Part shown: positions 1-64,000 of the stretch, piece after piece
Position numbering within the stretch: the first letter of the stretch is position 1
How the letters are laid out: each line of letters begins with the position of its first letter
IMG/VR virus record: IMGVR_UViG_3300035682_000005
Strand: one strand, 5' to 3'
Source: a virus
Length of the DNA stretch: 64,000 nucleotides
Notes under the pieces: generated by a model
What the model was told of the DNA's origin: nothing
Seen by the model: the letters and a program-made list of their open reading frames with translations, nothing else
Databases searched by the model: none
Translations under genes and position numbers: made by a program

Positions 1-2
1 TA

Positions 3-899
3 TTGTTCTGTAAGAGAGTCAACATTCCGTTTGATGTGTATGGATTTACTGATTCGTATGCTGCCCGTAGAAATTTACCTGCACATCCAACTAACAATGG
101 TTCGTTGTACTTTGACCCACATTTTTGTCTCAGACAATACTTCAGTAGCAGAATGAGCGGACATGAATTTAACGCTGCCCTTCAGAACGTTATATGCATC
201 ATGCGACACTACTCTGGTCAGTTAATGAGTGGTCTTCCTTCAGAAGAAATATTGAACACAACTCCACTTGTGCCAACTATCATGACCGCAATACCTTTAG
301 TTCAGAAGTTCCGTAATGACTACAACCTTGATATTGTCAACACCATCTTCTTAACTGATGGTGAAGACACTCACGGACTGTTGTATCACTCTCAGACTGG
401 TGACTCAAAATATTTTGCTTGTGACCGCTACGGGTTCAATCGTATTACTGAAAAGTATTATGTTCGTGATGTTAAGACTCGCAAACAGTGGGAGATTAAG
501 AATACAACAAACGATATGTTAAACATTCTCCGTGAGACTGCCGGTGTAAAGACCATTGGGTTTCACATCATTCGTAAGAGAGATGTGTCACACGTTGTTG
601 GGCGATACACTAAGAATTCTAAAGAAGAACAAGAACATGTTGAGTGCTTCAAGAATAATAAGTTTGCTGAGATGACGAACATCCCCGGTTACGATGCGTA
701 CTATTTGATACCATCTGGCTCAAGTTTGAATGTTGGTGACGATGAGTTTGAAGGAACCGTTGATACTACTGTTGATTGGAATGATGAGAAACAGGCGAAG
801 AAAGCGATAAAAGTAGTTCAGAAAAATTTCAATAATTTCATGAAGCAAAAAGTAACAAGCCGTATCTTATTGAATCGATTCATTGAGCATATATCGTAA
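3..899 (+). CDS. VWA-domain (CobT-like) partner of MoxR ATPase, 5'-truncated
   Basis: TPL and IFLTDGE motifs of a VWA MIDAS; directly upstream of a MoxR AAA+ gene as in T4-like phages. Confidence 0.75.
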   Translation: MFCKRVNIPFDVYGFTDSYAARRNLPAHPTNNGSLYFDPHFCLRQYFSSRMSGHEFNAALQNVICIMRHYSGQLMSGLPSEEILNTTPLVPTIMTAIPLVQKFRNDYNLDIVNTIFLTDGEDTHGLLYHSQTGDSKYFACDRYGFNRITEKYYVRDVKTRKQWEIKNTTNDMLNILRETAGVKTIGFHIIRKRDVSHVVGRYTKNSKEEQEHVECFKNNKFAEMTNIPGYDAYYLIPSGSSLNVGDDEFEGTVDTTVDWNDEKQAKKAIKVVQKNFNNFMKQKVTSRILLNRFIEHIS

Positions 900-929
900 G
901 TTGTTGAAATCGCATAGGTGGAATAGTTG

Positions 930-959
930 TTGACTCTGCCATCCTGGATGTGATATAAT
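930..959 (+). promoter_or_regulatory. sigma70-type promoter
   Basis: TTGACT-18-TATAAT with extended TG. Confidence 0.7.
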
Positions 960-991
960 GAATCATATCGTGAATGTAGTATCGTTTAGGA

Positions 992-2251
992 ATGTTTATG
1001 AATACAAAAAACAACAAACAAGAATTCTTGAATGCGTTTGTATCTGAGTTTGGACGCTCGGCTGTAAGACGTTCTGAAGTCAAGAACTTTGCTAATCAGA
1101 AAGGATTTTTAAACCTTCGCTGGTTTATGTCCGACGACACATACAAGTGCTCCCGTGGCATGTACTGTGTGCCGTCTAGCCCGATGAATCAGGAGCTAGT
1201 TGATGCTCCGATGATGCAATCTGTTTCAACACCACTTGAATCCCTTGGTGTTGTTCACTCGTTTATTGGTGAACTTCCTCGTGAAAATCATATTCCAGAA
1301 GTTGATAAGCTATTCGTAAAGCATGGTGAATTTGATCTTGTCTCTCGCATTCTCGGATCAAAACTTTTCTATCCAATTTTCATTACTGGTCTCTCCGGCA
1401 ACGGTAAGACCTTCGGTGTAGAACAAGCCTGTGCCGCTCATCATCGTGAAATGTTCCGCGTCAACATCACAATTGAAACTGATGAGGACGACCTTCTCGG
1501 AGGTTTCCGTCTTGTGAATGATAGCACAAAGTGGTTCGATGGACCTGTAATTCGTGCTATGAAAAGCGGCGGTGTGTTACTACTTGATGAAGTTGACCTT
1601 GGTAGCAATAAACTCCTTTGCTTGCAACCTGTACTCGAAGGTAAGGGTATCTTGCTAAAGAAGATTAACCAATTCGTCAAGCCAGCTCCTGGTTTTACTA
1701 TCGTAGCCACTGCAAACACTAAAGGACAAGGATCTGAGACTGGCAAGTTCGTTGGTACTAACATTCTCAACGAAGCATTCCTTGAGCGATTTTGCGCCAC
1801 GTTTGAGCAGAAGTATCCAGAAGAGCGTGTGGAGAAGAGCATTCTCAAAAAGTTGTTCTCCTCTCATGGACTCAAGTCCGATGTCATCGAAGATTTTATT
1901 ACTAAACTTGTCACATGGGCATTTGGCACTCGTAAGACTTTTGAGACTGGCGGAACTTCCGATCTCATTAGTACACGCCGACTTGTACATATTGTGAATG
2001 CGTATGTAATCCTCGGACATCCAGCCGACGAGGCAGATCGCAAAACAATTGGCGAACGCCGTAAGCAAGCAATTGAGTTGTGTATTGCACGATTCGATGA
2101 AAGCACAAAGATCTCATTCATGAACTTCTATGAGAACATCGATCCATACTTAAACATGGACGATGGCTCAAAACCAGTTGAATCGAATGAGAGTGAGCAG
2201 TTGGAATCAAAAGAGCACGATATTCTTTCGATACTGACTAATCAATCATAA
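992..2251 (+). CDS. MoxR/CobS-like AAA+ ATPase
   Basis: Walker A GLSGNGKT, Walker B LLLDEVD, ATANT, AFLERF, STRRL. Confidence 0.9.
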   Translation: MFMNTKNNKQEFLNAFVSEFGRSAVRRSEVKNFANQKGFLNLRWFMSDDTYKCSRGMYCVPSSPMNQELVDAPMMQSVSTPLESLGVVHSFIGELPRENHIPEVDKLFVKHGEFDLVSRILGSKLFYPIFITGLSGNGKTFGVEQACAAHHREMFRVNITIETDEDDLLGGFRLVNDSTKWFDGPVIRAMKSGGVLLLDEVDLGSNKLLCLQPVLEGKGILLKKINQFVKPAPGFTIVATANTKGQGSETGKFVGTNILNEAFLERFCATFEQKYPEERVEKSILKKLFSSHGLKSDVIEDFITKLVTWAFGTRKTFETGGTSDLISTRRLVHIVNAYVILGHPADEADRKTIGERRKQAIELCIARFDESTKISFMNFYENIDPYLNMDDGSKPVESNESEQLESKEHDILSILTNQS

Positions 2252-2277
2252 TTGTTCCAGACAATACTACATTCCGT

Positions 2278-2311
2278 GCCCCGTTGCCAATTCTGGCAAC
2301 GGGGCTTTTTT
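2278..2311 (+). terminator. intrinsic terminator
   Basis: GCCCCGTTGCCA-attc-TGGCAACGGGGC followed by T run. Confidence 0.9.
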
Positions 2312-2419
2312 ATTTTTATTTTCTTGATGTGTCGATTGCGTTATGATATTGTATGTGAAAGTGGGATGACCACTTAATTGATAGAAGTACATTTGTACAA
2401 TTTGTTTATAAGGATAATT

Positions 2420-2680
2420 ATGTCAACTAGCACATCTCAAAGCGCAAAGCTCGTTCGTCGTCTTAGCACTGGAAAGAACCTTACGGTAACTGAAGCCCGT
2501 GGCAAGTATGGTATTGCTCGTCTCGCCGCGCGAATTCATGAGCTTCGTGAAGCTGGATTTCCTATCTATACGAATAAGGTTCGTGTTAAGGGTGGTTCTA
2601 ACAAGGGTCGTGTTGTAACTGCATATCGTCTTGCAGTAGATGCTACTCCAAAGTCGCTCTTCTCTTCGTTCACTGCGTAA
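2420..2680 (+). CDS. small winged helix-turn-helix DNA-binding protein
   Basis: LTVTEARGKYGIARLAARIHELREAG pattern; AGGA upstream of ATG 2420. Confidence 0.75.
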   Translation: MSTSTSQSAKLVRRLSTGKNLTVTEARGKYGIARLAARIHELREAGFPIYTNKVRVKGGSNKGRVVTAYRLAVDATPKSLFSSFTA

Positions 2681-2696
2681 TTAAAAATTGATAAGT

Positions 2697-2729
2697 GGCA
2701 GCCCTTCTGATATAGTTGGGCTGCCTTTT
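2697..2729 (+). terminator. intrinsic terminator
   Basis: GGCAGCCC...GGGCTGCC then TTTT. Confidence 0.65.
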
Positions 2730-2766
2730 CTTTTACACTCTATCAATTTTTTTGGAGCAATTTGTA

Positions 2767-3435
2767 ATGAAACTCTCTACTAACACAATCAAGATTCTCA
2801 GAAACTTTTCAGATATTAACAACACAATTTACATCCGCAAGGGTAGCACCATTATCACCGTTGACCCACAAAAGCGTATTGTAGCTGATGCAAGTATTAT
2901 CGAGTCTCTTCCTCGTGACTGTGCTCTTTACGATCTTAATCGTTTTCTTGGAGTTACCTCACTGTTTGATAGTCCTGATCTTGACTTTGCTTCTGATAAA
3001 GTTGTAGTGAAAAGTGATCATCGTTCTATTGATTTTATCTATGCTGATCCTTCAGTAGTACAAGATGCAGCACCAACTCGCGAAAAGATACCTTCCGTTT
3101 TTGATGATAAAACAATTGTTCATAAGTTCACTCTTACTGAGGCTGATTTGAAGAGCCTTAGACAAGCAGCATCACTTCTTGGACTTACACACGTATCGTT
3201 TGTGAGTGATGATTCTGGACTTAAAGTGGTCGCTCAAGATGTGTCGAACGAGTCCCTTGGTAAAGTGACCCTCAATGTCGAAGGCGAATGTGTTGCAAAA
3301 TCAACGTGCAATATGCTGTTTGAGAATCTTAAAGTTTTGCCTGATACGTATAGTGTGGAAGTAACACCTCGCGTAGCGCACTTTGTTGGTACAACTACTG
3401 GTGTTCAATACTGGATCGTAATGGAAGCACGATAA
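2767..3435 (+). CDS. 45: sliding clamp (T4 gp45-like)
   Basis: MKLSTNTIKILRNFSDIN N-terminus, YDLNRFL, YWIVME C-terminus; synteny with clamp loader. Confidence 0.92.
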   Translation: MKLSTNTIKILRNFSDINNTIYIRKGSTIITVDPQKRIVADASIIESLPRDCALYDLNRFLGVTSLFDSPDLDFASDKVVVKSDHRSIDFIYADPSVVQDAAPTREKIPSVFDDKTIVHKFTLTEADLKSLRQAASLLGLTHVSFVSDDSGLKVVAQDVSNESLGKVTLNVEGECVAKSTCNMLFENLKVLPDTYSVEVTPRVAHFVGTTTGVQYWIVMEAR

Positions 3436-3620
3436 TGAGCGCAGAGGTATTTCTTCTTAATCCAGAAGAATATGCGCGCCGGGCTATCGCAGCACTCGAA
3501 ACACAATTGAGTACTGCAATAAGCCCGAAACGCAAAATGAGACTTGAATCTCGCCTTGCACAGTGGAAAAAAACATTACAAATCTTTTGTGAAACAAATG
3601 ACCAAAAAGCGACCAGCTAA
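3435..3620 (+). CDS. hypothetical protein
   Basis: start overlaps gp45 stop (TAATG). Confidence 0.55.
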   Translation: MSAEVFLLNPEEYARRAIAALETQLSTAISPKRKMRLESRLAQWKKTLQIFCETNDQKATS

Positions 3621-3837
3621 AAAACCTGAATCTTCTCAAGCAGATCCTAATGAACAATTTCTTGTTCTTGGACATTTAATAAAGTATAATCTATACTTGC
3701 TCACAAAGTCTGTTGTGTTTTCTGCTATTACGACAAAGACCAATAATATAGACGAGGCTGTGAGCATGACTAATAAGGTTATGGACGAACTTGATCTCGA
3801 CACAAAGCGTAGAGCACAGCAGTCTCAAGATAGCTAA
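3598..3837 (+). CDS. hypothetical protein
   Basis: fills gap in operon; likely ATG at 3598. Confidence 0.5.
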   Translation: MTKKRPAKKPESSQADPNEQFLVLGHLIKYNLYLLTKSVVFSAITTKTNNIDEAVSMTNKVMDELDLDTKRRAQQSQDS

Positions 3838-3877
3838 CAACTGTCTCTTTATTTTTATATTATTTGTTGGGTGATTC

Positions 3878-4831
3878 ATGAGCGAAGTTTCGCAAGATCG
3901 TAAGCATATTGTGTGGATGGAAAAGTATCGACCACAAACAGTCGATGAGTGTATTCTACCACAAGGTCTAAAAGATACATTTAATGGTATTGTAAAGAGT
4001 GGTGAGCTGCCGCATATGTTGTTTGCTGGAACAGCAGGTGTTGGTAAAACTACTGTAGCAAAAGCCCTGTGCAACGCACTTGACTATGACCACATTTTAA
4101 TCAATGCATCTGATGATCGCAACATTGATACACTTAGAACAACTGTAAAACAGTTTGCATCTTCTGTATCATTCAACGGCAGACGCAAAGTGATTATTCT
4201 CGACGAAGCCGATTACTTGAACCCTCAGAGCTTTCAGCCAGCACTTCGTGGCGTGATGGAAGAGTTCTCGAAGAATTGTTCGTTCATTCTCACTTGCAAT
4301 TTTAAGAATAAGATTATTGAGCCTCTTCAGTCTCGCTGTTCTGTCAAAGAGTTTAGAATCACAAAGCAAGAAAAGAAGAACATCATCGAAGCGTGTTACA
4401 AACGCATTGTGAAGATTCTTGAGGCAGAAAAAGTTGAGTTTGATGGTAAAGCACTTGCTGCAATCGTGGTAAAGTATTTCCCAGACATGCGACGATTGTT
4501 AAACGAGTTGCAAACATTCAGCAAAGAACACGGCAAGATTGATGAAGGTATTCTGACATTTGCTGGTGATGTAAACGTATCTCGTTTGTATAAGTCACTC
4601 AAAGAGAAAGACTATGGACACGTGCGTGAGTGGGTTGTTGAGAATTGTGATAATGATCCAACAATTATCTATCGAAAGATATATGATCATCTCAAGCAGA
4701 ACATGAAGACATCTTCGATACCTCTAGCAATTGTGACGATTGCAAAGTACATGAATCAGCAAGTTGTTGACCAAGAGATCAATCTGATGGCCTGTCTTAT
4801 TGAACTTGGTATGACTTGTGAGTTTGTATGA
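3878..4831 (+). CDS. 44: clamp loader large subunit (gp44)
   Basis: WMEKYRP, GTAGVGKTT, LDEAD, LQSRC. Confidence 0.95.
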   Translation: MSEVSQDRKHIVWMEKYRPQTVDECILPQGLKDTFNGIVKSGELPHMLFAGTAGVGKTTVAKALCNALDYDHILINASDDRNIDTLRTTVKQFASSVSFNGRRKVIILDEADYLNPQSFQPALRGVMEEFSKNCSFILTCNFKNKIIEPLQSRCSVKEFRITKQEKKNIIEACYKRIVKILEAEKVEFDGKALAAIVVKYFPDMRRLLNELQTFSKEHGKIDEGILTFAGDVNVSRLYKSLKEKDYGHVREWVVENCDNDPTIIYRKIYDHLKQNMKTSSIPLAIVTIAKYMNQQVVDQEINLMACLIELGMTCEFV

Positions 4832-5241
4832 GCAATGACAATAAGAATTTATTGTTCGATTTCATAAACGATCTTTCTCAGAACAAGAAAGATTTCCTTA
4901 CAGAAGAAAATGATCGTGAGTATTCTGCATATATGATCAATCGTTTTTTGTCCATGGACATTACAACAATCATGTATGCAAATGAAATGAATTTAAACTC
5001 ACAATTGCCAAAACGAATGCAGTATGATTACTACTTACATTCGATTAAAAAGCAGAAGCGTTTTTTCAAATACATAAAGCATAAGCGACAAAATGACATT
5101 GATGTGATCAAAGAGTATCACGGATATAGTGAAGCACGAGCAAAAGAAGTTCTTCCTATTTTTACTGAAGATGACATTGCGTACATGAAAGAACGATTGA
5201 CAAAGGGGGGTGTCAAGAGTGGCAAACAAAAAACAAAATGA
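4828..5241 (+). CDS. 62: clamp loader small subunit (gp62)
   Basis: YMINRFLS..ANEMN..MQYDYY; follows gp44. Confidence 0.9.
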   Translation: MSNDNKNLLFDFINDLSQNKKDFLTEENDREYSAYMINRFLSMDITTIMYANEMNLNSQLPKRMQYDYYLHSIKKQKRFFKYIKHKRQNDIDVIKEYHGYSEARAKEVLPIFTEDDIAYMKERLTKGGVKSGKQKTK

Positions 5242-5416
5242 CCTTTCACTAGAAGAGTTGGTTCAACTTGCAGAGCAAATCTCGTTATTGATTGAAGATA
5301 ACAATCAGAACATAAAAGACTGTACAAAAGTGTTAAACAAAATTCAAAACAAGATTTGTCCAAAGAAACCATCTCTGTTGTCACGAGCAATTCAAAAATT
5401 GCTAAATAAAACCTGA
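5210..5416 (+). CDS. hypothetical protein
   Basis: short helical ORF between gp62 and regA. Confidence 0.4.
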   Translation: MSRVANKKQNDLSLEELVQLAEQISLLIEDNNQNIKDCTKVLNKIQNKICPKKPSLLSRAIQKLLNKT

Positions 5417-5448
5417 ACTGAGGTAACTAAAATTATTAGGTACAGGTA

Positions 5449-5904
5449 ATGACATCCGTGATTGATACATTAGTTGAAGTAACTTTGAACACTCCTGACG
5501 ATTTTTTAAAAGTCAAAGAGACTTTAACTCGCATTGGCGTTGCATCCAAAAAGGACAAAACACTCTATCAGTCTTGTCATATTCTCCACAAAAGAGATAA
5601 AATCACAAAGCAAAGTCGATATTACATAGTACACTTCAAAGAGTTGTTTAAGCTAGACGGAAAACCAACACAGATTACAGAAGATGATCTTGCTCGCCGC
5701 AACACTATTGCAAACATTTTGGCTGAGTGGAAGTTGGTTAATCTCGTAGACAAATCCAAGAGCGCATCGCCCGTTGCTTCCATATCCACAATTAAGATTG
5801 TTCCGCATAAAGAAAAAGTAGATTGGAAACTTGAAACAAAGTATAATATTGGTAGTGCTAAACGTAAAGAGCAAGTACCAACTCCAACAATCACAAAAGT
5901 GTAG
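5449..5904 (+). CDS. regA: translational repressor RegA
   Basis: DDFLKVKETLTRIGVAS, LYQSCHILHK, YYIVHFKELF. Confidence 0.95.
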   Translation: MTSVIDTLVEVTLNTPDDFLKVKETLTRIGVASKKDKTLYQSCHILHKRDKITKQSRYYIVHFKELFKLDGKPTQITEDDLARRNTIANILAEWKLVNLVDKSKSASPVASISTIKIVPHKEKVDWKLETKYNIGSAKRKEQVPTPTITKV

Positions 5905-5920
5905 TTAAGAAAATTTTGTT

Positions 5921-6463
5921 ATGTTGAACTTTTTTAAGTCTGGCACAGAGCTTGCCATCTTTAAAATTAATGAAGCTGCAATTACTCCTCAATACTCGAC
6001 AGAAGCATCTGCGTGTTTTGATATTCACGCATGTCTGCCACAATCTACACGAGTAAAAGCAAAAGTTAAAACAAATCCTCTTTCTCGTGACACTGATGCA
6101 ATACTGCCATCAAATTCTGATCTTACAATCACATTACCGCCTGGCGCTCGCGCACTTATACCAACAGGACTAAAGTTTCATATACCAAAGAATCACTCAC
6201 TTCGGTTACACCCTCGTTCAGGTCATGCATTCAAGAATGGCATTACATTAGTCAATTGTGAAGGCATCATTGATGAAGACTACGTTGATGAAGTGTTTGT
6301 TGCTGTGTACAACACATCGAATGAGCCATTTGTTATTAAACATGGTGATCGAATTTGCCAAGCAGAACTTGTCAAAGATATCAAAGTAAACATTTCAGAG
6401 TCTAAAGTTGAGCCAACCAAAAAAACAAGTCGCTCAGGTGGTTTTGGCTCAACTGGAGTATAG
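5921..6463 (+). CDS. dut: trimeric dUTPase
   Basis: ACFDI, PRSG, GIIDEDY, GDRICQ, RSGGFGSTG. Confidence 0.93.
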   Translation: MLNFFKSGTELAIFKINEAAITPQYSTEASACFDIHACLPQSTRVKAKVKTNPLSRDTDAILPSNSDLTITLPPGARALIPTGLKFHIPKNHSLRLHPRSGHAFKNGITLVNCEGIIDEDYVDEVFVAVYNTSNEPFVIKHGDRICQAELVKDIKVNISESKVEPTKKTSRSGGFGSTGV

Positions 6464-6465
6464 TC

Positions 6466-7167
6466 GTGCAGATTTTGTGTATATCTGATTTACATCAATG
6501 CCACGATTCTATCAAGTTGGTACCTTGCGATGTGCTTATTGTGGCAGGAGACATCTGCACTTCAGGTGATATTGTTCAAGTTGAAAAATTTGCCAATTGG
6601 CTCCAAAGAGAATCACACAACTTCGATAAAGCCATAATCATTGCTGGTAATCATGATTGGGTGTTCATGCGTATGCGTATTCTTGCATTAGAAGCTCTAC
6701 GCCGCGCTATAGGCGATAAACTCGTCTATCTTGAAGACTCATCGTGTGTGATTAATAATATTAAATTCTACGGGTCTCCTTGGCAACCAGAATTCAATGC
6801 TTGGGCATTCAACGCTCCACGTGGTGAAAAGCTACGTCAAATATGGAATGCAATTGATGATGATACTGATGTTTTGATTACACATGGTCCACCATTTGGT
6901 ATTGGCGACAGAGTGTATGGAAATAGCGTAGGCTGCTTCGAGCTTGCTCAACGAATTCGCCAGCTCAAGAATCTTTCACTTCATGTATTTGGACACGTTC
7001 ACGCAAGCAACGGCTCGTACATCAGTGAAGAGCACTCAGGTATTCAATTCTGTAACGCATCTCTTTTAAACGAACAGTATCAACCAGTGTATCCATCGTA
7101 CATGTACACGTTTCTTAACACTGGAATTTACAGAGTTAGTACCGCCACTCCAATTAAGCTGTTTTAG
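6466..7167 (+). CDS. calcineurin-like metallophosphoesterase
   Basis: SDLH, AGD, GNHD, THGPP, FGHVH. Confidence 0.9.
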   Translation: MQILCISDLHQCHDSIKLVPCDVLIVAGDICTSGDIVQVEKFANWLQRESHNFDKAIIIAGNHDWVFMRMRILALEALRRAIGDKLVYLEDSSCVINNIKFYGSPWQPEFNAWAFNAPRGEKLRQIWNAIDDDTDVLITHGPPFGIGDRVYGNSVGCFELAQRIRQLKNLSLHVFGHVHASNGSYISEEHSGIQFCNASLLNEQYQPVYPSYMYTFLNTGIYRVSTATPIKLF

Positions 7168-7435
7168 ATCATATTTTCGTTAAAACATACACCGTTGAGA
7201 CCTTCATTTGGTCCAAGTTTGGTCCAAGTTTGGTCCAAAATTAGACAACCTTGGACACTTAGACATGCTCTTGGTCATGTTAGTGTGAAAACGAGTATTG
7301 TGAGAACGTTGATTTGGTCCAAGTTTGGTCCAAGTTTGGTCCAAAATTAGAACCATTATGGAGTGTGATTGTGTTCTTGATCATATCAACGTGAAAACAA
7401 CTATTGTGCTGACTGTGATTTGGTCCAAAATGACC
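7165..7435. repeat. nested repeat array: 11-bp TTTGGTCCAAG units inside three degenerate 106-bp units
   Basis: ATTTGGTCCAA begins at 7206, 7312, 7418; triplicated at the first two; shared TCAT...AAAAC block at 7169, 7275, 7381. Confidence 0.9.
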
Positions 7436-7484
7436 GAAGTTATACGACACCAAACCTGAATTTTTTTTGAGCATACATAATAGT

Positions 7485-7931
7485 ATGAGTAGAAAAACCA
7501 GCGAAGGCGGAAAAAATTTGATCAAAGAGTTTGAGGGGTTTCGAGCCACAGCATACATTTGCCCTGCTGGTGTCGTCACTGTTGGGTATGGAACAACTCG
7601 TATACAAAGTAAATCAGTTCAGCTTGGAACAACTATTACTACAGACGAAGCAGACATGTTATTGGAAGAAGATCTAAAAACGTTTGAAGATGCAATCAAC
7701 CAGAATGTGCGTGGAGAAATATCTCAAAATCAGTTTGACGCTCTTGTTGCGTTCGTCTATAATGTAGGAGCAGGAAACTTTAAGAAGTCCACTTTGCTCA
7801 AGAAAATAAACGCTGGTGATTTTAATCAAGCAGCTGACGAGTTTCTTAAATGGAACAAAGCTGGTGGTAAAGTTTTGAAAGGTCTTACGAGAAGACGCAC
7901 TGCGGAACGTGAATTATTTTTAAGAGACTAA
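7485..7931 (+). CDS. endolysin, GH24 lysozyme
   Basis: IKEFEG..Y.CPAGV.TVGYG, QNQFDALVAFVYNVG, GLTRRR.AE. Confidence 0.93.
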   Translation: MSRKTSEGGKNLIKEFEGFRATAYICPAGVVTVGYGTTRIQSKSVQLGTTITTDEADMLLEEDLKTFEDAINQNVRGEISQNQFDALVAFVYNVGAGNFKKSTLLKKINAGDFNQAADEFLKWNKAGGKVLKGLTRRRTAERELFLRD

Positions 7932-7932
7932 T

Positions 7933-8238
7933 ATGAGCGTATTGATTACACGATTGATTACTGGTGAAGAAATTTTAGGCAGCATTACAGAATCATCTGA
8001 TGACACGTGCACAATTGATAACCCAGTACATATTGCTGCATCGCAGAACCCTAGCACAGGTAAGATAGACATTCACATGGCACCTTTTGTGCCCTTGTGT
8101 GTAGACAAATTGCTCACAATTAACCTCAAGAACGTTTTGTGCCAATATGAGCCAGTACTTGAGATCAAGAATAAGTACAGTACAATGTTTGGCAGTGGGA
8201 TTATCATTCCATCTAATACTGGAATTGCGGGCGTCTAA
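7933..8238 (+). CDS. conserved T4-like hypothetical protein (Sm-like fold suspected)
   Basis: RLITGEEILG start, Y..MFGSGII end; upstream of polymerase. Confidence 0.6.
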   Translation: MSVLITRLITGEEILGSITESSDDTCTIDNPVHIAASQNPSTGKIDIHMAPFVPLCVDKLLTINLKNVLCQYEPVLEIKNKYSTMFGSGIIIPSNTGIAGV

Positions 8239-8281
8239 TATTAAATTGACACTTGCGCAGTAATATGTCAATCTATAGTAC

Positions 8282-9748
8282 ATGACAACAGAACGTTTCT
8301 ACACGAATTGCACATGCATCGGCAACAACATTTTATATCGCGGCATTGAAGGTGGCAAACGAGTTTCAAAAAAGTTTACGTTCAAGCCAAAATTGTTTGT
8401 TCCAACGAACAAGCAAACAAAGTGGAAGACTCTCGATGGCAAGTTTGTTGATAAGATTGAGTTTCAAGATATCAATGATGCAAAAGAGTTCGTCCGCAAG
8501 TATGAAGGTGTAGACAACTTCGTGTACTACGGAAACACAAAGTATCAGTACGTTCATTTAGCTGATGCGTTTCCTCAAATGGTTGATTATGATTTCTCTC
8601 GCATTGTTATTGCCAATATAGATATTGAGGTAGCTTCCGAAGGCGGGTTTGCTCCACCTGAGAATCCGTTTGAAGAAGTGATAGCAATAACTGTTGAAAG
8701 CAATAACACATATGTTGTCTTTGGCTGCGGCGAGTTCACATCTTCAAAAGATAATGTCAAATACATTCGTTGTGAGAATGAAGCTGATCTTCTTCGACGT
8801 TTTATGGCGCATTGGGAACATCTTGCTCCAGACATTGTAACTGGCTGGAACGTTCAGTTCTACGATATACCGTACATGGTGAATAGAATCTCTCGTGTCT
8901 TTGGTGACAAAGAAGCAAAGAGAATGTCACCTTGGAAATATCTCTCAACTCGATCGGCAGCATACAAAGGTCGTATGCATCAAGTTGTTGAGCTTGTTGG
9001 CATCTCTACACTTGATTACATTGAAATGTACAGAAAGTATCAGCCTCGCCAAGAGAGTGAGAAGTTGAACTACATTGCATACGCAGAACTAGGTGAGAAG
9101 AAGATCTCATATGAAGAGTATGGTGACTTGCACACACTTTACAAGAGCAATTACCAAAAGTTTATCGAGTATAACATCAAAGACGTTGAACTTGTGCGCA
9201 AACTTGAAGAAAAGCTGAAACTCATTGAGATGGTTGTTGCACTTGCCTACGACGCCAGAGTGAATTATGTTGATACGTTTGCACAAGTGCGCATGTGGGA
9301 TACAATCATTTACAACCATCTCAAACATCAAAACATTGTGCTGCCACGATTAGTTCAAAATAACAAAAGTTCTGATTATGCTGGCGCGTATGTAAAAGAA
9401 GTTATTCCAGGTATGTATGAGTGGGTCGTCTCATTTGACTTAAACTCTCTGTATCCCAACTTGATTGCACAATTTAATATCTCACCTGAGTGTTTACTCA
9501 CAGACCAGTATCGCCATGTGACTGTTCAATCTCTTCTAGCAAAGCAAGTTGATACCAGCGATGTGAAGCAAAGTAATATTGGTCTTGCAGCCAACGGTCA
9601 TTGTTTTAGTAACGACAAGATTGGATTCTTGCCAGACATTCTCATGCGCATGTATGAAGACCGTAAGGTGTACAAAAACAAAATGTTGGTTGCTCAAAAA
9701 GAATTGGAGCGAGTAAAAGAAGAACTCCATCGTCGTGGATTGCAATAA
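8282..9748 (+). CDS. 43A: family B DNA polymerase, N-terminal half (gp43A: exonuclease, palm motif A, first fingers helix)
   Basis: DIEV, GWNVQFYD, YNIKDV, SFDLNSLYP; stops before motif B. Confidence 0.95.
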   Translation: MTTERFYTNCTCIGNNILYRGIEGGKRVSKKFTFKPKLFVPTNKQTKWKTLDGKFVDKIEFQDINDAKEFVRKYEGVDNFVYYGNTKYQYVHLADAFPQMVDYDFSRIVIANIDIEVASEGGFAPPENPFEEVIAITVESNNTYVVFGCGEFTSSKDNVKYIRCENEADLLRRFMAHWEHLAPDIVTGWNVQFYDIPYMVNRISRVFGDKEAKRMSPWKYLSTRSAAYKGRMHQVVELVGISTLDYIEMYRKYQPRQESEKLNYIAYAELGEKKISYEEYGDLHTLYKSNYQKFIEYNIKDVELVRKLEEKLKLIEMVVALAYDARVNYVDTFAQVRMWDTIIYNHLKHQNIVLPRLVQNNKSSDYAGAYVKEVIPGMYEWVVSFDLNSLYPNLIAQFNISPECLLTDQYRHVTVQSLLAKQVDTSDVKQSNIGLAANGHCFSNDKIGFLPDILMRMYEDRKVYKNKMLVAQKELERVKEELHRRGLQ

Positions 9749-9772
9749 AATAATCCAACTCCGATTATTTAA

Positions 9773-9801
9773 TTGATCCAATTTTTTTTGTTTGTTATAC
9801 T
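9773..9801 (+). promoter_or_regulatory. sigma70-type promoter of the inserted cassette
   Basis: TTGATC-17-TATACT with extended TG. Confidence 0.6.
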
Positions 9802-9814
9802 GTTTCTATAGGGT

Positions 9815-11365
9815 ATGTTACCCTTAACGTTTAAGTTAAACGGACAGTATATCATGAAATCCACTTCAATGATTCTGAATTCTCTTTTGGAGAATTCTGA
9901 TTTTCCAAACGCATCTCGTAAAACAATTACTCTTAGCGAATATTACGCACTTCGAGATTACATCGACACATCACCTGTTGAGTATCAGCGACCTTACGAT
10001 CCTAGTCGCGAAAATTCTGATGAAAAGGGACTTGTTAAATATGTGCTCGATCTTTTCTTTTACAGAGATGTAAAAGCAAACATGCTTCCTGCACTTGTAA
10101 TGCGACAGCTACACACAAATCAAATTGAGCAGCGCGTCGCCTCTGGCAGAAAGAATTGTAAAATACTTGAGATGACCGATGGTCAACATCGCACTGTCAT
10201 TATGTTTAAGTTATTGTCTGGTGAAATTAAAATACCATCTGACTACACAGTGATGTTTAATGGAAGAAGTGTTCTCATCGGCGATAAGACGATACCGGAT
10301 CTTATGCAATTGGGACAAAATTACAGAGAACTCATTGAGTCTCGTGTATTCTCCATGGATGTTTACCTGGATTATTACTACAACATTGCAGATGAACGAG
10401 CAGCAGAAATCTTTGCAGAGAGAAATTCTGGTGCGCCACAGTCTCGACAAAGTGTTCGTAATTGTCAAACACATAAACTGTGTGTAACAATTCGTTCTCT
10501 TGCCAGAGACATACCAGACTTTGATACGAAGTGTCATCCACTTATGGCTGTTGTACAAAACGCAAACGGAGAACTCATCGGAAAGTTCTATCCGGGTAAG
10601 ATGACAAGCGATCTTAATTTTGATGAGGATGTTGCTCGAACGTTAGCAACAATCATTGGTTACGATAAACTAGCCTCAGAAGATTCAATGAACATCGATC
10701 AAAATACACTCGATAGAATGTATACGTTGTATGGCAATCAATTGAATCAAAAATACTATGAGATGCTTATTGATGTTCTTGACTTTCAATATGAATTCTT
10801 AAAGAACATTCATGAGAACTTGCGCCGAGATCGAATTGATAAGAGCTTCTGGAATGCAATTCGATATATCTCAGTCATTCTGGTTCATAGAGCACACACT
10901 AGCAACAAATCATTATCGTTTGGTGTTGATAAGAGAGCAGCAACATTCTTGATGTGGAGAACACTCAACAAGTTTATTACACAAATGTGTTCTGTTCCTA
11001 AGAAAGATAGAGATGTTATTAAGCAGACTTTGTTTGAGCGAAGTCTTAACAAAATGAACTGGTATTCAAAAACAAGCGGTACTGGTCTTGCTGTAGTGTT
11101 TGCAGCACTCGACCGTTTCTTAAAGAAGAACAATACCAAGTCTCTTGGTGTTATATTGAAAGACAATCGAGAAACGTTTAACCCAAAGTTACGCGCAATT
11201 CTTTACACAGAACAGAATGGTAAAGATGCAATAACTGGACGTATGATAGATTACGAAGATGCTGTAACAGACCATAAGTTGTGTCGAGCCCGTGGCGGTG
11301 AAACAAAAGAACATAATGCTCAAGTTGTGGCTTCATGCACTAACAGCATGAAAAGTGTGAATTAA
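9815..11365 (+). CDS. DUF262 (ParB-like/GmrS) domain fused to C-terminal HNH nuclease; GmrSD-like
   Basis: PVEYQRPY, DGQHR, IFAERNSG; C-terminal DHKLCRARGG...N...N..KS. Confidence 0.75.
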   Translation: MLPLTFKLNGQYIMKSTSMILNSLLENSDFPNASRKTITLSEYYALRDYIDTSPVEYQRPYDPSRENSDEKGLVKYVLDLFFYRDVKANMLPALVMRQLHTNQIEQRVASGRKNCKILEMTDGQHRTVIMFKLLSGEIKIPSDYTVMFNGRSVLIGDKTIPDLMQLGQNYRELIESRVFSMDVYLDYYYNIADERAAEIFAERNSGAPQSRQSVRNCQTHKLCVTIRSLARDIPDFDTKCHPLMAVVQNANGELIGKFYPGKMTSDLNFDEDVARTLATIIGYDKLASEDSMNIDQNTLDRMYTLYGNQLNQKYYEMLIDVLDFQYEFLKNIHENLRRDRIDKSFWNAIRYISVILVHRAHTSNKSLSFGVDKRAATFLMWRTLNKFITQMCSVPKKDRDVIKQTLFERSLNKMNWYSKTSGTGLAVVFAALDRFLKKNNTKSLGVILKDNRETFNPKLRAILYTEQNGKDAITGRMIDYEDAVTDHKLCRARGGETKEHNAQVVASCTNSMKSVN

Positions 11366-11944
11366 ATGAATAAGCAAGTCAAACAGACAATCAAAGAGAT
11401 CAATCAAATTCTTACATCTCAATGTCCATCATACACGCTTGATGTTGAGTCGTTAAGAAATTTAGACACAATTCGTTCTGATACCAAATTGCGGTTTATT
11501 GAAACGACACATACGTTTGGAGAACCAAACGTTGTCACTCGAATGTACAAGCATTTTAAGTATCGTGGTCTGCCAAGCATTTCTACATCAAATCAGTTGA
11601 CGCTCTATCTTATTATTATGCGAAACAAAAAAACTGGTAAGTTACACTACAAGTTTGGCACAACAAAGTCTGTATATATTGCCGAGCGTTATCAAAAAAG
11701 ATCTGCAACATGGGAATTTTTTTGCGAAGCAGTCACATCAAGAGTTGGGGATAGAGATCAAATTCTTGCTCTTGAAAAGCGCATTAAAAAGTTTGCCACA
11801 AATAGTAAATTGATCCAACCTAATGTTGAAGATTTTATTTTTGGTGGCCAGACAGAAGTGCTAATATCAACACACAAGATTCCATCCGATAAATTGTTGG
11901 AGCTGTATCGCATTTTTAATGACACCGGCTTCGATGGATTGTAA
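11366..11944 (+). CDS. GIY-YIG superfamily nuclease-like protein
   Basis: LYLIIM..YKFGTT..ERY..LEKRI..GQTE; start abuts upstream stop. Confidence 0.6.
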   Translation: MNKQVKQTIKEINQILTSQCPSYTLDVESLRNLDTIRSDTKLRFIETTHTFGEPNVVTRMYKHFKYRGLPSISTSNQLTLYLIIMRNKKTGKLHYKFGTTKSVYIAERYQKRSATWEFFCEAVTSRVGDRDQILALEKRIKKFATNSKLIQPNVEDFIFGGQTEVLISTHKIPSDKLLELYRIFNDTGFDGL

Positions 11945-12000
11945 TCAAATAACTGAAAATAAGAATGACATTACACCCACATTAGTGTAATATTATCGTC

Positions 12001-13107
12001 ATGCAAGATCTCTCAAAACTTTCTGATGCTGAGTTAAAAGCATACGCACAAAAACTTTCGTTTGACGTATCAAAGTATCACAACTTCCAGTTGACAAAAA
12101 AGATTCAATTGAACTCTGCGTATGGTGCGATGGGTAATCAATACTTTCGTTTTTACGACATTCGTTTAGCTGAAGCTGTTACACTTTCTGGTCAGTTAAT
12201 CATTCAGTGGCTTGCTCGTGACATTAACAAGTACATGAACACAATTCTTAAAACAGAGAGTGTTGATTATGTAATTGCAATTGACACAGACTCAATTTAC
12301 TTGAATATGAAACATCTTGTCCACACAGTGTACAAAGACAAGCTACCAGATGACAAATCAAAGATTGTTGATTTCATCGATAAAGTTGCCGAAGAAAAGA
12401 TTCAAAAAGTTATTGATAAGAGTTGTTCTGAGTTGCGCTCATATATTAACGCTCGCTCACAAAAGATGCAGATGAAGCGAGAGTCGATTGCAGACAAAGC
12501 GATCTGGACAGCAAAGAAGCGTTACATACTTAACGTCTTTGATGTTGAGGGTGTTCGTTATGAGACTCCAAAGTTAAAGATTCAAGGCATTGAAGCAGTC
12601 AAGTCATCGACACCAGAAGTGTGTCGCCAAAAGATTAAAGACGCAATCAAGATTATTCTTACAAAAACGCAATCTGAGTTGCACAACTACATTGATGCGT
12701 TTAAGTCTGAGTTTAAGAGTCTGCCGCCAGAAAGTGTTGCGTTTCCTCGTGGTTGTAATGGTATCAGTACATACTCAGACCCAAAAGCTATCTATAAGAA
12801 AGGTACTCCAATTCATGTCCGAGGAGCACTAATGTATAACAGATTGATTAAAGACAAAAAATTGGACAAAAAATATCCTTGCATCCACGAAGGTGATAAG
12901 ATAAAATTCATTTACTTGCGTGAGCCTAATCCAACTCAAGAAAATGTTATTACAATGAGTGAAGAAGGTCTGCCTCAAGAACTAAATCTTCACAAGTATG
13001 TTGATTACGAATTGCAGTTTGAAAAAACGTTTGTTGATCCACTCAAGATTATTCTTGATTCAATAAACTGGTCAACTAAGAAGACAATGAGTTTTGATGA
13101 TTTATAG
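12001..13107 (+). CDS. 43B: family B DNA polymerase, C-terminal half (gp43B)
   Basis: KKIQLNSAYG (motif B), IDTDS (motif C), KKRY, clamp-binding-like tail SFDDL. Confidence 0.95.
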   Translation: MQDLSKLSDAELKAYAQKLSFDVSKYHNFQLTKKIQLNSAYGAMGNQYFRFYDIRLAEAVTLSGQLIIQWLARDINKYMNTILKTESVDYVIAIDTDSIYLNMKHLVHTVYKDKLPDDKSKIVDFIDKVAEEKIQKVIDKSCSELRSYINARSQKMQMKRESIADKAIWTAKKRYILNVFDVEGVRYETPKLKIQGIEAVKSSTPEVCRQKIKDAIKIILTKTQSELHNYIDAFKSEFKSLPPESVAFPRGCNGISTYSDPKAIYKKGTPIHVRGALMYNRLIKDKKLDKKYPCIHEGDKIKFIYLREPNPTQENVITMSEEGLPQELNLHKYVDYELQFEKTFVDPLKIILDSINWSTKKTMSFDDL

Positions 13108-13116
13108 GAGATAAGT

Positions 13117-14187
13117 ATGGCAAAAAACAATCCGTTTAGTGATATATTAAAGGTACTAGAAAATGAGTATGCGACAGTGGCTGAAGAAGGCACTTCTGCT
13201 GACGTTGTGGGTTTTATTGATACGGGTTCGTATGCGTTAAACGCACTTTATTCTGGTAGTATCTTTAAGGGTATGCCATCAAATAAAATTTCAGCTCTTG
13301 CTGGTGAAGAAGCCACAGGCAAAACATTCTTTGCTCTTGGTATTGTAAAAAACTTTCTTGATACAAACGAGAAAGCACTAAGCATTGTTTTTGAGTCTGA
13401 AGGCTCAGTCACTAAAGAAATTCTCACATCACGCGGTGTTGATACAAAGCGTGTTCTTATTGTACCTGTTGAGACTATTCAGCAATTTAAAACTCAAGCT
13501 CTTCGAGTTGTTGAAAATCATCTTAACACACCTGAAAAAGATCGTCGTCCATTGCTGTTGTGTCTTGATTCTCTTGGTATGTTATCAACAACCAAAGAAA
13601 TGGCAGACTCTGGTACTGGTAAAGAAGTTAAAGACATGACTCGTACCGCAGAGATTAAAGCGGCGTTTCGAGTGCTGACATTGAAGTTGAGCAAAGCAAA
13701 GATACCTCTTCTGGTAACAAACCATGTGTATCAGTCCATGGGTATGTTCCCAACAAAGGAAATGGGTGGTGGAGGAGGACTTAAGTATGCTGCAAACAAC
13801 ATCATTGCACTTTCTAAATCAAAGAATAAAGATGCTGATGGTACTGTGACGGGCATTTTCATACGATGTAAGAATCTCAAGTCTCGTTTGACAAAAGAAA
13901 ATACAGAAGCAAGCGTTATGCTTTCGTATGATAAAGGTCTTGATAGATATTATGGACTTATTGATCTTGCTATTGAACATGGCATTTTTAAGAAAGTTTC
14001 AACTAAAGTAGAAGTTGCAGACGGCACTGCACATTTTGAAAAGCACATTATCAATAATCCTACTAAGTATTTTACTGAAGATGTGTTAAAGCGCATTGAT
14101 GAAGCGGCACAAAAAGAATATAGCTATGGCGCCGTCACTACTGATACTGGTGATATTGTAGAGGAGATGTTAAATGACGCTCACTGA
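13117..14187 (+). CDS. uvsX: RecA-like recombinase UvsX
   Basis: AGEEATGKT, DSLGML, DMTR, TNHVY, MGGG. Confidence 0.93.
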   Translation: MAKNNPFSDILKVLENEYATVAEEGTSADVVGFIDTGSYALNALYSGSIFKGMPSNKISALAGEEATGKTFFALGIVKNFLDTNEKALSIVFESEGSVTKEILTSRGVDTKRVLIVPVETIQQFKTQALRVVENHLNTPEKDRRPLLLCLDSLGMLSTTKEMADSGTGKEVKDMTRTAEIKAAFRVLTLKLSKAKIPLLVTNHVYQSMGMFPTKEMGGGGGLKYAANNIIALSKSKNKDADGTVTGIFIRCKNLKSRLTKENTEASVMLSYDKGLDRYYGLIDLAIEHGIFKKVSTKVEVADGTAHFEKHIINNPTKYFTEDVLKRIDEAAQKEYSYGAVTTDTGDIVEEMLNDAH

Positions 14188-14536
14188 TACTCCAATAAAA
14201 GACAAATATAGAATTGTATTTGATTCACAAGACTCAAAAAAGTGGTGTGTAGAACTTCTTGCGCCATGCGATCCATTTCACGGCATCATTTTGTCGTATG
14301 GAGAGTTCAATATTAAGAAAGATGTAGATGATGATACAAACCCAAAATTTTCATTTCAAACAGAAATTATTTACGTGCCAGAAAGACTGAAAGATGTTAC
14401 ACTACCCGACGAAGCTGAAGATCAAATGCAGACCCTTCTAGGTCAAATCTTGATCGACATTATTGAAAGTAATGTGAGCAAAGCAAAAGCAGAGAATGGT
14501 AAGATGTTTCTTGAGTTGGTAAAAGATGATAAATGA
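14174..14536 (+). CDS. conserved hypothetical protein at the gp40 position
   Basis: between uvsX and gp41, overlapping both. Confidence 0.55.
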   Translation: MTLTDTPIKDKYRIVFDSQDSKKWCVELLAPCDPFHGIILSYGEFNIKKDVDDDTNPKFSFQTEIIYVPERLKDVTLPDEAEDQMQTLLGQILIDIIESNVSKAKAENGKMFLELVKDDK

Positions 14537-15938
14537 TCGAATTGAGTCTGTCATTCTTAGTAGTCTTCTCAATGATGAGACATACTGTAGACGAGTGCTT
14601 CCTTTTATTAAAGCTGAATACTTTTCTGATGAGTGTGAGAAACTTGTCTTTCTGAAAGTTTCAGACTTCATTTTAAAGTATGATGCCTTGCCTTCAAAAG
14701 AAGCACTTGTCATTGCAATATCAAATGACAAACAACTTGTTGACTCTGTAGAGAAGCAAGCAAAAGATGTTGTTGTATCACTTGAGCCAATACGAGTTGA
14801 GCAAAAGTGGCTAATTGATCAGACTGAAGAGTGGTGTAAAGATCGTGCAATCTACCATGCACTCATGAACAGCATCAAAATTGCTGATGATAAGAAAGGA
14901 AAACTTTCTCGCGGCACTATTCCTAAACTACTAACAGATGCACTTTCAGTGTCATTTGATCCAAACATCGGACATAGTTATCTTGATGACACTGATTCGC
15001 GATATGAGTTCTATCACAAAGTAGAAGAGAAGTTTGCGTTTGATCTTGATTGTATGAACAAGATTACAAAGAATGGTGTACCACGTAAAACACTCAATGT
15101 TATACTTGCTGGAACTGCCGTTGGTAAATCTCTCGCACTGTGTCACATGGCCGCGAGCTATTTTATGAATGGCAAAAATGTTTTGTACATTACGCTTGAA
15201 ATGGCAGAAGCAAGAATTGCAGAACGAATCGATGCAAACTTGCTTAACATCTCTCTATCAGATCTTCAAAGCATATCAAAAGATATGTACGATAGAAAGA
15301 TTGCGGCGATCAAAAATAAGACAGTTGGTCGAATGATTATTAAAGAGTATCCAACTGCAACTGCATCTGTTACTCACTTTAGAGCATTGTTGAGTGAGTT
15401 GTATTTAAAAAAGAATTTTGTGCCCGACGTTATCTTTGTTGACTACTTAAACATATCTGCAAGTGCTCGATTGAACCAATCGAATCATGTCAACAGCTAC
15501 ACATACGTCAAGAGCATTGCAGAAGAGTTTCGTGGACTTGCAGTAGAGTGTAATGTTCCAATCTGGACTGCAACTCAAACAAACAGACAAGGCTTCGTAT
15601 CGAGTGACATCGGACTTGAAAATACTTCAGAGTCATTTGGTCTTCCAGCAACTGCTGACTTTATGATTGCGCTATCATCGACAGAAGAACTTGAGCAGAT
15701 GGGTCAGATTCTCGTTAAACAGCTCAAGAATCGATACAATGACATCTCTACACTGAAACGCTTCGTGTTGGGTATCGATAGATCCAAAATGCGATTGTTT
15801 GATCTCGACCAATCTGCGCAAGATGAACTTGTAGACACCAACATGAAAGATAAGAAAGATACCTCGTCGTTTGATAAATCCAAATTTGGTTCATCTATGA
15901 TGGCTGAGAAAAAAGATACTGATGACTTTAAGTGGTAG
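14526..15938 (+). CDS. 41: replicative DnaB-like helicase (gp41)
   Basis: AGTAVGKS, LYITLEMAE, VDYLNI, SESFGLPATAD, QLKNRY. Confidence 0.95.
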   Translation: MINDRIESVILSSLLNDETYCRRVLPFIKAEYFSDECEKLVFLKVSDFILKYDALPSKEALVIAISNDKQLVDSVEKQAKDVVVSLEPIRVEQKWLIDQTEEWCKDRAIYHALMNSIKIADDKKGKLSRGTIPKLLTDALSVSFDPNIGHSYLDDTDSRYEFYHKVEEKFAFDLDCMNKITKNGVPRKTLNVILAGTAVGKSLALCHMAASYFMNGKNVLYITLEMAEARIAERIDANLLNISLSDLQSISKDMYDRKIAAIKNKTVGRMIIKEYPTATASVTHFRALLSELYLKKNFVPDVIFVDYLNISASARLNQSNHVNSYTYVKSIAEEFRGLAVECNVPIWTATQTNRQGFVSSDIGLENTSESFGLPATADFMIALSSTEELEQMGQILVKQLKNRYNDISTLKRFVLGIDRSKMRLFDLDQSAQDELVDTNMKDKKDTSSFDKSKFGSSMMAEKKDTDDFKW

Positions 15939-15944
15939 TTTTGT

Positions 15945-16037
15945 ATGTCACGAATTGAATCCAAAGAACGATTGTTTTTGGCTATTATTGCAATCTGTGC
16001 CGCAGTTATTTTGAGTATAATTGCGAACAATAAGTAG
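15945..16037 (+). CDS. small single-TM protein (30 aa)
   Basis: MSRIESKERLFLAIIAICAAVILSIIANNK fills the gap; below ORF-track cutoff. Confidence 0.4.
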   Translation: MSRIESKERLFLAIIAICAAVILSIIANNK

Positions 16038-16040
16038 ACA

Positions 16041-16046
16041 TAAATA
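16041..16046 (+). promoter_or_regulatory. T4-like late promoter core
   Basis: caTAAATA ahead of head-cargo cluster. Confidence 0.65.
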
Positions 16047-16073
16047 ATTGGTTGTGTGAGACTGATACGACCA

Positions 16074-17297
16074 ATGAAAAAATTTAGACAATACATAACT
16101 GAATCTGCTGATAAGAATTCCCATCTTGAACATTTGGAAGATGAGGTGTTCAACGGCGGTGTCAACGGGACTCGACGAGCTATCAATTTCTTGAGAGGCT
16201 TGCGAGACATGCTCTCAGGCAGCTCAAATGCATCAGTCAATGTTACTGTTAAATGGGACGGAGCGCCTGCAATCGTTTGTGGTATCAATCCAGAAAACGG
16301 AAAGTTCTTTGTTGCAACAAAAAGCGCATTCAATAAAACTCCAAAGTTAAACTATACTCATGATGATATTGAAAAGAACCACTCTGGTCAAACAACTCTC
16401 ATCGACAAACTTCGCATCGCTCTCGACAATCTTTCAACGTTGGGTATTAAAGGTATTCTTCAGGGCGACTTACTATTCACAAAGGGTGAACTACAAAACA
16501 TAGAACACAACGGTGAATCATTTCTTTCATTTAGAGCTAACACAATTACATATGCTGTGCCACAAGATTCAGACCTTGCTGGTGCTATTCGTGCAGCTAA
16601 CATCGGCATCGTGTTTCACACAACGTACACTGGTAAGACTGTTCAAGATATGAAAGCATCGTTTGGTGCAAACATATCATCACTCAAGAAAACATCAAAT
16701 GTATGGGTGACTGATGCTGATTTTAGAGATGAGTCTGGAACAGCAACTCTCACAAAAGATGAAACCACATACGTCTCTACACGTTTAAGTGAAATTGGTC
16801 GACAGTTTAATCGTATGGACTCTGCAATCATCAATGAGATTGTAACAGATGATGAGATTGTTTCATTTATCAAAACATATGTGAATTCTAAAGTAAAGGT
16901 TGGCGAAAACATCACTGGCACTCAAAAGTATGCTAAGGGTCTTATTGAATTTATTACAGACAAGTATCAGAAAGAAATTGATAAGCTCAAAACAGATCGC
17001 GGCAAACAAGGTCGCAAAGATCGGCTCAAACAACACGTGTCATTTATCAAAACAAATCGTGAACAGTTTATTCTTATGTTCTTGATTGCAGCTCTTATTG
17101 CAGATGTCAAAGGTGTTCTGTTAAGTAAGCTACGAAAGGTGAACTCTATTGGTACGTTTTTAGAGACGCCTGATGGATTCAAAGTGACATCACCTGAAGG
17201 TTTTGTTGCAGTAGATCACATGAAAGGTAATGCAGTAAAACTTGTTGATAGACTTGAATTTAGTCGAGCAAACTTCACGCTGGATAAAGGCTGGTAA
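16074..17297 (+). CDS. conserved T4-like protein with ligase-like KxDG motif and capsid-targeting N-terminus
   Basis: MKKFRQYITE; HLEHLED; VKWDGAPA; LQGD; PEGFV; KLVDRLEFS. Confidence 0.7.
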   Translation: MKKFRQYITESADKNSHLEHLEDEVFNGGVNGTRRAINFLRGLRDMLSGSSNASVNVTVKWDGAPAIVCGINPENGKFFVATKSAFNKTPKLNYTHDDIEKNHSGQTTLIDKLRIALDNLSTLGIKGILQGDLLFTKGELQNIEHNGESFLSFRANTITYAVPQDSDLAGAIRAANIGIVFHTTYTGKTVQDMKASFGANISSLKKTSNVWVTDADFRDESGTATLTKDETTYVSTRLSEIGRQFNRMDSAIINEIVTDDEIVSFIKTYVNSKVKVGENITGTQKYAKGLIEFITDKYQKEIDKLKTDRGKQGRKDRLKQHVSFIKTNREQFILMFLIAALIADVKGVLLSKLRKVNSIGTFLETPDGFKVTSPEGFVAVDHMKGNAVKLVDRLEFSRANFTLDKGW

Positions 17298-17301
17298 AAC
17301 T

Positions 17302-17865
17302 ATGAAAAAATTTAAATCATATTTAACAGAATCGAACGAAGACATTCACGAAGAGTCTGAGTATCAGGGCAAGAAAGTTACGTTAAACAAACCATTCAGA
17401 ACACCTGATGGACCAAAGAAGTTTTCTGTGTATGTCAAGAATGACAACAACGTAGTCAAAGTAAATTTTGGTGATCCAAACATGGAAATTAAGCGCGATG
17501 ATCCTGAACGTAGGGCAAACTATCGTGCTCGCCACAACTGCGATGATCCAGGTCCTAAATGGAAAGCTAACTATTGGTCATGCAAAATGTGGTCGTCCAA
17601 GCCTGTATCAAAAGTGACAGAATCTGCACTAATTAAATATGACTTTGATGTTCTTGATGGACCAAAAACAAAACGTAAAGTTGGCGCAGTTGTTGGTATT
17701 AAAGGCACTTCACCTGAAGATGCTCTCAAGCAATACATGATACCACATGGATATCGAAAGAGTGAAATGTCCACAAAAGATGGTATCATCATAGTTAAGG
17801 CACAGTGGGGGTATGACTCTCGCGACACTGATACAATGTACTACAAAGTTACTAAGTCTATATAA
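17302..17865 (+). CDS. putative internal head protein
   Basis: MKKFKSYLTE; KVNFGDPNM..RANYRARHNC..ANYWSC domain. Confidence 0.7.
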   Translation: MKKFKSYLTESNEDIHEESEYQGKKVTLNKPFRTPDGPKKFSVYVKNDNNVVKVNFGDPNMEIKRDDPERRANYRARHNCDDPGPKWKANYWSCKMWSSKPVSKVTESALIKYDFDVLDGPKTKRKVGAVVGIKGTSPEDALKQYMIPHGYRKSEMSTKDGIIIVKAQWGYDSRDTDTMYYKVTKSI

Positions 17866-17882
17866 ACCGTAAGGAGAAAATT

Positions 17883-18125
17883 ATGATCGTTAAACCATTG
17901 TCACAAGAAACATCGCTTGCATCTGCAACTGACGTAGAACTTGCATCTGTAGTTCGTGTCGTTAATACTGGTAGTGCAACAACTGTAACAATTAAAGATG
18001 GTAGCACAACTGTGGCATCTTTGACTGTAGCAGCCGGTGAGGTTTTGAATATTCAAAAAACACCATCACACACATTGCTTGCTACTGCGTCTGTAAAAGC
18101 CGTGAAGATTGCTCACACGAACTAA
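17883..18125 (+). CDS. small beta-rich hypothetical (virion) protein
   Basis: strong AAGGAG SD; Thr/Val/Ala-rich. Confidence 0.65.
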   Translation: MIVKPLSQETSLASATDVELASVVRVVNTGSATTVTIKDGSTTVASLTVAAGEVLNIQKTPSHTLLATASVKAVKIAHTN

Positions 18126-19180
18126 TGAAGAGTTTTGTTGAATACATTGTAGAGGCTAATCCTTCCGTCGATAAGCAATATCGATCTGAAGCTCTGCGTG
18201 TATTCAATCGGATGATTGCCACACTCGAAAGATTGGTCAAATCAAACTCTATAGATCACATGGAAGTTGAGCGAACAAAAAATCCTGCACTCACGTTCAA
18301 TTTAGGTAAGTTTATTGCTGATGATAAGTATGAAAATGTGAGTATAATGTTCACATCGTCTACTCGTGAGCGAGCTGGCTCGTATGGCAAACTCTCTGGA
18401 CAAATTTTTATAGAACTTGCCATTATGAGTAGTCGCAAAAATCGAGATCCATCATTTAAGCCAACCGGAACTTCATACGACGATCACAACGGCTGGATAT
18501 ATTCTGATGCGTTTCTTCGATTTAAAGATGCGAGCAATTATAAACATCTACTCAATGTAATCAAACAGCGTAAAGAAGATGTTCGAGACATTTTTGTTCA
18601 TGAGTTTGTACATCACATGGATGCTCTTCGTTATAGGAATGTGGCGTATACAGACGTGCCATCATACGACAACAAAACAGGCTATGGCAAAGAATATTTT
18701 AATCACCCAAAAGAGCTGAACGCACATACGCAAGAGTTAATCATGAATATTGATGCGTGGTATAAAACATACTACCTCAGCATCGTCACGACACTTAAGA
18801 GTCGATTTGTTGGTAAGTTTAATACTGCAAAGAATCATGACCAATATGAAGATGCAATGTTTATGGCTCACAAATTTCAAATCAACTACAACATGTTTGT
18901 TCAGTATATAACAGACAAGCAGTTTGCAATCAAAGAGATCAAAGAAAAGATGCCAAGTTCTAAAAAGAATTTTTTTAGCCACTTGACTTCTGATAGTAAT
19001 AAAAAAGTTTTAGCGCGTTTGTACCAATACTATGATGAAGTGTTGAAAACGCGTTTTGAACTTCTCAAGTCAACATTAGACAAATTGCCAAAACAACTAA
19101 ACAATCCAGAAGCTGCCGAGTATGTAAAACTACATGCACCTGACGTATACAAGACTCTTCGTAAATTGGGGATGAAATGA
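18125..19180 (+). CDS. zincin-like metallopeptidase with capsid-targeting N-terminus
   Basis: MKSFVEYIVE; HEFVH then YFNHPKELNA. Confidence 0.65.
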   Translation: MKSFVEYIVEANPSVDKQYRSEALRVFNRMIATLERLVKSNSIDHMEVERTKNPALTFNLGKFIADDKYENVSIMFTSSTRERAGSYGKLSGQIFIELAIMSSRKNRDPSFKPTGTSYDDHNGWIYSDAFLRFKDASNYKHLLNVIKQRKEDVRDIFVHEFVHHMDALRYRNVAYTDVPSYDNKTGYGKEYFNHPKELNAHTQELIMNIDAWYKTYYLSIVTTLKSRFVGKFNTAKNHDQYEDAMFMAHKFQINYNMFVQYITDKQFAIKEIKEKMPSSKKNFFSHLTSDSNKKVLARLYQYYDEVLKTRFELLKSTLDKLPKQLNNPEAAEYVKLHAPDVYKTLRKLGMK

Positions 19181-20190
19181 AAACATTGGCTGAAGTTGTC
19201 AAAAAGAAAACAGCTGTGTTTGCATTTGGTCGAATGAATCCTCCTACCATGGGTCATGAAAAACTTATTGACAAAGTAATTGCAGTGGCCCGCAAAGAAA
19301 ACGCAGAGCCATTTATTTTTGTTTCTCACACACAAGATGCAAAAAAGAATCCACTGACAAGCACACAAAAAGCAAAATACTTGAGACTTGGTGTGCCAAA
19401 AGCTGAGAAGTATATTAAAGCAACCGCATCAATTAAAACACCATTCGATGCGGTTGGACATCTTATAGATCTTGGTTACACAGATGTAATCATGATTGCT
19501 GGTGATGACCGTGTGTCAGATTTTAAAAAGTCTATTGGCAGTTATGTAAATCATCCAGATCCAGCTAAAAGTTTAAATCTTAATTCGTTCAAAGTTGTAA
19601 GCGCCGGTGCCCGTGATCCTGATGCTGAAGGTGCCGAAGGTATGAGCGCAACAAAAATGCGCCAGGCAGCAGCATCAAATGATTTTGTCACATTTAAACG
19701 CGGCGCCTTGTCAAATCTAAGTGACAAATATGCTCGTGAGTTGTTTGATGCCTTGCGTAAAGCAATGAATATTGTAGAAAAGGTAGAAGACATCCAGCGT
19801 TTAAAAAATACACTAAACATTCCCCGCAAAAACATGCCTCAAATTAAACGTGAGCATATACCAGATTTTATTAAATTGCTCAATACCCACGGCGTGACCG
19901 TTGCAAAACGTAGTGTGAGTGTGCGAAATTTGAAGCCAACACAATCAGAAATTAATATGAACAAGGTGCGAGAAAAGCACGAAAAATTTGTTAATGGTAA
20001 AAAAGAGCCAAAGCCATTTATTGTTTCTTACGACAACTTCATATTAGATGGACACCATCAGTTGTTGGCACTACAAACTTTGGATAAAGACGCGACAGTA
20101 TCTTGTTACATAGTTAGTGTAAAGATGAAAGACCTGTTGCAATATGCGCATGAGTATCCAAAGACAACATATAAAGATATTGACGACTAA
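19177..20190 (+). CDS. HIGH-type cytidylyl/adenylyltransferase fused to ParB/Srx-like domain
   Basis: FGRMNPPTMGH, AGDDR, SATKMR; C-terminal LKPTQ..ILDGHH. Confidence 0.8.
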   Translation: MKTLAEVVKKKTAVFAFGRMNPPTMGHEKLIDKVIAVARKENAEPFIFVSHTQDAKKNPLTSTQKAKYLRLGVPKAEKYIKATASIKTPFDAVGHLIDLGYTDVIMIAGDDRVSDFKKSIGSYVNHPDPAKSLNLNSFKVVSAGARDPDAEGAEGMSATKMRQAAASNDFVTFKRGALSNLSDKYARELFDALRKAMNIVEKVEDIQRLKNTLNIPRKNMPQIKREHIPDFIKLLNTHGVTVAKRSVSVRNLKPTQSEINMNKVREKHEKFVNGKKEPKPFIVSYDNFILDGHHQLLALQTLDKDATVSCYIVSVKMKDLLQYAHEYPKTTYKDIDD

Positions 20191-20200
20191 ATATAGCACT

Positions 20201-20521
20201 ATGAAAGACTTCAAAACATTCATACAAGAAGCAACAGACGGACCTCCATCAGCTGAAGACCGTGTCCGTGAGCGTAATACGCGTGACAAAGGTGCACTCA
20301 AAGTTCGCCAAACCAGAGAACTTGAACGTGCTCGTGAACAAGACTTTAGAAAGAAAGAAGCAGACCGCAAAGCTGTGGAAATAAAAAAGAATGCAGAGCG
20401 ACTGAAAGAATCTGATGCTGATGTAATCAATGATCCAGATGCTGAAGCCGTAAATGAATATGTTGAAGATGGCACAGATGAGGCTGTTGCGGCATATAGA
20501 AAAGCTACGCCAGGGATCTGA
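20201..20521 (+). CDS. putative internal head protein
   Basis: MKDFKTFIQE; TAAATA 7 nt upstream; GTDE..YRKATPG. Confidence 0.65.
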   Translation: MKDFKTFIQEATDGPPSAEDRVRERNTRDKGALKVRQTRELERAREQDFRKKEADRKAVEIKKNAERLKESDADVINDPDAEAVNEYVEDGTDEAVAAYRKATPGI

Positions 20522-20551
20522 TATACATAGTAGTGAAATGATTTTTGTTTA

Positions 20552-20833
20552 ATGGAGAATAATATGAGTAATGATACAGCAGAAGCAACACAAGAAGCAG
20601 AAGTTACAGCAGCACCTGAACTTCCAACGCTTACATCTGAACAAGAAATTGCAGCCCTTCGCAGTGTACATGACTTTCTTTCTAAGTTTGATCGTGTGCC
20701 TGGATTTCTTGCCAATCAATGGTCGCAAGCACTTGATACGGTAGCTGTTGTTGCAAACTCGCTTATTAAGAAAGCACAAGAAAACGACACAACAACTACT
20801 GAAGCTGAGTCTGATGAAACTGTTACTCAGTAA
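20552..20833 (+). CDS. acidic hypothetical protein
   Basis: ORF track; GGAG before second ATG. Confidence 0.6.
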   Translation: MENNMSNDTAEATQEAEVTAAPELPTLTSEQEIAALRSVHDFLSKFDRVPGFLANQWSQALDTVAVVANSLIKKAQENDTTTTEAESDETVTQ

Positions 20834-20851
20834 TTTCTGTTGTGAGTTATT

Positions 20852-21037
20852 ATGCCATACTACGAATACGAATGTAAGAAGTGTGGAATCATAGAAGTTC
20901 GCCAAAGCATCACAGATAACGCATTGAAAACCTGCCCAGTCTGTGATGCTCAAATTAAACGCATTCTTTCGGCGACAGCTAATCCTCAATTTAAAGGATC
21001 TGGTTTCTACACAACTGATTATGTGAAGAAGACGTAA
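20852..21037 (+). CDS. FmdB-family zinc-ribbon protein
   Basis: MPYYEYECKKC..CPVC..FKGSGFYTTDY. Confidence 0.88.
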   Translation: MPYYEYECKKCGIIEVRQSITDNALKTCPVCDAQIKRILSATANPQFKGSGFYTTDYVKKT

Positions 21038-21906
21038 TGTCAATCGTTGCTTGCAAATATTTTGACGACATCGGATGGGTCATAGCAAAGAATCGTGACA
21101 GAGTATATAAGCCTGTGATTCGTGTGCGCAAATCTTTTCGCACCAATGTTGAACGCCTGTTGTTATGGGACCAAAAGACAAAGTACACTGAGGGTGTTAA
21201 TGAACACGGTGTTGCAATTGTGTCTGCCAGTATTTCAACAACAACAGATGAGATTGAAGGTGCAATTGCAACAAAGTACAATTCACGCCTCACAAAAACA
21301 CCTCGCGTGTACTACTCACCGGACGGTTTGAGAATTCGCAAAGCACTCTTTGAGAAAACCGCGTTCGATGCGATTCGCAAAGTTATTGAATTTCAAATAC
21401 CAGGTAACACTATTGTTGCAGACAAAAACAGATGCTTTCTAATTGAAGCTGGGTTTCTCAACACAAACGAGTATGTGTATGAAGTTGTCGAAGTTCCAAC
21501 AACTCATATTGCTGTTAGAACAAATCATGGTATTTTTTTACCTTGGACTGGCTATAGTGCTGATGTGCCACAAGAAGTAACAAAGCGCAAAAGTTCTGAT
21601 GTTCGATATGAAAAAGTAAACGAAGGTCTAAAACGTGCTTCCACGTTTGATCAACTCATTGATGTGCTGTCACTCATAAATGACAGTGATCCACAAATGA
21701 ACCCGTTGCGTGTAGATCCAAGAAAGGGTGCAATGCGCACATCAGGGCAGATCTTCATTATTCCAAAACACAAAACATTACACTACAGACCTATCTGGTG
21801 TGATACCGTGTTCAATCTGGATAAGCTAAATACAGTCAACGAAAAAACTTTCTTTGAAGTAGTGTCAACAAGAAAGTTGATAAGTTTTACAAATCATTCC
21901 ATCTAG
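21037..21906 (+). CDS. Ntn-hydrolase-like protein
   Basis: AKNRD, EGVNEHG, VRTNH, S..R. Confidence 0.7.
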   Translation: MSIVACKYFDDIGWVIAKNRDRVYKPVIRVRKSFRTNVERLLLWDQKTKYTEGVNEHGVAIVSASISTTTDEIEGAIATKYNSRLTKTPRVYYSPDGLRIRKALFEKTAFDAIRKVIEFQIPGNTIVADKNRCFLIEAGFLNTNEYVYEVVEVPTTHIAVRTNHGIFLPWTGYSADVPQEVTKRKSSDVRYEKVNEGLKRASTFDQLIDVLSLINDSDPQMNPLRVDPRKGAMRTSGQIFIIPKHKTLHYRPIWCDTVFNLDKLNTVNEKTFFEVVSTRKLISFTNHSI

Positions 21907-21913
21907 GAGAGTC

Positions 21914-23029
21914 ATGGCATCTATTAAAGATATATCCAAGTCACTTATTAGTGCAGTAAGTGAAGTTGTTTCCAAGAGTTCGGAAACTCGTACTAAATTG
22001 AAAAAGACATTGTTTAGTGAAGCACTAAAGAAGTTTAAAGTATCGTCTGCATCGGAGTTGTCTGAGCAAGATAAAAAAGCGTTCTATGCGTATGTTCAAA
22101 ATCAACTGACAGAAGCTGATTGTTCGTGCGACTCAATGGATGAAGATGATATGCCTGGAGATGAAGTATATCACACTGCTGGAGATGAAGATGCTAAGAA
22201 AAAGAAAGAACTTGGTGAAAACGAAGACGAAGAAGATTCGAGCGTTGAAGCCACCGACGCTGAAGAGAAAGACGATCTTGAAGAGCGTTGCTGGGACGGC
22301 TACAAACCTACGCCTGGTGTAAAGGCATATGAAAAGGGCTCTTGCGTCAAAGAAGGTGCAGACCCCGATGAGCTTGCAACAAATGGTGCCCTTGGCGTGA
22401 CTGATGCTTCAAAGCAACTTCCTGTTCATGCTGATGTTCTTAGAGATTCTTCTCCAGTCGATGGAACAACAGAATACAGACTCTTTGCACAATTCAACAC
22501 AAACACGTTGCCACAGATTGTTCCGCCAGTAGTTTTACCTGGTGCTCCAACGGTTGATGCACTTCGTGATATTGTTGAAGGTCTTCCTTGGTTCTGTGAT
22601 GTGTGTGAAAGGGCACTTGCTGACGCAAGCGACTCTCCCCATCAAAAAGTAGCAGACGAAACAACTGAAGATATTACTGAAGCAGCTGTTGTTACTGATC
22701 TTGATAAGAAAACAATCTCTCTTATCAGAAGAAGTGTTCAAAACGCAAAAGTTGGCGTTATCAAAAATAACGTTAGCTACTCATTAGAAGTAGAACAAGA
22801 TAGTGCAAAACTTACTGTTACCCTTGAGCCAAGTCCAAAAGCTCCCGGCAAACTTGCCTGGGCTGTGCATGATAATAGTGGCGTGCGAGAGCCAGTATAC
22901 AGCGCAATTTTTGTACAAGGTGACGAACGCACAAGCCTGTTAAAACTTCAGTCATTGTTGTCTGACATCGCCCGCCGCGTCCCAACAAAATATTACAACC
23001 CTGAGTATAACGCACATTCGACGAGATAG
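21914..23029 (+). CDS. acidic putative prohead core/internal protein
   Basis: AGGAGA SD; acidic tracts, CWDGY..C motif, several L/I-x-E sites. Confidence 0.6.
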   Translation: MASIKDISKSLISAVSEVVSKSSETRTKLKKTLFSEALKKFKVSSASELSEQDKKAFYAYVQNQLTEADCSCDSMDEDDMPGDEVYHTAGDEDAKKKKELGENEDEEDSSVEATDAEEKDDLEERCWDGYKPTPGVKAYEKGSCVKEGADPDELATNGALGVTDASKQLPVHADVLRDSSPVDGTTEYRLFAQFNTNTLPQIVPPVVLPGAPTVDALRDIVEGLPWFCDVCERALADASDSPHQKVADETTEDITEAAVVTDLDKKTISLIRRSVQNAKVGVIKNNVSYSLEVEQDSAKLTVTLEPSPKAPGKLAWAVHDNSGVREPVYSAIFVQGDERTSLLKLQSLLSDIARRVPTKYYNPEYNAHSTR

Positions 23030-23032
23030 TAT

Positions 23033-23620
23033 ATGAAGTCGTTTCGTACATATTTGATAGAAAATGTTCAGACAGATGGTGATGTTGCGGTTACAACTGC
23101 TCTTCCTGAAATCTATCTTGATATGGACGAAACGATTGTAGACTGGATGAAAGGTGCCGATAGCGCACTTGAGCGCGCCGGCAAGCCATCATGGAATGAT
23201 CCGTACTGGACAGAGAATCACACTGAAGAAGAGGCTGAAAAGATTAAGTGGCAAATTCTTAACACAACACCAAACTTCTGGGAAGACCTTGACTTTTTAC
23301 CTGACGGTAAAGCCCTCTGGAACTTTGTGAAGAAGTACAAGCCACACATTCTCAGTGCCTGTGGCACACTCGCTACTACGTGTAAGAATGGCAAGAAACG
23401 TTGGTTAGCAAAGTTTTTAGGGTATAAAAACCTTGGTAACATTCATCTTGTAAAGCGTTCACAGAAAAAAGATTTTGCTGTTGTTGATGGTACGCCCACA
23501 ATACTTATTGACGATTTCATCAAGAATTGTCAAGAGTACAAAGCTCATGGTGGTCTGGCAATTCAGCGCACAACTACTATAGAAGTGATTAGTAAATTAA
23601 AGCGTCTGGGATTCAAATAA
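23033..23620 (+). CDS. HAD-family 5'(3')-nucleotidase-like phosphatase with capsid-targeting N-terminus
   Basis: MKSFRTYLIE; YLDMDET, ILSA, GK..W, LIDD. Confidence 0.8.
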   Translation: MKSFRTYLIENVQTDGDVAVTTALPEIYLDMDETIVDWMKGADSALERAGKPSWNDPYWTENHTEEEAEKIKWQILNTTPNFWEDLDFLPDGKALWNFVKKYKPHILSACGTLATTCKNGKKRWLAKFLGYKNLGNIHLVKRSQKKDFAVVDGTPTILIDDFIKNCQEYKAHGGLAIQRTTTIEVISKLKRLGFK

Positions 23621-23653
23621 ATAAAGTATAACTTTTAATTGGAGATAATTGAT

Positions 23654-24511
23654 ATGGCACTCTGGGGTAAAGAAGATAAAACAACAGCTCGACCAAAATC
23701 AGTTAAGCTAAAAGCCAACGGCACACTTGCTCATGATGCATCTGGCAAGAAACTTGTATACTTGTCTAAAGAAGAAGCTATTGCAAACTCTACTAAGGGC
23801 GCCTCTGGTGCTGGATGGTACACGGTTCTTACCACTAAGAAAGGTACAGCCGAAGAGCGCACACGTCTTGAACTTCTTATTGCAATCTCTGATGAAGATA
23901 GAGAGTCAATTAATAATGTTGAGTTTATAGAAGCAGATTTATTTAATAGTAATGTTCTTGCTAATGGTGGTGCCGCTCCTGGAATAGAAGATCCTAATGG
24001 TCGTCCTGGATGGTATTTCAAAAACGATTCCTCTGGAAAAAAGGTTAATTGGTATTATTTTGATGGCCAAGCTCACGATATAAATTTGAGTGATTTTTCT
24101 GCGTATGCTGTAGTCACTCTTGATTCTACAACTTCACGTCCATTTTTAGCACTGTATAGCAAACCCACAGGAGCCGGAGATATTATACCTGGGTTTGCTC
24201 GCTCAAGTAGGGTATATACTTGGCCAGCAGGCGCCGTTGCGGGAACAAAATATTTGATATATTTTGGACAAAATCCTAATGTTCATTTAGACTTACCAAG
24301 AGTTGAATTAACACCAGGAATAACTAGAGGACCTTTCCTACCTACAGAAAAAGTGGCAACTATATCTTTGCACTCTGACTCAGGATCTTCTGTAAATACT
24401 GTTCAGTTTGTTGTAGAAAATTTGGGTATTAATTCTACCACAGTGAAAGCTGACGTGGAATTAAAACTCGATGCTAGTGACGTAACTGAAGACGATGCTG
24501 GCCTAGAATAA
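23654..24511 (+). CDS. putative virion structural protein
   Basis: TAAATA at 23618, GGAG SD, MALWG start, beta-rich. Confidence 0.6.
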   Translation: MALWGKEDKTTARPKSVKLKANGTLAHDASGKKLVYLSKEEAIANSTKGASGAGWYTVLTTKKGTAEERTRLELLIAISDEDRESINNVEFIEADLFNSNVLANGGAAPGIEDPNGRPGWYFKNDSSGKKVNWYYFDGQAHDINLSDFSAYAVVTLDSTTSRPFLALYSKPTGAGDIIPGFARSSRVYTWPAGAVAGTKYLIYFGQNPNVHLDLPRVELTPGITRGPFLPTEKVATISLHSDSGSSVNTVQFVVENLGINSTTVKADVELKLDASDVTEDDAGLE

Positions 24512-24551
24512 TCTTAAACAGAACATTGTTGTAGCTATATGATGTGAACTA

Positions 24552-24965
24552 ATGTTAAATGAATTTGTTGAAAATATGAGCTTGCATTTAACTGAAAAAA
24601 ATATTGTCATGTATGCCATGAAACACTACGACAATGTTCAGTGCATTGACATTGATGAATTTTACGATGACCTTAAACGCATCAACTACATCAAGCGTTT
24701 ATTTATTCGATACCAAACAAACACTGAACTCAAAGAGAGATTGATTCTTAATCACTTGATCATTTTGTTTAATGTGTTTCCAGTTGAAGTTGCCACAAAT
24801 CTTTTGTTCTTCAAGATTGACAGCGATCACTGGTCACAACTCAAAACGTTTCTTGTATACTTAAACTTTATGCCAGACAAACTCACGTTTTTAGAAAACT
24901 GTGAGATTCTGACAACTGATATACCACTCGACTCACACATCATAAATGTTTTGAGGAGCTTATGA
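24552..24965 (+). CDS. conserved T4-like hypothetical protein
   Basis: YAMKHYDN.QC..EF.DDLKR..YIKRL, ERLILNH. Confidence 0.75.
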   Translation: MLNEFVENMSLHLTEKNIVMYAMKHYDNVQCIDIDEFYDDLKRINYIKRLFIRYQTNTELKERLILNHLIILFNVFPVEVATNLLFFKIDSDHWSQLKTFLVYLNFMPDKLTFLENCEILTTDIPLDSHIINVLRSL

Positions 24966-25312
24966 GAACTTACTTTCAATTTATTACTGAATCAAAAGAC
25001 TTTTCAAAAGAAGATGCACAGCGCGTTGGTGACAAGCTAGACGTGGATTGGAACAAAGTTGACATCGAACAGTTTAGAATTGGTCTAAGTGTTGAGAGCG
25101 AGCATGATGATGGTTCTGAACTTGATGTTGTTGGATCTGAGAAAGATTTGGGTAAAATAGTTCTAGCACACCTCAAGGAACTTCCAGACTACTATACAAA
25201 ATTAAAGCAAGTTGACGAAGATGGTGTTCCAGTAAATTCGATCTCTGGTGGTGGAATTGCAAACATTCAAGAACCACTCATTCGCAAAAAACCAAAAAAC
25301 GAAAGCAAATAG
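24962..25312 (+). CDS. DUF5661-like protein with capsid-targeting N-terminus
   Basis: MRTYFQFITE; QFRIGLSVESEH..AHLKELPDYYTKL. Confidence 0.7.
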   Translation: MRTYFQFITESKDFSKEDAQRVGDKLDVDWNKVDIEQFRIGLSVESEHDDGSELDVVGSEKDLGKIVLAHLKELPDYYTKLKQVDEDGVPVNSISGGGIANIQEPLIRKKPKNESK

Positions 25313-25393
25313 TCCCATTAAAAAATTGATAATTCCTATACTTGTGTTACTATTACATGTGGGTAATAATTGGATATTATCATAAATACTTAT

Positions 25394-25729
25394 ATGGATG
25401 ATGAGACGAACGACAAAAAGCCAGACAATCTTTTTGATTCTTTGGGGCTTGAAGTTAAGTTTGGTGATGTAGAGGTGGGTCAAACATACCCTATCTACGG
25501 AATGATAACTGAGATACTTTCGGATACGCCAGGTAATGTTGTTGTAAAAATCAACCACAACATCGAGATGCGACTGAATGTTGAAGATGTCGAAAAATTG
25601 GCTCTTCTTAAGAGAAGGTGTTTTGAACCAGGTATCTTTGTTTGCCTTGTTAATGAAGTTGATCCTTCTGTGAAAGGCGACTGCACCACAGTTGTATTTG
25701 GTAAAAACACTACATCGGAAATGCACTAA
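25394..25729 (+). CDS. hypothetical protein
   Basis: TAAATA 5 nt upstream of ATG. Confidence 0.6.
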   Translation: MDDETNDKKPDNLFDSLGLEVKFGDVEVGQTYPIYGMITEILSDTPGNVVVKINHNIEMRLNVEDVEKLALLKRRCFEPGIFVCLVNEVDPSVKGDCTTVVFGKNTTSEMH

Positions 25730-25730
25730 T

Positions 25731-26066
25731 ATGGAAGGTTTTGTTAAATTACGAGATGACTTGTTTTCTAGCATCAAACAACTCAAGTCATCCATTGATG
25801 ATGCTATGAACAATATGTCAAAGATGTATGGTAAAGATCATTATGCAATTCAAAGATTGAAATCGTACTATCCCGCGTTAGACAAACAACTACAGTATGC
25901 AAACGAACTGGACGAATCAATGCGCAACGGAAAACATGAAGAGACTGCACAAGCTATTACAAGAATACATGCAATCTCTGATATGATTCGCGCTGATGCC
26001 AAGTCACTTTTGAATAGTCTACACACAGGAAAGGATATTATGCCAGACACAAATACACTTAACTAA
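25731..26066 (+). CDS. hypothetical helical protein
   Basis: ORF track; tight operon packing. Confidence 0.55.
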   Translation: MEGFVKLRDDLFSSIKQLKSSIDDAMNNMSKMYGKDHYAIQRLKSYYPALDKQLQYANELDESMRNGKHEETAQAITRIHAISDMIRADAKSLLNSLHTGKDIMPDTNTLN

Positions 26067-26073
26067 AAAACAC

Positions 26074-26463
26074 ATGCGAGCGTTTTTCATTTTTAATAAC
26101 CTGAAAGTGAATACGTTTGCTCTTCAAGATCAGCCGTTTCCTGGTTTTGAGCTTTTGACTTGGGAGCACGAGTCATTTGTTGATGGAACATTATGGGACA
26201 TTGGTATCGATGCTGGCTATACTCCGATAGGTATAACCAAAGTTCACGGTCAACTATGGTTGGCACAAGACACGCAACAGATATCAGAGCTTGAATATTT
26301 CTTAGGTGTTCAATCTGGATTGACTGAACCAATGAACACAAAAGCCTATATACAAACACACGATGTTGCTGAAAAAGTAGACGCCGTAATATATAGATTG
26401 AGAAACATCGATACGAACTACCTCATAGTTCACGATGGAAAGTGGATGATTAAACGGTCGTGA
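26074..26463 (+). CDS. gamma-glutamylcyclotransferase-like fold protein (degenerate)
   Basis: GTLWD..VHGQLW..LEYFLG..GKW resembles GGCT/AIG2. Confidence 0.5.
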   Translation: MRAFFIFNNLKVNTFALQDQPFPGFELLTWEHESFVDGTLWDIGIDAGYTPIGITKVHGQLWLAQDTQQISELEYFLGVQSGLTEPMNTKAYIQTHDVAEKVDAVIYRLRNIDTNYLIVHDGKWMIKRS

Positions 26464-26464
26464 T

Positions 26465-26896
26465 ATGTTGACAAGTATATTATTGTTTTTGAACAAATTG
26501 TGGGACAACAGAATCGTAATAGTGCTAGGTGCATTTGGTGTTCTTATCGCCTCGTTTTACCTATACTACACTATCGCATCAAGTAGAATATACGAACTCA
26601 CTCGCCAGAATCAAGAACTTCAGATCATCATTGAACAACAGAAGAAAGCAATTGAGCAGATTCAGCGCGATTACAAACAAGTCATTGAATCGAAAGACGA
26701 GTTAAACAAACAAATTCAAGACACACAAACAGAAGTTCAAGAACTTCGTGAGAAGTTGTTTAGAGAAAATCAAGGCAAGCGACCTCTCGAAGAGCTTGCA
26801 ACAAAGAAAACAACTCTGATTGAAAAGAAGATCAACAAAGCCACTCAAAATGTTTTGAGTTGTCTTGAACTCTTAACACGCGGAGGCGATTGCTAA
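26465..26896 (+). CDS. inner-membrane spanin (Rz-like)
   Basis: N-terminal TM, long coiled coil, C-terminal Cys; abuts lipoprotein gene. Confidence 0.7.
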   Translation: MLTSILLFLNKLWDNRIVIVLGAFGVLIASFYLYYTIASSRIYELTRQNQELQIIIEQQKKAIEQIQRDYKQVIESKDELNKQIQDTQTEVQELREKLFRENQGKRPLEELATKKTTLIEKKINKATQNVLSCLELLTRGGDC

Positions 26897-27243
26897 TGAA
26901 AACGTTGTGTTTAATTCTCTGCCTGTGTTTATCTGCATGTTCAACGACGTATACAACACCAGTTGAACGACCTCGGCTAGATCTTCCACCACCACCGGCA
27001 GTGACTCTTCAATCAGTAAAGTTTCATGTTATTCACAAAAACAATGCTGATAAGTTTTTTAATGATCCAAGCAAATCACCAAAAGATTCTGTTGTAGTTG
27101 CATTGAGTGTGCAAGACTACAAGAAGATGTCACTTAACCTAGCCAAATTGAAAGCATATATAAAATCACAGCAAAAGATTATATCGTTGTACAAGAGATA
27201 TTACGAGGCGAACAAAAATGGCAACAAAGAAGCGCAAAAGTAA
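26896..27243 (+). CDS. outer-membrane spanin lipoprotein (Rz1-like)
   Basis: lipobox LSA-C, Pro-rich segment. Confidence 0.72.
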   Translation: MKTLCLILCLCLSACSTTYTTPVERPRLDLPPPPAVTLQSVKFHVIHKNNADKFFNDPSKSPKDSVVVALSVQDYKKMSLNLAKLKAYIKSQQKIISLYKRYYEANKNGNKEAQK

Positions 27244-27421
27244 AAAGACTGACGAGCAAGCAGAAACGGTTGAAGTCACACCAAAAAAGTTGGATGTATC
27301 TTCTGTAGAAGTTACTAAAGCTCCAGTGCCACCTTCTCGTCGTTTGTTTCCATCATCACTCATTGCGGAATTGGATGCAATCAAAGCACGACTCGATGAG
27401 ATTGAGAAAAAGTTGAAGTAA
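27218..27421 (+). CDS. hypothetical protein
   Basis: basic N-terminus, C-terminal coiled coil. Confidence 0.5.
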   Translation: MATKKRKSKKTDEQAETVEVTPKKLDVSSVEVTKAPVPPSRRLFPSSLIAELDAIKARLDEIEKKLK

Positions 27422-27473
27422 GCCAATTTAATATTATCTTGCCTGAGCCTGGCAATTTGATATACTGCGTTGC

Positions 27474-28484
27474 ATGTTATATGTCGATTTGAAATACGTT
27501 ACGACTGTAGGTATACATCTTCGCAACTTTAAGAAAAAGAAAGACAACCTCTTCAATTGTTCGTGTCCTATTTGTGGTGACAGCGAAAGAAAAAAGTCAA
27601 AAGCTCGCGGCTACTTTTATCAAAAAGGCACTTCGATGTACTTCAAGTGCCACAACTGTGGTTCTGGTCTTGGCGTTGCAAACTTTCTCAAGAATTACTT
27701 TCCTGCATATCACGAACAATACTTGCTTGAGAAATACAAATCTGGTGTAGACACAAAGAAGACAAAAGCATCAGTTGAACCTGTAACAAAAATTGTACTA
27801 TCGAAGTTTTACTCTGAGAAAGCAATTAAGTTGTCTGAGATGTCAGATGAGCACTATGCAAAGCAGTATGTAATTCGTAGAAAGATTCCAGCCGAGTATT
27901 ACTCTCGACTTTTTTTTACTGATGATTTTGCTGGTCTTGTTGATGATGTGTTTCCGGGCAAATATGAGAATCTTCAAAAAAACGAGCCTCGACTGATTAT
28001 ACCATTCTTTGATACACAGAACAATCTGACTGGTTTACAAGGTCGTTCATTCTCTCCTGAGAAGTCGCTCCGATACATAACAATTCGTGCGACGAGTAAT
28101 ACTGATTTAATATTTGGTCTTGAGCGATTTGACCCATCAAAAACTGGTTATGTTGTTGAAGGTCCAATCGACAGTTTGTTTTTGCCAAACTGTATTGCTG
28201 CTGCCAATTCTGATCTTGCGTCTGTTATTGATAAAACTAAAAACGACAACTTAGTTCTTGTATACGACAATGAGCCGCGCAATCGTGAGATCGTGAAGAT
28301 GATTGAATCATCAATCAACAAGAATAAAAAAGTTTGTATCTGGACGTCCAACATCGTGCAGAAAGATATAAATGACATGATACTATCTGGCACATCATTG
28401 CGCGATATACAACACATAATACAAAAACGCACGTTCAGTGGTCTTGAAGCACAGTTGGAGTTTTGTAAATGGAAAAAAGTGTGA
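27474..28484 (+). CDS. 61: DNA primase (gp61)
   Basis: CPICGDS..CHNC zinc finger, EGPIDSLF, DNEPRN, KDINDM. Confidence 0.95.
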   Translation: MLYVDLKYVTTVGIHLRNFKKKKDNLFNCSCPICGDSERKKSKARGYFYQKGTSMYFKCHNCGSGLGVANFLKNYFPAYHEQYLLEKYKSGVDTKKTKASVEPVTKIVLSKFYSEKAIKLSEMSDEHYAKQYVIRRKIPAEYYSRLFFTDDFAGLVDDVFPGKYENLQKNEPRLIIPFFDTQNNLTGLQGRSFSPEKSLRYITIRATSNTDLIFGLERFDPSKTGYVVEGPIDSLFLPNCIAAANSDLASVIDKTKNDNLVLVYDNEPRNREIVKMIESSINKNKKVCIWTSNIVQKDINDMILSGTSLRDIQHIIQKRTFSGLEAQLEFCKWKKV

Positions 28485-28726
28485 GTTCTGTAGAATCATT
28501 TTGTTGGTTGCCGGTTGGATATATGACAGCATTAATGGTTGGTAACACCCCATCAAATTTTATAGAAGTGGATGGACAATCATTATCAAAGATTGAGTAT
28601 GCAGAAGTCTACGAAGTTCTTCGTGGATCTGTACATGAAGATGCTGATAACTTTTTCTTGCCAAATAGACAACACCTGAACGAAATGTTTAGCCTGTCTG
28701 CCAGAATTTTTATAAAAATCCGATAG
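28469..28726 (+). CDS. stand-alone tail collar-like domain protein
   Basis: PVG..P..F..DGQSL..Y..Y..F.LP pattern. Confidence 0.55.
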   Translation: MEKSVSSVESFCWLPVGYMTALMVGNTPSNFIEVDGQSLSKIEYAEVYEVLRGSVHEDADNFFLPNRQHLNEMFSLSARIFIKIR

Positions 28727-28768
28727 TGTCAAATATACATAGTACAGATATACTATTGTGTGTTTACC

Positions 28769-30061
28769 ATGAAAAACATATTGCTCTCCATTTTGATTCT
28801 TGTTGTGCCACTTTTTGTTCCAATAAGTTCAGTTGCAATCGCCCAAGGGCTTCCAAACGTTGGTTATGCGACATTCAACCTGACGGCCAATAAGTTTAAT
28901 TGTGAGGGCTACATAAAATCTATAGCTCCATTGGAAGAACTACACATAGCATTTTTGTATAACACATTTGGCAACAACTTTTCTTGCTTAGAACGTTTGC
29001 TTGCAGACCCCAGGCTAAAGACACTTGAAGTGAACTTAATAAACGAACCTGGTCACAGAAACAATCGCCTTGGCAAATATGAATTTTTATATAATGTTGG
29101 ATCTGTTGCAACTTGGAACAAAAAACTTGTTGCAAAAGATGTTGCCTTAAAGCAGAAGTATGTCAACTATGTTAAACCTATTCAAAATGTGTTGTCACAG
29201 CATCTTCAGCCACATACAACATTGATGATAAATCCTGGGTTAGAGAGTAATGTTTCCGCAACTGCTGGCCGCGTGTTGATTGCATGGACACGAGACTTGT
29301 TTCCTAATGCTCGCATTGTGTGGAATCCACATAAAGCATCGTTGAGCACACGAAGAATTGTTAATGCAGACCTTGTAGAAGGTCACGGACTTTACCCGGC
29401 TCTTAAAGAGCCTTGCGTGTACAACATGGATGGAGCTGATGTTAAGTATGCAAATAGACCTGCCCTTGGTGAAAACTCAGGCACAAAAAACTATTTTCAT
29501 TCTGGTGCTCCTTTGTTTCAACAATTAGAAAAATATGCAAACCGATGTGAAGTTGCTTTTGTGTGGACACAAGAGGGTAACGGTCTTAGTTATAAGCAAG
29601 GTTTTAAAGACCCTAGAACGCGCAATCATTTCATACCAACTTCGATGTATAATCAAATCATGCGAGATATTATTGCTGTACAAAAGCGAGGTCGCATTGC
29701 ACCTAAAAGTGACACATACACAGCTAAAGACAATAGTGTTGTTTCATCGTGCAGTATTGTGTCCTCTAACTTTGAAGATGGTCTGAAGTATGGTAGACTA
29801 TTAAAGCAGTCTGAGTTTCCAGACCGTGGCGGTGTGTTAATTTTGCCAACAGAGTTTCGTTCAGTCAAGACCGCAAAAATAATAAAAGGCACAAAAATTG
29901 TCGATGAATTTAGAAACACTGGTCCATATCATGATGGTCGTCCATTGTTTCGTTCTAATCTTTCTCCTACAAATTATCCTGTCAACACTTATCTGGTGTT
30001 TAATAAGCAAAATGTCCGATACTGTTACAAATTGCCTTTCCCAAGAATACGATTGGACTAA
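28769..30061 (+). CDS. exported hypothetical protein
   Basis: Sec-type signal peptide MKNILLSILILVV...AIA. Confidence 0.65.
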   Translation: MKNILLSILILVVPLFVPISSVAIAQGLPNVGYATFNLTANKFNCEGYIKSIAPLEELHIAFLYNTFGNNFSCLERLLADPRLKTLEVNLINEPGHRNNRLGKYEFLYNVGSVATWNKKLVAKDVALKQKYVNYVKPIQNVLSQHLQPHTTLMINPGLESNVSATAGRVLIAWTRDLFPNARIVWNPHKASLSTRRIVNADLVEGHGLYPALKEPCVYNMDGADVKYANRPALGENSGTKNYFHSGAPLFQQLEKYANRCEVAFVWTQEGNGLSYKQGFKDPRTRNHFIPTSMYNQIMRDIIAVQKRGRIAPKSDTYTAKDNSVVSSCSIVSSNFEDGLKYGRLLKQSEFPDRGGVLILPTEFRSVKTAKIIKGTKIVDEFRNTGPYHDGRPLFRSNLSPTNYPVNTYLVFNKQNVRYCYKLPFPRIRLD

Positions 30062-30134
30062 ATTATAGCTTGTCTTTACAATTCAAGTTTGCTATATTCT
30101 TTTTCAGTTAATCGTGATTATCTGAGGTATTTTC

Positions 30135-32066
30135 ATGTCTAAACTTCCTACACTTTATCAACAGTTCATTCACCTTTCTCGATACAGCCGATGGCTGTCA
30201 GATGAAAAAAGACGAGAAACGTGGGAGGAGACTGTTGATAGGTATTTTAATTTTTTTGAAACACATCTACAAAATCGTTGTGAGTACGCGCTCAAAAAAA
30301 CAACTCGCGAAGAGTTGAAAGAAGCAATACTTACACTTGATGTTATGCCATCAATGCGATGTCTTATGACAGCTGGTCCAGCATTAGAGCGCGATGAAAT
30401 TGCCGGCTATAATTGCTCCTTTGTTGCTATTGATAGTCCGCGTTCTTTTGATGAAATTCTATACATTCTTTCGTGTGGTGTAGGTGTTGGCTTTTCTGTT
30501 GAGCGTCAATACGTAACACAGCTGCCATCAGTGTCGGAAGAGTTTTATGATACGGATACAACAATTGTAGTGCAAGACTCTAAGATTGGTTGGGCAAAAT
30601 CACTTAAAGAATTAATTGGACTTTTGTATCAGGGTCAGGTGCCAAAAGTTGATGTCTCTCGCGTTCGACCTTCTGGCGCACCACTTAAAACATTTGGTGG
30701 TCGTGCATCAGGACCACAACCACTTGTTGCTCTTTTTGAATTCTGTATTAAGACATTTAAAGCAGCCGCAGGACGTAGACTACAATCTATCGAATGCCAT
30801 GACATTGTGTGTAAGATTGCAGAAGTAATTGTTGTTGGGGGTGTTCGTCGTTCTGCACTTATCTCTCTTAGCAATCTTTCAGATGACAGAATGCGCGCAG
30901 CTAAATCTGGTCAGTGGTGGATAGAAAACGTTCAACGAGCACTTGCAAACAACAGTGCTTGCTACACTGAGAAGCCTGACATTGGCATCTTCATGGACGA
31001 ATGGAAGTCTCTGTATGAATCGCGCTCTGGTGAACGAGGTATCTTTAATCTTGTAGCAGCAAAAAAGAGTGCAGAAAATCTTGGCACAAATTCTCATGGT
31101 GCTCTGCGGCGTGATGTGTCAAAAATTGCCGGTACAAATCCATGTGCTGAAATTCTTCTTCGTAACAAAGGCTTCTGTAATCTTTCAGAAGTTGTTGTTC
31201 GTGCTGAAGATACAAAAGAAACTCTACTCAAGAAAGTTGAAATTGCAACAATACTTGGTACGTTTCAATCGTCACTTACAGACTTCAGATATCTTTTAAA
31301 AGAATGGAAGAAGAATGCAGAAGAAGAGCGTTTGTTAGGCGTCTCACTTACGGGCATCCTTGACAACTTGTTTATGTCAACTCCAAGTGATGAACTCAAA
31401 GAGTTTCTAGTTGAGTTGCGTGATAAAACAATTGAGACAAATCGAAAGTGGTCAAAGTTGTTAGGTATTCCTGAATCTGCATCTATCACTTGCGTAAAAC
31501 CATCGGGCACAGTATCACAGCTCGTTGATAGTGCTAGCGGCATTCATCCTCGACACTCTGATTACTACATCAGAACAGTGCGATCAGATAACAAAGATCC
31601 ACTTTGTATACTCATGAAGCAGATGGGTTTTCCTAATGAACCTGATGTTACAAAACCAGAACACACAACGGTGTTTTCTTTCCCTGTTAGGTCGCCAGAT
31701 CATGCTCGTTTTAGAAATCAAGTGACCGCTATTCAGCATCTTGAGTTGTGGATGTTTTACAAGAAGTTTTGGGCAGAGCATACGGTGTCTATCACAATCT
31801 CTGTAAAAGAAAATGAGTGGCTAGATGTTGCAGCATATGTGTTCAAACACTTCGATCACATTTCTGGAATATCATTCTTACCATTCAGTGATCATGTATA
31901 CAAACAAGCGCCATATCAAGACTGCACAAAAGATCAGTATCAAGCACTTTGTTCCAAGATGCCTCAGGATGTTGACTGGTCGAAATTGCATATATACGAG
32001 AAGGAAGATACGACCACATCCACACAAGAATTGGCTTGTGTTGCAGGTTCGTGTGAACTTACATAA
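30135..32066 (+). CDS. nrdJ: class II (B12-dependent) ribonucleotide reductase
   Basis: YNC, GGVRRSA, TNPCAEI, KPSGT, C-terminal CxxxxC; no nrdB adjacent. Confidence 0.9.
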   Translation: MSKLPTLYQQFIHLSRYSRWLSDEKRRETWEETVDRYFNFFETHLQNRCEYALKKTTREELKEAILTLDVMPSMRCLMTAGPALERDEIAGYNCSFVAIDSPRSFDEILYILSCGVGVGFSVERQYVTQLPSVSEEFYDTDTTIVVQDSKIGWAKSLKELIGLLYQGQVPKVDVSRVRPSGAPLKTFGGRASGPQPLVALFEFCIKTFKAAAGRRLQSIECHDIVCKIAEVIVVGGVRRSALISLSNLSDDRMRAAKSGQWWIENVQRALANNSACYTEKPDIGIFMDEWKSLYESRSGERGIFNLVAAKKSAENLGTNSHGALRRDVSKIAGTNPCAEILLRNKGFCNLSEVVVRAEDTKETLLKKVEIATILGTFQSSLTDFRYLLKEWKKNAEEERLLGVSLTGILDNLFMSTPSDELKEFLVELRDKTIETNRKWSKLLGIPESASITCVKPSGTVSQLVDSASGIHPRHSDYYIRTVRSDNKDPLCILMKQMGFPNEPDVTKPEHTTVFSFPVRSPDHARFRNQVTAIQHLELWMFYKKFWAEHTVSITISVKENEWLDVAAYVFKHFDHISGISFLPFSDHVYKQAPYQDCTKDQYQALCSKMPQDVDWSKLHIYEKEDTTTSTQELACVAGSCELT

Positions 32067-32299
32067 TGGGAAAGAAAGCAAAAAAAAGTTGTGTATGCCA
32101 TGAATGTGAAGTTGAATTTGATATAGTCATCACCAGCAGCCCCGCCGGCCGCCATACTCCACAGATTTGTCCTTTCTGTGGAGATAGCGTTGACATTAAA
32201 GATGACCGACCATTTCTCAAAGACTTTGATGAGTATGATGAGTTTGATGATGATGGGTATTACACTGAAGATGAAGACGATCTTGATGATGAAGATTAG
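32066..32299 (+). CDS. zinc-ribbon protein with acidic tail
   Basis: CHEC..CPFCG; D/E-rich end. Confidence 0.7.
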   Translation: MGKKAKKSCVCHECEVEFDIVITSSPAGRHTPQICPFCGDSVDIKDDRPFLKDFDEYDEFDDDGYYTEDEDDLDDED

Positions 32300-32301
32300 T
32301 C

Positions 32302-32862
32302 ATGTCACCAGTCACAATAGGAATAGATTACTCGATGTCATCGCCTGCTATTGCCGTTCACACAGGTGATGTTTGGTCTTTTGATTCATGCCAGTTCTAT
32401 TTTCTAACGTCTGTAAAAAAGTTTGAGATTAAGACGCCTCGTGTTGAATCGATGCTATACAAGAATTGGCAATCAAACGAAGAGCGATTTGATTACATCT
32501 CTTCTTGGTCGTTGAACATCATTAAAAAACATCCAGATGCAAGCGTGTTCATAGAAGATTATGCATTTGCAGCCAAAGGTGTTGTGTTTCACATTGGTGA
32601 GTGTGCCGGCACATTAAAACACAAGCTTTGGCTAAACAAGTTTCAATATAAAACATTTTCTCCACCATCTGTCAAAAAGTTTGCATCTGGCAAAGGTAAC
32701 GCAAACAAGATTGCCATGCATGATGCATTCATAAACGAGACTGCATTTAACATCACCGCAACCCTCGATTGTAAAGTTGGAGATAGTCCTGCAAGTGATG
32801 TTATCGATGCGTACTATGTTGCCAAATATGGCTTCAGCAGCCTCTCTACGAAAAACTCGTAG
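32302..32862 (+). CDS. RuvC-like resolvase
   Basis: IGIDYS, IEDY, P..VKK..GKGNA.K, D..DA. Confidence 0.8.
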   Translation: MSPVTIGIDYSMSSPAIAVHTGDVWSFDSCQFYFLTSVKKFEIKTPRVESMLYKNWQSNEERFDYISSWSLNIIKKHPDASVFIEDYAFAAKGVVFHIGECAGTLKHKLWLNKFQYKTFSPPSVKKFASGKGNANKIAMHDAFINETAFNITATLDCKVGDSPASDVIDAYYVAKYGFSSLSTKNS

Positions 32863-33075
32863 TCGCATTCTAGGATCGTTTTTAAGCAAAAATAGTCATA
32901 AGACGATACTTTACTCATCTTTTTAGAAATCGCCGTTCCTATTGCATTTTCGTTTTCTAACTAGTTGATTTTATTAAGCGAAAAAAAGCGATTTTTTCGT
33001 TGTTCTGTTCTCTTTTTAGTGTTACTCTCTCAGTGTTCAAAACCGTTTCTTTCCAAATTAAATAGAGCTACAACA

Positions 33076-34185
33076 ATGAGAGCAAAATCCAGATACGCTG
33101 TTACTGAGGAAGAGCCACGTTTAAAGCCTGTCGAAACAGAGAGCATCGAATCACAACTTAGTAAGATGCTGACTTGGTACAATTACAATCGCAACAATGA
33201 AGATGCAAAAAAGTATTTTGTAGAATTCTTAAGGCAGTCTGGAGAACCATCAGACACACTCACAAAGATTGAAGAGTGCTCAACGCTTCCTTTGTCGTGT
33301 ACGATTGGATGGTTGTGTCGCATTAAACTTGTCAACATTGATGCTATGCCCAAAACGTATAGTGAAAAAATTGAACGAGAGAAGATGCGAGTGCTTCAAG
33401 TTGTTCTTGCAAAGAAAACTGTTGAAGAAAAGCCTCAAGCTGAGAAAAAACCAAGCGTTCAAGATCATCTTGAGAATCAATTGCGAGAGCTGTTGAGTGA
33501 TCTTGCACTAAAGATCGATGAGTTTGTTGAGACTCGTTGTAAGTCTGCATTCAATCCATATGAATGGCTTAAATCATTTAATGTTAAGCATCAACATGCA
33601 AAAGGTATAGCTGAATATTTTGAAAAGAATCTTTTGTCTGAATTGCGTGATGCTGAATCTGGAGCATGTGAGCAGTTAGTTGAAGCATATTCGTTTTTGA
33701 AAAAAGCTGAACTTAAAAAGTTTATCACATTTGTTGAGTCTATTGTCGAAGAGTCTCGCAAGTGGAGTGATGTTGCAAAACAGATCTCACTCAACAACAG
33801 AGCACCGCGAGCAAAGAAGCCAAAGTCGCCACTGAAACAAGTTGCAAAATTAAAGTATCAAAAAGATCATGAAGGACTTAAGAGTATTCCACCAACACAG
33901 ATTTGTGGAGCAACACAACTTTGGGTCTACAACACAAAGTACAGAACACTTGGCGTATACATTTGCAATAACGCACATGGATTCTCAGTCAAAGGATGTT
34001 CAATCTTAAACTACGATGCAACTGAATCAGTAGCAAAGACTTTGAGAAAACCAGAAGAAATTCTTCCAAAAGTTTTCGAGTCTGGAAAAGTTGCACTCAA
34101 AAAGATTCTTCCAAATGTTCGTTCTAAGGAAAAGAAATTGACTGGACGAATTAATGAAGATACAATACTCCTTAAAGTTGTGTAA
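33076..34185 (+). CDS. conserved T4-like hypothetical protein
   Basis: WYNY, QLVEAYS, LWVYNTKYR, KTLRKP, GRINE. Confidence 0.7.
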   Translation: MRAKSRYAVTEEEPRLKPVETESIESQLSKMLTWYNYNRNNEDAKKYFVEFLRQSGEPSDTLTKIEECSTLPLSCTIGWLCRIKLVNIDAMPKTYSEKIEREKMRVLQVVLAKKTVEEKPQAEKKPSVQDHLENQLRELLSDLALKIDEFVETRCKSAFNPYEWLKSFNVKHQHAKGIAEYFEKNLLSELRDAESGACEQLVEAYSFLKKAELKKFITFVESIVEESRKWSDVAKQISLNNRAPRAKKPKSPLKQVAKLKYQKDHEGLKSIPPTQICGATQLWVYNTKYRTLGVYICNNAHGFSVKGCSILNYDATESVAKTLRKPEEILPKVFESGKVALKKILPNVRSKEKKLTGRINEDTILLKVV

Positions 34186-34186
34186 T

Positions 34187-35581
34187 ATGAATACGATATT
34201 TTTTGACCTTGAAACTACTGACTTAAACACTGTTGGACAAATACTCAACTATGCCTTTGTAGAAGTTGATGCCAACTGGAACATCAAGTCCATGTTGTGT
34301 GATAAGATTACGATCTCTCGCACACAATTGCCGTCGCCTGGTGCCATCTTAGCAACTCGCACTGATATCTTTGAACACATAGCAGAAGCTAAAGATCCAG
34401 AACATATTGCACTAGCAAAAATTCAGAAATACATTTCTGACATAGTAGAGTGGCAAGAAACTCGTCTTGTGGGATTTAACTCAAATAAATTCGACGTGCC
34501 GTATTTGCGAACAAGCATGATAAGAAACGGATTGAATCCATACTTTGGAGGATCAATTAAGTATGGTGATGTTCTTCATGTTGTTCGTAGACTTGCATGT
34601 GACAACGCAGAATTTTGTAGCAAGCTGCAACGAAGAGAAGATGGCCGCTTAATTTTTCGTCTTGAGTCTGTAACAAAATCTCTTGGTCTTCTTGATCCAT
34701 CAGAGATTCAAGCACACGAATCATTGTCTGATGTAATGCTTACAATCAAGCTCGCAAAATATCTTGCAGAAAACTACGATATCGACGTTAGATCATACAG
34801 TTCGTATGAGATTAACAACAATAGATTTGATGTTGTTAAAGTTTTTCCATACACAGACCAGAATGGACAAAAAGTCTCTGATGAATATTGCTACTTTACG
34901 GTACTTGAGCAGAACAAAACACAATCGTTGTTGATCAATCTTAAAAAGTTTGAAAACGGCGCATACAAAGATGCTGTTTCATGGTACAACAAAAACACAT
35001 CAGCACTCTATGTTCAAGAGTATTTGAAAAATGCTGATTTGCGCGACCGCGCTAACGTAGCTCGCGGCGCATTGTCTGATATCAACTTGCAGAATTTCTG
35101 GCCATCAAAAAATTGTGATGTTGAGCAGTTCATCTTTATGATGCCAATAAACCAGATATCTGCACTATATGATGCTGTCTGGCGTCGTGACTTGTATTTA
35201 ATTAAAGAGACTCAAAGTAAGTATGCAAGCCAGTTGTATTTGCGATTCTTGTGCAACACTGCCGATCTTGACCAAGTTGAGCCTCAACTAAAAGATTATG
35301 CCCTGTATCGCTACGGCGGAAAACTGAAAACTGATAAAGAAAATTTTGATGTTCAATATCAACCTGGAGTCTATAGTGAAAGTTTTCATCCAACGTATAA
35401 CGAATTGATTGTGCAAATTGATGAACTTGCAAAAATTCCAGAGAATCAACACATCATGTCTCAGTTAAAAAAGTTTTATGAATCTAGCGCCATTAGTGCT
35501 GTCGCTAGAAAGGAACTTCTAGCCATCAACAGGAGCAAAGATGCCGTACAAGAAAACAATTCATGTGCTCATAGACAATAA
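34187..35581 (+). CDS. DEDDh 3'-5' exonuclease (exonuclease I-like)
   Basis: FDLETT, GFNSNKFD, AHESLSDV. Confidence 0.8.
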   Translation: MNTIFFDLETTDLNTVGQILNYAFVEVDANWNIKSMLCDKITISRTQLPSPGAILATRTDIFEHIAEAKDPEHIALAKIQKYISDIVEWQETRLVGFNSNKFDVPYLRTSMIRNGLNPYFGGSIKYGDVLHVVRRLACDNAEFCSKLQRREDGRLIFRLESVTKSLGLLDPSEIQAHESLSDVMLTIKLAKYLAENYDIDVRSYSSYEINNNRFDVVKVFPYTDQNGQKVSDEYCYFTVLEQNKTQSLLINLKKFENGAYKDAVSWYNKNTSALYVQEYLKNADLRDRANVARGALSDINLQNFWPSKNCDVEQFIFMMPINQISALYDAVWRRDLYLIKETQSKYASQLYLRFLCNTADLDQVEPQLKDYALYRYGGKLKTDKENFDVQYQPGVYSESFHPTYNELIVQIDELAKIPENQHIMSQLKKFYESSAISAVARKELLAINRSKDAVQENNSCAHRQ

Positions 35582-35619
35582 CCATGCAGCTACAATAACA
35601 GTGGATATTAAAGACAATT

Positions 35620-35961
35620 ATGCAACAGAGATTGGTACAACCAGCAAAATTGGTGACGAGCTTGATAAGTTCCTCACTGAGCTTATTAAGAAGAATTCTG
35701 ACAAGATCAACCTCCAATGAGATGCCACAGAGAAGAATCAATCTTCTTAAGCAAGTTGATTTTTTGATCGACACTCTTTCAATGTCAAAACTTGATATTC
35801 TATACATGGAGAATTTAAAGATGCCACTTGCGCCAGATGAGCGCATTTACTTTACACAACAGATTGACCGAATCAATAGCGCACTAAAGATACTTCTTTG
35901 GATGCGACACAACATAGAAACAAATCAAAAATTTTGGAAGAAATTTTTACATTGGGGGTAA
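35620..35961 (+). CDS. hypothetical protein
   Basis: ORF track; true start may be 35717. Confidence 0.5.
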   Translation: MQQRLVQPAKLVTSLISSSLSLLRRILTRSTSNEMPQRRINLLKQVDFLIDTLSMSKLDILYMENLKMPLAPDERIYFTQQIDRINSALKILLWMRHNIETNQKFWKKFLHWG

Positions 35962-35964
35962 CTT

Positions 35965-36198
35965 ATGGGATTCATCATTACGGGTATCATTGTTGCATTT
36001 GCATTCTTTCTTGGTCGCACCTTAGCTAGAGTTGAAAATGCAATGACGTTCAAAGATCAACTTTTGTTGTTTGTCACGATCATAATCAAAGTTGATCAGT
36101 TGCTTTCATTTTCTGGTAAAAGCATTAAAGATTTGAGTGCTCGTGAAGTCATCGAAAAAGTTCAACAACAATTGGATCTAATGAACAATGGCAAGTAA
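35965..36198 (+). CDS. small membrane protein
   Basis: hydrophobic N-terminus. Confidence 0.55.
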   Translation: MGFIITGIIVAFAFFLGRTLARVENAMTFKDQLLLFVTIIIKVDQLLSFSGKSIKDLSAREVIEKVQQQLDLMNNGK

Positions 36199-36316
36199 CG
36201 CGCTTGGTATAGTTGTCACGATTATTGCATGTGCAATTCCATTTTACGCCATCGGCTATCGATTTGGCTACGAACGCGCCATTAGTGACATGAAAAAGAT
36301 TCGTTTTAGGAAGTAA
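36188..36316 (+). CDS. small membrane protein (42 aa)
   Basis: MASNALGIVVTIIACAIPFYAIGYRFGYERA...; fills the gap. Confidence 0.45.
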   Translation: MASNALGIVVTIIACAIPFYAIGYRFGYERAISDMKKIRFRK

Positions 36317-36321
36317 CTTAT

Positions 36322-36573
36322 ATGGATATACTCATCATCGCAGTTGTTGCAGTGTTTAATTTTTTTCTTGGCTCCTGTGTTGCTTATGTCGTAAGTCTGC
36401 AACACCAGAGAAAGAAAGAAGACGTTGAAGAGAAAGAAATTTATTGTCATGGGTTTGAAGACGGCATATATTATACTATAGACGAATACAATCCTGAGAT
36501 GTTTAGAAAAGAGATTGCTGAAGCTCGTTACAAAGAATACAAAGCTATTAAGTATGGTCCAGAGAGGCATTAA
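36322..36573 (+). CDS. small membrane protein
   Basis: N-terminal TM. Confidence 0.55.
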   Translation: MDILIIAVVAVFNFFLGSCVAYVVSLQHQRKKEDVEEKEIYCHGFEDGIYYTIDEYNPEMFRKEIAEARYKEYKAIKYGPERH

Positions 36574-36579
36574 ACTGAT

Positions 36580-37770
36580 ATGAGCACAGAACACATTGAA
36601 CAAGAGACGACACAACAGAAGCCTTGGCAAAAAGGTTTTAGTCTAGCACACATTAACGCAATTAAAGATAATTTTGCATGTTACAACAAGTTTGCATTCT
36701 CTCCGTTTGCGCAGTGGAATGGACCAAAGATCGCAGACTCTCTTTCTAAACAAAGATTAGTTCCTATAAACGGCGCTGGATATATTGACACTCACGTTGC
36801 AAAGACGAGCACAAACATTGTCATGTACTACGATGTCATCATTGGAAAGAAACTCAGGGGAGACAGAATCATTAATGCTATTGGTGTTGTTGATGGCGGC
36901 TCAACCAAGATTATGATTGATGCAATCAAAGAATTGGCATCAAAGGACACAACACAATCGACTTGGGCATACATTTGGGAAGAAGATGAATCACAACGCA
37001 ACGTCATTGAGAAAGCGGGCTTTAAAAAAGTTGGTATTAAAGTTACTACGTTCTCTGAGATCTACGGTGTGTACTTCAAAGATGCAGTTGACGCAACAAC
37101 AGCACGAAAGCATCCATATGTTGATCCAGCAGAACAACTTTCACTCGTTAAATTAAAGACGCCTGAACTCACAAAGTTGTGCGACAAGATTGCAAAGAAA
37201 CTTGATGCACTTGATGTTGAGTATGCAAATCACTACTCAAAGCACAACAAAGGACGTGCATGGTCTGCAATCTCACTCAGAGGGTTTTCACAAGACCCAT
37301 CCTTTATCTCTAAGCCAGTGTGCATGGGCGAAGCGTGGAACAAAGAACATGCTAATGAGTCATATGCTCTTCAAGATACAGAAATGCGAGCAGTGTTTCC
37401 TGAAGTTGAAGAAGTTGTAAAACTACTTGGACTTGGAACTCAAGAGCGCATTCGATTTATGAGACTTGCTCCAGGTGGAGGTGAACTCACTCGACACACA
37501 GATCAAGTTGAGCCTGATGCTGGTGTTACTGATGGCACGTTGATGCGCATTCACTTGCCAATCAAGACAAACCCAAAAGTAGACTTCACGGTATGGGATT
37601 ACAGAGGACAAGAGCGCACAGTAAACATGACAAAGGGAGAGCTGTGGTATCTTGACATACGCAAGCCACACAGAGCTATAAATGGTGGTAATGAAGAGCG
37701 CATACACCTTGTAATTGATATCGGAGCTACAAATGAGCTTAAATCTCTCCTCCCAGACGAAGTTGAATAG
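36580..37770 (+). CDS. GNAT-like domain fused to Asp/Asn beta-hydroxylase-type 2OG-Fe(II) oxygenase
   Basis: HTD..RIHLPI..HRAIN..RIHLVID; N-terminal IEKAGFKKVG. Confidence 0.75.
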   Translation: MSTEHIEQETTQQKPWQKGFSLAHINAIKDNFACYNKFAFSPFAQWNGPKIADSLSKQRLVPINGAGYIDTHVAKTSTNIVMYYDVIIGKKLRGDRIINAIGVVDGGSTKIMIDAIKELASKDTTQSTWAYIWEEDESQRNVIEKAGFKKVGIKVTTFSEIYGVYFKDAVDATTARKHPYVDPAEQLSLVKLKTPELTKLCDKIAKKLDALDVEYANHYSKHNKGRAWSAISLRGFSQDPSFISKPVCMGEAWNKEHANESYALQDTEMRAVFPEVEEVVKLLGLGTQERIRFMRLAPGGGELTRHTDQVEPDAGVTDGTLMRIHLPIKTNPKVDFTVWDYRGQERTVNMTKGELWYLDIRKPHRAINGGNEERIHLVIDIGATNELKSLLPDEVE

Positions 37771-38209
37771 AGCGACAATAGATCAGCTAGATGAGATCTT
37801 TAGTCACTTCTATAATTGCCGCGAGTGGTTTCCTCACATACGAAAAGATTATGTTGAGCGAAACATATTTGCAGGCAACGTCATTTACGAAGATGGGGTC
37901 ATAATCATTTTCAATCAATACAAGCGTAGACAGCGTATTGGTAATGTTGAAGCCCAGCGAGGCGATTTCATACTTCATCAGATATTGAATCCATATAGAA
38001 ATGTAGACAAGCGTATTGATGCGTCTGAAGTCATGAAACGATTCTGTGCCGAATGTGCAGCCAATGTGTATCTGTCAGTTCGTGAAGAAAATGAACGTGC
38101 ATGCCACTTCTATTTGAAAAATGGATTTGAGCAATCGGGCAGGATCGCATGGTCAAATGGAACTCTTCCTGGATTGGTTTTTATCCATAGAGCCAAGCCA
38201 CAAAAATAA
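37763..38209 (+). CDS. GNAT acetyltransferase
   Basis: LHQI; LSVREENERACHFYLKNGF; probable TTG start overlapping upstream stop. Confidence 0.75.
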   Translation: MNRATIDQLDEIFSHFYNCREWFPHIRKDYVERNIFAGNVIYEDGVIIIFNQYKRRQRIGNVEAQRGDFILHQILNPYRNVDKRIDASEVMKRFCAECAANVYLSVREENERACHFYLKNGFEQSGRIAWSNGTLPGLVFIHRAKPQK

Positions 38210-38276
38210 AATGTTTACACACTGATTCAAATGTAGTAATATTGTTATTATCGATATTGACACAGTAGGAGGCCTT

Positions 38277-39164
38277 ATCATATTAATTGACTTCAACCAA
38301 ACTCTGATTTCAAACCTGATGTCTCAGATTAGTTCTAACCCAACTTCTCAACTTTCTGAAGATATGATTCGCCATATGGTGCTTTCTTCTATTCTTTCAT
38401 ACAAGAAGAAGTTTGCTGACAAGTATGGTGAGATGGTGTTTTGTGCTGATGACAGACGATACTGGCGCCGTGATGCATTCCCATACTACAAAGCCAATCG
38501 CAAGAAAGCCCGTGATGCATCAAAGCATGACTGGAATCTCATCTTTACAACACTCAACAAGATTCGTGATGAGATCAAAGAAAAGTTTCCATACAAAGTA
38601 ATTCAAGTTGATGGTGCTGAAGCTGACGATATTATTGGCACAATGGTGCGCTACACTCAGACACACAAACTTTCGACAAACACTCTTGACCCCCAACCAG
38701 AAGATGTTCTTATCCTATCGGGTGATAAAGATTTTGTTCAGCTACAGAAGTTCTCAAATGTGAAACAGTTTTCGCCCATGATGAAGAAGTTTCTTACAAC
38801 TGATAATGCACAAAAAGTTTTGCTTGAGCACATTATCACTGGCGATTCAGGCGATGGTGTTCCAAATTTCTTGTCGAGTGATTCTGTTTTTGTGACCGAC
38901 GGTGCTCGACAGAAACCAATACGAAAAGACAAGCTCGCAGAATGGGTTGCCCTTGGAGACCCTGAAAAGTTTTGTGATGATTTGATGTTAAGAAACTTCA
39001 AAAGAAATCAGATGTTGATTGACTTGGATCAAACGCCTGTGGAAATCCAACAGAAAATTGTTGAATCTTATCAAAAAGGTCCATCAGGTGACAGGCGAAA
39101 TTTACTAAATTACTTTGTAGAAAATAGGCTTAAATACTTATTAGAAAGTATTTCTGAGTTTTGA
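38277..39164 (+). CDS. rnh: T4 RNase H / 5'-3' exonuclease (non-AUG start inferred)
   Basis: ILIDFNQ upstream of first ATG, YKANR, EADD, SGDKDF, GDSGDGVPN. Confidence 0.9.
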   Translation: MILIDFNQTLISNLMSQISSNPTSQLSEDMIRHMVLSSILSYKKKFADKYGEMVFCADDRRYWRRDAFPYYKANRKKARDASKHDWNLIFTTLNKIRDEIKEKFPYKVIQVDGAEADDIIGTMVRYTQTHKLSTNTLDPQPEDVLILSGDKDFVQLQKFSNVKQFSPMMKKFLTTDNAQKVLLEHIITGDSGDGVPNFLSSDSVFVTDGARQKPIRKDKLAEWVALGDPEKFCDDLMLRNFKRNQMLIDLDQTPVEIQQKIVESYQKGPSGDRRNLLNYFVENRLKYLLESISEF

Positions 39165-39173
39165 GGAAACAGT

Positions 39174-39686
39174 ATGTCGTCATTGAGTATTGCTGAGATT
39201 GTTGGAAAGTTGAAGTCTGCAAAGACAAAGACTGAAAGAATCGAAATCTTAAAAAACAATGATTGTGCCGCACTTCGTGGCATTATCAGAATGAATTTTG
39301 ATGAGTCGCTTGTACTAGCACTACCTAATGGTAGACCACCGTTCAAGCAAGCAATTGTACCTGACGGTTTTGGAAAGACGACATTAAAATCATCTGCTAA
39401 AGGATGGTATGTTTTTATTGAATCATTATCACCAAATATCAAGCAGAGCAAACGCGAGCTGATGTTTATACAATTGTTAGAGAGTTTGGACAAAAGCGAA
39501 TCTGAAATACTTGTACAAGCTAAAGAACGAAACCTCGACCTTGGCTTGACTAAGAAAGCAATTAACGAGGTGTTTCCTGGGCTAATAAAGTCTGAAGGTA
39601 GTAAAGATGGCAGCAAAAAAGAGTCCTCCAAAGGCGTTACCAGCACCAGCACCAACACAGCCAGCACCCCTAAGGGCGCTAGTTAA
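39174..39686 (+). CDS. conserved T4-like hypothetical protein
   Basis: LP.G.PP, KRE.MFIQLLE.L; follows rnh. Confidence 0.7.
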   Translation: MSSLSIAEIVGKLKSAKTKTERIEILKNNDCAALRGIIRMNFDESLVLALPNGRPPFKQAIVPDGFGKTTLKSSAKGWYVFIESLSPNIKQSKRELMFIQLLESLDKSESEILVQAKERNLDLGLTKKAINEVFPGLIKSEGSKDGSKKESSKGVTSTSTNTASTPKGAS

Positions 39687-39885
39687 GGTGTATGAAGTCT
39701 TGCTGACTTTTGATACGAACAAGACAAACGAGCAGATCGACGAAGAAACAAATCAATTAATTGAAAAGATCAATGCGTTGTTAGCCACCCACATTAAAGA
39801 TTCTCTTCCACAAATCTTCAAAGATAAGCAGAAGAAGACTAAGATTGCTATTGTTCCAATAAAACCAGAAGATTTGGAAGACTAA
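39607..39885 (+). CDS. hypothetical protein
   Basis: ORF track. Confidence 0.5.
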   Translation: MAAKKSPPKALPAPAPTQPAPLRALVKVYEVLLTFDTNKTNEQIDEETNQLIEKINALLATHIKDSLPQIFKDKQKKTKIAIVPIKPEDLED

Positions 39886-39951
39886 TCACGACCAATTCAA
39901 TCAACAATACGCACCAAATTGTCTAAATAAAAGTTTAGGCAAAACGGTGTT

Positions 39952-40620
39952 ATGCTGAAACTCATTTCTATAATCTTCAAAATCACTCGCTATACGATCT
40001 CCGTGGCGTTTTATACACTTGCTACGTTGGTGCTTATAGGTCTTATACTTAATCCATCAGTTGCGCTCAACTCAGGGGCTTCTGTCACTGTGACGGCAAC
40101 TGACAGGGCAATGATACATGAGTTGTTTCCCAACTCTTCGTGGAATGATGTTGAGCCTTGCGGACTTCATTTTGATGAGCAAAAAGAATTCAGCACCGCA
40201 TTGCAGTGTGTAAACACAAACGTGTGGCCTGAATCACCAATTGTAAAAGAAGAATTTACACATATTCCACGGTGTTTTGTGGTAAAAGCAAAATCACCTG
40301 ACGTATACACTAGCCCAAAAGCTGGTTTTAATTTCTGGCCTATATTTGACGTTACGCCACAGGGTATTGCAGCAGGTGCTGTTGTGGGTGTTTATCAGCC
40401 GGAAACTCGCACAGTGTTCATTGTAGAGAACGTAGATGCACCTATGGTGTATCGACACGAGTTGCAACATTACTTCTTACACATTCATAACCCAGAAACA
40501 GGCGGCGGGGGTCACTTTCAAGAGATTTGGAAGAAGTGTGAAGCTCCGTATTATACACCGTCGGAGAAAGTAACAAAGAATTTACCAACTCCGACAGCTA
40601 CGGAAACTCCAAGTAACTAA
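39952..40620 (+). CDS. membrane-anchored zincin-like peptidase
   Basis: N-terminal TM, HELQH and downstream H; TAAATA at 39924. Confidence 0.6.
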   Translation: MLKLISIIFKITRYTISVAFYTLATLVLIGLILNPSVALNSGASVTVTATDRAMIHELFPNSSWNDVEPCGLHFDEQKEFSTALQCVNTNVWPESPIVKEEFTHIPRCFVVKAKSPDVYTSPKAGFNFWPIFDVTPQGIAAGAVVGVYQPETRTVFIVENVDAPMVYRHELQHYFLHIHNPETGGGGHFQEIWKKCEAPYYTPSEKVTKNLPTPTATETPSN

Positions 40621-40627
40621 TTGAACG

Positions 40628-40783
40628 TTACTTTGCTTTTGGTTTACGTGTAGACTTTTTAGTTGTCTTTTTGGATATTTCTGCTGGTGCAGCTGGAAGT
40701 GGTCCTGCCTTACATGCCTTTTTCAATCCAAGTTTGAAGAGAATGCGACAAACCAAACACGTAACTTTCTTTTTAATACTCAT
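40628..40783 (-). CDS. small basic protein (51 aa)
   Basis: MSIKKKVTCLVCRILFKLGLKKACK...KPKAK; minus-strand TAAATA at 40813-40818. Confidence 0.55.
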   Translation of the reverse strand: MSIKKKVTCLVCRILFKLGLKKACKAGPLPAAPAEISKKTTKKSTRKPKAK

Positions 40784-40895
40784 ATTGTACACCCTTAAAA
40801 ATAGTTGTTAATTATTTAGGGCCGACTTTTTCCTTTTGTTTCAATTTGGATATTTGTCGCTTTACATGAAAGCTGTTCTATAGTATGATAGTTGT

Positions 40896-41471
40896 ATGAA
40901 CATATTCTTTCTTGATGAAAATCCCCATCTTGCAGCCCAGTACCACTTAGACAAGCACGTAGTAAAAATGGTCTTAGAGTCTGCACAACTTCTATGCACT
41001 GCACACAGGCTTCTTGACGGCATCGAAACTAAACAATCCAAAACTACTCGCTCTGGTAAAATTCGCAATGTCAAACGTTATGTGCTTGCTAATCCACTTA
41101 ACAATGAACTTATGTACAGTGTGACACATATTAATCATCCGTGCACTATATGGTGTTGCGATAACATAAATAACTATATGTGGTTGTATGAACTATTCGT
41201 GGCGCTGTGTAATGAGTACACGTTTCGCTACGGCAAAAAACACAAGACCGATCTAATGTTGCGTGACATTCTCAAGTCGCCACCAATCAGCATTTCTCAT
41301 GCGCCATTCACTACACCCGCACAAGCAATGCCTGATCAATACAAGCATTCTAATCCTGTTATTGCATATCAGCAATATTACATGGGACCAAAAGCTGTGT
41401 TTGCAAAATGGACCAAACGTCCAGTCCCATCGTGGTTTACACCGGAGCAAGATTACCATGCCAATGTATGA
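40896..41471 (+). CDS. pyrimidine-dimer glycosylase / endonuclease V family protein
   Basis: MNIFFLD..DKHVVKMVLESAQLL, H.NHP, QAMP. Confidence 0.8.
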   Translation: MNIFFLDENPHLAAQYHLDKHVVKMVLESAQLLCTAHRLLDGIETKQSKTTRSGKIRNVKRYVLANPLNNELMYSVTHINHPCTIWCCDNINNYMWLYELFVALCNEYTFRYGKKHKTDLMLRDILKSPPISISHAPFTTPAQAMPDQYKHSNPVIAYQQYYMGPKAVFAKWTKRPVPSWFTPEQDYHANV

Positions 41472-41718
41472 TTACAAATGCTCAGAGTGTAAACACACTT
41501 TTGACAAGATACTAAAAATTGCAGATATAAACGCTCCTGAAAATGAGCCTTGCCCTCATTGTGGCAAAACAAATTGCATAAGTATATCAGTAGGAGCTCC
41601 GGCTTTGATGAGTCCTTTCAGAGTAGAAGGTTTAAAAAAACCTTCGGGACAATTCAGAGAAAGAGTTCAACAGATAAAGAAGGGATTGCCTAAAAAGACT
41701 ACACTCAAGGATTACTAA
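41458..41718 (+). CDS. FmdB-family zinc-ribbon protein
   Basis: MPMYDYKCSEC..CPHC. Confidence 0.8.
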   Translation: MPMYDYKCSECKHTFDKILKIADINAPENEPCPHCGKTNCISISVGAPALMSPFRVEGLKKPSGQFRERVQQIKKGLPKKTTLKDY

Positions 41719-41720
41719 AA

Positions 41721-42518
41721 ATGGGTAAAAGGTCGCGCAAGTTTCACAAGCCGAATCCGCAGCATCAGCAGCATCAGCAGCAGGAAGAGCAAGATCAATT
41801 TGGTGTTGAAGAAATTCAAGATGAGTATCGTCGTCAAAAGAAAATATTGAAACACAACTTCAACCTTCAAACTATTCAACCTCTTACCGACAACCAAGAT
41901 TCTGCATTTCATGCAAATGGCAATGGTAATAACCTATTGTTATATGGTGTTGCTGGTACAGGAAAAACATTTCTTGCAACATATTTTGCAATCAACGATT
42001 TATTGCAAGGTCATGCAAGACGCATCATTATTGTGCGTAGTGCTGTAACAACTCGTGACCAAGGATTCTTGCCTGGAACACTCCAAGAGAAGATGGCATT
42101 ATATGAAGCTCCATACAGAGAGATTTTTGCAGAGCTGTGTGGTGGTCGCCGTGATGTGTATGACCTTCTTAAGAAGCGTGAGTATGTTGAGTTTATGTCA
42201 ACATCATTTATTCGTGGTATCACGTTTGATGATGCAATCATAATTGTCGATGAAGTACAGAACTGTACCATGCATGAAATTGATTCTATTCTTACTCGTG
42301 TTGGTAAAAACACTCGCGTAATTCTGTGTGGAGACCATAGACAAGATGACTTAAAGATGGCAGGTAAAAAGCATCAAGAATCTGGTATTAGAAATCTTGT
42401 GCAGATTGCTCGCGCCATGCCCGTCTTTTCTACAATTGAATTTAATGTACAAGATATTGTGCGTTCAGGATTTGTTCGTGAATACATCATCACAAAGATA
42501 AATTTGGGCTTTGATTAG
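41721..42518 (+). CDS. phoH: PhoH-family ATPase
   Basis: GVAGTGKT, GFLPG, RGITF, DEVQN, GD..Q.D, DIVRSG. Confidence 0.93.
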   Translation: MGKRSRKFHKPNPQHQQHQQQEEQDQFGVEEIQDEYRRQKKILKHNFNLQTIQPLTDNQDSAFHANGNGNNLLLYGVAGTGKTFLATYFAINDLLQGHARRIIIVRSAVTTRDQGFLPGTLQEKMALYEAPYREIFAELCGGRRDVYDLLKKREYVEFMSTSFIRGITFDDAIIIVDEVQNCTMHEIDSILTRVGKNTRVILCGDHRQDDLKMAGKKHQESGIRNLVQIARAMPVFSTIEFNVQDIVRSGFVREYIITKINLGFD

Positions 42519-42579
42519 TTTGCACAAAAACTTGCTTTCATAGCACACATTGATGTACAGTATCAGTACAATATTCTTT

Positions 42580-43053
42580 ATGGAGCCATGCGATATGAGT
42601 AAAAGAGAAAAGAAAGCCGACGGCGTTAAACACGACCAACAAAAGATTCGTTGGGACCTTGTTCCATATGATGCTGTAAATGAGATTGCCAAAGTTCTGA
42701 CATTTGGTGCAGCCAAATACGAAGCACGAAATTGGGAAAAAGGTATGGATTGGTCACGAGCGTTTGGTGCCCTACAAAGGCATTTGACACGTTGGTTTCA
42801 TGGTCAAGATAAAGATAAAGAAACCAGACTGACACACCTTGCAAATGCTGGATGTTGTTTGTTTTTTCTTTTGTCATGGGAACTTCGCCAAGTTGGGAAT
42901 GATGATCGACCAAAACTTGATCCTAAAATTCTTGACCACATGGACAACACAGAGTTTATGCAGAATGTGTTTGATCTTCTCAAGCAAACTGCACAGCAGC
43001 AAACAGAAGAGACTGAAGAAGAACAAGATGTTGAGCGACTTCGTCCAAACTAA
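42580..43053 (+). CDS. dATP/dGTP diphosphohydrolase-like (DUF5664) protein
   Basis: GVKHD..K.RWDL, FGAAKY..NW.KG, RH, HLA. Confidence 0.8.
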   Translation: MEPCDMSKREKKADGVKHDQQKIRWDLVPYDAVNEIAKVLTFGAAKYEARNWEKGMDWSRAFGALQRHLTRWFHGQDKDKETRLTHLANAGCCLFFLLSWELRQVGNDDRPKLDPKILDHMDNTEFMQNVFDLLKQTAQQQTEETEEEQDVERLRPN

Positions 43054-43080
43054 ATAGTAGCAGTTCATTTAGGGCTGCCT

Positions 43081-43392
43081 ATGTTTGATGTCAAATTGTT
43101 TCTTAAAGCACTAAAATCTCTTTCAGAGAGTAGAAATACGCAGTATCGTATTGGCGGTCCAGTTCAATTTAAAAATGCTAACTTTGACTCCAATTGCCAA
43201 CAGTTTGCCAACACAATTGACACAGCATCTAAAAAAAGTACCGCATTTCAGGCACAATTACTAAAGTCTATTGCACGACACGTGCGGGCTAAAAATTTAC
43301 ATCTGGCTCAAAAAGCTATTGATGGTCTTGATCGTGGAACCAAAGAGCTTATTCCAAGCACCATTTTGAATTTTATTTCCAGATATTCATAA
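43081..43392 (+). CDS. hypothetical late protein
   Basis: TAAATA at 43051. Confidence 0.55.
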   Translation: MFDVKLFLKALKSLSESRNTQYRIGGPVQFKNANFDSNCQQFANTIDTASKKSTAFQAQLLKSIARHVRAKNLHLAQKAIDGLDRGTKELIPSTILNFISRYS

Positions 43393-43436
43393 AAAAATTG
43401 AATTTGGATATTCTACATAGTATATTGACAGTATAG

Positions 43437-43836
43437 GGGCCTGCGTAGTTTCGACGAGATATAGGAACTATATTCCCTCAACACGATGATGATCCTTGGC
43501 ATCGTAATAAATGGATCACCGTTTAAGTGCAAACTTTGACGCAAATGCTTATAGCCTAGCCGCATAAGCCATGGTTTGAATCTTGTAGTTCGCTAACGTT
43601 CAAACTGTGTAGATGAAGCGAACCGGTGCTCACAGATGACCATCCGTTATGTGAGGTTAAAACTTAATCTTGGGTGGGAATGCTGATTGATCAGCCCCTT
43701 GTGACTGAACGTTGTCTGAACACAATGTCAACGGGGTTAAGAGCCTGGAAAGCTAGAAGAGTTCAGTCTATTGTTGTAAACGGATATGAGAGAAAATATC
43801 TTGAACGCCGGGTGCAACTCCCGGCCAGGTCCACCA
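43437..43836 (+). ncRNA. ssrA: tmRNA
   Basis: GGGCCTG pairs with CAGGTCC-ACCA (G3:U70 Ala identity), TTCGAC, T-arm CCGGG-TGCAACT-CCCGG, tag ORF 43529-43567 ANFDANAYSLAA*. Confidence 0.95.
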
Positions 43837-43926
43837 TTTTGGAGATTTATGTGAACATTACAATATTTTTTCTTGTTGTCATTTTGTTGTTGTCTGTAGT
43901 GTTTCGCAATGATGGTGAACTATAAT

Positions 43927-44238
43927 ATGTGCAAGCGTGTTTTATTTTGGGCGGTTTGTTTGTGTGTTGCACAAATTCTTGATGGTGTTCTCACATATTT
44001 GGGAATGACAAGGTTTGGGGTTAATGCTGAAGGTAACGTTCTACTTCATACGCTAATGAATTACATGGGTGTTGCTCAGGCACTTCTGACTGTAAAATTG
44101 CTTTCCATATATGTGGTTGTGTTTTTGTGTTGTCGTGACATTAGTGAAAGATGGTTGCGTGTTGCATTTAAGAGCATTACCATTTTCTATTTTATCTTTG
44201 CAATCTGCCCATGGACTCTTATGCTTATAATAGGATAA
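43927..44238 (+). CDS. DUF5658-like membrane protein
   Basis: LDGVLTYLG..EGN.L; three TM segments. Confidence 0.65.
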   Translation: MCKRVLFWAVCLCVAQILDGVLTYLGMTRFGVNAEGNVLLHTLMNYMGVAQALLTVKLLSIYVVVFLCCRDISERWLRVAFKSITIFYFIFAICPWTLMLIIG

Positions 44239-44247
44239 ATACTGTTT

Positions 44248-44344
44248 GAACTGATTGCTAGGGAGTGTTTTTGCCGTTTCCTGCTACGAATTTGACTCTG
44301 AAGTAGAACGGTGCCAAGAGTCAAAAGCAATCAGTTCTTTTTTT
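44248..44344 (+). ncRNA. putative structured small RNA
   Basis: 12-bp closing stem, 9-bp inner stem, TAAATA 6 nt upstream, T run downstream. Confidence 0.55.
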
Positions 44345-44356
44345 ATTTAATGTGTT

Positions 44357-44572
44357 ATGAAATCTGTGCTGTACACCATTATTACAGTTTTATCAATTCT
44401 TACTCTTGCCGCCTTGCTTGGTAAATATCCAAAAGCTCGGCACAACCCAACAACCTGTGTTTCTATGTGTGGCGACGGCACATGTCAGACCATAGTTTGT
44501 TTATCTGTTGGATGCCTGTGTGCAGAAACGCCCACAACGTGTCCTCATGATTGTTTATCTAAAATTAGATAA
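44357..44572 (+). CDS. small Cys-rich membrane-anchored protein
   Basis: TM then CGDGTC..C..C.CAE..CPHDC. Confidence 0.6.
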   Translation: MKSVLYTIITVLSILTLAALLGKYPKARHNPTTCVSMCGDGTCQTIVCLSVGCLCAETPTTCPHDCLSKIR

Positions 44573-44574
44573 GT

Positions 44575-45438
44575 ATGAAAACGTTTAGTAGTTTCTTAAC
44601 AGAGTCTATACTTGATCAAGAACGTCCAATACATGACGTTTCGATCTTTGATGCTGGTGAGCCACTACAACTCAAACCAAACGTTCGCGCACAAATCCTT
44701 GCTGGCATCTCAAAACTCACTCGACACATGGACGTCAAAGACTACATGCTCATCGGCAGCATTCTTACTCGTCGCTATGCTGAAGATTCAGATGTTGATA
44801 TCAATGTTCTCATTAGTGCAAAAGATGAAGACATGACAGAACTTGTTAAGATTGCGACTGAATACAGTGGCAAGTTTGTTGAGACGACAAAACATCCTAT
44901 CAACTTTCACGTGTTAAATGATGAGAGTGATTTCAAAAACGCAAACGACTCAGCCGATGGTGTATTCGACATCAGCAACAACAAGTTCATACGCGAGCCT
45001 GTAGAGAAACCATTCTACATTGAGAAGTATATGGACAAGTTCAAAACACTTGTTACACAACTTGATATTCTCAAGAATGACCTTTCCGACGATCTCATGG
45101 ACTATAGCGAGCTAAAGTTACTATCTCGCGATTCTGCAAAACAACTTCAAACACAAATTGAAAATGAACTAAAGCAGATTGAACAAAACGCAACTGGACT
45201 AATTGACTTATATGATCGTGTTCGTAAAGATCGTGCAGATGCATTCGCTCGACCACTCAGTGCAAGCGCCATCAGAGAGTATAGTGCAAAAAATCGACTC
45301 CCCGCAAACGTCATTTACAAACTCCTTGAACGTCACCACTATTTAAACTTCTTGCATAAAGTCAAAGACATAGTTGGAGACGATGAAAAAGTCTCTCCAG
45401 ATGAGGCTGACGAGTTGACCAAGCTCGTAAGTCACTAA
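44575..45438 (+). CDS. Pol-beta-family nucleotidyltransferase with capsid-targeting N-terminus
   Basis: MKTFSSFLTE; LIGS..SDVD..HPINF. Confidence 0.75.
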   Translation: MKTFSSFLTESILDQERPIHDVSIFDAGEPLQLKPNVRAQILAGISKLTRHMDVKDYMLIGSILTRRYAEDSDVDINVLISAKDEDMTELVKIATEYSGKFVETTKHPINFHVLNDESDFKNANDSADGVFDISNNKFIREPVEKPFYIEKYMDKFKTLVTQLDILKNDLSDDLMDYSELKLLSRDSAKQLQTQIENELKQIEQNATGLIDLYDRVRKDRADAFARPLSASAIREYSAKNRLPANVIYKLLERHHYLNFLHKVKDIVGDDEKVSPDEADELTKLVSH

Positions 45439-45497
45439 AAACACATAGCAAAAATAGTTGTTGACTGTGTACATCACTGTGTGATATTGTTATTATT

Positions 45498-45854
45498 ATG
45501 AAGACTGTGATGTGTTCCATTCTTGTTTCTTTGGTTTGTTGTGTTAGTGCTAGTCATGCACAATACTATGAAGATCCTGGATTTGATTCCAATGATCCTT
45601 ACTACGATAACAGACGAGATCCTTATCAAGATAGAGAAGTGCGAGAAGAAGCGCGACGATCTCGTGTAGTAGAACAACGGGCTCATCGACGACACATTGC
45701 AGAGAGCGAAGAGCGCGATGATGCGTTTACAGAAGTCTATCGCGCTAACGTGCGCCGACAAGAGCAACAAAACAATATAGACACTGTTGAGCAGATAAAC
45801 GAAGCTGTACAGGGAATTGCAGCAACAGCAAACTTTATCAGTAACTTATTCTAG
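45498..45854 (+). CDS. exported hypothetical protein
   Basis: signal peptide ending ASHA; sigma70-like promoter 45461-45490. Confidence 0.6.
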   Translation: MKTVMCSILVSLVCCVSASHAQYYEDPGFDSNDPYYDNRRDPYQDREVREEARRSRVVEQRAHRRHIAESEERDDAFTEVYRANVRRQEQQNNIDTVEQINEAVQGIAATANFISNLF

Positions 45855-45909
45855 GTAAAAACTTTTAGGAAAAATGTCGTTCAGACATATTGGATTGTAT
45901 ATATAGTAT

Positions 45910-46072
45910 CACTCAAAGTAGCAGCCCCATTTCGACCAACGTGACGCTGGTAGCGCATAAAACTGCGTCTATAATTGGAAGACTTGGGATTCTGGCTTTG
46001 GGGTGTATTTTTGCTCTAGTGAGAGCAACACTGCCGACCCGCAGTAAAAGGGGAAATTGAGCTATGGCGCTT
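45910..46072 (+). ncRNA. putative structured RNA upstream of hammerhead
   Basis: GC-richer gap with no ORF in the track; stems GACGC/GCGTC, TTGCTCT/AGAGCAA, ACTGC/GCAGT. Confidence 0.5.
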
Positions 46073-46145
46073 CTGCACCTGACGAGCCCTGAAGGGCGAA
46101 ACAGAGCGTAGGCACGGCAACTATCGTGTCTCGCCTGTAGTGCAG
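46073..46145 (+). ncRNA. type I hammerhead ribozyme
   Basis: stem I CTGCAC/GTGCAG, core CTGACGA, stem II GCCC-TGAA-GGGC, GAAA, extended stem III, GTA cleavage triplet (cut after 46139). Confidence 0.9.
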
Positions 46146-46149
46146 TAAA

Positions 46150-46887
46150 TCAAATTGTGACGATCACAGCATTCGCTGGTGTCTTATCTTGAACAACTAT
46201 TCTTCCAGCACTATCGCCTCTTGATGGTGACTTGCCATATATTTTTGGTGTGCCGGAACCATCCTTTGATGCTGGATCAAACCTTTGATCTTCTCTTCGT
46301 GCTCTAAGGCGAAAATACAAGTGATGTGTCTTTGCGTAATTCTTTGCTTCATGTAGTGTGCCATTCACAACTAAAAGATTTTTCTTGTCATCATATGCAC
46401 CTGTCACGTTCATTGGACCTATGTACATGTAATGAATTGGTCCACCCATAGCAGCATTACCCACCACAATTTTCAGTTTATCGGCATCAGGTATTTTACC
46501 ATACACATCTGGCACTTTATCACCAACACGAAGTTTCAGTTTTTTGGTCAGATGATTGTATACTTTTGTTAGAAACTTTTTTGCAATGCCTGGCACGGCC
46601 AATTCAAGACCTTTTAATCCACCTCCAGCCAATGATGGTGCCGACTCGCCTTTAAGTGACAGGTTTACTTTCTCGATCTTTTTACCTTTCTTGACATGTA
46701 GAACAACATCTGTGTATGGTTCAGATCCGCCAGCTTGTCGTCCCGAAAACTTTTCGGCTTTGATAACACCTGCAATTTTAATGTCTCCCGCAACAAGGGT
46801 GACAGGGTTGTTTTTATTCTTTTTTATAGCGTCTGCTATTTTTTTGATGAGCCCTTTTTCCTGTCGCTCCGCCGAATTTCCAGCCAT
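46150..46887 (-). CDS. PD-(D/E)XK restriction-fold-like protein
   Basis: E..E, YTDV..LSLK; minus-strand TAAATA at 46920-46925. Confidence 0.55.
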   Translation of the reverse strand: MAGNSAERQEKGLIKKIADAIKKNKNNPVTLVAGDIKIAGVIKAEKFSGRQAGGSEPYTDVVLHVKKGKKIEKVNLSLKGESAPSLAGGGLKGLELAVPGIAKKFLTKVYNHLTKKLKLRVGDKVPDVYGKIPDADKLKIVVGNAAMGGPIHYMYIGPMNVTGAYDDKKNLLVVNGTLHEAKNYAKTHHLYFRLRARREDQRFDPASKDGSGTPKIYGKSPSRGDSAGRIVVQDKTPANAVIVTI

Positions 46888-47119
46888 ACACTATACCTAA
46901 ACCAAAATTTGTGTAGTGTTATTTATGCTGGAAGTTTTGTATCCAAATTGGTCAACAATATCTGTGACACTTGAATCGTGGAATATTAAACATCACTTTT
47001 TAAGTTTCAAAAAATAAGCCAAAAAAGACTGTGTTGACACATTAGTTCTCGACATCAGTACCATCTTGTTGTATTATAGAGGCAGTCGCATAAATTCTGG
47101 ATGTCTTTTCTTTTTGTAT

Positions 47120-47995
47120 ATGATTACACGACCACTTCTTGCAGCAACGTTAGAAGATGTAAACACGTTGCGATTTCCTGTTCTCGCAACTCCTAAACTT
47201 GACGGCATCCGTGTTCTTAAAGTAGATGGTAAAGCTGTCACACGAAAATTCAAGCCAGTGCCCAACACATACATACGAGAAATGTTAGAGAAGTATTTGC
47301 CAGACGGTGTTGATGGCGAAGTTATGACACCCGGCACGTTTAATGACATTCAATCAAAAGTCATGTCATTCGATGGTGAACCTCAGTTTTCATTCTATAT
47401 GTTTGACTATGTGAAAGATGATTTGGGCAAGCCATACAGCGAGCGAGTTTCTGATATGCACAACGCAATCAAGACGAAACCGACATTTGAAGTCATCGCA
47501 TTAAAGCCCGTAAAGATTCATTCAGTTGAAGAGTTGTTAGCGTTTGAGAAAGAGTGTCTGCGCCAGGGTTATGAAGGTGTCATGATTCGACAACCTGATA
47601 GCAAGTACAAGTGTGGCCGCTCAACACCAAAAGAACAGATACTCATGAAGCTCAAACGATTTTTAGACGCTGAAGCAATCGTCGTTGGGTTTGAAGAGAA
47701 AATGCACAACGACAACATACAAGAGCAAGATGAGTTTGGACTCGCAAAACGCTCGTCAAAAAAAGACGGTCTAGTGCCAGCAAACACACTTGGTTCACTT
47801 GTCGTTGAAGATCAAAAAACAAAAGTGCGATTTGGAATAGGCACAGGCTTTGATGATGCACTCAAGCAAGAAATCTGGGACAATCGTGATTCATACATCA
47901 ACAAATTAGTGAAGTATAAATATCAATCCGTGGGTGTCAAAGATGCTCCACGATTCCCAGTATTTTTAGGTTTCAGACACACGCTAGACACATGA
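47120..47995 (+). CDS. minimal ATP-dependent DNA ligase
   Basis: KLDGIR, DGE, FD, EGVM, KLK, GTG, PRFP. Confidence 0.92.
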   Translation: MITRPLLAATLEDVNTLRFPVLATPKLDGIRVLKVDGKAVTRKFKPVPNTYIREMLEKYLPDGVDGEVMTPGTFNDIQSKVMSFDGEPQFSFYMFDYVKDDLGKPYSERVSDMHNAIKTKPTFEVIALKPVKIHSVEELLAFEKECLRQGYEGVMIRQPDSKYKCGRSTPKEQILMKLKRFLDAEAIVVGFEEKMHNDNIQEQDEFGLAKRSSKKDGLVPANTLGSLVVEDQKTKVRFGIGTGFDDALKQEIWDNRDSYINKLVKYKYQSVGVKDAPRFPVFLGFRHTLDT

Positions 47996-48279
47996 CTAGA
48001 AAGATACCATTTTCTAAGTTAGAGCAAACTTGTGCTGCCAATCCTACAAAATGGCAGTATTTCTACTCCGATGGAGTGGCCTGTGTCATTGTGTATGAGT
48101 TGGATGACATTCGTATTTACGTGAGCCAATGTCCAGTTAATAATATAATTGATTGCATTCAGGAAAAGAATTTAGTATTATCAATTGATGATTTGTTGCA
48201 TGAGCCTCAATGTGAGCACATTAGCAATGATGTCTTGTATGAAGTTCTTGCGCGATTTGACCTGTTGGAGAAAGAATGA
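47992..48279 (+). CDS. hypothetical protein
   Basis: ATGA overlap with ligase. Confidence 0.55.
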   Translation: MTRKIPFSKLEQTCAANPTKWQYFYSDGVACVIVYELDDIRIYVSQCPVNNIIDCIQEKNLVLSIDDLLHEPQCEHISNDVLYEVLARFDLLEKE

Positions 48280-48509
48280 AAATAGACTTTGCAAGCCTTG
48301 TGCGAACACATCTAGGTTTCCCATCCGAGTGGGAAGGTAAAACAACTGACGGTAAAGCAGTAAAGCTGTCATATCGTTGTGGCAAAACAAAAGTGCTCGT
48401 TGAAGACAAAATTGTTGCCACACTTTCAATTGATCAATTCGACGTTGGTGGTTACATGGACGATCACGTTTTACAAAAGCTATTAAAAGATAATGGATAT
48501 ACAGAATGA
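48276..48509 (+). CDS. hypothetical protein
   Basis: PSEWEGKT.DG..YR.G; ATGA overlaps. Confidence 0.55.
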   Translation: MKIDFASLVRTHLGFPSEWEGKTTDGKAVKLSYRCGKTKVLVEDKIVATLSIDQFDVGGYMDDHVLQKLLKDNGYTE

Positions 48510-48739
48510 CATTACGAGTACACACACAAACAACATTTTCTCAAGCAATTGAGAAGATAGTACGAGAAAGTAAAGTCACATACTTTGAAGCAGTATGTGA
48601 TTTCATGGCAGCAAACAACATTGAGCCTGAATCAGTGCCTCGTTTGTTAAATCTCAGCATTAGGCAAAAGATCGAAGCTGAAGCGACAGATCTCAACATG
48701 CTGAATCGAGGAAACAGGCCAGCAAAACTGTTGCTATAA
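48506..48739 (+). CDS. 33: late transcription coactivator (gp33)
   Basis: FS..IE.IV..Y.EA..IEPE..KIEAEA..LN.L; 33-59-32 synteny. Confidence 0.85.
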   Translation: MTLRVHTQTTFSQAIEKIVRESKVTYFEAVCDFMAANNIEPESVPRLLNLSIRQKIEAEATDLNMLNRGNRPAKLLL

Positions 48740-48740
48740 T

Positions 48741-49373
48741 ATGAATGCATATGATGCGTACAAACGCTACGTTGCATTGAAATTGCACTTTCAACAAAAA
48801 GACTACGACTATTTCAAGTTTTCTGGTAGTGCAAAAGTCTCTCGTGAAAAATTTGAAACACGAAACGACAAGTATTTTTTTCAACGCATAGCAAAGTTGT
48901 ATGATGACAAACAACTTGAGCAACTTCTTGTCGCAAACTTTATTGTGAATAAAAGTGCATGGATTGGTGAAGTGCTTTCTGATGATGGCAGAACGCGCTA
49001 CATCGAATATAAGAAAACAATTCAAGCATTAGAGTATAATTTTCAAGAAGACATGAATGCAATTAAGCAATTGATTGACGTTGGAGATTTGCCATCTTTT
49101 GATTCCATCTTTATCATCGTCCGTGGCGACGACTGGCCTGAGTTGGTCACACTGACACTCCACAAAACAATCCGCGTTGAATCATTCATCATCATAAACA
49201 AGATTTTAAACTTCTTACCAAAAATGAACGGTCACATTGAAGACTCAATTGTGTGGCCAGAGATGTACCAACTTTGTAGAAAGTATTCTCCATTCCTTAA
49301 TGTGGACGTAAAGCGATATCGCACAATCATGAAAAATATTTTCTTGCAGAAAAAACTTGAACGAGTTGTATAA
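48741..49373 (+). CDS. 59: helicase loader (gp59)
   Basis: Y.ALKLHF..YDYFK, F..R.DKYFF, KY.PF. Confidence 0.9.
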   Translation: MNAYDAYKRYVALKLHFQQKDYDYFKFSGSAKVSREKFETRNDKYFFQRIAKLYDDKQLEQLLVANFIVNKSAWIGEVLSDDGRTRYIEYKKTIQALEYNFQEDMNAIKQLIDVGDLPSFDSIFIIVRGDDWPELVTLTLHKTIRVESFIIINKILNFLPKMNGHIEDSIVWPEMYQLCRKYSPFLNVDVKRYRTIMKNIFLQKKLERVV

Positions 49374-49432
49374 ATCAAGTATATTGTCAAGTACACTACT
49401 GAGTAGTGAACTATCTATTATTGGAGAAGAAT

Positions 49433-50386
49433 ATGTCATTTGCAGACCTTAAAAAAAATCAAGGCTTAGCTGGTGCTAAGAAGCTACAAGATGCGCTAGA
49501 AAATCTTAACAAGAAATCTGAATCAGGGTCATCTGGTGATGATCGTTTCTGGAAGCTCGCTGTAGATAAGTCTGGCGTTGGCGCAGCAGTGATTCGTTTT
49601 TTGCCTGAAGCTGACGGTGATACACTTCCGTGGGTACTTTTGTATGAACATGCATTCAAGGGTACAGGTGGCTGGTACATTGAGAAGTCTCGCACAACTC
49701 TTGGCAAAGGTGTTACAGATCCCGTGTTTGAGTATAACAATCAGCTCTGGAACTCTGGTATTGATGCAAACAAAGAGCTTGCTCGTAAGCAGAAGAGAAC
49801 CCCAAAGTATGTGTCAAACATTCTTGTTGTGAAAGATCCTGCTAATCCTGACAATGAAGGTAAAGTATTCTTGTTCAAGTATGGCAAGAAGCTCTTTCAA
49901 AAGATTCAAGAAGCTATGATTCCTGAGCCAGATCCAGTTGATCAGAAAGATCCTGTGAACCCATTCTGTCCTTGGAAAGGCGCAAACTTCAAGCTCAAGT
50001 GTCGCAAAGTTGATGGCTACCCAAACTACGATCAATCTGATTTTTCGTCACCTGATCCTTTGTTTGGTGGCGACGACAAAAAGATTGAGAATCTTTGGCG
50101 CACTGAGCATAAGTTGTCTGAGTTGTCTGATCCGTCTCAGTTCAAGTCATATGATGATCTGAAGAAGCGTCTTGATCGTGTGCTTGGACTCAGTGCATCA
50201 TCAACTGTTGAGAGTGCATCGTCTGCATCTTCTAAGAGTACAAAGTCCGCACTTGCAGAGAGTGCATCCGACATTGGTACAATTAATCGTGAAGACGATA
50301 TTCCAGCATCGTTTAGTTCATCCACTAGCGATGATGATATCTCAGATGATCTTTCGTACCTTCAGCAGTTAGCTAATGAAGATTAA
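49433..50386 (+). CDS. 32: ssDNA-binding protein (gp32)
   Basis: DDRFWK, AVIRFLP, WYIE, GANFKLK, NYD.S, acidic tail. Confidence 0.95.
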   Translation: MSFADLKKNQGLAGAKKLQDALENLNKKSESGSSGDDRFWKLAVDKSGVGAAVIRFLPEADGDTLPWVLLYEHAFKGTGGWYIEKSRTTLGKGVTDPVFEYNNQLWNSGIDANKELARKQKRTPKYVSNILVVKDPANPDNEGKVFLFKYGKKLFQKIQEAMIPEPDPVDQKDPVNPFCPWKGANFKLKCRKVDGYPNYDQSDFSSPDPLFGGDDKKIENLWRTEHKLSELSDPSQFKSYDDLKKRLDRVLGLSASSTVESASSASSKSTKSALAESASDIGTINREDDIPASFSSSTSDDDISDDLSYLQQLANED

Positions 50387-52944
50387 GCATTAACGGCTTC
50401 AACGTAAGACTTGCGCCTGCTATCAGTGCCTGTATCTGTGTTAGGCTGACCATCACTTGAACTACTCATGTTGATTGTTGGACCTGGACCAGCTACAGGC
50501 ATTATAGTAGGCGTTTGTGGTGCTGCCTGAGCCAATGCAGTGCTTCTTGATCCATCCGCAACTGTTTGTTGATTTGTCGTCATTTGAGGAACACTAACTG
50601 CCGCTTGCATTATTGGTACATTTGGTGCAATGTTTTGCGGCTCTATTATTCCTTCTGGTGATATTTTGCCGGAATCAATATCTTGCTTTAGTTGCTCTGC
50701 AAGCCCAGCTCGTCTTATATTTTCTTGTGTGCCAGCTGCGTGTCCAGTTGCCTTAGATACTTGATTTACATTACTGTAATCAAATTTGCTTTGTCTGTCT
50801 GCATAATACTGTGCTTGTATTTTTGCTGCGATTGCTGGATCATTCGCAAGATCTGGGTTGCTTACCAAATCAACACCTAGCTTTTCGCTCATATCTGTAT
50901 AATTGTTTTTTCCAGTTAGTTGAACAAGACCTCTGCCTCGATATTTGTATCCCTCATCACCGGCGTTGCCCATTCTTCCGCCATAAATTAAATTGCCCAC
51001 AGCTTCTGGACCTTGATCAACGATTGCTTGTGCTTCTTCTAAAGATCTAACACGAACATTATTTCCACTGCCGGGACCAAATAATCGCATTAAAGTTGTT
51101 GCTGAGTAATTTAAATTTTCACTCTGTGGTTTAAAACCAGACTCGGCTTGAAGGTTTGCTAATATGTTTGCTTGTTGAGTTGGGTCTGTAATTCCTTTAG
51201 CCTGCAACTCTTTCAATGCAAGATTTTTCATATCTTCAGTGCTTTTTGTTCCCCCACTTGGAATTGCTGGTGTTGTCGGCTTGCCCATCATATTTCTCGT
51301 GGCAGTTGAGGCCTTGCGTCCCATTCTGTTTGATAGACTCGCATTTTTTTGTGTTGTGGTATTATCTCTTTGAAATATACCACTTCGTGTTTGTGTGCCA
51401 CCTTGTGTACTTGCTGTTCCTCCAGTAGCTATCGCAGCAATTGCATCTAATGCTTTTAGTGGAAACAATAAGCCAAGACCCTTACCATCTGCACCCAAAA
51501 GATCTTTAATGTCTCTGTTTTTAGTTAAAGATGCTAGTGGCATCACAGATGCTTTTGCGTTTAGTGTGCCTGCTGGAGCTGGTGTTATGCCAGAAGCACC
51601 TGCACCGGTCGGACCATCAAACATACCAGCATCTTTTGCTGCCAGTGCAGCATCAATACCAACACTTCCGGCAGTACCCAAACCAGGTAGTGTTGATGCG
51701 GCACCTGATGCGAGTTCTAGGCCAGCACCTTTGAAGTCACCCGATAGTGCTCTTTGTATTGCAAAAATTCCACCTGCGCCAAGACCTAGAAGGGGTATTT
51801 TTTTTAGCAAAGATTTTCCACCCATCTTTGCAACACCACCAAGTGCTTTACCAGCTATACCACCTTTAAGTATACTTCCGATACCGCCGACTGCCTTGCC
51901 AGCACCCCTAAAGACACCTCTTGCTAATTTTCCAGCTCCTTTTGCAGCTGCACCTATACCCAGCATATCAAGAGCAGTGTCTACTATTCCGCCGCCTGAT
52001 TGGTTGCTTGACTCACCTGGTGAGCCTTGTACATCTTGATTAGACCTATCTCTTGTCAATTTGAGTGGATTGTTTCTTGATGCTTCCCGTGTGGCTTCAA
52101 GATCATCTAGTTTTCTATCTTTTGCTTGAGTTTTTTGCCAACTATTGTATTTGTTCAGTTCGCGCAATTCGTTTAAAAGCTCAGTGGTAACAACATCTTT
52201 CATCGCCGCAATGTTTTGTGCCATGTCTTGCATGTATTCCATGCCAGCGCCGCTTGCTTGTGTTGTATATGCTGGTGCCGTATTGTCATGAACATACTCA
52301 ACACCAGACATTTTTGTTGTTGGTCGAGTAAAGAAGTTTTTGCCACCTTTGCTTCCACCTTTGCCCTTGCCTGGCTTAACATTATTTTCTTTTTCAAGTT
52401 CTCTTGCATACATTTGCTCAGAGTCTTTGCGAAGCACCTCGTTTCTTGATCGTAGTGTTTGTGCTCTTTTTTGTTTTTGTTCTTTGATTTTTCGAGCAGC
52501 GAATGTGCCTGTACTCAACATTGCTTTAAATAATGGAAATTCATCAAGTGCCGAGTCTAATGCATTGACAATGTTTGATGACGCGCCATCAAGAAGTTTT
52601 GAAATATCGGCAAACTTTTTGTTATACTGATCTTTGTGGCCGCGTACCGCACTTTGAACTTTTGTGTACGCCGCAAATACCTTTTTTTGTTCTCTAGGTT
52701 CAAGAGATGCTTTGAGTAAATATTCTCTAAGTTGATCTAGTCTAACGAGTCGTGTTTTTAATCCATCAAGTGTGTCAGCATCGGCGCCAGATGCAATATC
52801 ATAAAGCATTTCCATTGCTTTCAAGCCAGTGTTGCTGTGCGGCTTGTACTTCACGCGAAGATCTGTCATCAACCCGGCGTATGGCTCTTGTGACTTGGTA
52901 GATTGCTCTTTGATTTGTTTTTTGAGTTTGTCGCTAAGTTTCAT
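50383..52944 (-). CDS. baseplate hub/tape-measure-like protein with GH19 muralytic domain
   Basis: helical N-terminus, Gly-rich middle, AESG..ENLNYS..YGGRMGN..YRGRGLVQLTGKNNY. Confidence 0.75.
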   Translation of the reverse strand: MKLSDKLKKQIKEQSTKSQEPYAGLMTDLRVKYKPHSNTGLKAMEMLYDIASGADADTLDGLKTRLVRLDQLREYLLKASLEPREQKKVFAAYTKVQSAVRGHKDQYNKKFADISKLLDGASSNIVNALDSALDEFPLFKAMLSTGTFAARKIKEQKQKRAQTLRSRNEVLRKDSEQMYARELEKENNVKPGKGKGGSKGGKNFFTRPTTKMSGVEYVHDNTAPAYTTQASGAGMEYMQDMAQNIAAMKDVVTTELLNELRELNKYNSWQKTQAKDRKLDDLEATREASRNNPLKLTRDRSNQDVQGSPGESSNQSGGGIVDTALDMLGIGAAAKGAGKLARGVFRGAGKAVGGIGSILKGGIAGKALGGVAKMGGKSLLKKIPLLGLGAGGIFAIQRALSGDFKGAGLELASGAASTLPGLGTAGSVGIDAALAAKDAGMFDGPTGAGASGITPAPAGTLNAKASVMPLASLTKNRDIKDLLGADGKGLGLLFPLKALDAIAAIATGGTASTQGGTQTRSGIFQRDNTTTQKNASLSNRMGRKASTATRNMMGKPTTPAIPSGGTKSTEDMKNLALKELQAKGITDPTQQANILANLQAESGFKPQSENLNYSATTLMRLFGPGSGNNVRVRSLEEAQAIVDQGPEAVGNLIYGGRMGNAGDEGYKYRGRGLVQLTGKNNYTDMSEKLGVDLVSNPDLANDPAIAAKIQAQYYADRQSKFDYSNVNQVSKATGHAAGTQENIRRAGLAEQLKQDIDSGKISPEGIIEPQNIAPNVPIMQAAVSVPQMTTNQQTVADGSRSTALAQAAPQTPTIMPVAGPGPTINMSSSSDGQPNTDTGTDSRRKSYVEAVNA

Positions 52945-52985
52945 TCAAGTTGTGTCCGTACCAAGTCAAGTTTGGATATACAACT

Positions 52986-53153
52986 CTATTTATTCTGATC
53001 CTGTAGCTCTTTTAAGAATGACGCAAGCATTTCCACATACACATCAAGCTCATATGGAATGAGTGATTCCAATTCTGTAAGTGAGTATTTGTGGTGCTGA
53101 ACCATGCTGAATAGCGTCTGATAGTAGATCGCTAGACTTGTATGACCCAGCAT
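52986..53153 (-). CDS. 51: baseplate hub assembly protein (gp51-like)
   Basis: YYQT.F.M.QHHKYSLTELE.LIP.E..Y. Confidence 0.8.
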   Translation of the reverse strand: MLGHTSLAIYYQTLFSMVQHHKYSLTELESLIPYELDVYVEMLASFLKELQDQNK

Positions 53154-53884
53154 TATGCGAAAAAATCTTCTAATCCAGAAAGCAAGTAGTCTTGCTGAAA
53201 CGAACACTCAGAACACTTGATACTGATCTTTTGTTCAAGTTTTGGCATGTTTGCTAAGAAAATCTCGATAGCTTTAAACTGATCGCCACTGAGGTTTTCT
53301 AAGAACTCAATACCTTCTTGCGTTGATACATCTTTTGCAGATGTGATTGTGTCAACATCATACACAAAATCGACACAAGCCCAAATAAGTTTGAAAATGT
53401 TTGTAAGATCGTTTTTTGTTTTTGCAGCTTGAAGAAGTGCAAAATGTTTAGCTGTTGGATATTTGAGTTGAAGACCAACAGTATCAGTAATCTTTACTTT
53501 CTTCTCAGCACCTTCAAGGTGTTCTACCTTTGCATCTTTCAAGTTGACTTGAACTTCACGATGATTTGAGCATTCAGGGCACGTGGTGTTCTGCACAGGC
53601 AAGAAACGAATCGTTGTTGTGTCACCAATACTCAAGATGCGTAGTTGAAGAATAAGATACTCGAAATCGAAGATCTCAAGTTTATCAACATCAATTCCTG
53701 GCGTCACAATGCAGTTTGAGACAATCTGTTTTGTTGCATTGGCAACATCATCAGATTCGCCGCTCTCCATGGCAGTAAGAAGAATTTTTTCCTCTTTGAC
53801 TAAGAATGGACGTACAGTGATTGCCTTTTGTGTTGAGGGAATAATTACAGTATGCGTAGGTACATCAATCTTTGGTAAGCCCAT
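53153..53884 (-). CDS. 26: baseplate hub subunit (gp26-like)
   Basis: LPK, RPFLVKEEKILL, GLEDFF. Confidence 0.88.
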   Translation of the reverse strand: MGLPKIDVPTHTVIIPSTQKAITVRPFLVKEEKILLTAMESGESDDVANATKQIVSNCIVTPGIDVDKLEIFDFEYLILQLRILSIGDTTTIRFLPVQNTTCPECSNHREVQVNLKDAKVEHLEGAEKKVKITDTVGLQLKYPTAKHFALLQAAKTKNDLTNIFKLIWACVDFVYDVDTITSAKDVSTQEGIEFLENLSGDQFKAIEIFLANMPKLEQKISIKCSECSFQQDYLLSGLEDFFA

Positions 53885-53926
53885 TGTTCACTCCACGAAT
53901 TAAAAATGCTCGTGTAAGTATATATG

Positions 53927-54595
53927 CTACCCAAAAGGCTTGAGGTTTGGGTTATTTGGCATAGCAAAATCAAGAACAGATTTCCATTTGCTGTATGCGA
54001 ATTGTACGGTGAGTTTCAAGTATTCTGTATCTCCATAGCTTAACTCTTGTGCTTGAATGGAAATTGGATATGCTTCTTGAAGCACATACTTAGAATTTTT
54101 TTCACCAACATTTGGTTGTGTGTTGTTGGAGATTTTTTGAATGATAATGCTGCCCACATAGTTTTCATAAAACTCCATGTATTGTGAGCCTGGTGAGATG
54201 ATGGTTTGTTGCCACACATCGAAAAACGTACGCTCTACCATAGAGTTTGTGCAAATGAATGTTGCGGTAAAATCTTCGTATAACACACCATATGGCATTT
54301 TTCGTACAGTACCAAAGATTCTGTGCTCAGTTGATAGCAATTGTCTGCCTGGTATTGATATAGACTCAGCAAGCATTGAAACTTGGCTTGCTTTATTTTT
54401 TAAGAACCCAGTTTTGAAAAGATCCCCGGCAGTGTTTGATATTGCACCCAGTAAATCGCCGCCAAGTCCTTGTTCAATTGCCGATGAGATATTCAAAAAA
54501 GCAGCTGGCGGTACAATGTTTAGAACATACTGACACCCTAATGCAGGGCCACCAGATTTATTGATTATCTCTTTAATTGCGTTTACGTTTGCCAT
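53927..54595 (-). CDS. 54: tail tube initiator (gp54-like)
   Basis: SIPGR, FFD.W, AYP.SI, V.FAY.KW. Confidence 0.7.
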   Translation of the reverse strand: MANVNAIKEIINKSGGPALGCQYVLNIVPPAAFLNISSAIEQGLGGDLLGAISNTAGDLFKTGFLKNKASQVSMLAESISIPGRQLLSTEHRIFGTVRKMPYGVLYEDFTATFICTNSMVERTFFDVWQQTIISPGSQYMEFYENYVGSIIIQKISNNTQPNVGEKNSKYVLQEAYPISIQAQELSYGDTEYLKLTVQFAYSKWKSVLDFAMPNNPNLKPFG

Positions 54596-55205
54596 TTCTG
54601 TTTTCCTCTATGATTCGCCTCGATATGTTCCAGACTCTTCTCTTAGCCACTTTTACAAATCGTTCTGTTGGTAAAAACAGAGCAAGTTCCCACTCATCTG
54701 GTGTAAGAGTGTACAACATGTTTCCTATTTGAGATCGTTTGTATGACCGCAAACATGCCTGGTAGTGAACAAGTTTGTTTGACAGTTTTAACATCGAGTA
54801 CGTTATATTTATTCTGATAACACCAGCTACACTCGTTCTTTGATATGCTTCTAACTTGCTCATGAAATCCGCTCTATCACCAGGTGATAAGTAATGAAAA
54901 TTCAGTCCTATGAATCCACCAGGTATCAACTTGATCACAAGTACAAGTGGAAACACATCATAATACTTCAGCTGGGCTTTTGTTGCAGGGTTGTACTTGA
55001 ATGTGATAATGTTGCCTGGTATGGGCTTGTTTGGGTAATTTGCTTTATCAAAGAACTTTTCTGGGTCTGTCTCGGTTGTGCCAAAGACATCTTTTATTTT
55101 TCGTTTGTACCAATTGAGAGAACGCAAGCTCATTTCAGCGAACTTCTCATTTTTTATAGAGAGTTCAACCATATCGTTAAAGTAAGTTCTTGGCTTGGTT
55201 TTCAT
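54573..55205 (-). CDS. 2: DNA end protector (gp2)
   Basis: F.Y.P.TK..L.YYD.FPL, GLNFHYL, W..A..LP...F. Confidence 0.88.
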   Translation of the reverse strand: MKTKPRTYFNDMVELSIKNEKFAEMSLRSLNWYKRKIKDVFGTTETDPEKFFDKANYPNKPIPGNIITFKYNPATKAQLKYYDVFPLVLVIKLIPGGFIGLNFHYLSPGDRADFMSKLEAYQRTSVAGVIRINITYSMLKLSNKLVHYQACLRSYKRSQIGNMLYTLTPDEWELALFLPTERFVKVAKRRVWNISRRIIEENRNGKRKRN

Positions 55206-55217
55206 TAAAGGTATTTA

Positions 55218-55673
55218 TTAGCTTCCAAGAATTTTTATACCCAGTGTTGCAAGACTTTTCTCAGTCCATACTTGAAACGACGCGCCTTGTGCCTTTGCAG
55301 CATGAGATGCCGCTTTCCATTTTGCTTGATTCTTGACGTATTGATACACTTCGGTGATGTATCGTTTCTTTGATGTGCGAGTTGTTTTTTTGGATTGTTC
55401 AGGGGGTCGTGTGTATTTGTCAGGTTTCAACTCAATCCACAAATGCTTGCCGTCTTTGAACGTAGCTGTGAAATCAATAAAGTATCTGTGCCACGATCCG
55501 TCGGTGGGGCATAAATATGGAATGACTACTTCTTCAGATGACCACGAGACAACACTTGGGTTACTATCACACCACATCATGACAGAAAATTCCCATGATG
55601 AGCGATAGTAGATGTTTTTATCATCACCTAAATACTTCGATGGGTTTTTCAATTTAAACTGACCTTGGTGCAT
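55218..55673 (-). CDS. 4: head completion nuclease (gp4)
   Basis: NPSKY.GD..YRSSWE, WSSEE, HRYF.DF, E.KP, N.AKW. Confidence 0.92.
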   Translation of the reverse strand: MHQGQFKLKNPSKYLGDDKNIYYRSSWEFSVMMWCDSNPSVVSWSSEEVVIPYLCPTDGSWHRYFIDFTATFKDGKHLWIELKPDKYTRPPEQSKKTTRTSKKRYITEVYQYVKNQAKWKAASHAAKAQGASFQVWTEKSLATLGIKILGS

Positions 55674-56621
55674 ATGGCTGGCTTTTTAGACCTTGTAAAA
55701 AAATTAAAGGGATCTTCTGTTATTGACGAACTTGCGTCAGCAGCTGGTGTGCCCTCATCACTTGTCAATCTATTTAACTCAGGTCCAGATGTGAATACAT
55801 TTATGCCTGAGAATCCAACTCGTGATGGTCAATCTGGTGAAAATGACGACAGGTCATATACAGACGGAAGCTCAATTTATTATCCACACGATCTTTTTGA
55901 GAATCAAACATCAGCTTACATATATTTTATGGTGCGTGACTCTCAGGCATCAAACTCTACCATGTATTCATCTGGCACTACAGCCACCGCAGGAAACACC
56001 GGCGCGGCAAGTTTGTTTAAACGCTTGGCGTTGTATATGCCGCCGTCAGTCAAAGTGAATTATGGCACTAAATGGGAAGAAGTTAGTTTGGCAGTAAGCA
56101 GAAACTTGGACATGGTAAAAAATATTGGGTCCGGCGGCACCGCCACGGAAGCAGCCATCATTGCGGGTATGGCGGCTGATAAGGCGATGGGTACTCAAGC
56201 ATTTCAAAATGAGGCTGAATTTCGTTCAAAAGGTATTCTTGATCCTCAAGCAGCATTACTCTTCAAAGGTGTGGAGTTTAGAGAGTTTCAATTTGATTTT
56301 CAACTTCTTGCTAGAACAAAAGAAGAAAGTGAAAACATTCGCAAAATCATCAAAACATTTAAGTGGGCAATGCATCCAGCAAAAGGTGGTGGAGTTACAT
56401 GGCAATACCCATGTTTTTTTGAAGTATATCTTCTGACACCAACACGCAAGTACATGTTTAACATTATGAATTCTGCGCTCATCAGAATGGACGTTGACTA
56501 TGGAGGCTCAGGCATTCCAGCATTCTTTAGAGAGAATGGTGCGCCCGTAGACATTCGATTGTCACTTACGTTCAAGGAACTTCAAGTATTGACGAAGGAA
56601 ATGATTCTTAAAGATTACTAA
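55674..56621 (+). CDS. 48: baseplate tail tube cap (gp48-like)
   Basis: LYMP, F.G..FR.F.F.F, I..FK, YP..F, L.F.E. Confidence 0.85.
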   Translation: MAGFLDLVKKLKGSSVIDELASAAGVPSSLVNLFNSGPDVNTFMPENPTRDGQSGENDDRSYTDGSSIYYPHDLFENQTSAYIYFMVRDSQASNSTMYSSGTTATAGNTGAASLFKRLALYMPPSVKVNYGTKWEEVSLAVSRNLDMVKNIGSGGTATEAAIIAGMAADKAMGTQAFQNEAEFRSKGILDPQAALLFKGVEFREFQFDFQLLARTKEESENIRKIIKTFKWAMHPAKGGGVTWQYPCFFEVYLLTPTRKYMFNIMNSALIRMDVDYGGSGIPAFFRENGAPVDIRLSLTFKELQVLTKEMILKDY

Positions 56622-56623
56622 TT

Positions 56624-57154
56624 ATGAAACACTTTCATTACTTTCCTCAAGTAGAATACGGCGCCGAGACCGCAGTCAACATTATGGTCAGAGGCAAGAT
56701 CAGAGATGCAATCTTGCAGCGCACAGCATTGTACTATAAGTACACTATTACACCAGGTGAACGACCAGACATTATTGCGGCAAAGTATTACGACAACCCA
56801 CGACACACTTGGGCTCTTTTTTACGCAAACAACATGTTTCATCCAATACATGACTGGCCTATGGATGATGCAGTGTTCACAAAGTATCTTGAGACAAAAT
56901 ATGGTGTTTCATACCCACGTGGCGCCCTCGCATTTCCACACCACTATGAATTGCTAGATACGGCAACAAATAAGCGATTGATTATTGACGAAGCTACATA
57001 CACGTTGTATAAAACAGACACAACTCGGAAAGTAAGATCTGTTAGTGTGTATCAACACGAAGTCGAAATGAATGATAACAAAAGAAATATCGTGATTCTT
57101 GACAAGTCATACATACTAGACTTGACAAACGAGTTGAGCAAACTTTTCAAGTAA
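56624..57154 (+). CDS. 53: baseplate wedge subunit (gp53)
   Basis: GERPDIIA..YY..W..N..DWP, E..ND.KR.I. Confidence 0.9.
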   Translation: MKHFHYFPQVEYGAETAVNIMVRGKIRDAILQRTALYYKYTITPGERPDIIAAKYYDNPRHTWALFYANNMFHPIHDWPMDDAVFTKYLETKYGVSYPRGALAFPHHYELLDTATNKRLIIDEATYTLYKTDTTRKVRSVSVYQHEVEMNDNKRNIVILDKSYILDLTNELSKLFK

Positions 57155-57160
57155 TTCGCT

Positions 57161-58642
57161 ATGGCAACATTTCCACATGAGTATCAGTATAATCTCAAAG
57201 ATCTGACACTTATATCACACACTGGTAAAGAGATTAGTCTGTACCCTCAGTTTGTTGAGTTTACGTTTGAAGAAACCATTTTTGGTACAACACTACATGG
57301 AACAATATTTGTTGTAGAGTCTATTGATTTGCCTACAATGCTTCCCATGATTGGTGAAGAAAAGATCAGAATCTCATTCACGCGACTTGACGAGAACACT
57401 GGTGATGAGCTTAATCCAATTAGTTTTGAGATGCCCATATACTCACTGTATGGTAAAAAGCAAGATGGAAAATCAGGCAAACGTCAAACATACAATCTTG
57501 CATACTGCTCAAATGCAGTTTACAAAAATTTGAACGCCGTAGTTTCAAAATCGTTCAAGAGCATGCCATATAGCGACATTGTGAAAAACATCTATGAGAC
57601 GTATTTGCAAGAAGATGGCAAACCTATAGAAGTTGAGCCAACAAAAAGCGCAATGAACTATGTTGTGCAGAACCAACGACCAATTAAAGCTATCAAAACA
57701 ATCTGCAAACGATCAACTTCAAACGAAGGTAACGGCTCGTTTTACGTGTTTTTTGAAGATCGAGACAAGTTCAATTTTGTCACAATGAGAAAATTAATAA
57801 AGCAAGATCCAATACGAACATTCTATCAAGGCACAAAAAACATGCCCACGCCTGGTGAAGGCCCCCTTGCTCGTGCGTTTAAGAATCTGTCGCAAGACAT
57901 GTACAATGCATCGACAGTAAAAGAAGAAAGTGGCTTTGATATACTGTCTTCTGCAATGAAAGGTGAGGGTGCATCGAGTATTTTAACGGTCGATCCAATT
58001 CGCAGAAACTTTTCATTCAAAACGTTTGACTTGCGTGGGCAACCACAAGAGCAATCAAACACTCAGACTGGAGAACAATCACCTGCACAATTAATTATTG
58101 ACGGTATAACAAAATTGATTGGTTCGCCTGCACCACTTGAATTCATAACAGGCTCAGACTTTGCGTCTATTGTTGGTGAAGCCGCATCAAAGTCATTTAC
58201 AAACAACAACAAGATGTTTGTGAACCCTCGAACTAATCTTAAAGTTGTCATTGGTGATTCTGGGCAAGATACTCAAGAGTACATATCACAAAAAGATCCC
58301 TCAGTTAGACCATACGCACCAGAAGAGTTCTTAAATCAACGTGAGGCAGAGAAGGCTAGCTTTTTGAAGCATGTTATATCAGCATCGTTACCTGGTGATC
58401 CAACAATCAAAGTTGGCTCCGTCGTGAAGTTTGACATACCAGAAAAGACTGGTCGTATTAGTGATCAGAATCCAGAAGAATTGGATAAGTATCTTCAAGG
58501 CAACTACATTGTAGTGAGTGTTGCACACATTGTAACAAAAGATAGTTACAAAATGAATGTGGAACTTATGAAAAACTCTCCAGAGAACGATATCAATCCA
58601 CGCGACTTGTTTAATGAGTATGGAATTCGCACTGACGAATAA
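57161..58642 (+). CDS. baseplate hub protein (gp27/gpD-like)
   Basis: LP.IGEE, FFED, PGD..VG, G.Y.V..V.H. Confidence 0.7.
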   Translation: MATFPHEYQYNLKDLTLISHTGKEISLYPQFVEFTFEETIFGTTLHGTIFVVESIDLPTMLPMIGEEKIRISFTRLDENTGDELNPISFEMPIYSLYGKKQDGKSGKRQTYNLAYCSNAVYKNLNAVVSKSFKSMPYSDIVKNIYETYLQEDGKPIEVEPTKSAMNYVVQNQRPIKAIKTICKRSTSNEGNGSFYVFFEDRDKFNFVTMRKLIKQDPIRTFYQGTKNMPTPGEGPLARAFKNLSQDMYNASTVKEESGFDILSSAMKGEGASSILTVDPIRRNFSFKTFDLRGQPQEQSNTQTGEQSPAQLIIDGITKLIGSPAPLEFITGSDFASIVGEAASKSFTNNNKMFVNPRTNLKVVIGDSGQDTQEYISQKDPSVRPYAPEEFLNQREAEKASFLKHVISASLPGDPTIKVGSVVKFDIPEKTGRISDQNPEELDKYLQGNYIVVSVAHIVTKDSYKMNVELMKNSPENDINPRDLFNEYGIRTDE

Positions 58643-58742
58643 TACTTCCATCCATTCTTGGCAATTCAGTTGAATTATTTACTAGACTGTTCTTCAGCCT
58701 GTGTTATACTGTACTCATCCTTATTTAAGGGGAATTGTAAAA

Positions 58743-58925
58743 GTGACTAATAAGAAAGTGTCTGATCACAAAGACAATAAAAAAACTAAAGATGTTTCCG
58801 AAGAGTTGAAACGAAAAAAAGCTCTCAAGAAACTTCAACAAGAAGATGAAGAGGAGAACTACTTTTCTGAGCTACTAGAAGACGTTGATGATGACGTATA
58901 TCAAATGCTCAAGAAATTGAAGTAA
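58743..58925 (+). CDS. small charged hypothetical protein
   Basis: GTG start after TAGACT-17-TATACT promoter (58683-58711). Confidence 0.5.
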   Translation: MTNKKVSDHKDNKKTKDVSEELKRKKALKKLQQEDEEENYFSELLEDVDDDVYQMLKKLK

Positions 58926-58931
58926 TTTATT

Positions 58932-59351
58932 ATGAATCGTAAATTGTATTACCTTGCTTCACCATATACACACAAAGATCCTGTTATTAAGAAGCATCGC
59001 GCAGACGCCGTAACAGAAACCGCCGTTGATCTATTACACCATGGCATATTTGTATTTGCACCTATCTCATATAACGAGCCGTGGGAAAAATATAATCTTC
59101 CTGGAGATTGGAACTTTTGGTGCGAATTTGATAAAACATTTGTAGAGCGTTGCGACGGTGGCATCATTGTGTTAATGCTTGATGGATGGGATAAGAGCGT
59201 CGGCGTTACAGCCGAGATTGATTTTGCAAAATCTTGCGGACTTCCCATATACTATGCGACACAAGATCAGATCAAAAATGGAGACCTGAGTTTCTTGATG
59301 CCCGAATCATCGAAACAGCGCGGATTGTTCTGTGCGTATTCTAAACTATAG
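58932..59351 (+). CDS. DUF1937 / nucleoside deoxyribosyltransferase-like protein
   Basis: YLASPY, F.PI, W..D, GW..S.GV.AE. Confidence 0.8.
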   Translation: MNRKLYYLASPYTHKDPVIKKHRADAVTETAVDLLHHGIFVFAPISYNEPWEKYNLPGDWNFWCEFDKTFVERCDGGIIVLMLDGWDKSVGVTAEIDFAKSCGLPIYYATQDQIKNGDLSFLMPESSKQRGLFCAYSKL

Positions 59352-59359
59352 GATGAATT

Positions 59360-59647
59360 ATGCCATACATTAAACAAGACCACAGAAAGCAACTAGAATC
59401 GTCGCTCAGTGATTTGGCACAAAACATTGCAGAAACCGCAGGCAACGATATTTCAGTTTTACCTGGTTTGTTGAACTACACTATAACATGTCTTGTTAAA
59501 CGGTGCTACGCAGCATTCAAAACAAAGATGTCATATGCAGATCACAATGCAGTGGTGGGAATGCTCGATTGTGCAAAGATGGAGTTTTATCGCAGAGCAA
59601 CAGCACCATATGAAGATGAAAAGGTGATAGAAAATGGTGATGTGTAA
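59360..59647 (+). CDS. conserved phage hypothetical protein
   Basis: MPYIK..R, G.LNY.IT, EFYRR..PYED.K..NGDV. Confidence 0.75.
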   Translation: MPYIKQDHRKQLESSLSDLAQNIAETAGNDISVLPGLLNYTITCLVKRCYAAFKTKMSYADHNAVVGMLDCAKMEFYRRATAPYEDEKVIENGDV

Positions 59648-59761
59648 CGGTGATACTTTTGTTGGTGTTGCTTACACAGGCTGAGCAGACAAGTCTGTTC
59701 AGAGGTAATGAAGAATTTGGTATATTGTTTACTACATTTAGAAAATTGTGGGAGATTGAAA

Positions 59762-59995
59762 ATGAGTGCGACTGTTGTAGATCCAATAGCTGTAAAAATT
59801 GCACAAAAATTAAGCGTCATTCGTACGGCCGAACGAGAAAAGGTTGTATCACAAAACAAACTAGAGTCTTTGCTTGAAGAAGTTGATGTTGAAAAAGAGC
59901 GCCTAAATAGGCTTGATTCAATCATCACATCGACAAAATATCAGATAACACACTGTATAAACGATTCGCAAGAATTGTCTGTTGTTGGAGAATAA
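59762..59995 (+). CDS. coiled-coil hypothetical protein
   Basis: GGGAG upstream of ATG 59762. Confidence 0.55.
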   Translation: MSATVVDPIAVKIAQKLSVIRTAEREKVVSQNKLESLLEEVDVEKERLNRLDSIITSTKYQITHCINDSQELSVVGE

Positions 59996-59996
59996 T

Positions 59997-60224
59997 ATGG
60001 TCAAGAAATTTCTTATGGGGTTTATTATAGGGGCAACAATCACTAGCACGTTTTGTGGTTGTGCTACGAAAGTTAAAGGTGGCGCAGGCGTCGTATCGCA
60101 GCAAGTGGTTGCTTGTGTTGATCCAGAGCAGTGCAAAAAGACCATGGCTAAAGATTGTAAAAAAGGTGGCACTATTCACAAAATAGCACCTGCAATTGCT
60201 GTACAATATTCGTGCAATCCTTAA
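59997..60224 (+). CDS. small lipoprotein
   Basis: signal with FCG-C, four further Cys. Confidence 0.55.
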   Translation: MVKKFLMGFIIGATITSTFCGCATKVKGGAGVVSQQVVACVDPEQCKKTMAKDCKKGGTIHKIAPAIAVQYSCNP

Positions 60225-60226
60225 TC

Positions 60227-60760
60227 ATGTCCATGTTGAAACGAGCAAAAGCTATCTTACAAAAGCTAACAGCTCGAAAAGAGTTGCAAAAACCTTTTTT
60301 GCCTAAAAATAAGATGCTTGTACTTCGACCCGACGGTAGTTGGATTTTAAACGACAGTCAAGCGCCGCCGCCTGTGCAGCCTGCAATACCAAACCCAAGT
60401 CCGTGGCATTCTTATGGACCCCTTGATCCAGTTGTTCAAGATATCGATAGAGTGCCCGACTTGCATCCAGAATCAAAAGACTTAAATAAGAAACTGAATG
60501 AATGCATGGCAGCGAACGTCATCACATCATGCTCGCATTCAGTTGATTACAACAACATTTACACACTTGTTGTTGAGTTGCCAAGTTCTGGTGAGACCGT
60601 TATCGACACGAATCAGATCAATGCATTTATTAAAGCAATGCAGTTGAGATATGATTTGAAACTTGCGAGAAAAGAGCGTTGTGTTAGTTCTGTATCAAAC
60701 ATAGTATTTAACACGTTGGTGTTTGAGTATGACATGAGATCGAACTTGTTTAAGAAGTAA
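60227..60760 (+). CDS. hypothetical protein
   Basis: ORF track. Confidence 0.55.
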   Translation: MSMLKRAKAILQKLTARKELQKPFLPKNKMLVLRPDGSWILNDSQAPPPVQPAIPNPSPWHSYGPLDPVVQDIDRVPDLHPESKDLNKKLNECMAANVITSCSHSVDYNNIYTLVVELPSSGETVIDTNQINAFIKAMQLRYDLKLARKERCVSSVSNIVFNTLVFEYDMRSNLFKK

Positions 60761-60761
60761 T

Positions 60762-60974
60762 ATGACCATGGCAAAAATTTACGATTACACTCGTTTTAAA
60801 ATTTTGCGAGAAATTAAAGACCTTGAAAATTTTGTTCGACTCAAGTACGAACAAGCTAAGAAGAATGAGTTTATGTGGTTTGATCATTACACTGTCACTA
60901 ATGCTCGTTCACGCGTTGACGAATTAAAAAAAGAACTTGAGGCACTGAATGATTCATCAATTTCTGAAGAATAA
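60762..60974 (+). CDS. hypothetical protein
   Basis: ORF track. Confidence 0.5.
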   Translation: MTMAKIYDYTRFKILREIKDLENFVRLKYEQAKKNEFMWFDHYTVTNARSRVDELKKELEALNDSSISEE

Positions 60975-61233
60975 AACGATTAAAAAATTGCTTGTCGAGT
61001 TGAATCGCGCTAAAAAACACGGGCACATTGTTTTCATTACGGATATTACAGACATAAAAATTCCTGGAGGTTGCTCAGAAGTGGTCGGAATAGAAATCAT
61101 TTTTACAGACAAAATCACAGACGATCAAGTGTGTAAGATTAGAAAGTATATTGAAGCCAACTACAAGTTTAAAGTTGATACGTCACTGATGGAACTTGGA
61201 AGAATACCAAGAATATTGCTCGTTATGTACTAA
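60949..61233 (+). CDS. hypothetical protein
   Basis: resembles downstream ORF. Confidence 0.55.
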   Translation: MIHQFLKNKTIKKLLVELNRAKKHGHIVFITDITDIKIPGGCSEVVGIEIIFTDKITDDQVCKIRKYIEANYKFKVDTSLMELGRIPRILLVMY

Positions 61234-61270
61234 TATATACTTGTGAGAATATGACAAACGTGTGATTCTT

Positions 61271-61627
61271 ATGCAGAGTAATTCAACAATAGACAAACAA
61301 AAAGCTATTCTTGAAGAATTCATGAAAGCGCAACACAATGGTTTCATTCTTACCATCGACATTGAACTAAAAGAAAAGTCTGGCAAAATCATTTACGATC
61401 CAGATGCTGCTATGTATCGCAACAATGAATGGGAAGATCGCTCCGCAATAACAAGTGATCAATATGTACAAGATTTAAACAACGTTCCAGAGTACAAAAC
61501 GCTATACATACGATTTACTGAAGGTGTTAATAGTGAAGCAATTTTTAAAATTAAAGAGTACGTTGCACAGAAGTATCAATGTCAATGTGCAGTATACGAC
61601 AGACGCATAACTGTTTTTGACTTTTGA
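61271..61627 (+). CDS. hypothetical protein
   Basis: resembles upstream ORF. Confidence 0.55.
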   Translation: MQSNSTIDKQKAILEEFMKAQHNGFILTIDIELKEKSGKIIYDPDAAMYRNNEWEDRSAITSDQYVQDLNNVPEYKTLYIRFTEGVNSEAIFKIKEYVAQKYQCQCAVYDRRITVFDF

Positions 61628-61642
61628 TTACTGAGATTTATT

Positions 61643-62920
61643 ATGACAATATTTCACGACAGAGTAAGCAAGCACATTCTAGTAGACCATTTTGATGTTG
61701 TGTACGACATCAACAAAAGTTTTGGTAATTTCATAGTTGATAAAAACACAGGCCGTCAATTGCTTGATGCATTCAGTTTTATAGCAAGCAATCCTATTGG
61801 ACACAATCACCCAAAGATGTTTGATCCAATATTTGAGTCGCGTCTACTGAGAGTTGCACGAACCAACCCATCAAACTCAGATATCCTTACTGAAGAGTAT
61901 GTTGAGTTTATTGAAACGTTTTTTAATGTAGCAGTGCCAAGCTATTTTAAAGACTCATTTTTCATTGCTGGCGGCAGCCTTGCGGTAGAAAATGCATTGA
62001 AAGCCGCATTTGACTGGAAATATCGCAAGCTCAAAGAACGAGGCATTGTAGCCAATCCAGATGACTTGAAGGTATTACACTTCAAAAATTCGTTTCATGG
62101 CAGATCTGGTTATACACTTTCAGTGACAAACACCGCAGATACCCGAAAGTATGATCTTTTTCCAAAGTTTCCTAACTGGCCACGACTCGAAGCTCCATAC
62201 ACACACGAATTGATTGGCGTGGAAGAGCAAGCAAAACGCGACACGGAATTTTTGCAGTATGCAGACGATGTTGTGACTAAGCTGGGACACAGCGTTGCGG
62301 CAATCTTGATTGAACCAATTCAAGGTGAAGGTGGAGACAACCATTTCACAAAACAATTTCATCAAGGGTTGAGAAAACTTGCCGATGATAAAGAGATGAT
62401 TTTGATATACGATGAAGTGCAAACTGGCGTGGGGCTGACTGGCAAAATGTGGGCACATCAACACTATGATGTAAAGCCAGATATTATTTCATTTGGAAAA
62501 AAAATGCAGGTGTGTGGCATTCTCAGTGGTGACAGAATTCGAGAAGTGAAAAACAATGTGTTTGAAGAAAAATCGCGCATCAACTCAACATGGGGTGGCA
62601 ATCTCACAGACTTTGTTCGTGCACAGAGATATCTTGAGATCATTCATGAAGATAATCTTGTTGATAATGCATCAATCGTTGGTGAATATCTGCTGGCTGG
62701 ATTGAAAAATCTTGGAGTGATGAACGCTCGTGGAAAAGGACTGATGTGTGCATTTGACATGCCAACTCCACAAGACCGTGATGCTCTTGTGAAAAGGTGC
62801 TACGACAATGGATTGTTTTTGCTTGGATGTGGAACAGTTTCAGTGCGAGTGCGTCCATCGTTGACGTTCTCCAAATCCAATGTTGATCAACTTTTGGATA
62901 TTGTCAAAAAGTCGTTATAA
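61643..62920 (+). CDS. lat: class III PLP aminotransferase, L-lysine 6-transaminase-like
   Basis: AVENALK.AFDWK, SFHGRSGY, EPIQGEGGD, DEVQTG, FGKK.QVCG, RINSTWGGNL. Confidence 0.85.
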   Translation: MTIFHDRVSKHILVDHFDVVYDINKSFGNFIVDKNTGRQLLDAFSFIASNPIGHNHPKMFDPIFESRLLRVARTNPSNSDILTEEYVEFIETFFNVAVPSYFKDSFFIAGGSLAVENALKAAFDWKYRKLKERGIVANPDDLKVLHFKNSFHGRSGYTLSVTNTADTRKYDLFPKFPNWPRLEAPYTHELIGVEEQAKRDTEFLQYADDVVTKLGHSVAAILIEPIQGEGGDNHFTKQFHQGLRKLADDKEMILIYDEVQTGVGLTGKMWAHQHYDVKPDIISFGKKMQVCGILSGDRIREVKNNVFEEKSRINSTWGGNLTDFVRAQRYLEIIHEDNLVDNASIVGEYLLAGLKNLGVMNARGKGLMCAFDMPTPQDRDALVKRCYDNGLFLLGCGTVSVRVRPSLTFSKSNVDQLLDIVKKSL

Positions 62921-62957
62921 AATTGACATTGGATTTCCTGGTTGATATATTTGTTAA

Positions 62958-64000
62958 ATGATAATTCGTCAATGTATCCAAGTTCTTGCAATTTTTATCA
63001 TTTCTTTAATCGCAGTAAATTCAAGCACAGCAGAACAAACAATACAGCGAATAGAGCCACGAGTCATTCGCACACACGTCCGTACGTACGGAACAGTCAC
63101 AATTCGCCTTACTCACGAAAAGTTATTTGCAGTTGATACAAGCGCAAACTTTTATCAAGGCGAAATTAAACTTCGATCTGGTTTATTTCCCGTTGCTGCA
63201 TCAGAAATCAATGGAGAGATGAGACTTACATTCAATGGTAGAATTACAGGATCGCGAAAAAGCAGACAGAGAACAATTACAATCAAGTCTCGCAACAATT
63301 TCAACACAGTTCGTGTTAGCTCAATGCCACGGAGTGCTAACCCAGAAAAAGCGTGTGCGACAGAAAGTCATGATCATAGCAACACAGTCCATGCAAGTGC
63401 AGTCGATCAAGACGCAGCAAAAATCAAAGTCATCACGATTAGCACGACTGCCGATGTTGAATGGGTATCACGATTTGGTTCCAGTTCAAATGCAGAAATT
63501 GCAAGCATTATTAATACAGCCGAAGCACTGTATGAAAGACAACTTGGCATTCGTTTTCAGATAGTATCTCAAAGTTTACAAACAGACAGCACACCTGAGT
63601 TGGATCCATCTTTAATTCTTAAAACATTTCAATCAACAGAGCCAGTCAAAGCGAATGTAAACTATCTTTTTACTGGCAAAGATATGTCCGGTGCCACCAT
63701 TGGAATAGCATACGTTGGATCAATCTGCTACGCGCCAGCATATGCATACGGTGTCGTGCAGTTTTACAACACACTCACATCAAGCGTGTTTGCTCATGAG
63801 TTGGGACACAATCTTGGCGCGCGACATGACTTCTCAAATTATGGAAGTCTTATGTATCCGTCAATTTCGCCTGGCACACCATACTTTTCATTAACCAGTC
63901 TTAATGAGATCAACACATTTTTGTCATACTTTAGTTCGTGTCTGGCAGTTGAAGAAGTGCCGGCGCAAAACACACCGGCAAAAATTAAAATTCAGACATC
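62958..64000 (+). CDS. secreted M12B/reprolysin-like zinc metalloprotease, runs off window
   Basis: hand-translated open frame: signal peptide, GIAYVGSIC, HELGHNLGARH (63795), Met-turn LMYP; absent from ORF track because no stop in window. Confidence 0.85.
   Translation, partial: MIIRQCIQVLAIFIISLIAVNSSTAEQTIQRIEPRVIRTHVRTYGTVTIRLTHEKLFAVDTSANFYQGEIKLRSGLFPVAASEINGEMRLTFNGRITGSRKSRQRTITIKSRNNFNTVRVSSMPRSANPEKACATESHDHSNTVHASAVDQDAAKIKVITISTTADVEWVSRFGSSSNAEIASIINTAEALYERQLGIRFQIVSQSLQTDSTPELDPSLILKTFQSTEPVKANVNYLFTGKDMSGATIGIAYVGSICYAPAYAYGVVQFYNTLTSSVFAHELGHNLGARHDFSNYGSLMYPSISPGTPYFSLTSLNEINTFLSYFSSCLAVEEVPAQNTPAKIKIQT

Follow-up and report, generated by a model that had tools for sequence, protein, structure and literature searches.

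A DUF262-HNH gene under purifying selection lies between the split DNA polymerase halves of an uncultured T4-like phage

What is a DUF262-type nuclease gene doing between the two halves of a phage DNA polymerase? So far as we know, the DUF262 nucleases described to date (GmrSD, BrxU, and SspE) all serve bacteria, sensing modified DNA of phages. The stretch of DNA analyzed here (64,000 nt; hereafter, the window, with all described features on its plus strand) belongs to an uncultured, lytic, T4-like phage from lake samples with a split DNA polymerase gene. The N-terminal half of this family B enzyme, gp43A (8282 to 9748), carries the exonuclease domain, motif A, and the first fingers helix; it matched Pfam DNA_pol_B_exo1 (8e-22), positions 17 to 147 of DNA_pol_B, and phrog_2062 (8.5e-143), and is ∼47% identical to cyanomyovirus gp43. 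The C-terminal half, gp43B (12001 to 13107), provides the second fingers helix with motif B, the palm, the thumb, and the C-terminal tail MSFDDL, and matched the rest of DNA_pol_B (positions 149 to 413) and phrog_1918 (1e-143). ORF analysis bore out the initial annotation of two tightly coupled genes between these halves: the gap (9749 to 12000) consists of two same-strand ORFs, with the TAA stop codon of gene 1 (11363 to 11365) directly abutting the ATG of gene 2 at 11366. An Rfam search (E ≤ 1) of the gap found neither a group I intron nor any further RNA family. The arrangement of a nuclease gene between polymerase halves is real, and it is under selection, as detailed below. A spacer (11945 to 12000) precedes gp43B and contains a weak promoter-like match (11965 to 11993) and a hairpin overlapping the gp43B start codon, the folding energy of which was not significant (z −1.53).

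Homology, an AlphaFold2 (AF2) model, and dN/dS support gene 1 (9854 to 11365) as a coding sequence for a predicted DUF262-helical-HNH nuclease of 503 aa, read from a conserved ATG at 9854. An upstream ATG at 9815, which would extend the product to 516 aa, is missing in two of the four related contigs (L001 and L002) and lies inside a small palindrome of the 5′ leader (AGGGTA-N3-TACCCT; 9810 to 9824). Sequence comparison revealed this palindrome to be retained in the other two (L003 and L004), with changes on both arms, and the folding energy of the leader hairpin is unexceptional (z −0.55 to −1.45). The gene pair had been described as self-promoted from 9773 to 9801, where TTGATC-17-TATACT with an extended −10 TG resembles a sigma-70 promoter. 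This site matches at only 9 of 12 positions, a grade found at background frequency (16 matches versus 17.4 expected), but both hexamers are positionally conserved in 5/5 loci, behind the invariant CCGATTATTTAATTG. It is therefore retained as a plausible candidate promoter of gene 1.

Direct scans of gene 1 against Pfam, NCBIfam, PADLOC, and PHROGs (E ≤ 1) yielded zero matches, and its domains were assigned via transitive homology and structure. Its orthologues form six clusters (53 to 80% identity), and phmmer recovered 35 distant relatives. Some direct phmmer relatives exceed the Pfam gathering cut-offs for GmrSD_N (DUF262, PF03235) and HNH, the former being surpassed by P0015, P0022, and P0023. 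In a 38-member family alignment, 22 sequences matched PF03235/GmrSD_N and 13 matched HNH, the nuclease models involved being PF01844, PF14279, or PF13395. Exactly six columns of this alignment are invariant (Q45, R113, N191, H474, N488, and N497), and these are residues of the motifs named in the initial annotation, which indicates that the motifs did not arise by chance. Three of these motifs, PVEYQRPY (9974 to 9997), DGQHR (10178 to 10192), and FAERNSG (10412 to 10432), define a DUF262/ParB-like NTPase domain (residues ∼14 to 195; 9893 to 10438); the D/G/R/N residues of DGQHR and F..RN.G are invariant or nearly so across the family. An alpha-helical middle (residues ∼196 to 435; 10439 to 11158), delimited by AF2 helices and alignment to BrxU, leads to a terminal classical HNH (beta-beta-alpha-metal) domain (11159 to 11362) with its D473-H474 pair at 11270 to 11275 and asparagines N488 and N497 at 11315 and 11342.

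Modeling of the gene 1 product by AF2 (pLDDT 88, pTM 0.84) provided the structural matches expected of a DUF262/HNH protein. The top full-length Foldseek matches were BrxU, DndI (fourth), and SspE. Superposition on BrxU gave a Z score of 7.4 with 309 aligned positions (residues 20 to 425), the N-domain of SspE aligned over 162 aa (Z 7.0), and ParB reached a Z score of 6.5, whereas the C terminus superposed on the Cas9 HNH domain (Z 8.0, rmsd 1.7 Å over 61 aa). The family profile likewise matched IscB/Cas9 HNH sequences in the PDB at 1e-10; profile searches of PDB sequences that started from the close orthologues alone (A1 and A2) returned only noise. The predicted domain has the fold, the catalytic His, and the metal-binding Asn of an HNH/His-Me finger (PF01844).

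These features bear on the earlier assignment of gene 1 to the GmrSD architecture, which in its strict form combines DUF262 with a DUF1524 domain bearing a DHIYP motif (PMC4619093, PMC8565348). The DUF262 domain, the helical linker, and the BrxU/SspE-like build all stand. Like GmrSD and BrxU, the product of gene 1 begins with a ParB-like DUF262 domain, in which the BrxU nucleotide motifs DGQQR and RLFDS (PMC8565348) have equivalents, and continues with a long helical middle and a C-terminal His-Me-finger nuclease; over its full length, the predicted model is structurally closest to BrxU. However, this nuclease is a classical HNH (PF01844/HNH_5, Cas9/IscB-like) instead of DUF1524 with DHIYP; DUF1524 (PF07510) was matched by 0/38 family members. 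Gene 1 further differs in its hydrolysis motif (DGQHR versus DGQQR), in being carried by a lytic T4-like phage rather than in a bacterial defense island, and in escaping direct recognition by PADLOC or Pfam. With a classical HNH in place of the defining DUF1524 nuclease, gene 1 is GmrSD-like but not a GmrSD member. SspE and DndI, which sense phosphorothioates, also join a DUF262 NTPase to a nuclease, but gene 1 is not accompanied by ssp or dnd modification genes, its nuclease domain is another one, and its product is smaller. Could it nonetheless be a strict GmrSD-type, modification-dependent type IV enzyme that cuts hypermodified (hmC or glucosyl-hmC) DNA of competitors? Its closest full-length structural neighbors, BrxU, DndI, and SspE, and the role of DUF262 as a sensor of modified DNA in characterized systems (PMC12065111) speak for it, but the DUF1524/DHIYP domain was tested for and is absent, and no PADLOC model was matched. 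We deem this improbable, and count it as a narrower version of the conflict-nuclease explanation that we favor below.

The pattern of presence across the clade separates the two genes. Gene 1 occupies the polymerase junction in 5/5 loci, i.e., the window and all four related contigs, down to 58% identity, whereas gene 2 turns over: it occurs in the window, L001, and L002, is missing from L004, and has another ORF in its place in L003. Gene 1 is thus fixed in the clade and gene 2 is optional. No empty-site allele devoid of gene 1 was found among the five loci, a small sample, so that gene 1 does not display the patchiness among close relatives by which homing endonucleases are recognized; gene 2, in turn, is patchily present at a conserved gene. 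The initial annotation had interpreted the pair as a two-gene cassette mobilized by its GIY-YIG partner. Since gene 2 accompanies gene 1 in only two of the four related contigs, the two do not form an obligate cassette, and mobilization of gene 1 by gene 2 is improbable.

It had also been proposed that the genes are kept by sitting between essential half-genes. All copies of gene 1 are full length with invariant catalytic residues, and dN/dS is ∼0.09, the closest pair included, with purifying selection persisting at 58% identity (gene 2, 0.08 to 0.13). This denotes selection on the protein itself and renders retention by position an unneeded explanation. For the same reasons, we give almost no credence to gene 1 being a decaying or neutral passenger maintained only through linkage, for which its position between two essential cistrons is the argument. 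The dN of gene 1 is ∼4 times that of the polymerase; low dN/dS together with high dN fits a functional, fast-evolving conflict gene.

What, then, does the position mean? The main alternative to a conflict role casts gene 1 itself as a homing endonuclease of the free-standing kind, maybe of a new DUF262-HNH class, which would cut the fingertip region of related phages lacking the gene and spread, or exclude markers, via recombinational repair in co-infection. Other lineages, too, have the polymerase split at this site, and more than once: the split is polyphyletic, and at least five changes are forced. What lies there is a genuine homing endonuclease, purM, or nothing but a spacer. Sister lineages have a phrog_655 homing endonuclease or HNH ORFs at the split, and in one of them the homing endonuclease is patchy, L009 being split and its nearest neighbor L021 unsplit; L020, L024, L028, and L038 harbor spacer-only splits. 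In Aeromonas phages 44RR and 25, gene 43 is split with an intercistronic spacer, and phage 25 carries a seg-type endonuclease gene, seg43(25), between 43A and 43B (Petrov et al. 2010, reviewed in PMC2988022). The locus studied here resembles this arrangement in that a probable GIY-YIG-family gene stands free between 43A and 43B, and in the existence of spacer-only variants, but differs in that the constant occupant is a DUF262-HNH gene, the GIY-YIG-type gene being optional and of the T5orf172 kind. The junction is a proven homing-endonuclease site, and the HNH active site of gene 1 is intact in sequence. Recombination boundaries occur in and beside the cassette, with gene 2 at one of them, and a tract from mid-gp43A through gene 1 is 97 to 100% identical between L001 and L002; boundaries of this kind have been described at nuclease genes (PMC10448857). 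All of this speaks for homing. However, known homing endonucleases do not look like this product, which has 500 aa, an NTPase domain, and a helical body resembling that of BrxU, and which shows no recognizable sequence-specific DNA-binding module, and neither the absence of an empty site among the five loci nor the strong purifying selection persisting at 58% identity favors this reading. Moreover, the slot also takes purM and dCMP deaminase in relatives, and this non-nuclease cargo makes location alone weak evidence for homing. On balance, we regard a homing role of gene 1 as unlikely, if a serious contender; it would amount to a new class of homing endonuclease with an NTP switch.

We tentatively favor another explanation, at somewhat less than an even chance: gene 1 would encode an NTP-gated nuclease used in conflict, fixed in the clade and lodged at a hotspot of homing endonucleases. 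Its product may act as an NTP-gated DNA endonuclease in which the ParB-like DUF262 domain binds and hydrolyzes nucleotide and, together with the helical body and in the arrangement of BrxU, SspE, and GmrSD, controls the C-terminal cutter, a classical HNH that would replace the DUF1524 nuclease of those enzymes. Free-standing homing endonucleases may have opened the polymerase fingertip split time and again, and the split may now serve as a cargo slot, in which gene 1, a selected accessory gene, would be co-transcribed with the replication genes. The likeliest job of the protein would be cleavage of non-self DNA, belonging to the host or to a co-infecting phage and set apart from the genome of the phage itself by a feature that it has or lacks; NTP gating, nuclease activity, and non-self targeting are what we infer for it. 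Gene 2 would be an independent, optional T5orf172/GIY-YIG homing-endonuclease-like neighbor that gene 1 does not require. Against a conflict nuclease stand the lack of any PADLOC or defense-model match, of DUF1524, and of modification genes, the departure of DGQHR from the DGQQR hydrolysis motif, as well as a location that fits a homing endonuclease too. Specifically, no DNA-modification genes were found within the 64-kb window, and consequently no self/non-self mark can be named; the two methyltransferases of L004 and the deaminase have no homologue in the window.

The same observations weigh on a further possibility, namely, that gene 1 is a host-takeover nuclease degrading the host chromosome for nucleotides, in a role analogous to that of T4 EndoII/EndoIV. 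A tightly packed operon, in which gene 1 would be co-transcribed with replication genes, and the nucleotide-metabolism cargo (dCMP deaminase and purM) in the same slot of relatives would suit such a function, but we know of no way in which phage DNA would be spared, modification genes being absent from the window, and the fast evolution of the protein is more in keeping with a gene for conflict than with a housekeeping nuclease. We consider it very doubtful. In either event, gene 1 is a DUF262 relative with a swapped nuclease module, fixed and selected in a lytic phage. If phages indeed use this sensor-plus-cutter logic against competitors or hosts, type IV-like restriction would reach into virus-virus conflict. 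The series of loci, from unsplit polymerase through bare split, homing endonuclease, and metabolic cargo to DUF262-HNH, illustrates how an essential gene broken by endonucleases may come to offer cargo slots.

How far does this kind of protein extend? Neither cassette gene found a match in ∼50,000 phage genomes when the region and both genes were queried by megablast and tblastn. Loci related to P0015, P0014, and P0022 were not found in viral contigs, nor were loci for P0022 or A1 in a 185,579-species genome collection; a metagenome scan for related loci gained one short contig. The nearest ESM Atlas clusters to gene 1 are viral, with TM scores of 0.6 to 0.78 over the full length. Gene QD01_237 of a Vibrio phage, annotated as DUF262 superfamily, is a singleton among the ∼50,000 phage genomes; its surroundings are an accessory region of small ORFs rather than the halves of a split essential gene. 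ORF32 of cyanophage Sf-FS3 combines DUF262 with a Cas9-like HNH (PMC12284385). These two proteins and the Uroviricota and Nucleocytoviricota ESM Atlas clusters share the two-domain build of gene 1 (430 to 565 aa, with TM scores in the above range) but only 20 to 26% identity. Gene 1 is apparently a member of a large, uncharacterized DUF262-HNH family carried mostly by viruses, whose viral clusters comprise 700 to 950 members. We know of no viral DUF262-HNH protein that has been characterized, and our literature search found none characterized as a homing endonuclease. The virus-enriched, sporadic occurrence of the family, with QD01_237 as a singleton, also suits the homing alternative. A bolder proposal, which we judge rather improbable, is that DUF262-HNH proteins constitute an unrecognized class of NTP-gated, free-standing homing/exclusion endonucleases, widespread in phages and giant viruses, with the polymerase fingertip as one homing site, and that the gene 2 tail GFDx[LMI] mimics the polymerase tail SFDDL and would thereby mediate recruitment to forks.

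Gene 2 (11366 to 11944) encodes 192 aa and is probably, on modest support, a nuclease of the T5orf172/GIY-YIG superfamily. It consists of a small N-domain (residues 1 to 75), a nuclease-like core (∼76 to 170), and the invariant C-terminal GFDx[LMI]. Four members of its family matched the same profile segment of phrog_681, annotated as "endonuclease" (best, 5.7e-6), the ESM Atlas neighbors are T5orf172/MUG113 clusters (score 0.92, TM ∼0.5), and Y81, Y95 (in Y95-K-F-G), R108, and E137 are invariant. The GIY-YIG-like core noted initially is thus the most likely assignment, but PF10544, PF13455, and PF01541 were matched by none of the seven family members at E ≤ 10 (Pfam). The AF2 model was weak (pLDDT 62), and a wide fold search gave only generic, uninformative N-domain matches (Z ≤ 5.4). 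The T5orf172 class is regarded as comprising phage homing endonucleases (PMC10448857), and gene 2 resembles it in its Y...Y.FG.T...R...E pattern, its location at an essential replisome gene, its patchiness, and its association with a recombination boundary. CapR/DUF723/DUF4397 zinc-finger DNA-binding modules accompany 87% of that family (Barth et al. 2023, PMC10448857), whereas gene 2, besides lacking a PF10544 match, has its small N-domain instead of these modules. A clamp-tail motif was dropped as a diagnostic feature, as a baseplate hub protein (LEDFFA) and PhoH (LGFD) have similar tails. Comparison of gene 2 with the ORF that takes its place in L003 by hhalign was not significant. Both sequences have K[FL]G..K.VY..RF.K and a GFD[GA]L element.

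The window derives from an uncultured, distant T4-like myovirus: the N-terminal half of its gp43 shares at most ~47% identity with cultured phages, of which cyanomyoviruses are the closest, and UvsX and gp41-like genes lie downstream of the polymerase. As initially annotated, the family B polymerase is encoded in halves by two cistrons, each with a Pfam and a PHROGs match. gp43A (8282-9748, + strand) carries the exonuclease domain and DNA_pol_B profile positions 17-147 (phrog_2062, 8.5e-143), and gp43B (12001-13107, + strand) covers positions 149-413 (phrog_1918, 1e-143); distinct PHROGs families already exist for exactly these halves. Motif A (SLYPN) was located by sequence within gp43A and motif B (KIQLNSAYG) within gp43B, which places the break at the polymerase fingertip. 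The 2.25-kb interval contains two ORFs on the same strand, gene 1 (9854-11365) and gene 2 (11366-11944), which are tightly coupled as described earlier, the TAA stop of gene 1 (11363-11365) abutting the gene 2 ATG. An Rfam search of the interval revealed neither an intron nor any other Rfam family. A hairpin at 11965-12002 (ATTACAC...GTGTAAT; outer stem ATGAC/GTCAT) overlaps the gp43B start codon and may control gp43B translation; the related contig L004 has a different, stronger hairpin at this position (z for these hairpins, -1.5 to -1.8).

Among 80 loci fetched through gp43B, 66 polymerases were unsplit and 14 split. In other lineages, the split site holds a 63-69-bp spacer in L020, L024, L028, and L038, short ORFs in L018 and L045, and a bona fide homing endonuclease in L009 and L023 (phrog_655, 1.4e-27). 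In L067, a sister-lineage phage, it holds purM (phosphoribosylaminoimidazole synthetase; 2789-3721; phrog_1207, 6.7e-183), a metabolic gene in an endonuclease-made slot. In L043, an HNH ORF lies elsewhere within the polymerase gene. The split state changed seven times on a quick gp43B tree, at least five changes being forced by well-supported branches, and L009, split by its phrog_655 HNH homing endonuclease, has as nearest neighbor the unsplit L021, with a near-identical polymerase. These findings demonstrate recurrent invasion of a site repeatedly opened by mobile endonucleases, and make L009 and L021 a naturally occurring comparison through which a recent endonuclease invasion of this fingertip site could be studied. 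These states have a known counterpart in Aeromonas phages 44RR and 25, whose gene 43 is likewise split and has an intercistronic spacer and a seg-type endonuclease gene (PMC2988022).

The gene 1 clade was compared across five loci, the window and four IMG/VR contigs (L001-L004), and in all four contigs the gene 1 orthologue lies between gp43A and gp43B. Gene 1 is accompanied by gene 2 in the window and L002, by gene 2 and a dCMP deaminase in L001, and by an unrelated-looking 220-aa ORF and a dCMP deaminase in L003, whereas it stands alone in L004, where two DNA methyltransferase genes follow gp43B. Gene 1 is thus the constant resident of the junction, fixed in the clade. Gene 2 is optional; gene 1 thus does not require it as a partner and is unlikely to be mobilized by it. 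L003 and L004 do not support the two-gene cassette, possibly mobilized by its GIY-YIG partner, that the initial annotation had proposed. Comparison of related intervals, as it had suggested, showed turnover among the neighbors of gene 1, and co-occurrence of both genes extended to L001 and L002 but not to L003 and L004. Since all intervals are tightly packed, junction cargo is probably cotranscribed with gp43B. The dCMP/cytidine deaminase (PF00383, 3.7e-26) lies inside the polymerase split at 10109-10600 in L001 and 8910-9401 in L003, is absent throughout the 64-kb window, and has a homologue a few kilobases upstream of the polymerase in unsplit relatives. The methyltransferase genes, between gp43B and uvsX (3173-4660) in L004 only, comprise one N6_N4_Mtase (1.2e-27) and one weak N6-adenine-like match, neither with a homologue in the window.

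Translation of gene 1 was assigned to ATG 9854, which is conserved and used by gene callers for a 503-aa database entry; ATG 9815, inside a small palindrome and not conserved in L001/L002, was rejected. The leader contains an invariant CCGATTATTTAATTG (9757-9772) immediately 5′ of a -35-like hexamer and a palindrome (AGGGTA..TACCCT, 9810-9824) of unexceptional folding energy, whose pairing L003 and L004 keep via changes on both arms. Possible roles for this element are those of operator, processing site, or translational element; in location it resembles the untranslated sequence between the cistrons of Aeromonas phage 44RR.

Gene 1 yielded zero matches in Pfam, NCBIfam, PADLOC, and PHROGs, even at E≤1, and tblastn against ~50,000 phage genomes was empty. 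Its orthologues form six clusters only (53-80% identity), all metagenomic and without protein names. When 1.8 billion representatives were searched exhaustively with phmmer, 35 relatives were retrieved, mostly of 450-570 aa, with full-length alignments. In the resulting 38-sequence family alignment, 22 members matched PF03235 (GmrSD_N/DUF262) and 13 PF01844 (HNH), and others matched HNH_5 or HNH_4. The relative P0015 links these domains to gene 1, which it matches directly over its full length (7e-11) while scoring 34.7 bits for GmrSD_N (cutoff, 33.2) and 37 bits for HNH (cutoff, 21.4); P0022 and P0023 do so in the same way. The sole invariant columns, Q45, R113, N191, H474, N488, and N497, are residues of the YQR, DG.HR, F..xN.G, and HNH motifs, confirming those initially noted. 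Consistently, the family profile matched IscB/Cas9-type HNH domains in the PDB (1e-10), and a confident AlphaFold model (pLDDT 88, pTM 0.84) retrieved BrxU, DndI, ParB, and SspE among the top Foldseek hits and Cas9 HNH domains at probability 1.0. The anticipated structural match was obtained with VIA-align, whose Z values, middling singly, are for each domain consistent with the sequence evidence: HNH (Z 8.0, 1.7 Å, 61 residues), BrxU (Z 7.4, 309 residues, model 20-425), the SspE N-domain (Z 7.0, 162 residues), and ParB CTPase folds (Z ~6.5). Gene 1 therefore has intact catalytic motifs and an architecture that works like that of GmrSD, BrxU, and SspE, with an NTPase sensor, a helical body, and a His-Me nuclease; homology to BrxU, SspE, and HNH enzymes suggests NTP gating and DNA cleavage. 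Counterparts of both GmrSD/BrxU nucleotide motifs are present (IFAERNSG and DGQHR), but a classical HNH replaces DUF1524, which none of the 38 members matched. The GmrSD-like label consequently holds for the overall build and not for membership of the family that DUF1524 defines, and a strict GmrSD-type, putatively modification-dependent enzyme, a subset of the conflict-nuclease reading considered below, seems rather unlikely.

ESM Atlas neighborhoods, taken as leads and not as tests, placed gene 1 near Uroviricota viral clusters of unnamed 430-565-aa proteins (full-length TM 0.6-0.78), bacterial GmrSD_N+HNH clusters, and a mostly viral 957-member cluster with Nucleocytoviricota (giant viruses) as the commonest phylum and HNH in 93% and GmrSD_N in 79% of members; one of the Uroviricota clusters has 711 members. 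Among cultured phages, a full-length relative occurs in Vibrio phage QD01 only, annotated as DUF262 superfamily, a singleton amid small accessory ORFs. A T4-like cyanophage ORF with DUF262 and a Cas9-like HNH is mentioned in passing (PMC12284385), and our literature search found no functional study of viral DUF262-HNH proteins. This viral and sporadic distribution, like the location at the polymerase split, would suit the main rival explanation, in which gene 1 would itself represent a new class of homing or exclusion endonucleases; its architecture and fixation argue against this, and we regard it as possible but doubtful. Our tentative preference is for a selected conflict nuclease that would cut non-self DNA and would occupy a slot made in the polymerase by homing endonucleases. 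This reading best accommodates a gene that is fixed and long-lived where true homing endonucleases and gene 2 are patchy, and that keeps a BrxU-like sensor body. Gene 1 evolves fast under purifying selection at the split, amid neighbor turnover: its dN/dS is 0.085-0.09 (gene 2, 0.08-0.13; polymerase halves, 0.02-0.09), and its dN ~4 times that of the polymerase. Both genes are thus maintained, quickly evolving proteins. A role for gene 1 in host-DNA degradation appears improbable, and a neutral passenger most improbable of all.

Gene 2 (192 aa) has five close relatives (70-76% identity) and a distant one, P0048 (41-44%), all without protein names. No member matched Pfam, even at E≤10, yet its earlier description as GIY-YIG-like is probably right: four members independently matched phrog_681 ("endonuclease"; best, 5.7e-6) over the same C-terminal segment, the invariant Y81, Y95-K-F-G, R108, and E137 conform to a GIY-YIG pattern, and the ESM Atlas neighbors are phage T5orf172/MUG113 clusters (features 0.92; structure TM ~0.5). 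The structural model was weak (pLDDT 62), and a fold search from it uninformative. Gene 2 is probably a T5orf172-type nuclease. This GIY-YIG subfamily makes up a large group of putative homing endonucleases that phages carry at essential genes (PMC10448857); the zinc-finger DNA-binding modules usual in it are missing from gene 2. Gene 2 ends in GFDGL (11927-11941), and its relatives, P0048 included, all keep the terminus GFDx[L/M/I]-COOH; the polymerase tail is MSFDDL (13090-13104) in the window's clade and LDSFFA or LELFFG in sister clades. The polymerase C-terminal tail of T4-type phages binds the sliding clamp, and docking of gene 2 there is accordingly a possibility; because a baseplate hub protein and PhoH have tails of this kind too, the motif alone is nondiagnostic. 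The 220-aa ORF in place of gene 2 in L003 (8248-8910) has no family match, and its profile comparison to gene 2 was not significant; a highly divergent homologue is possible, since both share K[FL]G..K.VY..RF.K and it also has a GFDAL element.

Finally, a tract that starts in mid-gp43A and continues through gene 1 is 97-100% identical between L001 and L002; beyond it, identity falls in gene 2, and the deaminase is an indel between the two contigs. Between the window and L001, identity is 0.92-0.94 in mid-gp43A but only 0.75-0.83 over the final 500 nt of gp43A and 0.68-0.81 across the cassette. These patterns place exchange boundaries both inside the cassette and next to it, a situation also reported for nuclease genes (PMC10448857).

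What the first reader, a model, noticed from the sequence alone, without database searches (positions are those of the whole stretch)
45910..46156. Phage non-coding RNA ending in a complete type I hammerhead ribozyme
Seen: every hammerhead core element is present and paired. Stem I is 46073-78/46140-45, the core CUGACGA is 46079-85, stem II has a UGAA loop, GAAA is 46098-101, stem III is long (CAG.GCG.AGGCACG/CGTGTCT.CGC.CTG) and the cleavage triplet is GUA. Upstream lie ~160 non-coding nt with several hairpins and a possible H-type pseudoknot (ACTGC-cgaccc-GCAGT-aaaa-GGGG), after a TATATA late-like element near 45899. There is no U-tract terminator. Established: hammerhead cleavage leaves a 2',3'-cyclic phosphate on the 5' product. 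Inference: the ribozyme defines the 3' end of a ~230-nt RNA I cannot assign to a known family, and stops read-through into the convergent gene. This could be an undescribed self-processing phage RNA system.
Basis: partly seen in the sequence, partly recalled or inferred. Interest (0 to 1): 0.87.

Follow-up and report, generated by a model that had tools for sequence, protein, structure and literature searches.

The report
Hammerhead-capped small RNA of lake myophages
A T4-like phage from lake water carries a conserved, roughly 230-nucleotide structured non-coding RNA that ends in a complete self-cleaving hammerhead ribozyme; the RNA family is in no catalogue searched, the ribozyme most likely cuts out its 3' end, and the job of the rest is unknown.

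Summary
Window 46073-46145 (+) has every defining hammerhead feature, arranged as type I, with predicted cleavage after A46139. It is not chance: 0 of 300 simulated windows matched at this stringency.

I found 14 distinct homologues in lake and freshwater T4-like phage contigs. All keep the hammerhead core. Stem I covaries, stem III occurs in three mutually compensated sequence versions, and the cleavage triplet is GUA, GUC or GUU, never GUG.

The upstream ~160 nt is also conserved:
- a promoter-like box;
- a 91-nt irregular hairpin, P1, with strong covariation (95% paired, 14 pairs with double changes);
- a hairpin, P2;
- an invariant 14-nt junction next to the ribozyme.

The 5' domain never occurs without the hammerhead. 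The unit always lies downstream of a phage tmRNA; where the contig covers them, CyVA-1 and (except in L076) a Pol-beta nucleotidyltransferase gene also precede it. A hypervariable, mostly convergent gene follows. Rfam 15 has no family for it.

Best reading: a separately transcribed phage small RNA whose 3' end is made by the ribozyme. Cleavage, transcript ends and the function of the 5' domain are untested. Other readers of this scan noted the same stretch in an overlapping window of the same genome.

The parts
45890..45907 (+). Promoter-like element TTGGAT..TATATATAGT. The TATATATAG box (45898-906) ends about 6 nt before P1.
   Evidence: A box of the form TA(T/A)ATA(G) (TATATATAG, CTAAATAG or GATAAATAC) sits at the same distance from P1 in 13 of 14 members. 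The sigma-70-type scan reads TTCAGA-16-TATAGT. A similar TTGGAT..CATAGT lies upstream of the phage tmRNA. The transcription start is inferred, not shown.
45912..46002 (+). P1: a 91-nt irregular hairpin. It has six helical segments, conserved internal loops including UUCRA at 45932-36, and an apical stem 45943-49/45963-69.
   Evidence: Structure count on 12 sequences, covering P1 together with hammerhead stems I and II: 95.2% of cells paired, against 28-42% when the partners are slid. 14 pairs show changes on both sides (12 of them in P1), against 2-7 in the slid controls. The covariation score is 0.262, against 0.073 at most.
45949..45963 (+). P1 apical loop motif GGUAGCGCAUAAAAC, with GGUAGCGCA invariant.
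   Evidence: Invariant in all members. It is the only similarity to a known family: Rfam IMES-2 positions 111-137, 15.7 bits against a gathering score of 54.7, E = 0.11.
46013..46026 (+). P2 hairpin (GCUCU-AGUG-AGAGC).
   Evidence: Present at this place in 13 of 14 members; no clear P2 can be drawn in L076. In L284 it is replaced by the fully compensated GCACCC/GGGUGC.
46030..46045 (+).
   Evidence: Only in the window and L106. L063, L292 and L295 have unrelated hairpins here, each followed by 4-5 U. The other nine members have none.
46046..46072 (+). Purine-rich linker, then the invariant junction GAGCUAUGGCGCUU (46059-72) directly 5' of stem I.
   Evidence: UAUGGCG is invariant in all 14, and the wider block GAGCUAUGGCGC(U/A)U differs by at most one base in 12 of 14 (L076 and L285 depart further). 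It is not a hammerhead requirement: 51 other distinct phage type I hammerheads with the same stem II lack it. Its function is unexplained.
46073..46145 (+). Type I hammerhead ribozyme. Stem I 46073-78/46140-45; core 46079-85; stem II 46086-97; GAAA 46098-101; stem III 46102-37.
   Evidence: In the 12 members folded in isolation the canonical fold is the minimum-energy structure. L292 and L295 carry the same stems by sequence and keep stems II and III in the full-length fold. The core is invariant (position 7 is C or A). Stem I covaries: C-G to U-A in L076, U-A to C-G in L285, G.U in L284 and L285.
46139..46140 (+). Predicted cleavage site, GUA|G. The 5' product ends at A46139 with a 2',3'-cyclic phosphate; the 3' product starts at G46140 with a 5'-OH.
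   Evidence: The position follows from hammerhead geometry (established knowledge). The triplet is GUA, GUC or GUU across the family and never GUG. Cleavage itself was not tested.
46150..46887 (-). Convergent 245-aa gene of unknown family. Its stop codon lies 4 nt from the end of the hammerhead.
   Evidence: It occupies a variable slot: six unrelated gene families fill this place across the eight loci compared.

Best explanation
This is a lineage-specific, separately transcribed structured small RNA of freshwater T4-like myophages. Its 3' end is made by its own type I hammerhead.

Proposed course of events:
1. Transcription starts a few nucleotides after the conserved TA(T/A)ATAG box, at about 45912 (inferred).
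2. The nascent RNA folds into the long hairpin P1, the hairpin P2 and the hammerhead (folds and covariation shown).
3. The hammerhead cuts after A46139 (inferred from the motif). That releases an RNA of about 228 nt which keeps stems II and III. The RNA then ends one nucleotide past a 13-pair hairpin, with a 2',3'-cyclic phosphate.

Such an end offers no single-stranded 3'-OH tail for 3' exonucleases or for tailing (established chemistry; the stabilising effect here is inferred). The cut also severs any polymerase read-through, which would otherwise be antisense to the convergent gene that abuts the ribozyme. The ribozyme thus does the work of the missing terminator.

The 5' domain (P1, P2 and the junction) is the functional body of the RNA. 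Its invariant loops suggest that it binds a protein or another RNA. Its target is unknown.
For: - The hammerhead is complete and unlikely by chance.
- 14 distinct homologues were found. All keep the core. Stem I covaries, stem III occurs in three compensated versions, and position 17 is A, C or U.
- P1 covaries strongly.
- Indels of 18-20 nt between members and the pattern of paired changes rule out coding.
- The 5' domain and the hammerhead are never separated. Searches keyed only on P1 in metagenomes and IMG/VR returned only hammerhead-bearing copies plus two unrelated chance hits.
- A promoter-like box sits at a fixed distance from P1.
- No terminator follows the ribozyme.
- The downstream gene is convergent, with its stop next to or overlapping the ribozyme, in 8 of 9 readable family loci.
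- By contrast, most of the 51 other distinct phage type I hammerheads with the same stem II lie directly before a ribosome-binding site and start codon, and most have short stems III. This family uses the ribozyme differently.
- Synteny with other RNA genes (tmRNA, CyVA-1) on the same strand fits a dedicated RNA gene.
Against: - There is no direct evidence of transcription, of the 5' end or of cleavage.
- No tertiary contact between stems I and II could be identified. Loop II is a variable NNNA tetraloop and stem I has only 6 pairs, so the rate at cellular Mg2+ is uncertain.
- L076 lacks the promoter-like box.
- L063, L292 and L295 carry a hairpin followed by a U-run between P2 and the ribozyme. 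That could end the RNA earlier and leave the ribozyme as a back-up.
- In L098/L291 the next gene (Hsp20) is co-directional, so shielding a convergent gene cannot be the universal purpose.
- No terminator separates the RNA from the upstream gene, so read-through transcripts also exist in principle.
Confidence: 0.65

Rival explanations
1. The unit is not an independent small RNA. It is the structured 3' end of the upstream operon (nucleotidyltransferase plus a small gene). P1 and P2 would act as a 3'-UTR stability element. The hammerhead would act purely as a processing or insulating cut that separates this mRNA from whatever lies downstream, as phage hammerheads do between cistrons.
For: - No terminator lies between the upstream gene (which ends at 45854) and P1.
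- The nucleotidyltransferase gene precedes the RNA in all members but L076.
- Intercistronic processing is the usual context of phage hammerheads (PMC3088659).
- L076 has no promoter-like box.
Against: - A promoter-like box at a fixed distance from P1 is conserved in 13 of 14 members, while the gene just upstream differs (118-aa, 71-aa, 83-aa or 170-aa genes).
- L076 keeps the RNA without the nucleotidyltransferase gene.
- More distant relatives keep the nucleotidyltransferase gene without the RNA (L293, L294, L296, L297).
- P1 has far more conserved detail than a protective 3' hairpin needs.
Confidence: 0.15
2. The whole ~230 nt is one elaborate ribozyme. The 5' domain would be a scaffold or a sensor that controls hammerhead folding, for example through pairing of the P1 loop AGCGC with the junction GCGCU next to stem I. 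What would matter biologically is the regulated cut, not the released RNA.
For: - The 5' domain and the hammerhead are never found apart.
- An invariant junction abuts stem I and is absent from other phage hammerheads.
- The P1 loop and the junction are complementary over 4-5 pairs. The single variant (L285) keeps the pairing as G.U.
- No ordinary stem I / stem II tertiary contact is visible, so some other stabiliser may be needed.
Against: - Both partners are invariant, so there is no covariation test.
- An alternative OFF-state pairing of the junction with the 5' strand of P1 is broken in many homologues, so there is no sign of a switch.
- No natural ligand-controlled hammerhead is known (my knowledge).
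- The hammerhead alone folds correctly in all 12 members folded in isolation.
Confidence: 0.1
3. The region encodes a small protein: either the 56-aa ORF at 45890-46060, or a 15-aa ORF starting at AUG 46064 behind a purine-rich, Shine-Dalgarno-like stretch.
For: - ORF 45890-46060 is listed.
- GGGGA followed 9 nt later by AUG lies at 46050-66. A similar GGA...AUG spacing occurs in 10 of 14 members.
Against: - Indels of 18-20 nt fall within the 56-aa frame, and substitutions come as paired compensatory changes.
- The 15-aa frame is shifted by one base in L285, and elsewhere it is conserved only where the hammerhead core dictates the sequence.
- All frames close before the cleavage site, so no non-stop message for the phage tmRNA is produced (my reading).
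Confidence: 0.02
4. The hammerhead-like motif is inactive or fortuitous.
For: - Rfam scores are below every hammerhead gathering threshold.
- No tertiary stabilising contact was identified.
Against: - 0 of 300 simulated windows matched at the observed stringency.
- The core is invariant, the stems covary and position 17 is never G, across 14 members whose flanks have diverged.
- The low Rfam score comes from the long stem III insert and the missing distal stem I of the HH9 model (alignment).
Confidence: 0.03

Closest known systems
Type I hammerhead ribozymes of phages and prophages (Perreault et al. 2011, PMC3088659; Rfam clan CL00010)
   Same: It has the same catalytic core and the same three-stem topology. 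It even has the same stem II (GCCC-NNNN-GGGC) as 62 other type I hits (51 distinct sequences) that I pulled from IMG/VR. It lies in a tailed-phage genome.
   Different: - Most of those hammerheads lie immediately upstream of a ribosome-binding site and start codon, and most have stems III of 4-6 pairs. The literature reads them as cutting polycistronic mRNA.
- This one follows a conserved structured RNA and an invariant junction.
- Its stem III has 13-20 pairs.
- It usually faces a convergent gene, so it makes a 3' end rather than an mRNA 5' end.
Theta (minimal HDV-like) ribozymes next to phage tRNA genes (Kienbeck et al. 2024, PMC10879173)
   Same: Both are small self-cleaving ribozymes attached to a phage-encoded non-coding RNA, read as end-processing devices. 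That paper reports an enrichment of nucleotidyltransferase genes in such phages. A Pol-beta nucleotidyltransferase gene lies next to the RNA here.
   Different: - The ribozyme class is different (hammerhead, not HDV-like).
- The attached RNA is not a tRNA (ARAGORN finds none).
- The hosts and habitat differ (lake T4-like phages, not gut phages).
- The nucleotidyltransferase here resembles minimal or ANT-type enzymes, not CCA-adding enzymes.
IMES-2 RNA motif (Rfam RF02035, marine metagenomes)
   Same: The P1 apical hairpin, with loop GGUAGCGCAUA-AAC, aligns to IMES-2 positions 111-137 with 13 identical loop positions.
   Different: - Only 27 of 141 model positions match, at 15.7 bits against a gathering score of 54.7.
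- The rest of P1 does not align.
- At E <= 1, no IMES-2 match was returned for seven other members.
- At most this is a shared loop motif.
CyVA-1 RNA (RF02965) and phage tmRNA, the neighbouring RNA genes
   Same: They lie on the same strand in the same conserved block of RNA genes, in the same phage lineage. CyVA-1 has an ATAAATA box upstream.
   Different: There is no sequence or structure similarity. CyVA-1 ends in a hairpin plus a T-run, that is, an ordinary terminator rather than a ribozyme.

Membership tests
Hammerhead ribozyme | Conserved core: C3 U4 G5 A6 N7 G8 A9 ... G12 A13 A14 | tested here: met
   CUGACGA at 46079-85 and GAA at 46098-100. Invariant in 14 of 14 homologues; N7 is C, or A in L284.
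Hammerhead ribozyme | Three helices radiating from the core, supported by covariation | tested here: met
   - It is the minimum-energy fold in 12 of 12 isolated hammerheads.
- Stem I: 2 pairs change on both sides, 1 pair changes on one side, and 100% of cells are paired.
- Stem III: three different sequence versions, each a near-perfect helix.
- Stem II is invariant, so it is uninformative.
Hammerhead ribozyme | A15.1-U16.1 pair, followed by an unpaired H17 (not G) at the cleavage site | tested here: met
   A46101-U46138, then A46139. Across the family the triplet is GUA, GUC or GUU.
Hammerhead ribozyme | Tertiary contact between stems I and II (loop-loop or pseudoknot), needed for fast cleavage at cellular Mg2+ | tested here: inconclusive
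   Loop II is a variable NNNA tetraloop. Stem I has 6 pairs and no internal loop. The 3' tail is not conserved. The invariant junction, or its possible pairing with the P1 loop, could substitute, but there is no covariation to test this.
Hammerhead ribozyme | Rfam gathering score for a hammerhead model | tested here: not met
   HH9: 23.4 bits in the window and 26.9-31.7 in relatives, against a threshold of 52. Type III model: 24-28 bits against 48.5. The shortfall is explained by the 31-nt insert in stem III and the absent distal stem I. This row concerns the curated models, not the motif.
Hammerhead ribozyme | Site-specific self-cleavage giving a 2',3'-cyclic phosphate and a 5'-OH | not testable with these tools
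   This needs an in vitro cleavage assay or cyclic-phosphate RNA sequencing.
IMES-2 RNA (RF02035) | Match to the full covariance model at the gathering score | tested here: not met
   15.7 bits against 54.7, covering model positions 111-137 only. No match in relatives at E <= 1.
tRNA or tRNA-like RNA | Cloverleaf detectable by ARAGORN or the Rfam tRNA model | tested here: not met
   ARAGORN finds no tRNA in the window. There is no Rfam tRNA or Y-RNA-like match at E <= 10 in 45800-46250. Only short D-loop-like (GGUAGCGCA) and T-loop-like (UUCRA) strings are present.
Independently transcribed bacterial or phage small RNA | Own promoter and a defined 3' end | tested here: inconclusive
   A promoter-like box is conserved at a fixed distance in 13 of 14 members. 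The 3' end is predicted from the ribozyme. No transcript data are available.

The most novel reading that the evidence does not exclude
The RNA may be more than a ribozyme-trimmed small RNA. Under this reading the conserved 5' domain and the invariant junction act together with the hammerhead, in one of two ways. Either they form a natural sensor or scaffold that gates cleavage, which would be the first natural allosteric hammerhead. Or they form a decoy with tRNA-elbow-like loops (GGUAGCGCA and UUCRA) whose cyclic-phosphate end makes it a substrate or a trap for RNA repair, tailing or defence enzymes. In the second case it would work with the neighbouring tmRNA, CyVA-1 and nucleotidyltransferase as a phage RNA module that manipulates host translation or RNA-targeting defence.
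Probability: 0.12. Interest if true: 0.85.

Novelty: new variant of a known kind. Interest (0 to 1): 0.6.

Why it matters
Hammerheads are common in phage genomes, but their biological roles are mostly unknown. The usual reading is cutting between cistrons. Here a hammerhead is welded to a conserved, covarying non-coding RNA in a block of RNA genes (tmRNA, CyVA-1). That gives a clear and testable case of a ribozyme used as the 3'-end maker of a phage small RNA in place of a terminator.

It also adds a structured RNA family that Rfam 15 does not hold, with 14 sequences and a supported secondary structure. That is enough to seed a covariance model and to design cleavage and pull-down experiments. 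If the 5' domain turns out to control the ribozyme, or to mimic tRNA, the interest would be much higher.

Tried and rejected
- **Neighbour gene as a route to homologues.** 47 IMG/VR loci encode relatives of the 245-aa convergent gene. None has the RNA beside it. That gene is cargo, not a partner.
- **The 118-aa upstream gene.** No relatives found by the pattern search.
- **blastn against 50,697 phage records.** No match for the RNA (distant mode) or for 20 kb of the window (megablast). No isolate phage holds it.
- **GTDB genomes.** The junction-plus-hammerhead pattern gave 0 hits.
- **IMES-2.** Only a 27-nt hairpin match. Loci sharing the loop string are coding chance hits, and the three with a stem are not IMES-2. 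The 2009 paper that describes IMES-2 is not held.
- **Drum RNA.** I recalled it as ribozyme-associated. The paper says otherwise, and Rfam gives no match.
- **Expression.** No RNA holder listed among the public runs. Read laying was not used, because only DNA contigs were on offer.
- **Alternative pairing of the junction with the 5' strand of P1.** It is broken in many homologues, so I rejected it as a switch.
- **Complement of the junction elsewhere in the window.** Only one coding chance match.
- **Mini-ORF or non-stop-mRNA link to tmRNA.** The frames close before the cut and the frame shifts in L285, so I rejected it.
- **A second hammerhead in relatives' records.** Only the one copy occurs in five partial contigs (one search had a mistyped pattern). 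The hammerhead before tRNA-Asp noted by another reader lies outside my window and could not be read.
- **Nucleotidyltransferase.** No PDB sequence match. Its AlphaFold model (pLDDT 74.9) gives only weak Foldseek hits (E >= 5e-3) to ANT/AadA, MNT, TENT5 and CD-NTase folds. The substrate cannot be named.
- **MAFFT alignments of stem III (A5, A6).** They are not structural, so I did not count pairs on them.
Full report
**What is in the sequence.**
I read 45600-46500 directly.
- Stem I is CUGCAC 46073-78 paired with GUGCAG 46140-45.
- The core CUGACGA is at 46079-85.
- Stem II is GCCC-UGAA-GGGC at 46086-97.
- GAAA is at 46098-101, with A46101 paired to U46138.
- Stem III is a 13-pair helix with two single-base bulges (46102-37).
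- The triplet GUA ends at 46139.

Both RNA ends leave through stem I, so the ribozyme is type I. The cut after A46139 leaves nearly the whole ribozyme on the upstream fragment.

The minimum-energy fold of 46066-46152 is exactly this junction (-33.6 kcal/mol, z = -2.4). My motif scan finds it as the only hammerhead on either strand of the window. It gave 5 hits in 300 simulated windows at relaxed stringency and none in 300 at the observed stringency.

Rfam 15 finds no hammerhead at gathering score. With lax filters the best match is HH9 at 23.4 bits against a threshold of 52. The core aligns perfectly, and the score is lost on a 31-nt insert in stem III and on the missing distal stem I.

**The genome.**
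The window encodes PhoH, an ATP-dependent DNA ligase, gp59 and gp32, so it is a T4-like myovirus. The nearest isolate by gp32 is Synechococcus phage S-SRM01, at 59% identity. No phage record matches at the DNA level. Lake-water and freshwater metagenomes hold the DNA.

Rfam finds two other RNA genes on the same strand just upstream: a tmRNA at 43437-43836 and CyVA-1 at 44255-44330.

**Homologues.**
Relatives of the convergent 245-aa neighbour do not carry the RNA. Pattern scans keyed on the ribozyme and on the upstream hairpin loop did find it. Two IMG/VR contigs appeared in both lists with the same spacing. A profile search of all fetched loci then found more. A metagenome scan added further copies, as did look-ups of contigs that encode the neighbouring nucleotidyltransferase.

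There are 14 distinct members: the window, L106, L050, L098 (the same RNA as in L291), L287, L070, L126, L288, L063, L076, L284, L285, L292 and L295.

Searches keyed only on the 5' domain returned only copies that also have the hammerhead, plus two GC-rich chance hits. GTDB genomes have none.

**The hammerhead is under selection as a hammerhead.**
In the 12 members folded in isolation, the ribozyme folds into the canonical junction as its minimum-energy structure. L292 and L295 carry the same stems.
- The core is invariant. Position 7 is C, or A in L284.
- Stem I changes by compensation: CUGCAC/GUGCAG, UUGCAC/GUGCAA, CCGCAC/GUGUGG and CUGCAC/GUGUAG.
- Stem III exists in three quite different sequence versions (for example GCG..GGCACG, GUGAAUACG and GGUAGA..CAGG). 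Each forms a long helix.
- The nucleotide before the cut is A, C or U and never G, as hammerhead chemistry requires.
- Stem II (GCCC/GGGC) never varies, and its tetraloop is NNNA.

I could not identify the tertiary contact between stems I and II that fast natural hammerheads use.

**The upstream part is a conserved structured RNA.**
The alignment of 12 members (A3) shows, in order:
- a promoter-like box;
- P1, a 91-nt irregular hairpin (45912-46002);
- P2, a hairpin (46013-26);
- a purine-rich linker;
- an invariant junction, GAGCUAUGGCGC(U/A)U (46059-72), that abuts stem I.

I counted my P1 structure together with hammerhead stems I and II on A3. 95.2% of cells are paired, against 28-42% when the partners are slid. 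14 pairs have changes on both sides (12 of them in P1), against 2-7 in the slid controls. The covariation score is 0.262, against 0.073 at most. No shuffle of 500 reached the observed value on four of the five measures.

Indels of 18-20 nt and the paired changes exclude the 56-aa ORF at 45890-46060.

Nine members have nothing there. L063, L292 and L295 have unrelated hairpins followed by 4-5 U.

No Rfam family matches the 5' domain. The only similarity is the P1 apical hairpin to IMES-2 positions 111-137, at 15.7 bits against 54.7. I treat that as a shared loop motif at most.

**Context.**
In every locus long enough to show it, the order on one strand is: PhoH, tmRNA, CyVA-1, a Pol-beta nucleotidyltransferase gene, a small gene, this RNA, a variable slot, DNA ligase, gp59, gp32.

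The variable slot holds six unrelated gene families across the eight loci compared. The gene is convergent, with its stop next to or overlapping the ribozyme, in 8 of 9 readable loci. L076's gene resembles a type II restriction enzyme (PADLOC, 3e-10). In L098/L291 the next gene is a co-directional Hsp20 gene.

More distant phages keep the nucleotidyltransferase gene without the RNA. In one of them (L296) that gene follows a tRNA array.

The box TA(T/A)ATA(G) lies about 6 nt before P1 in 13 of 14 members. In several it reads CTAAATAG or GATAAATAC, close to the T4-type late promoter core (my knowledge). In the window it can also be read as a -10-like TATAGT.

**How it most likely works.**
Shown: the motif, the folds, the covariation, the synteny and the absence of a terminator.
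Inferred: transcription from the conserved box at about 45912, and self-cleavage after A46139.

The product would be about 228 nt. It would end one nucleotide past a long stem III hairpin with a 2',3'-cyclic phosphate. Such an end offers no handle for 3' exonucleases or for tailing.

The cut would also sever read-through that would otherwise be antisense to the convergent gene.

The comparison set supports a special use. Of 88 other hits to the same stem II pattern in IMG/VR, 62 pass a type I test (51 distinct sequences). Most of those sit directly in front of a ribosome-binding site and start codon, and most have short stems III. That matches the intercistronic processing discussed by Perreault et al. 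(PMC3088659). Here the ribozyme closes a non-coding RNA instead.

The nearest published idea is the theta ribozymes attached to phage tRNAs (PMC10879173).

The function of P1, P2 and the junction remains unknown. The invariant loops (GGUAGCGCA, UUCRA and the junction) point to a specific partner.

**Rivals.**
- The unit could be the structured 3' end of the upstream operon, with the hammerhead as a mere insulator. The fixed promoter-like box argues against this. So does the independent loss of either the nucleotidyltransferase gene or the RNA in different lineages.
- The 5' domain could scaffold or gate the ribozyme through pairing of the P1 loop with the junction. Both partners are invariant, so this is untestable here. 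An OFF-state pairing suggested by duplex folding is not conserved.
- Coding and chance are effectively excluded.

**Other notes of this scan.**
Other first readers flagged the same stretch in an overlapping window. One also noted a second type I hammerhead before tRNA-Asp, 18.9 kb beyond my window. I could not read that place. Five partial contigs of relatives hold only the one hammerhead.

**Verdict.**
The finding is real. The hammerhead is a new member of a well-known class. The composite, a covarying ~160-nt RNA permanently joined to a 3' hammerhead inside a phage RNA-gene block, is an undescribed family and an unusual use of the ribozyme. Activity, transcript ends and function need experiments.

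Noticed in passing
window 43437-43836 (+): The phage encodes a one-piece tmRNA (Rfam RF00023, 59.3 bits). Five relatives' loci have it in the same place (61-75 bits).
   Followed up: partly
window 44255-44330 (+): CyVA-1 RNA (RF02965, 45.6 bits), with an ATAAATA box upstream (44235-41) and a hairpin plus T-run after it. Three relatives match above threshold and two below.
   Followed up: partly
window 44575-45438 (+): A 287-aa Pol-beta-type nucleotidyltransferase, kept next to the RNA genes. About 100 clusters of relatives exist, all in phage-like contigs. In L296 the gene follows an array of about a dozen tRNA genes. The AlphaFold model (pLDDT 74.9) gives only weak matches to ANT/AadA, MNT, TENT5 and CD-NTase folds. 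The substrate is unknown.
   Followed up: partly
window 46150-46887 (-), and the same slot in L050, L106, L063, L070, L076, L292, L295: The slot between the hammerhead and the DNA ligase gene is hypervariable. Six unrelated gene families fill it across the eight loci, all convergent. L076's gene resembles a type II restriction enzyme (PADLOC, 3e-10). The window's gene is 83% identical to L295's and has no family.
   Followed up: partly
L063 ~8330-8360 (-), L292 ~5210-5245 (+), L295 ~4270-4300 (+): In three members a hairpin followed by 4-5 U (terminator-like) lies between P2 and the hammerhead. In those phages the RNA may end earlier, with the ribozyme cutting only read-through.
   Followed up: no
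window 43404-43421 (+), 45890-45907 (+), 46890-46905 (-): A shared motif, TTGG-N7-12-ATAGT, lies just upstream of the tmRNA, of this RNA and of the 245-aa convergent gene. There are 7 copies in the window against 2.7 expected; 3 of 100 shuffles reach 7. It may be a promoter class.
   Followed up: no
L048-L141 (IMG/VR loci): 62 further type I hammerhead hits (51 distinct sequences) share the identical stem II, GCCC-NNNN-GGGC, in unrelated phage contigs. Most lie directly before a ribosome-binding site and start codon. Only 7 of the 87 loci hold a tRNA gene, and the nearest on the same strand is 303 nt away.
   Followed up: partly
window 46050-46111 (+): A purine-rich, Shine-Dalgarno-like stretch and AUG 46064 open a 15-codon frame that runs through the hammerhead core and stops at UAG 46109. 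The frame is not conserved in L285 and always closes before the cut.
   Followed up: yes
L296 700-2700 (+): In a more distant T4-like contig, a long non-coding stretch lies upstream of the nucleotidyltransferase gene. It contains about a dozen tRNA-like genes and, at 700-1000, a further structured-looking region. It was not scanned with Rfam.
   Followed up: no
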